Shown piece after piece: positions 1-32,000 of a stretch of DNA of 32,000 nt. Source of the DNA: Methylophaga frappieri (lineage in GTDB: Bacteria > Pseudomonadota > Gammaproteobacteria > Nitrosococcales > Methylophagaceae); assembly GCF_000260965.1 (NCBI RefSeq), contig NC_017856.1, forward strand, positions 1,110,001 to 1,142,000, given 5' to 3'. The first letter of the stretch is position 1. Each line of letters starts with the position of its first letter. The notes below the pieces were generated by a model. It was not told the DNA's origin, ran no database searches, and saw nothing but the letters and a program-made list of their open reading frames with translations. Both the position numbers and the translations under genes were made by a program.

Positions 1-818
1 TCCGCTGGCGCTGCCCCCGGATGTACTATGCCTTGACGCGAAGCAGCCGACACCTCTGCCAAATAACGCCAGAAAGAGCTCGTCAAATACCCACCTAACG
101 CATCTTCTGGCTTGTTTAGCGGCGTGTTGTAGCCGCGAGCACCATACAATTTTATCGTCTGAATATTACGACGCTCCAACTTAAACTGTGTCTTTCTCAG
201 TTTATTGCTGGCAAAGTAAGCCACCGCGTCCGCTGTTCCCTCACTAATCCAATCGCTTAACCCGCATTGAGTATGAGAATCTGAAGCTCTTTGCACAGCA
301 TGGAACAATTCATGAGCCAGCGTCTGATAAGCCGCATCGGACACCTGCTTGCCTTTATATCGGTTAAAGGTATTGATATTCAACACTTTCCGCGAGGTAA
401 CAGGCATCGCACATGGCTTGCCAGAGCTGTACCAGCCACCCGGACCATTTTCAGTAGGATAAACGTAGACTCGGATAACTTTTCTGCCATTTTTGCCGAT
501 CACCACTGAGTCAATCGCCCCTTTGGCGACCGGGTCAGCAAAACCCAACTTTGCGTATAACTTGGCAGTCTGACCTAAAAATTCTTCAATATCCTGAATC
601 ATTTCATCAGATAAGGCAGGCTGAATCGACGCGCTTTCTTCAGCGATCCAGTCATGTTCATCTACCGGCGCATCACCATACAGTTCAAACTCAGTCACTT
701 GCCAGGTTTGACCATAAGCCGGTGCTGGCAACACTGCTTGCCACAGCATTAAAACAAACCCTAGTGTCAGAACCACGTAGGGGTGAACGCTTCGCAAGCA
801 GCTTGCTTGAGTCGTCAT
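1..818 (-). CDS. Secreted HExxH (gluzincin-like) metallopeptidase, N-terminal ~272 aa; the 3' end runs off the left edge of the window
   Basis: Not in the ORF track because the frame stays open to the window edge. My translation of the minus strand from the ATG at 816-818 gives MTTQASCLRSVHPYVVLTLGFVLMLWQAVLPAPAYGQTW..., which looks like a signal peptide. Further on it gives ...AYQTLAHELFHAVQRASDSHTQCGLSDWISEGTADAVAYF, i.e. HExxH followed by a Glu 20 residues after the second His, in a W-I-S-E-G-x-A context. The frame is open for all 818 nt. The ATG overlaps the upstream gene's stop (ATGA at 815-818). The plus-strand track ORFs 291-509 and 551-853 are antisense to it. Confidence 0.6.
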   Translation of the reverse strand, partial: MTTQASCLRSVHPYVVLTLGFVLMLWQAVLPAPAYGQTWQVTEFELYGDAPVDEHDWIAEESASIQPALSDEMIQDIEEFLGQTAKLYAKLGFADPVAKGAIDSVVIGKNGRKVIRVYVYPTENGPGGWYSSGKPCAMPVTSRKVLNINTFNRYKGKQVSDAAYQTLAHELFHAVQRASDSHTQCGLSDWISEGTADAVAYFASNKLRKTQFKLERRNIQTIKLYGARGYNTPLNKPEDALGGYLTSSFWRYLAEVSAASRQGIVHPGAAPA

Positions 819-1564
819 TGCAACGGTGCTGGCAAGCAATCAGCGTAATCTGACGGCAAATCACCTACCCGTACCAGAGGGTTGGCAATACCCTCAATAT
901 CATGCGTAAAAGCAACCGCCTGCTGTTGCGGGTTTAATTCAAACGCCACCGCAAAATCGGTAAAGCTATCTGAATAGGTGAACACGGTATCGGTAGCACT
1001 GCGCATTCGCCATGGGGCAAGATCAGCCCATATCGGTGACATAGCTAGCAACCCATCACACGTTTTGCCAACAAATATACTTTTGGCTGGCGGGTCTCCG
1101 GCTTTGGCGTATAAGCCTGAAAATCGATCCAAGTCTGTCCGAGCCTTGCCTTTTTTCTGTTGATTAATCGCCATTGCCTGCTGCGTATCGTCCGCATTGG
1201 CTTGCGTTTCTTGTTTGGTAACAGCCTCATTAATCGCCGCCGAGTGATCCTGATAATCAATCATATTTTCCAACTGCTGTTGATTAAGCTGATCTTGTAA
1301 GACTTGACCATTGATATTGCCAAACACCGAAATAGCCGCCATATCGCCGGTCTGTGCTACCTCCTGCATCAAGACCATCAATTCGGTGGGGTTTGCGTCA
1401 TATTCCGCTTTGTCGGCTGGCCAGATTTGCTCAAACTTTGCGCTGACCGCCTCAATGCCACCCGTGGTGTAAGCAGCGCGAAGTGTCTCTGCCAAAGACA
1501 CTTTATCAGCAGCAATAACCGCCAAGCTCAGACAGATTAAGACACTCCCGATTAAAAGCTTCAT
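815..1564 (-). CDS. Hypothetical secreted protein (249 aa), translationally coupled to the downstream metallopeptidase
   Basis: Track ORF 815-1663. I prefer the internal ATG at 1562-1564, which is preceded by GGGAGGTGGGGAGA (a Shine-Dalgarno sequence) and starts with MKLLIGSVLICLSLAVIAADK, which looks like a signal peptide. The longer version starts at a TTG with no RBS. I did not recognise a family. The central part is a Gln/Asn/Asp-rich linker. Confidence 0.55.
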   Translation of the reverse strand: MKLLIGSVLICLSLAVIAADKVSLAETLRAAYTTGGIEAVSAKFEQIWPADKAEYDANPTELMVLMQEVAQTGDMAAISVFGNINGQVLQDQLNQQQLENMIDYQDHSAAINEAVTKQETQANADDTQQAMAINQQKKGKARTDLDRFSGLYAKAGDPPAKSIFVGKTCDGLLAMSPIWADLAPWRMRSATDTVFTYSDSFTDFAVAFELNPQQQAVAFTHDIEGIANPLVRVGDLPSDYADCLPAPLQ

Positions 1565-1804
1565 TCTCCCCACCTCCCTGGTTAACCAGTACTGATTGAC
1601 TATGCTTTTCACGCTCAGCGGATGATCACGTTTGCCTGGCAACGAGCATGAAGTTGCAAACAAACTCGTAGAGTGCTTAAGTACATCCTAACCTAAGCAA
1701 CAATGACGATGCCACAAAATAAGATATTTTTAACTTTTTATTCAGTCAGTTACCTTTAACTCTTAAGCCAACGACTCTCACCAGTTTATTAAAGGATCCC
1801 CCTC

Positions 1805-2185
1805 ATGAAACCTTTCTACATTTATACTGGATTCACTTTAGCGCTATTGCTCACAGCTTGTGGCACAGATGAGGACACCACTGCCAACTCAACAAGCAAC
1901 ACGCCGCTGATTCAGTGGTGTATGGAAACAGAAAGCCAAGCTATTTGTGATTGTGCGGATGCGTCGCTGCGAGCGGAAGCCATAAAAAAAGATTATGAAA
2001 TCTACACAAGTCTGGCGCCGCTCTACCTGGAACAACGTGCCTCCGGTGCATCGCGTGTCGACGCCTTTGACACGGCCAGCGCACAAATCGCAGATGAACA
2101 AAGCATGACAGCTGGCGAATTACGTCAGATAACTAACCGAATAGGCATGCAGCACCGCGCCTTAATCAAAGTTTGCTCAAGTTGA
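1805..2185 (+). CDS. Hypothetical lipoprotein (126 aa)
   Basis: The N-terminus MKPFYIYTGFTLALLLTACGTDED has a lipobox (L-L-T-A-C). The ATG is preceded by AAAGGA. The mature part contains four further Cys. I did not recognise a family. Confidence 0.55.
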   Translation: MKPFYIYTGFTLALLLTACGTDEDTTANSTSNTPLIQWCMETESQAICDCADASLRAEAIKKDYEIYTSLAPLYLEQRASGASRVDAFDTASAQIADEQSMTAGELRQITNRIGMQHRALIKVCSS

Positions 2186-2250
2186 ACAGCAATGTGAAAG
2201 CGCAATTAAAACTGACTTGAGCCGCCAAGGCCAGTAAAGTCGAATTGATA

Positions 2251-2278
2251 ACCTGCCATGGCGCAGCAGCAGGCAGGT
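2251..2278. terminator. Hairpin between convergent genes (7 bp stem ACCTGCC/GGCAGGT, 14 nt loop), possible terminator
   Basis: Inverted repeat read directly from the sequence. There is no clear U-tract on either strand. Confidence 0.2.
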
Positions 2279-2292
2279 CAATAAAATTAACC

Positions 2293-2985
2293 TCAGGGCA
2301 GCGTTGCTGGCAATGCTTCAATCTCTCTTATCCAGTCCAGCGAGCGACTGTCACGCAGCTTACCGGGCTTGCGTTGCTTACACGCATCAGGCAATTCGGG
2401 ATATTCAATAAATACGGCTGCCAGCAGGCGTTCATTATTAGGAATACCAAAATAATCAAACATGGTCCGCTCACGCAATTTGCCGCCACTCGACCAATAA
2501 TTACCCATCTCGTGAGCGGTTAACATCAGTAATAAGTTTTGCACCATGGCAGAAGCAGCGGCCAGATGTTCCTCATCAATATTGATTTCTTTTTGTCGGC
2601 TGGCGGGCTGGGCTGGCAATCCTTGCTCATCCACGCGGTAATAACCCGGCAACCAGGTCACTAATACCAGCGCATGACATCCCGCTATTAACGCGGCCTC
2701 TGACTTGGCATCCGGCAGACTGTCACGCATAAACTGCGCCGCCGCCTGCAACTTTTCATCCCACAGCACATGCGCCCGCCAAGGCTCGACAATGCCATCT
2801 GCACTGCGTGGGTAATGAAATGGCGCCCAACCCGCCGCCTTGATCGCATCACGAACTAACGGATTGTATTTTTCAGCTAAGGCAATCGGTACAGATTGAC
2901 GGCTATCTATATCATGGCAAAGTACTTTTTCTGTCTTGCGACGCCGCATCACCGCCTCAACTACTGCCGCCTGATTTTCGTTCAT
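2293..2985 (-). CDS. Nitroreductase-family protein (230 aa)
   Basis: AVMRRRKTEKV (the RRxxxxx motif typical of nitroreductase N-termini), AAGWAPFHYP...EPWRAHV, and AASAMVQNLLLMLTAHEMGNYWSSG resemble the nitroreductase fold pattern. Assigned by eye only. Confidence 0.55.
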   Translation of the reverse strand: MNENQAAVVEAVMRRRKTEKVLCHDIDSRQSVPIALAEKYNPLVRDAIKAAGWAPFHYPRSADGIVEPWRAHVLWDEKLQAAAQFMRDSLPDAKSEAALIAGCHALVLVTWLPGYYRVDEQGLPAQPASRQKEINIDEEHLAAASAMVQNLLLMLTAHEMGNYWSSGGKLRERTMFDYFGIPNNERLLAAVFIEYPELPDACKQRKPGKLRDSRSLDWIREIEALPATLP

Positions 2986-3076
2986 GATGCTCCTTTATAA
3001 ATCCTACGTTTAACAACAAGTTACTGATTCAGCGTATTCTTTTTAAAATTTGCAGCCAGCTCAAATTCGCTAAACA

Positions 3077-3490
3077 GGAAGTGCCCTCCCAATTTTTAGC
3101 GGGTTGAATAGACACCAATTCTTTAAGCCCTTATCAGCCGTTTCTGAAACCAATTTTCAAACTCTACAGGCGACAACTGATTATTGAAACTATATTGTCG
3201 TTTTGAGTTATAAAGCATCTTGATGCAATCGAATATGTCGCCTCTTAATCGCCATTTCTAGCGCATGTTGGTGTGTTTGATTTACCGTGCGCGTTGTCCT
3301 GAGTCCTCTTTCAATAAAATGGTCGACCGGCTTAACCAAAAGTGGCTGATGTAAGGACTTGACGATTTATTGGCCTGTCTATTCAGAATAGCGGCAGGTA
3401 GGTTTGAAACCTCATCACTTAATCCGCTATGCCCTAAGATGACCTGAGTATCAGCGCTGGGATTGATAATGAGCAAGCGGTTCCGTGCGA
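3077..3490 (-). mobile_element. Decayed IS3-family insertion-sequence remnant: the 3' third of the transposase (rve/DDE C-terminal region) plus a putative terminal inverted repeat
   Basis: One continuous minus-strand frame reads ...VILGHSGLSDEVS...SSSPY...LLKEDSGQRAR*IKHTNMR*KWRLRGDIFDCIKMLYNSKRQYSFNNQLSPVEFENWFQKRLIRA*. The tail matches the IS3 OrfB C-terminal signature (IxxYIxxFYNxxRxHSxLxxxSPxxFE). HSGLSDEV sits where the HSDxGSQY motif belongs. There are in-frame stops at 3282-3284 (TAA) and 3258-3260 (TAG). The final stop is at 3123-3125. GGAAGTGCCC at 3077 resembles an IS3-type terminal repeat (TGAAGTG...). Only about 0.4 kb of an expected 1.2-1.5 kb element remains. Confidence 0.65.
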
Positions 3491-3517
3491 TTCAGTAGAG
3501 TCTAACCTAATAAGTCA

Positions 3518-4432
3518 TTAATCCGTTTTGACTGAAGCAGTCAGGTCACTGAACCAACGCAATGCGGATACCATGGAGGGTTTGAATAACGGCCCGTGAG
3601 TCAGTTGGTATCCCTGATAGACCGCACTGACATTTTCCATTTTATCCAACGCCGAGACCAAGCGCTGGTTAGTGCCGGTGACATCATATTGGAAACGCGC
3701 TGTTGATGGGGATACGGGCGGTTTTTTTAGCTTTTCACCGTGCATTAACAGCAGCTGGGTCGTTGCTGTAACCACATCGTTATCGGCAAAGCCTTCCAAC
3801 TGTGCTATCTGCTCACCATTCATCCACCAGAAAGCAGGATCGGCACTGGCATAAAAGCGGAATGGGCTATCGGTTTTTTGCATAGCGTATAAAACAAACA
3901 AACCGCCAAACGAGTGGCCCCAAATGCCTTGTTGTTGACGATTCAGCGTGACCGTTTTTTCGACCAATGGCTGAATTTTGTCGTTCAGCAAGGCAAAAAA
4001 GTCATCCGCCCCACCGCCCTGCCATTTGCCAATTGTGGTTTGACCATTATTGCCTTTAGGCGTGTAGTCGCGTGTTCTGGCTGGCAAATCAAAACGCAGA
4101 TCGGTGTCGTATCCCAACGCAACAATCACTGGCGGATTGTTTGCCAGCTGAGCCAGCAGACTGTCACTCAGATCCGCAATCACCGCATTACCATCCAATA
4201 AGTAGAGGACGGGAAACCCGTGCTCAGGAACGGCGGTTTTAGGGACAGCAATCGTGACGCGATAATGTCGCTGGCCGTCTATCGAATCCAGCATCATTTG
4301 GCTGAATTGATAATGATCCGAGCCACTGTCAACGATGGTGGTACCAACCGGTTTAGTAAAATCCGGTGCAGCGTGGGTCAGCATCGACACAAAACCGAAG
4401 CTACACAGCCATAAACAGCGCAATAGTTTCAT
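3518..4432 (-). CDS. Secreted alpha/beta-hydrolase, putative esterase family (IroE/enterochelin-esterase-like)
   Basis: Signal peptide MKLLRCLWLCSFGFVSMLTHAAP. Motifs VLYLLDGN, TRDYTP and the nucleophile elbow GHSFGG. I prefer the ATG at 4430-4432 over the TTG at 4433-4435 used by the track. Confidence 0.75.
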   Translation of the reverse strand: MKLLRCLWLCSFGFVSMLTHAAPDFTKPVGTTIVDSGSDHYQFSQMMLDSIDGQRHYRVTIAVPKTAVPEHGFPVLYLLDGNAVIADLSDSLLAQLANNPPVIVALGYDTDLRFDLPARTRDYTPKGNNGQTTIGKWQGGGADDFFALLNDKIQPLVEKTVTLNRQQQGIWGHSFGGLFVLYAMQKTDSPFRFYASADPAFWWMNGEQIAQLEGFADNDVVTATTQLLLMHGEKLKKPPVSPSTARFQYDVTGTNQRLVSALDKMENVSAVYQGYQLTHGPLFKPSMVSALRWFSDLTASVKTD

Positions 4433-4435
4433 CAA

Positions 4436-5056
4436 TTACAGCTGTGTATGCAACCCGCACTCGCGGTTGTTCAATCCCTTAGTGGGATCAAAATAATTGG
4501 TCACATTCGGCAAATCATGCTTCTGTAAGTAAGCGTCCATATCGGCTTCTTTCCAATGCAGCAACGGCGCTACCTTGATAACACCATCAGGACCGTTACC
4601 GAAGATACCCATATTTTGTCTGAATTCGGTTTGCTCACTGCGGACTGCCGTTAGCCAGACATCGGGACTTTGATCTTGCATTGCCCGCGCAAACGGTTCC
4701 AGTTTAAATAACTGGGTAAAGCGCTCATGTCGCTCATCGTCTACCTCTGGAATGCCGCCATGCGCACAATCCCAACGCATTGACGTCATGGTCGGGGTGT
4801 AAACCTCAATATCCAGTTGCAATGATTCGATCAGTTTTTCAGCCACCAGATAGGTTTGACGCGTGTTGTAACCTGAATCGACCCAAATCACTTTCACGCC
4901 TGTCTGGATCTGCGACACCATATGTAAAATGACCGCTTCATGTGGGCCAAAATGAGTTGATATCAATGGCTTACTGGCTTTTCCCAATGACCATTCAATA
5001 ATCTCCTGTGGTGTGGCATCCGCCAACTCCTTGTTTGCACTGGCAATATCTATCAT
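4436..5056 (-). CDS. cysH: Phosphoadenosine phosphosulfate (PAPS) reductase family protein, CysH-like (206 aa)
   Basis: Alignable by eye to E. coli CysH: STHFGPHEAVILHMV vs SSSFGIQAAVSLHLV, VIWVDSGYNTRQTY vs VILTDTGYLFPETY, and the C-terminal catalytic motif NRECGLH vs KRECGLH. It has no Fe-S Cys cluster, so it is the thioredoxin-type PAPS form rather than an APS reductase. Confidence 0.8.
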   Translation of the reverse strand: MIDIASANKELADATPQEIIEWSLGKASKPLISTHFGPHEAVILHMVSQIQTGVKVIWVDSGYNTRQTYLVAEKLIESLQLDIEVYTPTMTSMRWDCAHGGIPEVDDERHERFTQLFKLEPFARAMQDQSPDVWLTAVRSEQTEFRQNMGIFGNGPDGVIKVAPLLHWKEADMDAYLQKHDLPNVTNYFDPTKGLNNRECGLHTQL

Positions 5057-5068
5057 CTGTTGTTACCT

Positions 5069-5094
5069 AAAAAAATGGCCTGCATGAGGAGGCC
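5069..5094 (-). promoter_or_regulatory. Terminator-like hairpin plus U7 tract in the cysH leader, ending 12 nt before the start codon
   Basis: The minus strand reads GGCCT-cctcatgc-AGGCC-a-TTTTTTT-aggtaacaacag-ATG. That is a 5 bp stem, an 8 nt loop and a run of 7 U. Confidence 0.35.
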
Positions 5095-5535
5095 GGATTG
5101 TCGTTGCTTTTTATACTAACCATTATCGCTGGTCGGCGCTATCCAGATACGCGTCTTTTAACGTGCTATAACTCTGACAAGCCTACTGAAAATAGTTCAG
5201 TTCTGCTACGGTCGAAGGTCGCAGTTGTTTGGCCTAAAGAAATCCCGATCCCACTCGTTCTCCCGGCGGCACCAGCGTCCCAGCATCAATTCATAACGGC
5301 TACCCTTCCGGTTGATTTGGCTAGCGAAGGAGTGAGCCGTTTGATTATGGCGTCTGGGAAATGTTCAATTTGAACTGCACGGACTATTGTAGACAAGTTT
5401 CGGCTATGACTTAAGTATATATAGAAATCAGAAGTGGCGATTCGATTGCTGAAACAGCTAAGGAGCACAACACCATTTGGAGTTGTTGGTACAGATTGCT
5501 TTCGGGATGACTTGGGACGGTGTGAAATTCAGAAA

Positions 5536-5609
5536 TGGAGGCTGGGGTCGGAATCGAACCGGCGTACACGGAGTTGCAGTCCGCTGCATAACCACTCTGC
5601 CACCCAGCC
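5536..5609 (-). tRNA. tRNA-Cys (anticodon GCA)
   Basis: The reverse complement is GGCTGGGTGGCAGAGTGGTTATGCAGCGGACTGCAACTCCGTGTACGCCGGTTCGATTCCGACCCCAGCCTCCA. It has a 7 bp acceptor stem, anticodon loop CT-GCA-AC, T-loop TTCGATT, discriminator U and an encoded CCA. There is one A-C mismatch in the T stem. Confidence 0.88.
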
Positions 5610-5627
5610 AGAGATGTATTTCAGACT

Positions 5628-5666
5628 AAAAAGCCGCAGTAGTAACTTGACTGACCGCGGCTTTTT
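5628..5666. terminator. Symmetric hairpin (A5-AGCCGC...GCGGCT-T5) in the 65 nt spacer between the two tRNA genes
   Basis: A 6-7 bp GC-rich stem with a loop of about 19 nt, flanked by an A-run on one side and a T-run on the other. It looks terminator-like on both strands. Confidence 0.35.
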
Positions 5667-5674
5667 AATGTTCT

Positions 5675-5750
5675 TGGAGCGGGAAACGAGGTTCGAACTC
5701 GCGACCTCAACCTTGGCAAGGTTGCGCTCTACCAGCTGAGCTATTCCCGC
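5675..5750 (-). tRNA. tRNA-Gly (anticodon GCC)
   Basis: The reverse complement is GCGGGAATAGCTCAGCTGGTAGAGCGCAACCTTGCCAAGGTTGAGGTCGCGAGTTCGAACCTCGTTTCCCGCTCCA. It is nearly identical to E. coli tRNA-Gly(GCC) and encodes CCA. Confidence 0.95.
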
Positions 5751-5788
5751 TTAGGAAGTCGTGCATTATAGGCGGTTAAAATTATCTG

Positions 5789-6346
5789 TCAAGCCTTATC
5801 TACCAAGACCGGCAGCGCCGCTTTGAGATAACGAATCATTGACCATAAAGTCAGAATCGCCGCCAGATATAACAGCCCCACGCCGATCTCAAAAACTGGC
5901 AACCCAAACAGCGGCTTATAAAATATTAAGCAACCGATGGCGATCATCTGGAACGTTGTTTTCCACTTGCCCATTGCTGATACCTGCACGGTACTACGAG
6001 CGCCTAATTCGGCCATCCATTCGCGCAGTGCGGAAATCATTATTTCTCGAAAAACGATGACAATAACGGGCAGTAAGATGAACCAAGTCGGCGTTTTAAA
6101 CAAAATGAGTAGCAGGGTCACTACCACGATGAGTTTATCGGCAACGGGATCAATAAAAGCGCCAAATGCGGAAGTTTGCTGCCAACGGCGTGCCAGATAA
6201 CCATCCAGCCAATCCGTTATCGCCGCAAAAATAAAGACGCCTGTGGCCGCTAAAGGCGCAGCAGGATGGGGCACAAAATAAAGCACCATCAGCACTGGAA
6301 TCAAAAAAACGCGCAGCAAACTGAGCCAGTTGGGAATATTGAGCAT
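5789..6346 (-). CDS. pgsA: CDP-diacylglycerol--glycerol-3-phosphate 3-phosphatidyltransferase
   Basis: MLNIPNWLSLLRVFLIPV..., the CDP-alcohol phosphatidyltransferase motif DWLDGYLARRWQQTSAFGAFIDPVADK, and its position between uvrC and tRNA-Gly as in E. coli. Confidence 0.92.
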   Translation of the reverse strand: MLNIPNWLSLLRVFLIPVLMVLYFVPHPAAPLAATGVFIFAAITDWLDGYLARRWQQTSAFGAFIDPVADKLIVVVTLLLILFKTPTWFILLPVIVIVFREIMISALREWMAELGARSTVQVSAMGKWKTTFQMIAIGCLIFYKPLFGLPVFEIGVGLLYLAAILTLWSMIRYLKAALPVLVDKA

Positions 6347-6395
6347 GTCAGATAATCTTCGTAAAAGTCCCGATTATGGTAGCACTATGCTTCAA

Positions 6396-8228
6396 TCAGG
6401 TGTCAGGGTGAAAAGTGTCATAAATTTTTTGCGCCAGAGATTGGCTAATGCCCTCCACCCGAGCCAAGTCTTCTACGCCTGCGCGCTGAACCTCCTGTAG
6501 CCCACCAAATTGCTGCAGAATTTTCTGGCGTCGTTTAGCACCTAATCCCGGAATTGCTTCCAGACTCGATGTTTTGCGGGCTTTGGCTCGTCTCGCCCTA
6601 TGACCGGTAATGGCGAAACGATGCGCTTCGTCCCGAACCTGCTGCAATAAGTGTAAGGCCGACGAATCGGCTGGCAAGGTCACCTCACCAGCGCGGCCAA
6701 CCAGAAACAAGGTTTCTTCGCCCGGACGGCGTTCCGGCCCTTTGGCAATACCCAGTATCGGTAAATCGGACAAGTTAAGCTCCGCCAACACATTTTGTGC
6801 TTCGGAAATTTGTCCTTTACCTCCATCTATTAATAGCAGATCAGGCCGTTTGCCCTCGCCTTTTTGTAATCGCGTAAACCGACGGTTAAGCGCTTGATTC
6901 ATGGCTGCATAATCGTCACCGCCAGTAATACCTTCGATATTAAATTTACGGTAATCGGCTTTGATCGCGCCCTCCAGACCAAACACCACGCAGGAAGCCA
7001 CGGTTTTTTCCCCGCGCGTGTGACTAATATCAAAACATTCGATCCGCTTGGGTAGCTCATCCAGTTGCAGCGCATCTTGCAACGACTCAAAACGCTGCAA
7101 CAAATTAGCACGGCTGCTTAATCGATGCGTCAGGCTAATATCGGCATTAGTCTGCGTCATTTTTAACCAGCGTGTTGCATTACCCCGTTGCGGTTGACGA
7201 AGGCTGACCTTATGACCGGATTCTGATTGCAAGACTGCTTGCAGCAGCTCCTGATCCACAAGCGCCTCGCTGATCAGGATTTCGGCGGGTACATCTTTAC
7301 CCAGATAATATTGCGGAATAAATGCAGACAATAACTCGCTTTCATTGACCTCGGCGGATCCTTTGGGGAAATAGGATTTACTGCCCAAATTGCGGCCACC
7401 ACGAATAAAACTGACTTCAACCACGGCAACGCCATCACGAATCAACGCCGCCAGCACATCAAAGTCACCCTGCATGGTGCTGACATACTGGCGTTCCTGA
7501 ACCCGTCTCAGGCTGATAATTTTGTCGCGAATGGCAGCAGCCTGCTCAAACTGCAGCGCTTCGGCAGCCGTGTTCATCTGCGCGCTCAAATCATCCATGA
7601 CTTGCTGGTTTTTACCTTCCAGAAACAGAATCGTGTGCTGCACATCTCGCTGGTATTCGGCTTCAGATACCAAGTCTACGCAAGGTGCAGTGCAGCGCTT
7701 GATTTGATATTGCAAACAGGGCCGACTGCGATTTTCGTAAAAGCTATCTTCACACTGCCTCACTGGAAATAGTTTTTGTAGCAGGTTCAGACTTTCTCGA
7801 ACCGCGCCGGCACTTGGATAAGGGCCAAAGTACTTACCCGCTTTTCGTTTTGCGCCTCGATGAACACTCAATCTGGGGAAACGGTCACCGGAAATCAATA
7901 AATAGGGATAACTCTTGTCATCACGCAGTAGCACGTTATAGCGCGGCATGAGCGCTTTAATCAGATTATTTTCCAGAATCAGCGCTTCGTTTTCCGTATG
8001 CGTGACCGTGGTGTTGATATCCGCTATTTGAGCAACCATTACACGCGTTTTAGCGGTGAGCCCCGTTTTACGAAAATAGCTGCCAACCCGTTTCTTGAGG
8101 TTTTTGGCTTTACCAACGTAAATAACGTCACCTGCGCCATCAACCATTTGATAAACACCCGGCCGACTGGTCAGATTTTTAACAAATCGTTCTGCGTCAA
8201 AAGTGGGCTTTGACTGCGTTTGGGTCAT
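6396..8228 (-). CDS. uvrC: Excinuclease ABC subunit C
   Basis: 610 aa. N-terminal GIY-YIG domain (PGVYQMVDGAGDVIYVGKAKNLKKRVGSYF), a UvrBC domain, and a C-terminal HhH2 (IPGLGAKRRQKILQQFGGLQEVQRAGVEDLARVEGI). Confidence 0.96.
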   Translation of the reverse strand: MTQTQSKPTFDAERFVKNLTSRPGVYQMVDGAGDVIYVGKAKNLKKRVGSYFRKTGLTAKTRVMVAQIADINTTVTHTENEALILENNLIKALMPRYNVLLRDDKSYPYLLISGDRFPRLSVHRGAKRKAGKYFGPYPSAGAVRESLNLLQKLFPVRQCEDSFYENRSRPCLQYQIKRCTAPCVDLVSEAEYQRDVQHTILFLEGKNQQVMDDLSAQMNTAAEALQFEQAAAIRDKIISLRRVQERQYVSTMQGDFDVLAALIRDGVAVVEVSFIRGGRNLGSKSYFPKGSAEVNESELLSAFIPQYYLGKDVPAEILISEALVDQELLQAVLQSESGHKVSLRQPQRGNATRWLKMTQTNADISLTHRLSSRANLLQRFESLQDALQLDELPKRIECFDISHTRGEKTVASCVVFGLEGAIKADYRKFNIEGITGGDDYAAMNQALNRRFTRLQKGEGKRPDLLLIDGGKGQISEAQNVLAELNLSDLPILGIAKGPERRPGEETLFLVGRAGEVTLPADSSALHLLQQVRDEAHRFAITGHRARRAKARKTSSLEAIPGLGAKRRQKILQQFGGLQEVQRAGVEDLARVEGISQSLAQKIYDTFHPDT

Positions 8229-8440
8229 TTATTCAGACAAATCCAATTTGTTATCCGGGTGATACTGACGTTGATAGCAGCGATGTGCCTGCACAAAACT
8301 ATTGACGGCCAGACCCAACAAAATCAGGCCGCCGATCACCGCTGGTACATCCTGATAAAAAAATAAAACATGGTCAGCGCAGCCAGTAATTCAAGTGTGC
8401 CGATTACTTTCAGCAACACCACATTTTCAATACGTTTCAC
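8229..8440 (-). pseudogene. Small two-TM membrane ORF split by a frame change in a T7 homopolymer; stop TAA abuts the uvrC ATG
   Basis: The 5' part starts at the GTG at 8438-8440, 10 nt after AAGGAG, and reads (M)KRIENVVLLKVIGTLELLAALTMFYFFIRMYQR*, with its stop at 8336-8338. The -1 frame continues from the T-run as YQDVPAVIGGLILLGLAVNSFVQAHRCYQRQYHPDNKLDLSE*, with its stop at 8229-8231. The T7 run is A7 on the plus strand at 8357-8363. One extra T, or a -1 slip, would give a 70 aa protein with two hydrophobic helices. Confidence 0.3.
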
Positions 8441-8559
8441 GAGTTTTTTGCTCCTTTGCAAATACCATGATTTCGTCATGATGGTTTTTCAAGTCACAAA
8501 AACGACGCTGTTCCGCCATCGCTTTTGTGGGAAAATACCCTGTTTTTTACCTGATTGTC

Positions 8560-11500
8560 ATGCGAGGGGGCAATTTGTCTGCCAGTCTGCTTCAACCTGA
8601 ATTACCGCTTAATGCCAATGATAAACGTCTAGCTGGTCAGCTTTACGGTAGCGCCGCCGGTTTATTACTGGCTAATGCTGCATTGCAGCATGATGGGCCA
8701 TTGTTAGTGATTACCGATGACATGACGCGCGCGCAGCGACTGGAAACCGAAATCCGTTTTTATCTCGGTGCAGAAAATCTGCCCATTTTGCACTTTCCGG
8801 ATTGGGAAACACTGCCATACGACACCTTTTCGCCGCATCAGGATATTATTTCAGAACGTCTGCAAACCTTACACCAGTTACCTGACTTTCATCGTGGGAT
8901 TTTACTGGTTCCCGTTGCCACCATTATGCAACGTATTGCACCGGCTGGATTTTTAGAGGGGCATCGACTCCAGCTGGCTGTGGGCGACACATTGGATATC
9001 GACAGTTGGCGGCTGAGGTTGGAAAAATCAGGCTATCGTCACGTTTCACAAGTCGTTGAACATGGCGAGTTTGCGGTACGCGGGGCCATTATTGACCTGT
9101 ACCCAATGGGAAGTCGCTGGCCGTACCGTATTGATTTATTTGATGATGAAATCGATACATTGCGTACTTTTGACCCCGAAACGCAGCGCTCAGTTGACAC
9201 TATTGACCGTATTAATCTGTTGCCTGCCCGCGAATTTCCGGTTAACGAAGACAGTATCAAGCTTTTTCGTCAGCAATATCGGACGCAATTTGATGGTGAC
9301 CCGCAAAAAAGTCTGATTTATCGTGAAGTTAGTGAAGGTAACCTACCGGGCGGCATCGAATTTTATTTACCACTCTTTTTTGAGCAAACCGCTTGCTTGA
9401 CTGATTATCTGCCCGAAAATACGCTGCTTATTCACAGCAATGATACCGTCCAGGCCGCCGAAGCTTATTGGCAAGAAATTGATATCCGCTATCAACAGCA
9501 CCGCGTCGACCCAAACCGACCACTATTGCCCCCAACAGCTGTGTTTGTGCCGGTCGATGATCTGTTTGCCCGTTTCAAACGCTGGCCGCGACTGCAGTGT
9601 CAAAATTTTGAATTAGAAGCAGCGGCAGCGCATCATAATTACGCCAGTGTCTCACCACCACAATTAACGCTGAATTCACGTCAGGAAAAGCCTTGCGAAT
9701 TGCTAGAAAATTTTCTGGCGAGTTTCGATGGCCGGGTTTTAATTGCAGCAGAGTCAGCTGGCCGCAGAGAAACATTGCTCGACTTGTTGCGGAAAAATCA
9801 ACTTCAGGCCAAGCCCATCGACAATTGGCAGGCATTTTTAAACGATGCGGCGAATTTGTGCATTACGGTAGCGCCGCTGGAGCAAGGCCTGTATTTGCCA
9901 AGTCGAAATCTGGCCGTCATTGCCGAAACGCAATTGTTTGGTCAGCAGGTGATGCAACGGCGGCGAAGAAGCCGGAAAAAGCGTGATTCTGATGCCATTA
10001 TTCGCAATCTTGCTGAGTTGTCACTTGGTGATGCCGTTGTCCACGAAGATCATGGTGTCGGCCGTTATTTAGGTTTGCAAAAACTGGATGTCGGCGATGT
10101 CGAAGCAGAATATGTCACGCTGGAATATGCCAAAGGCGACAAACTATATGTACCGGTCGCCTCGTTGGAGCTCATCAGCCGATACTCTGGCGCGGCACCC
10201 GAGCTAGCACCGTTACATCAACTCGGCACAACACAATGGGAAAAAGCACGTCGCCGGGCGGCTGAGAAAGCTCGTGATGTCGCGGCTGAATTACTGGATA
10301 TTTACGCCAAACGCGCTGCCAATAAAAAAGATCCCATGGCAGCACCAGATAACCATTACGATGCGTTTTCAGCCGCATTTTCCTTTGAAACCACGCCGGA
10401 TCAGCAAGATGCTATTGATGCCGTTGTGGCCGATTTGCAGTCAGATACGCCCATGGATCGGCTGATTTGCGGCGATGTTGGCTTTGGAAAAACCGAAGTA
10501 GCAATGCGGGCGGCTTTTTTGACAGTGCAGTCGGGCAAGCAGGTTCTGGTTCTTGTACCGACCACCTTATTAGCACAGCAACACTACGAAAACTTTAAAG
10601 ATCGGTTTGCCGATTGGCCCGTAAAAGTCGAAGTGCTATCACGGTTTCGCAGTAAAAAACAACTCGATAACGTTAAATCCGCCATTAGCGATGGCACGGC
10701 CGATATTATCATCGGCACGCACAAACTTTTGCAGCAAGATATTCAGCCCAAGCGGCTAGGTTTATTTGTACTCGACGAAGAACATCGCTTTGGTGTCACG
10801 CAAAAGGAGCAGCTGAAAAAATATCGCACGCATATTGATGTGCTGACACTGACGGCAACGCCCATTCCGCGTACCTTGAATATGTCAATTTCTGGCATTC
10901 GGGATTTGTCGATTATCGCCACTGCACCTGCACGCAGGTTGGCGATTAAAACTTTTGTGCTGCAATGGCAGGCTGACAAGGTTCGCGAAGGCATGTTACG
11001 CGAGATCAAACGCGGCGGTCAGGTATATTATCTTTACAATAAAGTTGAAGATATTGACCGGGTGGCGCGCGAGCTTGAAAGTCTGATGCCCGAAGCCCGA
11101 ATTGGCATTGCTCACGGCCAGATGCGCGAACGTGAGCTAGAGCAAGTGATGCTCGACTTCTATCATCAGCGTTTCAATGTACTAGTCTGTACGACCATTA
11201 TCGAAACCGGCATTGATGTGCCCTCAGCCAATACCATTTTTATTGATCGCGCCGATAAGTTGGGCTTGGCGCAGCTGTACCAAATCCGAGGCCGGGTTGG
11301 CCGAAGTCATCATCGTGCTTATGCCTATTTAATTACGCCACCGCAAACAGCAATGACATCGGATGCGATTAAACGTTTAGAAGCGATTGAATCTATTGAA
11401 GATTTAGGCGCAGGCTTTACGCTGGCAACGCACGATATGGAAATTCGCGGTGCCGGTGAATTATTAGGCGATGAACAAAGTGGCCAAATGCAGGAAATTG

Positions 11501-12033
11501 GCTTTGGTCTGTATAACGAGATTCTGGAACGGGCGGTGAAAGCGCTGAAATCAGGTCAAACGCCTTCTATCGATACAATAGATCGTCATATGGTCGAAAT
11601 TGATCTGCATGTGCCGGCCTTGATCCCGTCAGATTATCTGCCGGATGTGCATAATCGACTGGTGCTCTACAAACGCATTGCTGCTGCACCAGATAAAGAA
11701 GCGCTACACGAATTGCAGGTTGAAATGGTCGATCGGTTTGGCTTATTGCCAGACCAGGTAAAAACATTATTTGCCGTGCACGAAATGCGTTTGAAAGCCA
11801 AAGCCGTGGGTATTCGCAAAATTGATGTTTACGATCAGGGTGGTCGATTAATTTTCGATGAAAAACCCCATATCGAACCGATTCGAATCATTGAGCTGAT
11901 TCAAAAACAACCGAGTCGTTTTAAACTCGATGGACAGGACAAGTTAAAATTTAGTGGCGATATGCCAGACGCTGATAGCCGCATTGTGGCTCTTGATAAT
12001 CTGCTAGATAGTCTATTGGCCCCCGCTGCCTGA
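8560..12033 (+). CDS. mfd: Transcription-repair coupling factor
   Basis: About 1157 aa. It has a UvrB-homology N-terminal region, a CarD-like RNAP-interaction domain (VVHEDHGVGRYLGL), superfamily-2 helicase motifs (GDVGFGKTEVAMRAA; DEEHRFGV; TLTATPIPRTL; QLYQIRGRVGRS) and a TRG region. The start is uncertain. The track uses the GTG at 8527. The ATG at 8560 lacks an SD. The TTG at 8575 is preceded by GAGGGGG with a 4 nt spacer. Confidence 0.95.
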   Translation: MRGGNLSASLLQPELPLNANDKRLAGQLYGSAAGLLLANAALQHDGPLLVITDDMTRAQRLETEIRFYLGAENLPILHFPDWETLPYDTFSPHQDIISERLQTLHQLPDFHRGILLVPVATIMQRIAPAGFLEGHRLQLAVGDTLDIDSWRLRLEKSGYRHVSQVVEHGEFAVRGAIIDLYPMGSRWPYRIDLFDDEIDTLRTFDPETQRSVDTIDRINLLPAREFPVNEDSIKLFRQQYRTQFDGDPQKSLIYREVSEGNLPGGIEFYLPLFFEQTACLTDYLPENTLLIHSNDTVQAAEAYWQEIDIRYQQHRVDPNRPLLPPTAVFVPVDDLFARFKRWPRLQCQNFELEAAAAHHNYASVSPPQLTLNSRQEKPCELLENFLASFDGRVLIAAESAGRRETLLDLLRKNQLQAKPIDNWQAFLNDAANLCITVAPLEQGLYLPSRNLAVIAETQLFGQQVMQRRRRSRKKRDSDAIIRNLAELSLGDAVVHEDHGVGRYLGLQKLDVGDVEAEYVTLEYAKGDKLYVPVASLELISRYSGAAPELAPLHQLGTTQWEKARRRAAEKARDVAAELLDIYAKRAANKKDPMAAPDNHYDAFSAAFSFETTPDQQDAIDAVVADLQSDTPMDRLICGDVGFGKTEVAMRAAFLTVQSGKQVLVLVPTTLLAQQHYENFKDRFADWPVKVEVLSRFRSKKQLDNVKSAISDGTADIIIGTHKLLQQDIQPKRLGLFVLDEEHRFGVTQKEQLKKYRTHIDVLTLTATPIPRTLNMSISGIRDLSIIATAPARRLAIKTFVLQWQADKVREGMLREIKRGGQVYYLYNKVEDIDRVARELESLMPEARIGIAHGQMRERELEQVMLDFYHQRFNVLVCTTIIETGIDVPSANTIFIDRADKLGLAQLYQIRGRVGRSHHRAYAYLITPPQTAMTSDAIKRLEAIESIEDLGAGFTLATHDMEIRGAGELLGDEQSGQMQEIGFGLYNEILERAVKALKSGQTPSIDTIDRHMVEIDLHVPALIPSDYLPDVHNRLVLYKRIAAAPDKEALHELQVEMVDRFGLLPDQVKTLFAVHEMRLKAKAVGIRKIDVYDQGGRLIFDEKPHIEPIRIIELIQKQPSRFKLDGQDKLKFSGDMPDADSRIVALDNLLDSLLAPAA

Positions 12034-12800
12034 TGCAGGATCGTAATTTTGATGATTTAGCGGCACGTTTTCGTGATCGTATCTACGATACAGAAAAAGG
12101 CCGCTGGCGGCTGACATTGCTAAAAGAGGATTTGGCCGAACTGGCAAAAAATGACCCGTTACAAATTTGGGATGCCGGTTGTGGCCTGGCGCAAATCAGT
12201 TTGTGGTTAGCAAAACAAGGCCATCACCTGACGTTATGTGACATCTCAGCAACACTATTGGACGAAGCTAAATCACGTTTTCATCAAGCAAACTGTGACG
12301 GCCAATTTCATCAACAACCGGCTCAATCTTTAGCGAACGCCTTACCCGAGTTTGATATGGTAATTAACCACGCTGTGCTCGAATGGTTGGCCGATCCCGT
12401 TGCTGGCTTGGAAGTAATTGCTAAAAAAGTGCGACCAGAGGGCTATTTATCCTTGATGTTCTACAATCGAAACGCCATGGTGTATCAAAATGTGCTGCGC
12501 GGTGGTTGGCGTTTACAATCGATCATTGATGATCGTTATATCGGCAAAGGTAATCGGCTGAGTCCACCGCATCCGCTATACCCGCATGAGGTACAAGCAA
12601 AATTGCAGGCGCAGGGTTTTGAAATCATTAAACATACCGGCATTCGGGTATTTAGTGATTATTTGTCAGCCGAATCCAAAGCCAACAGCCAGCCGGCTGA
12701 ATTACAACAACTGGAAGCACAATATTGCCGAATGCCGGCTTATCGTGATTTGGGTCGATATGTGCATTTTCTGGCAAAAAAAACCGCCAGTCCTGCTTAG
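12033..12800 (+). CDS. cmoM: tRNA uridine 5-oxyacetic acid(34) methyltransferase CmoM (SmtA-type SAM-dependent methyltransferase)
   Basis: The N-terminus MQDRNFDDLAARF matches E. coli SmtA/CmoM MQDRNFDDIAEKF. Other matches are the SAM motif I (IWDAGCGLAQ), HAVLEWLADP vs HAVLEWVADP, LSLMFYN, and the C-terminal YCRMPAYRDLGRYVHFLAKK vs YCRQEPYITLGRYIHVTARK. The start overlaps the mfd stop (TGATG). Confidence 0.85.
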   Translation: MQDRNFDDLAARFRDRIYDTEKGRWRLTLLKEDLAELAKNDPLQIWDAGCGLAQISLWLAKQGHHLTLCDISATLLDEAKSRFHQANCDGQFHQQPAQSLANALPEFDMVINHAVLEWLADPVAGLEVIAKKVRPEGYLSLMFYNRNAMVYQNVLRGGWRLQSIIDDRYIGKGNRLSPPHPLYPHEVQAKLQAQGFEIIKHTGIRVFSDYLSAESKANSQPAELQQLEAQYCRMPAYRDLGRYVHFLAKKTASPA

Positions 12801-12877
12801 GTAACAGGTACAATCGATAAATTTATAAACTGAAATCAGTTAGATAATCAGACAACTTTTGGTGGTGTTGAAAACAC

Positions 12878-13699
12878 ATGAATAAACTGAAACTCTCCTT
12901 AATGATGGTGACAGCCAGCATCATGACTGGCTGTTTACAACAACCGCAAAACTCGCTGACACCAGCACAGCTACAAACGGCGCTTCTCGAAGCGGAAAAC
13001 CGGATGGAAGAAAAGTGGCGTAATCACTGCACCACACTCATTGATAACCAGAAAACGAATTACGCCGGTCTGAATGACATAAAAAGCGGCCAAAAAGGAT
13101 TAAATCGAAAATTAGATGAAATCAGCCAGCAACTCAACGAGCAGCCAGAGCCGGTAGTCATCACGTCCCCCTCCGAACCGGCCAAAAGTTGTCCTACTGT
13201 CGCACCAGCGACCGTCAACGACAAACTGATTTTGGGAAGAACGGAATGGATTTGGCTGGAACCAGTGAACCGGGTTTTTCGGGCTCGAGTTGACTCTGGC
13301 GCGACCACATCATCTCTTTCCGCACACCATATCGTGGAGTTTGAACGTGATGGTCAGCGCTGGGTGCGTTTCAACATGGTTCCGGATGATGATGTTGATG
13401 ATAGCTACGAAGTTGAAGCACCGCTGGTTCGGGTTGCCAAAATCCGCCAGGCTTCCAGTGATGAACTGGATCGCCGACTGGTTGTCGAGTTAACGATGAA
13501 AGTGGGTGATTTTACCGATACCGCTGAGTTCACTTTGACGGATCGCACAGCAATGACCTACCCCATTTTATTAGGACGTGAATTTCTTCGGGATATCGCA
13601 TTGATTGATGTGGCAAAAAGTTATCATCAACCAAAACCGGAGCCGATTCAGGGGCGACCGGAAAGCGCACCGGATGCTGACGTAGAAACCGATAATTAA
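12878..13699 (+). CDS. Lipoprotein with a C-terminal retropepsin-like aspartic protease domain (the family historically named 'putative ATP-dependent zinc protease', RimB-like)
   Basis: Lipobox MNKLKLSLMMVTASIMTGC (Cys19). An N-terminal extension of about 100 aa follows. The C-terminal domain has LGRTEWIWLEPV...FRARVDSGATTSSLSA (the D-S-G-A active-site motif at nt 13292-13303) and YPILLGREFL. Confidence 0.8.
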   Translation: MNKLKLSLMMVTASIMTGCLQQPQNSLTPAQLQTALLEAENRMEEKWRNHCTTLIDNQKTNYAGLNDIKSGQKGLNRKLDEISQQLNEQPEPVVITSPSEPAKSCPTVAPATVNDKLILGRTEWIWLEPVNRVFRARVDSGATTSSLSAHHIVEFERDGQRWVRFNMVPDDDVDDSYEVEAPLVRVAKIRQASSDELDRRLVVELTMKVGDFTDTAEFTLTDRTAMTYPILLGREFLRDIALIDVAKSYHQPKPEPIQGRPESAPDADVETDN

Positions 13700-13718
13700 G
13701 CGTAGTTAAGGATCCTTT

Positions 13719-15233
13719 ATGGCTTCACGCACCCCCTTTTATATTCTGGTTGGATTGCTGTTGATAGCTGGGACGGCGCTGACTTTGCACCGTCATTTGG
13801 CATTAGACATTCCTTGGTTACCAGGCGAAACCCGCCAAACTTGGTCAATTGAAGCCAAAGTAGATTTTGTTGCTGAAGGTGAAGAGGTGATTGCCGCGCT
13901 AGCAATTCCGGGCACCCAGCCCGGTTTTACACAGTTAAACCAGCAAACTGCTAGCCCTGGCTATGGCCTGGCCTATGAAGAACGAGCCACCGGACGCCGC
14001 GTTGAATGGTCTATTCGTGAAGCAACGGGTAACCAGTCACTTTATTACAAAGTGGATATGCTGACCGATCCTTATGCTGTGCCTTCAACGCCAATGGTGC
14101 CACCGGAAAATAAGACGGTCGTTGAAAAAGAACCCTATGCTACCGCTGCGCAAGAACTGCTGACCGGTGCAACGGCCCGTTCGGCCTCGCCTTACACATT
14201 GGCGCGCGAGTTAATTGTCGAGTTCAATAATCAAAAACAAACCGCAGAACTGTTGGCTCAGGTCAAACCTAGAACAGCCTGGCTGGTTCAATTACTACAA
14301 CAGTCCGGTATTGCCGCCCGACAAGTGCATGCGCTTGAATTGGAAGATGGCCGCAGACGGCAACAGTTAATTGATTATCTTCAGGTTTTTGAAGACGATA
14401 CCCATTATGCCTTGTTTAATCCGCTTACTGGGAAACAGGGCCAACCGGAAAACCTGCTGTTATGGCAATATCATTCCGGCCCCGTGCTCGAAGTGATTGG
14501 CGGTAGTAATTCAAGCGTGACCTTTTCGATGATCGAACAGGAACAGCCATTTGGCGTGGCGCTCAATCAAAAGTTTGCTGACCATCAATTATTAAACTTT
14601 TCCCTTTACGATCTGCCCATCGAGGAACAGGCATTATTTAAAAATATCCTGCTGATACCCGTAGGTGTTCTGATGGTGGTATTGATGCGTATCCTGATTG
14701 GTATCAAGACATCGGGGACATTTATGCCTGTCTTGATCGCACTTGCCTTTATTCAAACCAGCTTAACCACAGGCTTAGTTGGTTTTCTGCTGATTGTTGG
14801 CGCGGGTTTAATTATTCGCTCATATTTGTCATACCTTAACCTGCTCTTGGTTGCCCGAATATCGGCGGTCATTATTATGGTGATCGGCATGATCGCCATG
14901 TTCTCGATCATTGCTTATAAAGTCGGCTTGACGGAAGGCATGAAAATCACCTTTTTCCCGATGATTATTCTGGCATGGACCATTGAACGGATGTCGATTT
15001 TATGGGAAGAGGAAGGTGCCAAAGCGGTCATGGTTCAAGGCGGCGGCTCACTATTGGTGGCAATTGTTGCCTATCTGGTTATGAACAATGATTTGGTCAG
15101 ACATTTGACCTTTAACTTCTTAGGTATTCAGTTAATTCTGATGGCCTTTACCTTGATGGCAGGCAGCTATACCGGCTATCGACTCTTGGAGTTGAAACGG
15201 TTCAAACCATTGACCGAGATTGATAAACCATGA
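13719..15233 (+). CDS. Inactive transglutaminase-like ectodomain fused to a polytopic (about 7 TM) membrane domain
   Basis: 504 aa. It starts with an N-terminal TM anchor (FYILVGLLLIAGTALTL). An ectodomain of about 290 aa follows, with RTAWLVQLLQQSGIAARQV at the position of the transglutaminase GxC...GIPAR motif. The C-terminal ~200 aa is a block of hydrophobic helices. The whole protein contains no cysteine. The RBS is AAGGA, 6 nt upstream of the ATG. Confidence 0.78.
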   Translation: MASRTPFYILVGLLLIAGTALTLHRHLALDIPWLPGETRQTWSIEAKVDFVAEGEEVIAALAIPGTQPGFTQLNQQTASPGYGLAYEERATGRRVEWSIREATGNQSLYYKVDMLTDPYAVPSTPMVPPENKTVVEKEPYATAAQELLTGATARSASPYTLARELIVEFNNQKQTAELLAQVKPRTAWLVQLLQQSGIAARQVHALELEDGRRRQQLIDYLQVFEDDTHYALFNPLTGKQGQPENLLLWQYHSGPVLEVIGGSNSSVTFSMIEQEQPFGVALNQKFADHQLLNFSLYDLPIEEQALFKNILLIPVGVLMVVLMRILIGIKTSGTFMPVLIALAFIQTSLTTGLVGFLLIVGAGLIIRSYLSYLNLLLVARISAVIIMVIGMIAMFSIIAYKVGLTEGMKITFFPMIILAWTIERMSILWEEEGAKAVMVQGGGSLLVAIVAYLVMNNDLVRHLTFNFLGIQLILMAFTLMAGSYTGYRLLELKRFKPLTEIDKP

Positions 15234-16225
15234 CCGGTCCACTCACTTGGCTTCGTAACCTCAAAAAAGACTACGTTCACCCCAACAAGTTACATAAAAT
15301 TGGGGTCATGGGGATGAATCAGCGCAATATTTCTTATATTAGCCGCTATAATCCGCGTCATTTGTATCCACTGGTGGATGACAAATTAAAAACCAAGGAA
15401 ATTGCGCTGGAAGCCGGCGTGAAAGTGCCGGATTTGATTGGCACCATTGATCACCAGCATGCGGTTAAGGAATTAGGCAATTTGCTGCCCCACAATCGCG
15501 GATTTTGCATCAAGCCCGCTAACGGCTCTGGTGGGAAAGGGATTCTGGTGGTGACCCGCCAAGATGAAAATGGCTATCGGAAATCCAATGGTCAATATGC
15601 AACGATTGGCGATTTAGAACGTCATGTATCGAATATTCTGGCAGGTCTGTTTTCGTTGGGTGGCAAGGCAGATGTCGCGATCATTGAAGACTTGATTCAC
15701 TTTGATGATTGTTTCAGCGGCTTCAGTTATGAAGGTGTACCGGATACCCGCGTTGTCATTTTTAAAGGCTTTCCGGTCATGGCAATGATGCGGCTTTCCA
15801 CGCGCGATTCCAATGGCAAAGCCAATCTGCATCAAGGGGCCGTGGGTGTCGGGCTGGATATTGCTGATGGACACGCCTTACGCGCAGTGCAATTTGATAA
15901 GCCTGTCCTACAACATCCGGATACCGGCATTAATTTGATGAGCCTGCAAATTCCGCATTGGGAAACGCTGCTTAATCTTGCTGTTTCCTGTTATGAAATG
16001 TCCGGCCTGGGTTATCTTGGTACCGACATTGTGTTGGATCGCTACCAGGGCCCGATGCTGCTGGAACTGAATGCGCGCCCAGGCCTGACCATTCAGATTG
16101 CCAATGGCACAGGCCTGTTGCCACGTTTGCAGCACATTGAAAGTCTGGGGAAAAAACAGCGCATGAAGCCGGAAGACCGGGTTGCCTATGCACGTGAACA
16201 TTTCGGGGTAAATATTAACGTTTAG
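15230..16225 (+). CDS. Alpha-L-glutamate ligase-related ATP-grasp protein (RimK-related)
   Basis: 331 aa. GMNQRNISYISRYNPRHLYPLVDDKLKTKEIALEAGVKVPDLIG, the glycine-rich loop CIKPANGSGGKGILVV, and LGTDIVLDRYQGPMLLELNARPG (metal-binding E-x-N). There is a 4 nt ATGA overlap with the upstream gene. Confidence 0.85.
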   Translation: MTGPLTWLRNLKKDYVHPNKLHKIGVMGMNQRNISYISRYNPRHLYPLVDDKLKTKEIALEAGVKVPDLIGTIDHQHAVKELGNLLPHNRGFCIKPANGSGGKGILVVTRQDENGYRKSNGQYATIGDLERHVSNILAGLFSLGGKADVAIIEDLIHFDDCFSGFSYEGVPDTRVVIFKGFPVMAMMRLSTRDSNGKANLHQGAVGVGLDIADGHALRAVQFDKPVLQHPDTGINLMSLQIPHWETLLNLAVSCYEMSGLGYLGTDIVLDRYQGPMLLELNARPGLTIQIANGTGLLPRLQHIESLGKKQRMKPEDRVAYAREHFGVNINV

Positions 16226-16234
16226 CGGGAGCCA

Positions 16235-16957
16235 ATGATGACGGAGAAGCCATACTTTTTGCCGGCCGTAAGCTTGGGGATTTGTCTTTTGATTGGTCTG
16301 GCATTGCTGGGCAGTTTACTGGGCACCGCGTTGCTGGATATGAAGCAACTCGAACGCAGTGTTACGGTAAAAGGCTTGTCAGAACACGAATATGAAGCAG
16401 ATATTGTCATTTGGCCAATTCAGTTTACCGAAGCCGATAATGATCTCAACCGTCTTTATCAGCGCATGGAATCAGGTACGCGTAAAGTTCGCGATTTTTT
16501 AACTGACAAAGCGATTGCAGACAGCGAAATCACCATTAATGCCCCGGCGATAACCGACAAGTCAGCCCAACAATATGGTGGCGCAAGACCCGATTTTCGT
16601 TATACCGCTTCGCAAACCGTGACTGTCTACTCTGAAAACATTGCCGCCGTGCGTCAGGCAATGTCCGACATGGCCGAGCTGGGCAAACAAGGTCTGGTTC
16701 TGACCGGCAATAATTACATGGCTCAAAGTGAGTATCTGTTTACCCGGCTGAATGAGATCAAACCACAAATGATCGAAGAAGCAACTCGAAATGCGCGTGA
16801 AGTCGCAGAGAAGTTTGCTGAAGATTCCAATAGTAATCTGGGCAAAATTAAACAAGCTTCGCAAGGCCAATTCAGCATTTATGCGCGTGACAACAATAAT
16901 CCGCACATCAAAAAAGTGCGCGTTGTTTCGACTATTGAGTATTACTTATCAGATTAA
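16235..16957 (+). CDS. Membrane-anchored SIMPL/DUF541-family protein
   Basis: N-terminal TM segment (YFLPAVSLGICLLIGLALLGSLLGTALL) followed by RSVTVKGLSEHEYEADIV... and ...AREVAEKFAEDSNSNLGKIKQASQGQFSI, which resemble the SIMPL pattern. It starts 9 nt after the ligase stop, with GGGAG upstream. The ATG at 16238 is an alternative start. Confidence 0.6.
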   Translation: MMTEKPYFLPAVSLGICLLIGLALLGSLLGTALLDMKQLERSVTVKGLSEHEYEADIVIWPIQFTEADNDLNRLYQRMESGTRKVRDFLTDKAIADSEITINAPAITDKSAQQYGGARPDFRYTASQTVTVYSENIAAVRQAMSDMAELGKQGLVLTGNNYMAQSEYLFTRLNEIKPQMIEEATRNAREVAEKFAEDSNSNLGKIKQASQGQFSIYARDNNNPHIKKVRVVSTIEYYLSD

Positions 16958-16968
16958 TCGCAATCACA

Positions 16969-16994
16969 GCGCCGCCAATTAGACACGGCGGCGC
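16969..16994. terminator. GC-rich hairpin between convergent genes (8 bp perfect stem GCGCCGCC/GGCGGCGC, 10 nt loop)
   Basis: Read directly from the sequence. It lies 12 nt after the SIMPL gene stop. The T-tract is weak. Confidence 0.45.
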
Positions 16995-17034
16995 CAGTAT
17001 TGCCTGATCCTGTCAGCCGATTTTCCCGTCGGAT

Positions 17035-18051
17035 TTATGTTGATTTTATCTCGACCAGACGACGCTCACGTATGGATTGTAATGCTGCCGACATCGCCGC
17101 ACAGTTCCCCTTGGCATCGGCAAAGCTGAGAACCGTTGGTTTGTGGTTCAAAGCACAGTCCGAGAAATGCTGAATTTCCCGAACAAACTGATCTGCCGCA
17201 GCCAGCCGGACTGTCTCCTGCTGACCAGCTTCTGTCCACCAGGAAATAATCGGCTCCTCTTCAGCCGGTTGCCAGACCTGATGACAGCGAATTCCGCCCA
17301 ACGTGCCGATGATTTCATAAACACTGCGACGGGCATGTTCAAAACTGATCTCAAACTGCGCATATCGGCCGGCGCCAAAATCAAACTGCCCAGCCAGACT
17401 CAAGTCCGCACTGTGATCATTTAGATTTGCCATGGCGAATGCGGCTGTTGGTTCACCATCAAACCACATCCGTGCCGTGTGAACCGCATACGGACCAATA
17501 TCCCACATTGCTCCGCCACCATTATCTATACTGCGATTAACGCGATACAGGCGTGCTGGCTTCATGGGAAAAGCAAAATGGGTATTGACCACCCGAACCT
17601 CACCAATGGCACCGGACTCAATAATTTCACGCACTGCTTCATGCTGCGGATGAAACCGGTACATGAACCCTTCCATTACCGTGACACCCGCTTGTTCTGC
17701 CGCCGATTCAATGGCGGTAATATCGGCAACGGTCAGTGCCATCGGTTTCTCAATCAAGACATGTTTACCTGCTGCAATCGCTTTCAGCGCCCATTCAGCA
17801 TGCTCTTCGTTGGCCATCGGTAAATAAATGGCATCAATATCCGGTCTGTCCAGTAAAACTTGTGGATCATCAAGTGCTTCAACCGGCTGACCCGCCGCAT
17901 ATTTCTCGAGCGCCTCTGCTGCCGCGCCAGAACGCCGACTTGCAACGGCTACCAGTACCGCATTATCAGCCTCCAGTATCGCCGGAATCAGTTTTTCTAC
18001 AACACGGGCAGCGCCAAGAACGCCCCATTTCAACGCAGGTGAATTTGCCAT
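17035..18051 (-). CDS. Gfo/Idh/MocA family NAD(P)-dependent oxidoreductase
   Basis: N-terminal Rossmann signature KWGVLGAARVVEKLIPAI, the EKP motif (VLIEKPMAL), and a length of 338 aa. Confidence 0.85.
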   Translation of the reverse strand: MANSPALKWGVLGAARVVEKLIPAILEADNAVLVAVASRRSGAAAEALEKYAAGQPVEALDDPQVLLDRPDIDAIYLPMANEEHAEWALKAIAAGKHVLIEKPMALTVADITAIESAAEQAGVTVMEGFMYRFHPQHEAVREIIESGAIGEVRVVNTHFAFPMKPARLYRVNRSIDNGGGAMWDIGPYAVHTARMWFDGEPTAAFAMANLNDHSADLSLAGQFDFGAGRYAQFEISFEHARRSVYEIIGTLGGIRCHQVWQPAEEEPIISWWTEAGQQETVRLAAADQFVREIQHFSDCALNHKPTVLSFADAKGNCAAMSAALQSIRERRLVEIKST

Positions 18052-18178
18052 CAGTAGCTCCTCGTCTGAATAGTTGCCTCATGATAACGGCCTCATCGCC
18101 GTTCGCCAAACAGATGGTTTTTAATCCTCGGTTTTTGGCTTATGCTTAAGCTCCCAAAAATAGTTGAAGGAGAACAAC

Positions 18179-18691
18179 ATGGCGATTGAAACCGGACAAT
18201 CTATTCCCGCCGGTAAACTGACAGAATGTGTTGAATTTGATCCGCATAATGGTTGCCCAATGAATCCGCAGCCTTTGGATGTACAGGAAATGGCCAACGG
18301 TAAAACCATCGTTTTGTTTGCCGTTCCGGGTGCTTTTACGCCACTGTGCAGCGCCCAGCACTTGCCTGGCTTTGTCGCGTTGGCTGATGAAATTAAAGCA
18401 GCCGGTGCAGATGAGATCTGGTGTATGTCGGTCAACGACGCCTTTGTCATGGCTGCCTGGGGTCGGGAAAACCAAGTCACAGGTAAAGTTCGCATGATGG
18501 CTGACGGCAGCGCTGAATATGCCAAAGCACTTGGGCTGGATCGCGATTTAACCGGTGGCGGCATGGGTATTCGCGCCTATCGCTTTGCGATGATTATCGA
18601 CAATGGTGTCGTGCGATACATCGGTGTGGAAGGCTCTGGCGAGTTTGGTAAATCAAAGGCAGAAACGATTCTCGAACAACTTAAAAAATAA
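18179..18691 (+). CDS. Peroxiredoxin, Prx5 (PrxD/type II) subfamily
   Basis: LFAVPGAFTPLCS peroxidatic-Cys motif. The ATG at 18179 is preceded by AAGGAG with a 6 nt spacer. The track's TTG start at 18164 lies inside that RBS. Confidence 0.85.
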   Translation: MAIETGQSIPAGKLTECVEFDPHNGCPMNPQPLDVQEMANGKTIVLFAVPGAFTPLCSAQHLPGFVALADEIKAAGADEIWCMSVNDAFVMAAWGRENQVTGKVRMMADGSAEYAKALGLDRDLTGGGMGIRAYRFAMIIDNGVVRYIGVEGSGEFGKSKAETILEQLKK

Positions 18692-18698
18692 GTATCAC

Positions 18699-18727
18699 AC
18701 CACCAGCAGGTCTATCCTGCTGGTGGT
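18699..18727. terminator. Perfect 12 bp hairpin (ACCACCAGCAGG-tctat-CCTGCTGGTGGT) between convergent prx and rpiA
   Basis: Read directly from the sequence. It lies 7 nt after the prx stop and immediately abuts the rpiA stop codon (18728-18730). There is no strong U-tract. Confidence 0.5.
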
Positions 18728-19423
18728 TCAATCCGCCGTTAACCGAATCACGCCTTGTGCCTTGCCAATTAAGACCTCACTGGCAAGCAGATAAAAAATA
18801 CCATGTTCAACTACCCCCGGCAGAGTTGACAGCAGTTGATTAAGGTTTTTCAAGGTAATATCGGTAAAGGTCATATCCAGTACAAGATTGCCATCCGCAC
18901 TATAAAATACATTGTCCCCGGCCGCATTTGGCCGCAAGCTGCCCTGCCCACCTTGTTGCTGCAACGCAGCCTGAACGAGTTGCCAACAATCGGGCGCCAC
19001 TTCTACCGGTATGGGATGCTTTTCACCAATCTGGCGAACCTGCTTGCTTTCATCGACCAACACCACAAATTGATCCGCGTGTCTTGCTAATAACTTTTCT
19101 TTGACCAAATCCTGGCCACGGCCTTTGAGCAGACTCAAGTCGTCACTTACCTCATCCGCACCATCCACGTACATATCCAAACCTGACAACTGGTTAATAC
19201 TCAGGACACTCAAGCCGGCCTTAATGGCGCGGTTATGACTAATAACCGAGCTGGCAACAACACGCAACTGCAACTCTTCCTGCCGACTACGCTGCGCCAG
19301 CGCATCAATAAACAGATTGGCTGTTGATCCGGTTCCCAGCCCAACTATCATCCCATTTTCCACCATATTCGCTGCCTGTTCAGCTACCTGTTGTTTAGGA
19401 TTCACAGCCGGATTATTGGTCAT
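18728..19423 (-). CDS. rpiA: Ribose-5-phosphate isomerase A
   Basis: GMIVGLGTGSTANLFIDAL, YVDGADEV, LLKGRGQDLVKEK and VVEHGIF are RpiA signatures. Confidence 0.92.
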   Translation of the reverse strand: MTNNPAVNPKQQVAEQAANMVENGMIVGLGTGSTANLFIDALAQRSRQEELQLRVVASSVISHNRAIKAGLSVLSINQLSGLDMYVDGADEVSDDLSLLKGRGQDLVKEKLLARHADQFVVLVDESKQVRQIGEKHPIPVEVAPDCWQLVQAALQQQGGQGSLRPNAAGDNVFYSADGNLVLDMTFTDITLKNLNQLLSTLPGVVEHGIFYLLASEVLIGKAQGVIRLTAD

Positions 19424-19500
19424 CAGAGCGCTCCTGTTATGGTTGGCAAAAATTTCTGACAGCTTATCATGTCTTTTTTGTCTTGCGACGGAGTTCTGTT

Positions 19501-20388
19501 ATGACAGATTTGAATGCCATCATTACGGAAATTGAATTAGCAACAGGGGAAAACTGTCAGCCTTTTCAAAGTCGCAGTATTGGTGGTGGCTGTATTAATA
19601 CAGCCTATTTATTGGAGACGCCATCTGGGGCATTTTTCGTTAAAGTGAACCGTCCGGACCTGGAACACATGTTCACCGCCGAAGCGCAAGGACTCAATGA
19701 AATGGCGGCAACTGAAAGTGTGCGTGTGCCTCAGGTAATTTGTTCAGGTCGAACCGGCAGTGATGCCTTTCTGGTTCTGGAATACATCGCGCTACGTGGC
19801 TTACGAGGTAATGCCGCCAGCACACTAGGGGAACAGCTGGCTCATATGCATACCCAGGTTCAGCCCTATTTTGGTTGGCTGATGGACAACACCATTGGCA
19901 GCACACCACAACCAAACGATCGGCAAACAAACTGGGTTACATTTTGGCAGCAATATCGTCTCGGTCACCAATATCATCTGGCAAGTCGTGCCGGCTTTGC
20001 CAGTCAGTTGCAACAAAAGGGAGAGCAGCTCATTGAGGTGGTGGCCGACTTTTTTACGGACTATCAACCCGAGCCGGCCCTGTTACACGGTGATTTATGG
20101 GGTGGTAATGCTGCTGCAGATGAACACGGGCAGCCAGTGATTTTTGATCCGGCCTGTTACTATGGCGATGCTGAAGCCGACTTGGCAATGACCGAACTTT
20201 TTGGTAGTTTCGGCTCCGACTTTTATGCCGCCTATCGCGCCGTCAGGCCAATTGATAGTGGCTATCAAACTCGAAAAACGCTCTATAACCTCTACCACAT
20301 TCTCAATCATCTGAATTTGTTCGGGGGCGGTTATCTCGGACAGGCTCAGGCCATGACGGAACAACTCTTAGCTGAAGTGAAAGGATAA
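19501..20388 (+). CDS. Fructosamine/ketosamine-3-kinase family protein (YniA-like)
   Basis: TPQPN, LLHGDLWGGN and IFDPACYYGDAEADLAM align with E. coli YniA. I prefer the ATG at 19501 (ACGGAG upstream) over the track's TTG at 19483. Confidence 0.85.
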   Translation: MTDLNAIITEIELATGENCQPFQSRSIGGGCINTAYLLETPSGAFFVKVNRPDLEHMFTAEAQGLNEMAATESVRVPQVICSGRTGSDAFLVLEYIALRGLRGNAASTLGEQLAHMHTQVQPYFGWLMDNTIGSTPQPNDRQTNWVTFWQQYRLGHQYHLASRAGFASQLQQKGEQLIEVVADFFTDYQPEPALLHGDLWGGNAAADEHGQPVIFDPACYYGDAEADLAMTELFGSFGSDFYAAYRAVRPIDSGYQTRKTLYNLYHILNHLNLFGGGYLGQAQAMTEQLLAEVKG

Positions 20389-20391
20389 CGT

Positions 20392-20862
20392 ATGCAACCT
20401 ATCAAAGTACTGTTCGTCTGCATGGGAAATATTTGTCGGTCACCGACGGCCGAAGGCGTGTTTGTGCATTTGTTAAAGCAAAATAATGCGTTAGATCGAT
20501 TCGAAGTCGACTCTGCCGGCACGCATGCCTATCATGTTGGCGAACCCGCAGACAGTCGGGCACAGCAAACTGCCCGGCAACGTGGCATAGACTTATCGTT
20601 TATCCGGGCCCGCAAATTTACTGCCAGTGATTTCGCACATTTTGATTACATTTTGGCAATGGATAGCGATAATCTGGCTATTTTACAACGCGCCTGTCCA
20701 GAGGAATATCAGCACAAGGTGCAATTGTTTTTGGATTACGCGACACAGTTTGATGAATCGGATGTGCCTGACCCGTATTACGGCGGCCCTCAAGGCTTTG
20801 AACATGTTTTTGACTTGGTCACCGATGCAGCAAGTGGGTTTTATCAAAAAATCACGCATTAG
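20392..20862 (+). CDS. Low-molecular-weight protein-tyrosine phosphatase
   Basis: P-loop VLFVCMGNICRSPTAEG (CX5R-S) and a DPYY general-acid loop (VPDPYYGG). Confidence 0.9.
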   Translation: MQPIKVLFVCMGNICRSPTAEGVFVHLLKQNNALDRFEVDSAGTHAYHVGEPADSRAQQTARQRGIDLSFIRARKFTASDFAHFDYILAMDSDNLAILQRACPEEYQHKVQLFLDYATQFDESDVPDPYYGGPQGFEHVFDLVTDAASGFYQKITH

Positions 20863-20924
20863 CAGCTTGCCATTCTGTCAACGGTGCGTATATTAAGCTG
20901 CTTTTCAATGACACAGGTTTCCTG

Positions 20925-22409
20925 ATGGACCGCTTTAATCGACGCCACGTTCCGTCTGCAATATTGTGGTTTGCAGCATTGCTTTCACTGATGTTCTCTC
21001 TGCCGGCTGTAGCCGCAGAAAGTCAGGTGGCACTGCTGGATTTGACTGGTCACTGGGTTGGCTTTGTGGCACTGGCCATTTTCTTTGTTGCCTATGCGTT
21101 GGTGATTCTCGAAGAAGAAATTCACATGCGCAAGTCCAAGCCGGTCATTGTAGCTGCCGGTCTGATTTGGGCGCTGATCGCTTTCGTATATGCGCAGCAG
21201 TCAGATCCCGTGTTTCATGAAACAGCCGGGATAATGATTCGCCACAATTTACTGGAATATGTCGAACTATTCCTATTCCTGTTAGCAGCCATGACATTTA
21301 TCAATACCATGGGTGAACGTGGCATCTTCGATGGCGTTCGGGCATGGCTGGTAAATCAAGGCTTTAGTTTACGCAGTATTTTTTGGCTGACAGGACTGAT
21401 GGCCTTCTTGATCTCGCCGGTTGCAGATAATTTAACTACGGCGTTACTGATGGCAACAGTGGTCATGACCGTCGCAGCAGGAAATCCAAAATTTATCGTG
21501 CTTGGCTGCATCAATATTGTGGTCGCTGCAAACGCCGGTGGCGCCTTTAGCCCATTTGGTGACATAACCACGCTGATGGTCTGGCAAAAGGGTGTTCTAG
21601 ATTTCCATGAGTTTTTTGCCTTGTTTTTGCCGGCGCTGGTGAATTGGCTGGTACCGGCGTTTATCCTGGCTTTTGCTATCCGTAACGTTGCATCGTTGCC
21701 AGCGCAGGAAACGGTGCAACTCAAACCCGGCGCATTGGTGATTGTCGGTTTGTTTATTGCAACAATTACGATGGCAGCAAGTGGTCATCACTTCCTGCAT
21801 CTCCCGCCGGTACTTGGCATGATGACGGGCCTTGGTTTGCTCAAGCTTTATGGTTATTGGCTCAAGTTGCAGGATCAAAAACTGCTCAGTCGGACAGAAA
21901 CTGACGGCGAAACCCCGTTTAATTTACGTGATGAAACCCAACAACATGCGCCATTCAATATTTTCAAACAATTACAACAGGCCGAATGGGATACGCTCAT
22001 GTTCTTTTACGGCATTATCCTTTGCGTGGGCGGACTGGGTACTATTGGTTATCTCAGTGTTGGTTCTGAATTACTTTATGGCGACCTAGGTCCCACAACA
22101 GCAAACATCTTGATAGGTGTCATTTCAGCGGTGATCGACAACATTCCTGTGATGTTTGCTGTGCTATCAATGATGCCGGAAATGAGTCATGGTCAATGGT
22201 TGTTAGTGACATTAACGGCTGGCGTTGGTGGTTCACTGCTGTCGATTGGGTCGGCAGCAGGTGTCGCAGTGATGGGGCAGGCCCGCGGCATTTATACCTT
22301 TTTCGCGCACCTGAAATGGATTTGGGCAATCGCGCTGGGTTATGCGCTCAGTATCTGGTTACACCTGTGGTGGAATGCTCGTTACTTTGATGCCGTACCG
22401 CTAACCTGA
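20925..22409 (+). CDS. nhaD: Na+/H+ antiporter, NhaD family
   Basis: 494 aa polytopic membrane protein. It has a signal-like N-terminus, then EEEIHMRKSKPVIVAAGLIW, FSPFGDITTLMVWQ and DNIPVMFAVL, which I recognise as NhaD-type (ArsB/NhaD superfamily). Confidence 0.72.
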   Translation: MDRFNRRHVPSAILWFAALLSLMFSLPAVAAESQVALLDLTGHWVGFVALAIFFVAYALVILEEEIHMRKSKPVIVAAGLIWALIAFVYAQQSDPVFHETAGIMIRHNLLEYVELFLFLLAAMTFINTMGERGIFDGVRAWLVNQGFSLRSIFWLTGLMAFLISPVADNLTTALLMATVVMTVAAGNPKFIVLGCINIVVAANAGGAFSPFGDITTLMVWQKGVLDFHEFFALFLPALVNWLVPAFILAFAIRNVASLPAQETVQLKPGALVIVGLFIATITMAASGHHFLHLPPVLGMMTGLGLLKLYGYWLKLQDQKLLSRTETDGETPFNLRDETQQHAPFNIFKQLQQAEWDTLMFFYGIILCVGGLGTIGYLSVGSELLYGDLGPTTANILIGVISAVIDNIPVMFAVLSMMPEMSHGQWLLVTLTAGVGGSLLSIGSAAGVAVMGQARGIYTFFAHLKWIWAIALGYALSIWLHLWWNARYFDAVPLT

Positions 22410-22410
22410 G

Positions 22411-23085
22411 TTAGAAATACAAACGCATCACTAACTGCGCAATACAGGCGACCCGTTTACTGTTTTCAATTTCGATAGTCACCTCACGAACCAATTCAAT
22501 ACTGCGTTTCATCTCACGAATATCGATAATACGGCTGTTGGCACGGATACGCATGCCGGGTTTGACCGGTGATAAAAACCGAACCTGTTCCAGACCGGTA
22601 TTCACGACCATTTTTGCTTCGGGGTAAGGATTGTGCTTCGGATCGACACTATCTGTGAGCATGGGAATCAGGGATAAGGTTAAAAATCCGTGTGCGACCG
22701 TTGACTTAAAGGGGGACTCCGTTGCAGCTCGTTGCGGATCAGTATGAATCCATTGCATATCGCCGGTTACGCTCGCAAAACGATCAATACTTTTTTGGTT
22801 TAGCGTATACCAGTCACCAACATCCTCGGTCGTCGTGAATTGCTGTTGTAACCGGACCATAACCTGACGCTGGGCAATGAGTGGGTCAATCGTTTCATGA
22901 GTCTCTGGCGGCGTTTGCCAAAAGAGTAATTGACCCCAGGGCAGGGAAATATTTCGCATGTCTGTCAACGTGCGATTGAGGCGGTTGGGTAACTCGCGCA
23001 GTGTTGCCTCCACTTTTAGCCGTAATCCGGCGTTCATGGATTCAATTTTTTCCTGACCGTGTTTTAAAGATTCAACCAGACGCAT
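22411..23085 (-). CDS. MaoC-like (R)-hydratase/dehydratase domain protein with an N-terminal extension of about 75 aa
   Basis: The hot-dog fold signature DRFASVTGDMQWIHTDPQRAATESPFKSTVAHGFLTLSLIP lies in the C-terminal 150 aa. The ATG at 23085 has a strong SD (GGAGAGG, 5 nt spacer), which supports the long form. Confidence 0.72.
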   Translation of the reverse strand: MRLVESLKHGQEKIESMNAGLRLKVEATLRELPNRLNRTLTDMRNISLPWGQLLFWQTPPETHETIDPLIAQRQVMVRLQQQFTTTEDVGDWYTLNQKSIDRFASVTGDMQWIHTDPQRAATESPFKSTVAHGFLTLSLIPMLTDSVDPKHNPYPEAKMVVNTGLEQVRFLSPVKPGMRIRANSRIIDIREMKRSIELVREVTIEIENSKRVACIAQLVMRLYF

Positions 23086-23301
23086 ACTGACCTCTCCATG
23101 GTTACTATAGCTGAATGACGAGAATCTGACACTACTTCATGCCATCAAAGTAAACTCAGCATAATCTATGCCATGATTAATCGACGTGTTCTCTCGTGAT
23201 CATCGGAAAAAACCCATGTCGGAACACGGTTATCCGTGGCACAACAAGGCTTCAGCAGGTACAATTAGCGCTTTAAAACTTCCATTGGGCATCATCGCGC
23301 C

Positions 23302-24363
23302 ATGCTTTACAGCACAGATGATTTACGCATTGTCGGCATTCAGGAGGTCTTGCCTCCAGCTGAATTGCATGAACAGTTACCGATCACAGATGTGGCATCG
23401 GAGACGGTATTTAATGCCCGAAAAAGTACCCAAGATATTCTGCATCAACGGGATGACAGACTGATCGTTATCATTGGTCCCTGCTCTATTCATGACCCCA
23501 ACGCCGCGCGGGATTATGCTAATCGTCTGCAACCACTGATTAGTGAGTTAGCCGAGGATTTGCACATTATTATGCGAGTCTACTTTGAAAAACCGCGCTC
23601 CGTCGTCGGTTGGAAAGGACTCATTAACGATCCCTACCTGGATGGCAGCTTCAAAATCAATGATGGTTTACACATTGCCCGCAAACTGCTGCTGGATTTG
23701 GCAGAAATGGGCGTGCCAGCAGCCAGCGAATATCTGGATTTGATAAGTCCACAGTACATTTCAGATTTGGTTTCCTGGGGAGCTATCGGTGCCAGAACGA
23801 CTGAAAGTCAGGCACACCGTGAGTTGGCTTCGGGTTTATCATGTCCAGTCGGTTTCAAAAATGCGACGGATGGCGGCATGCAGATTGCTGTCGATGCCTG
23901 TTTATCTGCTTCGCGACCGCATCATTTTATGTCGGTAACCAAATCCGGGCACTCGGCGATTTTCTCTACGACAGGTAATCCCGATTGCCATGTTATTTTA
24001 CGTGGCGGCAAGCAGCCAAACTATGATGCTGACAGTATTAATCAGGCCGCTGAAGTCATCGCGAAAAGCGATCAGCCAGTCCGGCTTATGATCGATTGCA
24101 GTCATGCCAACAGCGGTAAAAGTCATATCAAGCAACCAACCGTCTGTCGTGAAGTCAAAGATCAGGTGGCAGCAGGCGACTCACGAATCATTGGTTTGAT
24201 GCTTGAGAGCAATCTGGTCGGTGGCCGCCAAAATGCAGAGCCAGATAAGCCCTTGGTTTATGGCCAAAGTATTACCGATGCCTGCATGGCTTGGGATGAC
24301 AGTGTGCCTTTACTGTATGAGCTTGCTGAAGCGGTGCGTAGTCGACGGCAGAAGTTAGCCTGA
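23302..24363 (+). CDS. 3-deoxy-7-phosphoheptulonate (DAHP) synthase, class I (AroF/G/H type; feedback specificity not assignable)
   Basis: Extended similarity to E. coli AroF/G: GPCSIHDP, MRVYFEKPRSVVGWKGLINDP, SWGAIGARTTESQAHRELASGLSCPVGFKN, HVILRGG and IDCSHANS. Confidence 0.95.
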   Translation: MLYSTDDLRIVGIQEVLPPAELHEQLPITDVASETVFNARKSTQDILHQRDDRLIVIIGPCSIHDPNAARDYANRLQPLISELAEDLHIIMRVYFEKPRSVVGWKGLINDPYLDGSFKINDGLHIARKLLLDLAEMGVPAASEYLDLISPQYISDLVSWGAIGARTTESQAHRELASGLSCPVGFKNATDGGMQIAVDACLSASRPHHFMSVTKSGHSAIFSTTGNPDCHVILRGGKQPNYDADSINQAAEVIAKSDQPVRLMIDCSHANSGKSHIKQPTVCREVKDQVAAGDSRIIGLMLESNLVGGRQNAEPDKPLVYGQSITDACMAWDDSVPLLYELAEAVRSRRQKLA

Positions 24364-24474
24364 TAGTCGGCGTATTTGCACCTGAGTCAGTGGCACTATC
24401 TCTCTGTGCCGAAAACTAAATTTAAATAAGAAAATCAATATTTTGCGTTATGAAAACACCGTTTTCTACGCTAT

Positions 24475-24515
24475 AATTGACGATTAAAACAAGACTGGCT
24501 TGTTGATTGTCAATT
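24475..24515. promoter_or_regulatory. Long imperfect inverted repeat upstream of rnfA, overlapping a TATAAT hexamer (24472-24477)
   Basis: AATTGACGATTAAAACAAG-actgg-CTTGTTGATTGTCAATT. The outer 7 bp are perfect. The arms match at 15 of 17 positions with a 2 nt bulge. A second small repeat, GAAAAC-acc-GTTTTC, lies at 24452-24466. Confidence 0.3.
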
Positions 24516-24568
24516 AAAGGTTTTGCACTGATATGTATATAAATTTGAGGAAACAGACAGGTTAGTCA

Positions 24569-25150
24569 ATGGCCGATTACGCGCTCATCTTGATTAGTAC
24601 CATTCTGGTGAACAATATTGTGCTGGTTAAATTCCTCGGCCTGTGTCCGTTCATGGGCGTGTCTCGTAAACTGGAAACCGCCATGGGAATGGCCTTGGCA
24701 ACCACGTTTGTGCTAACCCTGTCCTCTGTCAGCAGCTACTTGATTAATGCCTATTTATTGGCGCCGCTGGGTATCGAGTTTTTGCGCACCATCAGCTTTA
24801 TTTTTGTGATTGCGGTTGTCGTGCAATTCACTGAAATGGTAGTTCACAAGACCAGTCCCCTTTTATACCAGGTATTGGGAATTTTCTTGCCGTTAATTAC
24901 CACTAATTGTGCTGTGTTGGGTGTTGCACTGTTGAATGTTCAGGAACAGCATGGTTTTCTTGAGTCCGCACTCTACGGGTTTGGTGCAGCCATCGGTTTT
25001 TCAATGGTACTGATTATCTTTGCAGCCATGCGGGAACGTCTGGCTGCAGCGGATGTACCAGTACCATTCCAAGGTGCTGCTATTGGATTAATCACTGCCG
25101 GTTTGATGTCAATGGCATTTATGGGCTTTGCCGGGTTGGTTCGGGTTTAA
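24569..25150 (+). CDS. rnfA: Ion-translocating ferredoxin:NAD+ oxidoreductase (Rnf/Rsx) subunit A
   Basis: 193 aa, 6 [23 protein letters not shown] and [16 protein letters not shown] are typical RnfA/NqrE-type motifs. Confidence 0.95.
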
Positions 25151-25153
25151 CGC

Positions 25154-25711
25154 ATGTTGACTGCAATCATTGCTTTGACTTTGTTAGCGCTCATTCTCGG
25201 CCTGATGCTTGGCTTTGCGTCAATTCGGTTTCGGGTCGAAGGTGACCCGATTGTCGACAAGATCGATAAAATTTTGCCACAGACCCAGTGTGGACAATGC
25301 AGTTTTGCCGGTTGTCGCCCTTACGCAGAAGCCATCGCTGCGGGGGAAGTCGACATCAATCGCTGTCCACCGGGTGGCGAGTCGACAATTCAAGCGTTGG
25401 CCGATTTACTGGACGTTGAACCCAAGCCACTTGATGAAGCCTGTGGTGTCGAAAAACCCAAAATGCTCGCGGTGATCGATGAAGATCGCTGTATTGGTTG
25501 TACTTTGTGCATCCAGGCCTGTCCGGTAGATGCTATTTTGGGGGCAGCTAAACAAATGCACACCGTCATTGCGGCAGAGTGTACGGGGTGTGAATTGTGC
25601 GTTGAGCCTTGTCCAGTAGATTGTATTGATATGGTTGAAATGCAACCCGATCCGCATACATGGCGTTGGCCGGATCCGGCAACAGGTGTCCCGCAACGGG
25701 GCAATAGCTAA
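25154..25711 (+). CDS. rnfB: Rnf complex subunit B (Fe-S)
   Basis: N-terminal TM helix, a [16 protein letters not shown] 4Fe-4S domain, and two ferredoxin motifs ([12 protein letters not shown] and [12 protein letters not shown]). Confidence 0.95.
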
Positions 25712-27249
25712 TGCGTCGCCCTGTCAGTGATTTTCCCGGTGGTTTACATCTGCCGGGACACAAAAAGCGTTCAACGCAAACGCCGATCCGGAAAACACCG
25801 CTGAGTAAACAGCTGATTTTGCCCTTACAACAGCATATTGGTGAAGCCGCCATGCCAATTGTTGCTGTCGGTGACACTGTCCTGAAGGGCCAGCGTATCG
25901 CCCGTGCCGATGGTCATGTCTCCGTGTGCCTGCATGCGCCGAGCTCAGGTACAATCACCGCAATTGAAGAGCGACCGATACCACATCCTTCAGGTCTGTC
26001 AGCCCCCTGCATTATTCTCGAAACAGATGGCGAAGAAACGTGGATAGAACGCCATCCGATTCGTGATTTTTTACAACACTCAGCGCATGAGTTGAGACAA
26101 TTAATCCGCGATGCTGGCATTGTTGGATTAGGTGGTGCCGGTTTTCCCAGTTTTATCAAACTCAACCCTGGCATCCATCACCATGTCGATACATTGCTCA
26201 TCAATGGCGCAGAGTGCGAACCCTATATCACCTGCGACGCAATGCTGATGCGTGAGCGAGCCGAAGGTGTACTGGATGGCATCGAAATCATGCGTCATGC
26301 GCTGTCTGCGCGCGACGTTTTAATTGCCATTGAAGATAACAAGCCAGAAGCCATCACAGCGATGCAACTTGCCTTAGGCAGCCGCCAGTCACTCGCTGAC
26401 GCCGATATTGTGGTGGTGCCAACACGCTATCCAACTGGCGGTGAAAAACAGCTAATCCAGGTAGTAACGGGTAAAGAAGTGCCGAGTCATGGATTGCCCA
26501 TCGACATTGGCGTTGTTTGCCATAATCCGGCCACGGCCTATGCGATCGGCCGCGCTGTCATTCATGGTGAACCGTTAATCTCGCGAATCGTAACGGTCAC
26601 TGGTACAGATGTGACCCATGCGGGTAACTTTGAAACCCTGTTTGGAACCCCCATAAAAGCCCTGCTGGAATATTGTCAGACACGCCGACAACCTGATGAA
26701 CCCTTCATTCAAGGCGGGCCGATGATGGGCTACAGCCTTGCTGGAGATGAGCTGCCAGTCACCAAAACCGCAAACTGTATTCTGGTCGGTGTCGATGAAG
26801 CCGCCCAGACCAGTGAGCCTTTGCCCTGTATCCGTTGTGGCGATTGTGCCAGTGTCTGTCCAGCCAGCCTGTTGCCACAGCAGCTGTATTGGCATGCTCG
26901 CGCCAAAGAATTCGATCAGACTCGCGATTACAAATTATTTGATTGCATTGAATGTGGATGCTGTGACTATGTCTGTCCAAGCAAAATTCCGCTGGTGTCT
27001 TATTTCCGCTTTGCCAAAACCGAAATCATGAATCAAGAGCGTGAACGAAACAAAGCCGATCATGCCCGGGAGCGATATGAAAGTCGTCTTGCCCGGCAAG
27101 AACGCGAACGGCTGGAAAAAGAACAACGGCAGGCTCAACGAAAAGCCGCCCTGGCTGCCTCTAAAAAAGCCGCAGCTGCCAAAGCAGATAGGCAGGAAGC
27201 GCCGGTGCCACCTGCTAAAAAACCGGACATCGCCAAGGAAGGTCAATGA
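25711..27249 (+). CDS. rnfC: Rnf complex subunit C (NADH-binding, Fe-S)
   Basis: GGLHLPGHK, GLGGAGFPSFIKL, LINGAECEPYITCD, and CIRCGDCASVCP / CIECGCCDYVCP. It has a charged K/A/E/R-rich C-terminal tail. TAATG overlap with rnfB. Confidence 0.95.
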   Translation: MRRPVSDFPGGLHLPGHKKRSTQTPIRKTPLSKQLILPLQQHIGEAAMPIVAVGDTVLKGQRIARADGHVSVCLHAPSSGTITAIEERPIPHPSGLSAPCIILETDGEETWIERHPIRDFLQHSAHELRQLIRDAGIVGLGGAGFPSFIKLNPGIHHHVDTLLINGAECEPYITCDAMLMRERAEGVLDGIEIMRHALSARDVLIAIEDNKPEAITAMQLALGSRQSLADADIVVVPTRYPTGGEKQLIQVVTGKEVPSHGLPIDIGVVCHNPATAYAIGRAVIHGEPLISRIVTVTGTDVTHAGNFETLFGTPIKALLEYCQTRRQPDEPFIQGGPMMGYSLAGDELPVTKTANCILVGVDEAAQTSEPLPCIRCGDCASVCPASLLPQQLYWHARAKEFDQTRDYKLFDCIECGCCDYVCPSKIPLVSYFRFAKTEIMNQERERNKADHARERYESRLARQERERLEKEQRQAQRKAALAASKKAAAAKADRQEAPVPPAKKPDIAKEGQ

Positions 27250-28271
27250 CCAGCTTCAAGTTCAGTCCACCATTTTTGACTGGCGCCAATCGCGTTACCT
27301 TGCAAATGGTGCAGGTCATTATTGCTCTCATTCCAGCGATCATTGCTTTGGTATTTTATTTTGGCTATGGCGTTCTGATTCAAATCATCTTGGCCCTAGT
27401 GACCGCATTGCTCACTGAAGCGGCCATGCTCAAGTTAAGAAATCGGCCGTTGAAACCCTTTCTTAGCGATGGCAGTGCTGCTGTAACAGCCGTGTTACTA
27501 GCGGTGGCCATTCCCCCCTTGTCGCCTTGGTGGTTGACAGTACTCGGGGTCAGCTTTGCCCTTATTTTTGCCAAACATCTTTATGGCGGATTGGGGTATA
27601 ACCCGTTTAATCCGGCAATGATTGGCTATGTTTTGCTGTTAATTTCTTTTCCACTGGAAATGACCACTTGGTTACCGGTGAGTTCGTTGGCAAGCCAGGT
27701 GCCCGATTTCAAGATGGCGGCTGAATTGATTTTTACTGGTCAATGGCAGGGTCAAGGTGTAGATGCGCTTTCCGGGGCGACACCGCTGGATCAAATGAAA
27801 ACGCAAATCGGTCTAATGCGCTCGCCAGAGTATGTTAGCAGCCAACCCTTATTTGGTATGTTTGGGGGGCTTGGTTGGGAGTGGATCAATATCTGGTTTG
27901 CCATTGGCGGCATCTGGTTGCTCTACCGGAGAGTGATTAGCTGGCATGTTCCCGTAGCGTTGCTAGGCAGTTTGTTCCTTATCAGTACAGTCGTCTGGAT
28001 AGTGGCGCCACAGGTTTCGGGCTCCCCCCTGTTCCATTTGTTTAGTGGTGGAACCATGCTGGGCGCTTTCTTTATTGCCACAGATCCGGTATCCGGTTCA
28101 ACGACACTAAAAGGACGGCTGGTTTTTGGCGCTGGCGCCGGGCTGCTGATTTATCTTATCCGGATTTGGGGTGGCTATCCCGATGCCGTCGCCTTTTCTG
28201 TGATTATCATGAACATGTTGGTACCGTTGATTGATTACTACACGCAACCGCGTGTGTACGGAGCCAGGTAA
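27246..28271 (+). CDS. rnfD: Rnf complex subunit D (FMN-binding membrane subunit)
   Basis: Polytopic. YNPFNPAMIGYV, DALSGATPLD and FFIATDPVSGS (the flavinylated Thr/Ser region). ATGA overlap with rnfC. Confidence 0.95.
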   Translation: MTSFKFSPPFLTGANRVTLQMVQVIIALIPAIIALVFYFGYGVLIQIILALVTALLTEAAMLKLRNRPLKPFLSDGSAAVTAVLLAVAIPPLSPWWLTVLGVSFALIFAKHLYGGLGYNPFNPAMIGYVLLLISFPLEMTTWLPVSSLASQVPDFKMAAELIFTGQWQGQGVDALSGATPLDQMKTQIGLMRSPEYVSSQPLFGMFGGLGWEWINIWFAIGGIWLLYRRVISWHVPVALLGSLFLISTVVWIVAPQVSGSPLFHLFSGGTMLGAFFIATDPVSGSTTLKGRLVFGAGAGLLIYLIRIWGGYPDAVAFSVIIMNMLVPLIDYYTQPRVYGAR

Positions 28272-28910
28272 ATGGGTAAGCTTTGGCAAAATCCCGTTAT
28301 TCGGGTTGGTCTTATGACGGCATTATTTGCGATTAGTGCAACCGCACTCGTGGCGTTAACAGAAAAAGCAACACGACAAACTATCGCTGAAAACGAATAT
28401 CAGGCCTTATTAGACACACTGGAAGTCTTGATTCCCTCGGATCAGTTTGACAATGCGATTGTTAACGATACGCTGACATTACCACCGACACCGGCGCTAG
28501 GGACGACAACGCCAACACTGGTTTATCGAGCACGTCAGGCTAATCAGCCGGTCGCTGCTATTCTGAACGTTGTTGCTCCCAATGGATATAGTGGTGAAAT
28601 TCGATTGCTGATGGGCGTCTATGTTGATGGAAGTCTGGCCGGCGTGAGAGTCATTCACCATAAAGAAACCCCTGGTCTGGGAGATAAAATTGAAGCGCGT
28701 CGAGATGACTGGATTTTACAGTTCGCCGGTTTATCATTAGATAAACCACCCGCAACAGAGTGGCAGGTCAAAAAAGATGGTGGGCAGTTTGATCAATTTA
28801 CTGGGGCGACCATCACCCCTCGGGCAGTGGTCAAGGCGATTCGGGATGGATTGGCTTTTTTTGCTGCAAACCGAGGTAAACTGTTTGCCACGCAGGAGAA
28901 CACACCATGA
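28272..28910 (+). CDS. rnfG: Rnf complex subunit G (FMN-binding)
   Basis: N-terminal anchor, [12 protein letters not shown], and [14 protein letters not shown] (the FMN attachment motif S/TGAT). Confidence 0.93.
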
Positions 28911-29596
28911 ATGCTATGCGTCAAATTATCGTAGATGGATTGTGGAAGAATAACCCCGGCTTGGTGCAATTACTTGGCTTATGTCCTCTCCTTGCGGTGA
29001 CTAATAATGTTATCAATGGTCTGGGTCTCGGCTTAGCGACCATTCTGACATTAGTCGCCTCAAATGGCACAATTTCACTGCTGCGCAACCATATTCCGGA
29101 CGAAGCTCGACTACCGGTATTTGTGATGATTATTGCCTCGGTAGTTACCGCGATTGAACTGGCAATGAATGCCTGGTTTCATGAGTTGTATCTGATTCTG
29201 GGGATTTTTATTCCACTTATCGTGACAAATTGCGCCATTATTGGTCGGGCAGAAGCCTTTGCCGCGCGCAATCCGGTCAATCCAGCCCTGCTGGATGGGT
29301 TAATGATGGGTATTGGCTTTCTGCTGGTACTGGTGGCACTTGGCGGCTTACGTGAACTTCTCGGTAGTGGCACCCTGTTTAGCGATGCACACTTAATGTT
29401 TGGCGAAGGCGCGCGAGGATTAACCTTGACCGTTTTTGAAGACTATCGTGGTTTTCTGATGGCATTGTTACCACCTGGTGCGTTTATTGGCTTAGGGCTG
29501 ATCGTTGCTCTCAAAAATGCCATTGATGATCGGCAAAAAGTACAACAGCCGAAAACGATCAAAGAAATGGCTGGTGCCCCGGCAGGAAACGCATGA
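28907..29596 (+). CDS. rnfE: Rnf complex subunit E
   Basis: [22 protein letters not shown] and [23 protein letters not shown] overlap with rnfG. Confidence 0.95.
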
Positions 29597-30243
29597 ATCG
29601 AGCCCAGCGCGCTGCTTTTTTTGCTCGTCTGCAAGCCGCAAATCCTAACCCCACGACCGAATTAATATATCAATCGCCTTTTGAATTATTGATTGCCGTG
29701 ATTTTATCGGCACAGGCAACGGATGTGGGCGTCAACAAAGCGACAGCCAAACTCTACCCCGTCGCCAACACGCCAGAACATATTTTGGATTTAGGCATTG
29801 ATGGACTCAAACAGCATATTAAAACTATCGGTCTGTTTAATAGTAAGGCCGAGAATATTATTAAAACCTGTCAGGTCTTAATCAGCAAACATGACAGTCA
29901 GGTACCCGATAACCGTGTCGAATTGGAGGCCTTGCCAGGTGTCGGACGCAAAACCGCTAATGTTGTGCTGAATACCATTTTTCGGCAACCGGTCATGGCC
30001 GTTGATACGCATATATTTCGTCTCTCAAATCGCACCGGCTTAGCGAAGGGAAAAAATGTGCGGGAAGTTGAGGATAAACTGATTAAAAATACGCCAAAGC
30101 CTTATTTGCTCGATGCGCACCATTGGCTGATATTACATGGTCGTTATGTCTGCACTGCCCGCAAACCAAAGTGTGGTGAATGTATTGTGAATGATTTGTG
30201 TGATGATTTCCGACACCAATCCAAAATGATGACCGCCCATTAA
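29593..30243 (+). CDS. nth: Endonuclease III (DNA-(apurinic or apyrimidinic site) lyase)
   Basis: [15 protein letters not shown], the HhH-GPD motif [13 protein letters not shown], the catalytic region AVDTHIFR, and the C-terminal 4Fe-4S loop [21 protein letters not shown] overlap with rnfE, with the same rnf-nth linkage as E. coli rsx-nth. Confidence 0.95.
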
Positions 30244-30245
30244 GC

Positions 30246-30677
30246 ATGTTTGGACAAGATCGTGACAGCTTGCGCCGTTATTACCATGATGTTTGGCATA
30301 AATGGCAACATCAGCAACCGCTCACTATGCTAGAGCAACAAATTGCAGTGGTGATTCAAGAGCATCCTGAATACCATTCGACACTGTCGCATAAGCAATC
30401 TGTCCAGCAAAACTATTTTGTGGAAAGTGGTGACAATAATCCTTACCTGCATTTAGGTCTTCATCTTGCGATACGGGAGCAAGTGGCAACAGATCGCCCG
30501 GCAGGTATTCGTCATGTTTATCAAAAACTTTTAGCACAACATCAAGGCAATCAACTCGATACTGAACATCAAATGATGGACTGTCTTGCTGAGTGTATTT
30601 GGCAAAGTCAGCGCTCCAATCAGTCTCCTGACGAGACGGCCTATCTGGCAGCCCTACAGACGTGCTGCCATGACTAA
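30246..30677 (+). CDS. DUF1841 family protein
   Basis: MFGQDRDSLRRYYHDVW...EHPEYHSTL...NPYLHLGLHLAIREQVATDRPAGI matches my recollection of the DUF1841 pattern. It starts 2 nt after the nth stop. Confidence 0.7.
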   Translation: MFGQDRDSLRRYYHDVWHKWQHQQPLTMLEQQIAVVIQEHPEYHSTLSHKQSVQQNYFVESGDNNPYLHLGLHLAIREQVATDRPAGIRHVYQKLLAQHQGNQLDTEHQMMDCLAECIWQSQRSNQSPDETAYLAALQTCCHD

Positions 30678-30716
30678 AAATTCTGTCTAAATTAAATTCA
30701 GTGAGGTTTTCCTGTT

Positions 30717-31724
30717 ATGCAGGCACTACAATTTACTCATGCAGCTGGCCCTGCCCAGCTTATTTGTCAAGAGGATGCCACACCTAGCGGTTTTGATTTA
30801 TGGGTCGCGGTCAACGCGGTCGGGGTCAACCCGGTCGATAAAAAAATACAATCCACAATCACCGATACACCCAAAATATTAGGTTGGGATGCCTGCGCAA
30901 CGGTTGTCGCGGTAGGCGAAAAAGTCAGCGATTTTCAACCTGGTGATCGGGTTTTTTATGCCGGTGATCTGACACGGCCAGGCTGCTTTGCCAGTCACCA
31001 GTTAGTGGACAGTCGGTTAGTTGCACATGCGCCGCAGCAACTCACTGAGTTGCAGACAGCCAGTTTACCGCTTATCAGCTTGACCGCATGGGAATTGCTG
31101 TTTAATCGCTTGAAAATCAGTCTGCAAAAGGATCGTGGCAAAACCTTGTTAATTATCGGTGGTGCGGGTGGGGTGGGTTCTATGCTGATTCAACTCGCAA
31201 AACAACTTGCCGGATTACAGGTTATTGCATCAACGGGAAGCGAACAATCCACGCATTGGTGTCAGCAACTGGGGGCTGACCATACGGTTAGCCATCACGG
31301 ATCTTTGTCAAAAAACTATGAAGATGCTCAGTTGCCAGCCCCGGATTACATTATTTGCCTTGCTAACAGTGATGACTACTATCCGGTGATGGCGGCGCTT
31401 ATCAAGCCACAAGGTTTAATCGGTTTAGCGGTCAGTTTTCACCACCCTGTTGATTTGAATTTGCTAAAAAATAAAAGCGCCGGATTGGTCTGGGAGTTTA
31501 TGTTTACCCGTTCCTTATTCAACACAGCAGATATGGAACAACAGAAACGGATATTGCAACGCATCGCAGAACTGATTGATGCCGAGACACTAATCCACCC
31601 TGTTGGCCGGGAGTTCGACCAGCTGTCTGCCAGCACATTGCAACAGGCGCATGACCTCCTAAATCAAGGTAATCAACAGGGCAAAATTGTTTTGGGTCCC
31701 TTGGCTGGTGGCGACGGCAAATGA
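30717..31724 (+). CDS. Zinc-type alcohol dehydrogenase-like / quinone oxidoreductase family protein (MDR superfamily)
   Basis: GroES-like N-terminal domain (AVGVNPVDKK..., GWDACATVVAVGEKVSDFQPGDRVFYAG) and a Rossmann motif LLIIGGAGGVGSMLIQLAK. Confidence 0.85.
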   Translation: MQALQFTHAAGPAQLICQEDATPSGFDLWVAVNAVGVNPVDKKIQSTITDTPKILGWDACATVVAVGEKVSDFQPGDRVFYAGDLTRPGCFASHQLVDSRLVAHAPQQLTELQTASLPLISLTAWELLFNRLKISLQKDRGKTLLIIGGAGGVGSMLIQLAKQLAGLQVIASTGSEQSTHWCQQLGADHTVSHHGSLSKNYEDAQLPAPDYIICLANSDDYYPVMAALIKPQGLIGLAVSFHHPVDLNLLKNKSAGLVWEFMFTRSLFNTADMEQQKRILQRIAELIDAETLIHPVGREFDQLSASTLQQAHDLLNQGNQQGKIVLGPLAGGDGK

Positions 31725-31783
31725 ATGGCGTCATGAGGCTGTTCACCGTATAATCTCAGCCGTCAGCTTGTCAGAGGTCTAAA

Positions 31784-32000
31784 ATGAAAAAAAATACATC
31801 ATCAAAATTTTTTGTAGGCAGTCTGGTTGTTTTCGTTGTCTTGTATGCGGTTGTTCAATTTGTTTTGAGCAATATGTTGGCATTGGGTGAAAATGTGACA
31901 CCGCCACCGAGTATGGACGATGACGCTATCACCGAACGGATTGCCCCTGTTGCTCAGGAACGTGTTGGTGAAGAGCCCATTGTGGTTGCCGCAGCACCAG
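31784..32000 (+). CDS. Membrane-anchored protein, 5' partial (72 codons); possibly a cytochrome c5-type protein, but the haem motif would lie outside the window
   Basis: My translation is MKKNTSSKFFVGSLVVFVVLYAVVQFVLSNMLALGENVTPPPSMDDDAITERIAPVAQERVGEEPIVVAAAP. AGAGG lies 6 nt upstream and a TATAAT lies at 31749-31754. The segment D-x-AI-x-ERIAPV resembles the linker before the haem domain of anchored c5 cytochromes. There is no CxxCH in the visible part. Confidence 0.45.
   Translation, partial: MKKNTSSKFFVGSLVVFVVLYAVVQFVLSNMLALGENVTPPPSMDDDAITERIAPVAQERVGEEPIVVAAAP

Follow-up and report, generated by a model that had tools for sequence, protein, structure and literature searches.

A very likely rloABC orthologue in Methylophaga frappieri, with a SIMPL-domain gene encoded downstream

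Layout of the locus

The window analyzed (a 32,000-nt stretch of M. frappieri contig NC_017856.1) contains four open reading frames at 12878-16957, encoding an aspartic protease (RloA), a membrane protein (RloB), an ATP-grasp enzyme (RloC), and a SIMPL-domain protein (Table 1), all on the plus strand and with successive spacings of 19, -4 (an ATGA overlap), and 9 nt. The four tightly packed, same-strand genes described in a first-pass annotation of this DNA were thus reproduced exactly. Over 80 orthologous loci, the median spacing is 6 nt between rloA and rloB and 2.5 nt between rloB and rloC; given these medians, chance packing of the rlo genes is dismissed. The leader upstream of rloA yielded no site in a sigma-70 consensus scan, no match in an Rfam search, and no conserved element on comparison of seven Methylophaga loci.

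The GC-rich stem that the same annotation had placed beyond the SIMPL gene is real. Its 8 bp are all G/C pairs without a mismatch and enclose a loop of 10 nt; no other 40-nt local fold in 12700-17120 is as stable (-18.9 kcal/mol), and the surrounding 16950-17040 folds at z = -3.7 relative to shuffled sequences. The accompanying statement that no hairpin precedes it was slightly overstated; i.e., the strongest fold does lie there, but an imperfect structure within rloC (16079-16118, -18.2 kcal/mol) is nearly equal in stability. The hairpin was not called in the intrinsic-terminator scan because it lacks a U-tract; we regard it as a possible transcript end. Inside the genes, weak terminator-like sites detected by consensus scan numbered 11, compared to 7.2 +/- 3.0 in shuffled sequences, with no clear excess.

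Table 1. Coordinates (window numbering) of genes, protein domains, and nucleic acid features at the M. frappieri rlo locus
Feature	Position	Strand	Size or residues	Basis
AT-rich intergenic leader 5' of rloA, presumed promoter region	12801-12877	+	77 nt	sequence inspected
rloA; long-form predicted lipoprotein, retropepsin-like aspartic protease	12878-13699	+	273 aa	PF05618, PDB matches, AF2
RloA predicted signal peptide with lipobox IMTG-C19	12878-12934	+		sequence MNKLKLSLMMVTASIMTGC
RloA N-terminal extension, single long helix	12962-13138	+	aa 29-87	AF2, pLDDT ~95
RloA protease domain	13223-13606	+	aa 116-243	alignment of 44 homologues
RloA catalytic motif D139-S-G-A	13292-13303	+		within protease domain
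rloB; inner-membrane protein, N-terminal TM helix	13719-15233	+	504 aa	PF14400 + PF14402
RloB periplasmic transglutaminase-like domain, predicted inactive	~13788-14618	+		profile match, AF2
RloB 7TM domain	~14619-15200	+		profile match, AF2
rloC; cytoplasmic ATP-grasp enzyme, "alpha-L-glutamate ligase-like" family	15230-16225	+	331 aa	TIGR02291, PF14397
SIMPL gene; SIMPL-domain protein, N-terminal membrane anchor	16235-16957	+	240 aa	PF04402
GC-rich hairpin between convergent SIMPL and oxidoreductase genes	16969-16994	.		local folding

Protein features and conservation of the trio

All four family assignments anticipated in the first-pass annotation were recovered in profile searches, with RloA matching PF05618 (E = 2.4e-40), RloB matching PF14400 (1.8e-53) together with PF14402 (7.5e-108), RloC scoring above the TIGR02291 cut-off (472 bits, cut-off 314), and the SIMPL protein matching PF04402 (5.6e-18). 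RloA, RloB, and the SIMPL protein are each 100% identical to proteins of M. frappieri. RloA further displays sequence matches to the solved structures of RloA (PDB 9g58; 1.3e-21) and RloA2 (PDB 9g59; 4.7e-21), while its AF2 model (pLDDT 88) resembles 9g59, 9g58, and 2pma at TM scores of 0.81-0.87, followed by Ddi1 and HIV protease. In an alignment of 44 homologues, R137, D139, G141, A142, R185, R200, and R223 are invariant; R137, D139, R185, R200, and R223 correspond to K46, D48, R92, R114, and R137 of Pseudomonas aeruginosa RloA. The catalytic residues are thus conserved, as are all of the arginines that, by this correspondence, are predicted to bind poly-Glu. The protease domain contains zero cysteines, and hence lacks the disulfide for which conservation among periplasmic RloA proteins has been described. 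Toward the N terminus, the lipobox Cys19 is kept in at least 90% of the 44 homologues, and a lipobox pattern is present in most of the 80 loci. The long helix is joined to the protease domain by a Pro-rich linker in the AF2 model (aa 88-115, about 25 residues). This N-terminal extension, found in most orthologues outside Pseudomonas, matches no Pfam family, and the heptad periodicity of its helix is weak (z = 2.8; median 1.16 over 44 orthologues).

No cysteines occur in the RloB sequence. In its AF2 model (pLDDT 74.8), the ectodomain resembles 3isr, a transglutaminase-like putative cysteine protease (E = 1.7e-7); an ectodomain of that fold devoid of cysteine is predicted to be inactive. A PDB structure search with the 7TM part of the model gave no significant match, so that it resembles no solved transporter. 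Counted from the list of invariant columns, ~47% of 7TM positions are invariant versus ~21% in the N-terminal 300 residues. For RloC, no TM segment was predicted and a PDB sequence search detected no relative.

In a neighbourhood survey of 80 reference-genome rlo loci (7 from Methylophaga, 73 from other taxa), RloA, RloB, and RloC were encoded adjacently, in the same order and on the same strand, in every case. Beyond Methylophaga, the set includes Aeromonas, Zobellella, Oceanimonas, Halomonadaceae, Photobacterium, Enterovibrio, Cellvibrionaceae, Tolumonas, and Azoarcus. Conservation of the gene association, raised as a check in the first-pass annotation, is therefore seen for the trio and fails for the SIMPL gene, which joins it in 7 of the 80 loci, all Methylophaga. 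The region 12878-16225 is very probably the M. frappieri orthologue of rloABC, with the likeness of RloB and RloC drawn from their families and the published description. Scores against the corresponding NCBIfam models fall far under the cut-offs (RloA1/2/3, 106 bits versus 210; RloB, 331 bits versus 900, despite collinear alignment over the full-length protein at 1.1e-98), making these proteins relatives as opposed to equivalogs by NCBI's narrow, Pseudomonas-centred definitions. The finding at this locus is real and largely known already, since genes 1-3 are rloABC, named in 2025, and gene 4 is a genus-specific neighbour.

Function of the trio and competing explanations

The rloABC operon of P. 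aeruginosa (PA1768-PA1767-PA1766; PA14_41690-41710-41730), repeatedly struck in a suppressor screen (PMC7314104), was named and partly characterised by Lormand et al. (2025, mBio; PMC12239564). RloA-type proteases were crystallized (PDB 9g58, 9g59), and Pseudomonas RloA was found to be a dimer of retropepsin fold that cuts stretches of at least 8 Glu in vitro (PMC12239564). Phenotypes of the system comprise death under hypo-osmotic conditions, sensitivity to beta-lactams, and defects in biofilm and cell shape, with deletion of rloB or rloC being epistatic; i.e., it suppresses all phenotypes of the triple-protease mutant (PMC12239564). These reports render outdated the first-pass view that no substrate, product, or phenotype had been defined, since phenotypes and poly-Glu cleavage in vitro are now documented. 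No paper found in our literature search defines a physiological substrate or a product of RloC, or reports an enzymatic activity for any RloC. The earlier proposal of a membrane-coupled peptide ligation/processing or envelope-modification system agrees with the published working model.

The best overall explanation, which we consider probable, is that of an rloABC orthologue acting by a three-step model, with the SIMPL gene as a neighbour; the mechanism of synthesis, export, and trimming as stated here is more tentative, at somewhat short of an even chance. RloC, as a cytoplasmic ATP-grasp ligase, would spend ATP on assembling a chain rich in glutamate (poly-alpha-glutamate), whether free or attached to some acceptor. 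RloB, of which the 7TM domain is the most conserved part, would be required for the RloC product to reach or act in the envelope, with its cysteine-free transglutaminase-like ectodomain serving as a binding module and not as an enzyme. RloA, as a lipid-anchored, periplasmic, dimeric retropepsin-like protease with a basic substrate channel, would then cut poly-Glu stretches, thus limiting a product harmful on accumulation, especially at low osmolarity. We infer the making of polyglutamate by RloC, its export or presentation by RloB, and the physiological substrate of the system.

The same trio could instead perform a different chemistry, which we judge to be unlikely, whereby the target of RloC is an envelope component (e.g., a peptidoglycan precursor, polysaccharide, or lipid-linked sugar acid) that it amidates or to which it ligates an amino acid, RloB is a sensor or scaffold controlling cell-wall enzymes, and the substrate processed by RloA is a protein carrying an acidic segment. 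The top Pfam match of RloC is PF14397 (ATPgrasp_ST, "sugar-transfer associated ATP-grasp"; 8e-99). The cell-shape, beta-lactam, and hypo-osmotic phenotypes suggest a link to peptidoglycan, as discussed by the authors, the Vibrio cholerae orthologues sit in the cell-wall-stress VxrAB regulon, and no natural poly-Glu substrate was found (PMC12239564). Disruption of a Shewanella gene annotated as an inactive transglutaminase fused to 7TM leads to hypervesiculation. Against such a chemistry stand the TIGR02291 score of RloC and its weak similarity to RimK, glutathione-synthetase, and cyanophycin-synthetase. Moreover, mutating the poly-Glu-coordinating RloA residues, of which the arginines are invariant in our alignment, affects poly-Glu cleavage and abolishes complementation in Pseudomonas, and CprS, the sole acidic periplasmic candidate tried, was not cleaved by RloA (PMC12239564).

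The first-pass annotation had proposed a four-gene functional module with SIMPL as an integral fourth component, a version we consider improbable and, as a general module, largely refuted. The SIMPL gene does follow rloC closely, with its own GGGAG Shine-Dalgarno sequence and with no terminator-like site detected by consensus scan in the gap; the arrangement recurs in all 7 other Methylophaga loci (rloC-SIMPL gaps of 17-54 nt), and the SIMPL protein (TM segment at aa 11-29), predicted from its sequence to be membrane-anchored and periplasmic, would share a compartment with RloA and the RloB ectodomain. Co-transcription with rloABC in Methylophaga is thus probable. However, SIMPL is absent from beside rloABC in the other 73 loci, the genes downstream of rloC fall into 32 unrelated clusters, and no rlo genes occur within 6 kb of the SIMPL homologues (66-72% identity) of Desulfospira, Sedimenticola, Alkalimarinus, and Thalassotalea. 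The Methylophaga adjacency is accounted for by genus-level synteny through shared ancestry, since upstream mfd and a methyltransferase are also common to all 7 loci, as is the oxidoreductase in most; the Pseudomonas operon, for its part, has three genes (PMC12239564). Found only beside Methylophaga rloC and in unrelated contexts elsewhere, SIMPL is therefore, with high confidence, not a conserved member of the rlo module; its gene is a neighbour on the 3' side, specific to this lineage.

A RimK/RimB-type cytoplasmic system that polyglutamylates and trims ribosomal protein S6 (RpsF) is very improbable, even though RloA matches the RimB model (3.6e-26), RloC has weak RimK-family matches, and RloA cleaves RpsF-8E in vitro (PMC12239564). 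Both matches fall below their cut-offs (RimK, 36 versus 143 bits; RimB, 92 versus 200), the predicted signal peptide of RloA includes a lipobox, all 80 loci encode the membrane protein RloB between the other two, and rimB deletion showed no genetic interaction with rloA mutants in Pseudomonas (PMC12239564). A mobile or anti-phage defence cassette, in which protease and ATP-grasp enzyme would be incidental, has nothing beyond its compact multi-enzyme layout in its favor and is of negligible likelihood, as a PADLOC search of the four proteins gave no matches, GC content over 12-17 kb (0.455-0.50) does not contrast with the remainder of the window (0.447-0.522), the flanking genes are housekeeping genes (uvrC, mfd, rpiA, and a peroxiredoxin), and the chromosomal position is stable across the genus.

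Comparison with known systems

The P. aeruginosa and M. frappieri loci share gene order, strand, and all three families. In both, RloA combines a retropepsin fold and a secretion signal with a D-T/S-G-A motif and conserved poly-Glu-coordinating basic residues; RloB begins with a TM helix, followed by an inactive transglutaminase domain in the periplasm and then by the 7TM domain; and RloC is a cytoplasmic ATP-grasp enzyme. They differ in that M. frappieri RloA is longer (273 versus 179 aa), with an extra lipobox Cys, a ~60-residue helix, and a ~25-residue linker before the protease domain, and in that it bears DSGA in place of DTGA and lacks the intradomain disulfide. The SIMPL gene appended 3', known here from sequence, also sets the M. 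frappieri locus apart. SIMPL/DUF541 periplasmic proteins include Brucella BP26 and Escherichia coli YggE; the fourth gene product resembles this group via PF04402 and near full-length matches to PDB 10am (9e-60) and 7c50 (6.6e-59), with no tie to rloABC outside Methylophaga.

In the RimABK system, too, an ATP-grasp glutamate ligase is accompanied by a retropepsin-like protease that trims poly-alpha-glutamate, and the proteins are homologous; however, that system is confined to the cytoplasm, lacks a membrane protein of the RloB type, and acts on a defined substrate, RpsF, whereas M. frappieri RloA is predicted to be exported. In Gram-positive bacteria, poly-gamma-glutamate is made and exported by the membrane-associated, ribosome-independent PgsBCA/CapBCA systems and cut by the extracytoplasmic depolymerases PgdS/CapD. 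No homology between the rlo proteins and these systems was detected in our analysis, and the likeness, drawn from general knowledge and from the authors' discussion (PMC12239564), would be one of concept, applicable only if Rlo makes a polymer. The enzymes belong to unrelated families, with PgsB being Mur-ligase-like and forming a gamma linkage, and Rlo relying on an ATP-grasp enzyme and, in the proposed model, on an alpha linkage.

Gene layout and the conserved unit

The four ORFs lie exactly where the first-pass annotation had placed them, with positions, strand and gaps all reproduced (spacing of 19 nt, a 4-nt ATGA overlap [-4] and 9 nt), and profile searches matched every family predicted for their products, i.e., PF05618 for RloA, PF14400 plus PF14402 for RloB, TIGR02291 for RloC and PF04402 for the SIMPL protein. 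That annotation was right in its reading of the core trio, rloA-rloB-rloC, as these family matches and the trio's presence at all 80 loci surveyed attest; its inclusion of the SIMPL gene as a fourth member was not borne out.

Features of the rlo locus and its surroundings in the Methylophaga frappieri window
Feature	Position	Strand	Basis or remark
282-aa ORF, TTG start	815-1663	-	Pfam search (E to 1e-5) without a match
CmoM-like methyltransferase gene	12033-12800	+ (same as rloA)	231 bits, under cut-off of 366
rloA ORF, 273 aa	12878-13699	+	ORF call
rloB ORF, 504 aa	13719-15233	+	ORF call
RloB motif DGRRRQ, aa 210-215	14346-14363	+	invariant; periplasmic pseudo-transglutaminase domain
RloB motif WTIERMSxLWEEEG, aa 420-433	14976-15017	+	invariant in alignment
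rloC ORF, 331 aa	15230-16225	+	ORF call
SIMPL ORF, 240 aa	16235-16957	+	ORF call
GC hairpin, perfect 8-bp G/C stem, 10-nt loop	16969-16994		
GFO/IDH/MocA oxidoreductase gene	17035-18051	-	profile search

An alignment of 15 diverse RloB homologues was used to retrieve 80 reference-genome loci (Methylophaga, Aeromonas, Zobellella, Oceanimonas, Oceanisphaera, Halomonadaceae, Photobacterium, Enterovibrio, Cellvibrionaceae, Tolumonas, Azoarcus and others), the neighbours of which were scored by tblastn with the window proteins. The genes for RloA, RloB and RloC adjoin in identical order and strand in 80/80 loci, at median gaps of 6 nt (A-B) and 2.5 nt (B-C). A SIMPL gene follows rloC in only 7 of the 80, all from Methylophaga; these seven share mfd and the methyltransferase gene upstream, with the oxidoreductase gene downstream in six. 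Among the remaining 73 loci, the genes downstream of rloC fall into 32 unrelated clusters, with no conserved fourth gene. The reverse test, starting from SIMPL homologues of 66-72% identity in Desulfospira, Sedimenticola, Alkalimarinus and Thalassotalea, found no rlo genes within 6 kb of any of the four. As SIMPL accompanies the trio at Methylophaga loci only and the reverse test agrees, the conserved unit comprises three genes, for which the window gives clear evidence over a four-gene unit, and the SIMPL gene adjoins rloABC as a neighbour specific to this genus.

The SIMPL protein itself matches PF04402 (5.6e-18; 66.4 bits, above the gathering score of 25.2) and the solved structures 10am (9e-60) and 7c50 (6.6e-59), and falls in a subfamily of 239-aa proteins that is very conserved. 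Its public annotation starts 18 codons later, giving 222 aa (93% of the ORF); this start is probably wrong, since nearly all homologues measure 239 aa and it is the longer ORF that encodes an N-terminal membrane anchor (aa 11-29). Conservation of the subfamily is unusual (66-72% identity between Methylophaga and, e.g., Desulfospira) despite variable contexts, one of which (L082) has an integrase and a transposase fragment adjoining. Literature searches on SIMPL function gave nothing useful. Given the 9-nt gap after rloC, its own GGGAG ribosome-binding site and the lack of a terminator, the gene probably shares a transcript with rloABC in this genome.

At the end of the cluster, the GC hairpin sits between the convergent SIMPL and oxidoreductase genes; no other 40-nt local fold within 12700-17120 is as stable, and the 91 nt around it fold with z = -3.7 versus shuffles, though the hairpin carries no U-tract. 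The first-pass annotation had stated that no hairpin precedes it. While the hairpin certainly exists, that wording was slightly too strong, as a stable, though imperfect, local RNA fold in the 3' part of rloC (16079-16118; -18.2 kcal/mol in 40 nt) nearly matches it in stability. Terminator-like matches inside the four-gene stretch were few, weak and not above shuffled sequence in count. Upstream, a promoter scan of the 77-nt leader before rloA found no sigma-70-like site (counts not above shuffles), and the leader shows no conservation across the Methylophaga loci.

Two kinds of tRNA cmo5U-pathway gene directly precede rloA and share its strand. A CmoB-like gene (as judged from sequence) precedes the trio in 32/80 loci (L008-L076), from Aeromonas, Zobellella, Oceanimonas, Oceanisphaera, Tolumonas, Photobacterium and Enterovibrio; we treat it as synteny among related orders and not as a module member. 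Methylophaga instead has the CmoM-like methyltransferase gene, the ATG of which shares one base with the mfd stop. Inherited synteny together with coincidence could account for the adjacency of both kinds to rloA. The remaining examined parts of the window are of an ordinary housekeeping nature (uvrC, pgsA-like, tRNA-Gly, tRNA-Cys, mfd, peroxiredoxin, rpiA, fructosamine kinase and LMW phosphatase), and an Rfam search of the whole window returned two tRNAs and nothing else. Public names for RloA, RloB and the SIMPL protein (100% identical M. frappieri entries) are hypothetical or misleading, the latter including "Gonadoliberin III," "uncharacterized protein conserved in archaea" and "ATP-dependent zinc protease."

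Protein features of RloA, RloB and RloC

RloA matches PF05618 (2.4e-40) and, by sequence, the crystal structures 9g58 (1.3e-21) and 9g59 (4.7e-21). In its AlphaFold2 model (pLDDT 88), a single long helix spanning residues 29-87 (pLDDT about 95) is joined by a Pro-rich linker (88-115) to a β-rich domain (116-243), which superimposes in Foldseek on RloA2 (9g59), RloA (9g58) and Lpg0085 (2pma) with TM scores of 0.81-0.87 and an E-value of 5e-12; Ddi1 and HIV-1 protease rank next. The catalytic motif is D139-S-G-A142. Across a 44-homologue alignment, R137, D139, G141, A142, R185, R200 and R223 are invariant, and R137, D139, R185, R200 and R223 correspond to K46, D48, R92, R114 and R137 of Pseudomonas RloA, a mapping made indirectly, from the alignment with 9g58 and the distance to the catalytic Asp. 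In P. aeruginosa RloA, K46, R92, R114 and R137 were modelled as coordinating poly-Glu; Ala substitutions at coordinating positions lower activity, and the R114A and R137A variants also fail to complement (PMC12239564). The invariance of these arginines in such distant orthologues strengthens the case for an acidic, poly-Glu-like ligand as the conserved substrate.

The RloA N-terminus, MNKLKLSLMMVTASIMTG-C19, contains a lipobox, the Cys of which is kept in at least 90% of the 44 aligned homologues; by this pattern, it is a lipoprotein-type secretion signal. Pfam returned nothing significant for the N-terminal extension, and the main text of PMC12239564 mentions neither lipoproteins nor an RloA extension. 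Long lipobox forms prevail both across the 80 loci and in the closest database homologues, a search for which returned long-form proteins only. The protease-domain disulfide described as conserved in periplasmic RloA orthologues (PMC12239564) has no counterpart here: the only cysteines (C19, C51 and C105) all precede the protease domain, in which a Met occupies the position of a 9g58 Cys. The usual RloA outside Pseudomonas is a longer, lipobox form with a helical stalk and without the intradomain disulfide. Heptad periodicity along the helix is weak (z of 2.8 for the window protein; median of 1.16, with 14/44 above 2), making a dimerizing coiled coil only a possibility. C51, in the long helix, and C105, within a linker "CP" motif, recur in Methylophaga, many Halomonadaceae and many database homologues, and may form an alternative intra- or interchain disulfide. 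In five Cellvibrionaceae loci with intact rloABC (L029, L041, L049, L055 and L077), RloA keeps the catalytic Asp but with a divergent D-T/S-G-A motif (DTGI, DDEA, DTAL, DTGM and DPGA), and at least the L049 protein lacks the Arg equivalent to R223; on these substitutions, such proteins may be weakened or inactive proteases.

RloB matches PF14400 (1.8e-53) and PF14402 (7.5e-108), and begins with a TM helix, which precedes an ectodomain of ~275 residues; seven more helices follow (at 301-494 in the model). With no cysteine in its 504 residues, it is therefore not a catalytic transglutaminase. In the model (pLDDT 74.8), the ectodomain resembles 3isr, a transglutaminase-like "putative cysteine protease" (E-value of 1.7e-7); for the 7TM domain, Foldseek gave only nonsignificant RND-pump alignments with a probability below 0.12, and a PDB sequence search with RloB gave nothing convincing (best E-value about 0.5). 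In the 15-homologue alignment, invariant positions make up about 47% of the 7TM domain versus about 21% of the N-terminal 300 residues, percentages that are our own count from the list of invariant columns. Because constraint on RloB is strongest in the 7TM domain rather than in the pseudo-enzyme ectodomain, the former is the domain to which experiments should be directed. From helix order and the positive-inside rule, the loop bearing WTIERMSxLWEEEG is predicted to be cytoplasmic, while the arginine triplet of DGRRRQ would suit an acidic ligand.

RloC scores 472 bits against TIGR02291 ("alpha-L-glutamate ligase-like protein"; curated cut-off of 314), has PF14397 as its top Pfam family (8e-99) and gives partial matches to RimK models. 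It contains no TM segment, and its sequence has no PDB relatives at E up to 0.01.

Candidate pathway and alternative explanations

In Pseudomonas, the triple protease mutant undergoes low-osmolarity death and displays β-lactam sensitivity, poor biofilms and abnormal shape, all suppressed by deletion of rloB or rloC (PMC12239564). The rescue of protease-null cells by loss of either gene shows that RloB and RloC generate something harmful unless it is processed by RloA. Pseudomonas RloA cuts runs of at least 8 glutamates in vitro (PMC12239564). The route that we consider best supported is as follows: (i) RloC would build a glutamate-rich product in the cytoplasm, (ii) RloB would be needed for the action of this product in the envelope, or for its arrival there, and (iii) periplasmic RloA would cleave it. 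We infer the chemistry of RloC, as well as any export by RloB, and the pathway as stated falls somewhat short of an even chance.

A bolder version is doubtful. RloC and RloB would constitute a synthase-exporter pair of a kind not recognised before, putting ribosome-independent poly-α-glutamate, free or acceptor-bound, into the Gram-negative periplasm, with RloA as a length-controlling depolymerase. In the same proposal, and sharing its doubtful standing, RloA would in most lineages (this one included) be a lipoprotein held near the membrane on a long helical stalk. If true, this would represent a new class of periplasmic polyanion for osmotic and cell-wall homeostasis, and the 7TM_transglut domain, lacking any solved structural relative and more conserved than the remainder of the system, would be a peptide translocator of a new kind. 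The question belongs to the published Rlo system and is not specific to the window.

The main alternative is that RloC modifies a cell-wall or sugar component, with RloB acting as a sensor or scaffold. The cell-wall-related phenotypes sit readily beside such a role, while the invariance of the poly-Glu-binding Arg in the 44 aligned RloA proteins supports an acidic, poly-Glu-like ligand; we regard this alternative as unlikely. A defence-system reading was dropped, PADLOC having returned no matches for the four proteins. A RimK/RimB-type ribosomal function is excluded by subthreshold scores, the export signal and Pseudomonas genetics.

Relation to Pseudomonas rloABC and to RimK/RimB

The first-pass annotation knew of no defined substrate, product or phenotype for such a module; this is no longer tenable, as phenotypes, structures and in vitro cleavage have been published for rloABC (Lormand et al. 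2025, mBio; PMC12239564). The P. aeruginosa operon PA1768-PA1767-PA1766 received that name in the same work, from which the NCBIfam Rlo models derive, and RloA and its two paralogues were described there as retropepsin-like aspartic proteases that are secreted, the crystal structures being 9g58 and 9g59 (PMC12239564). Earlier screens had already found the three genes as one operon (PMC7314104). A paper on Shewanella vesiculosa hm2192 (PMC12096838) does not link that gene to the Rlo system. The authors of PMC12239564 leave the physiological substrate undefined, and literature searches found no later paper defining the RloC product or natural RloA substrate. The module is of biological importance; in Pseudomonas, rloABC governs hypo-osmotic survival, β-lactam tolerance, biofilm formation and cell shape. 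Since the system is already discovered and named, the window adds an orthologue and not a new system; its rloABC is a new member, of the widespread long-form lipoprotein type, of the system described in 2025.

NCBIfam models for RloA, RloA2, RloA3, RimB and "osmotic stress tolerance membrane protein RloB" match RloA and RloB of the window. These Rlo models are narrow (of "exception" or "equivalog" type), and RloA falls below their cut-offs (RloA3, 106/210 bits; RloA2, 104.5/250; RloA1, 95.6/280), as does RloB (331 bits; cut-off of 900), the RloB match being full-length and collinear (residues 8-498 versus 9-505 of the 508-position model).

Relative to the RimK/RimB system, which polyglutamylates RpsF in the cytoplasm, the proteins of the window differ in scoring well under the relevant models (TIGR00768, 36 bits versus 143.4; RimB, 91.7 versus 200) and in the lipobox signal of RloA. 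Relative to Pseudomonas rloABC, the differences are the missed NCBIfam Rlo cut-offs and an RloA without the protease-domain disulfide. The likenesses extend across the entire trio, namely (i) a gene order of protease, inactive transglutaminase/7TM protein and ATP-grasp enzyme, co-directional and tightly spaced, (ii) an RloA with the retropepsin fold, D-T/S-G followed by Ala, a secretion signal and the poly-Glu-coordinating basic residues, (iii) an RloB with a Cys-less inactive transglutaminase domain and 7TM domain and (iv) an RloC that is a soluble, RimK-related ATP-grasp protein.
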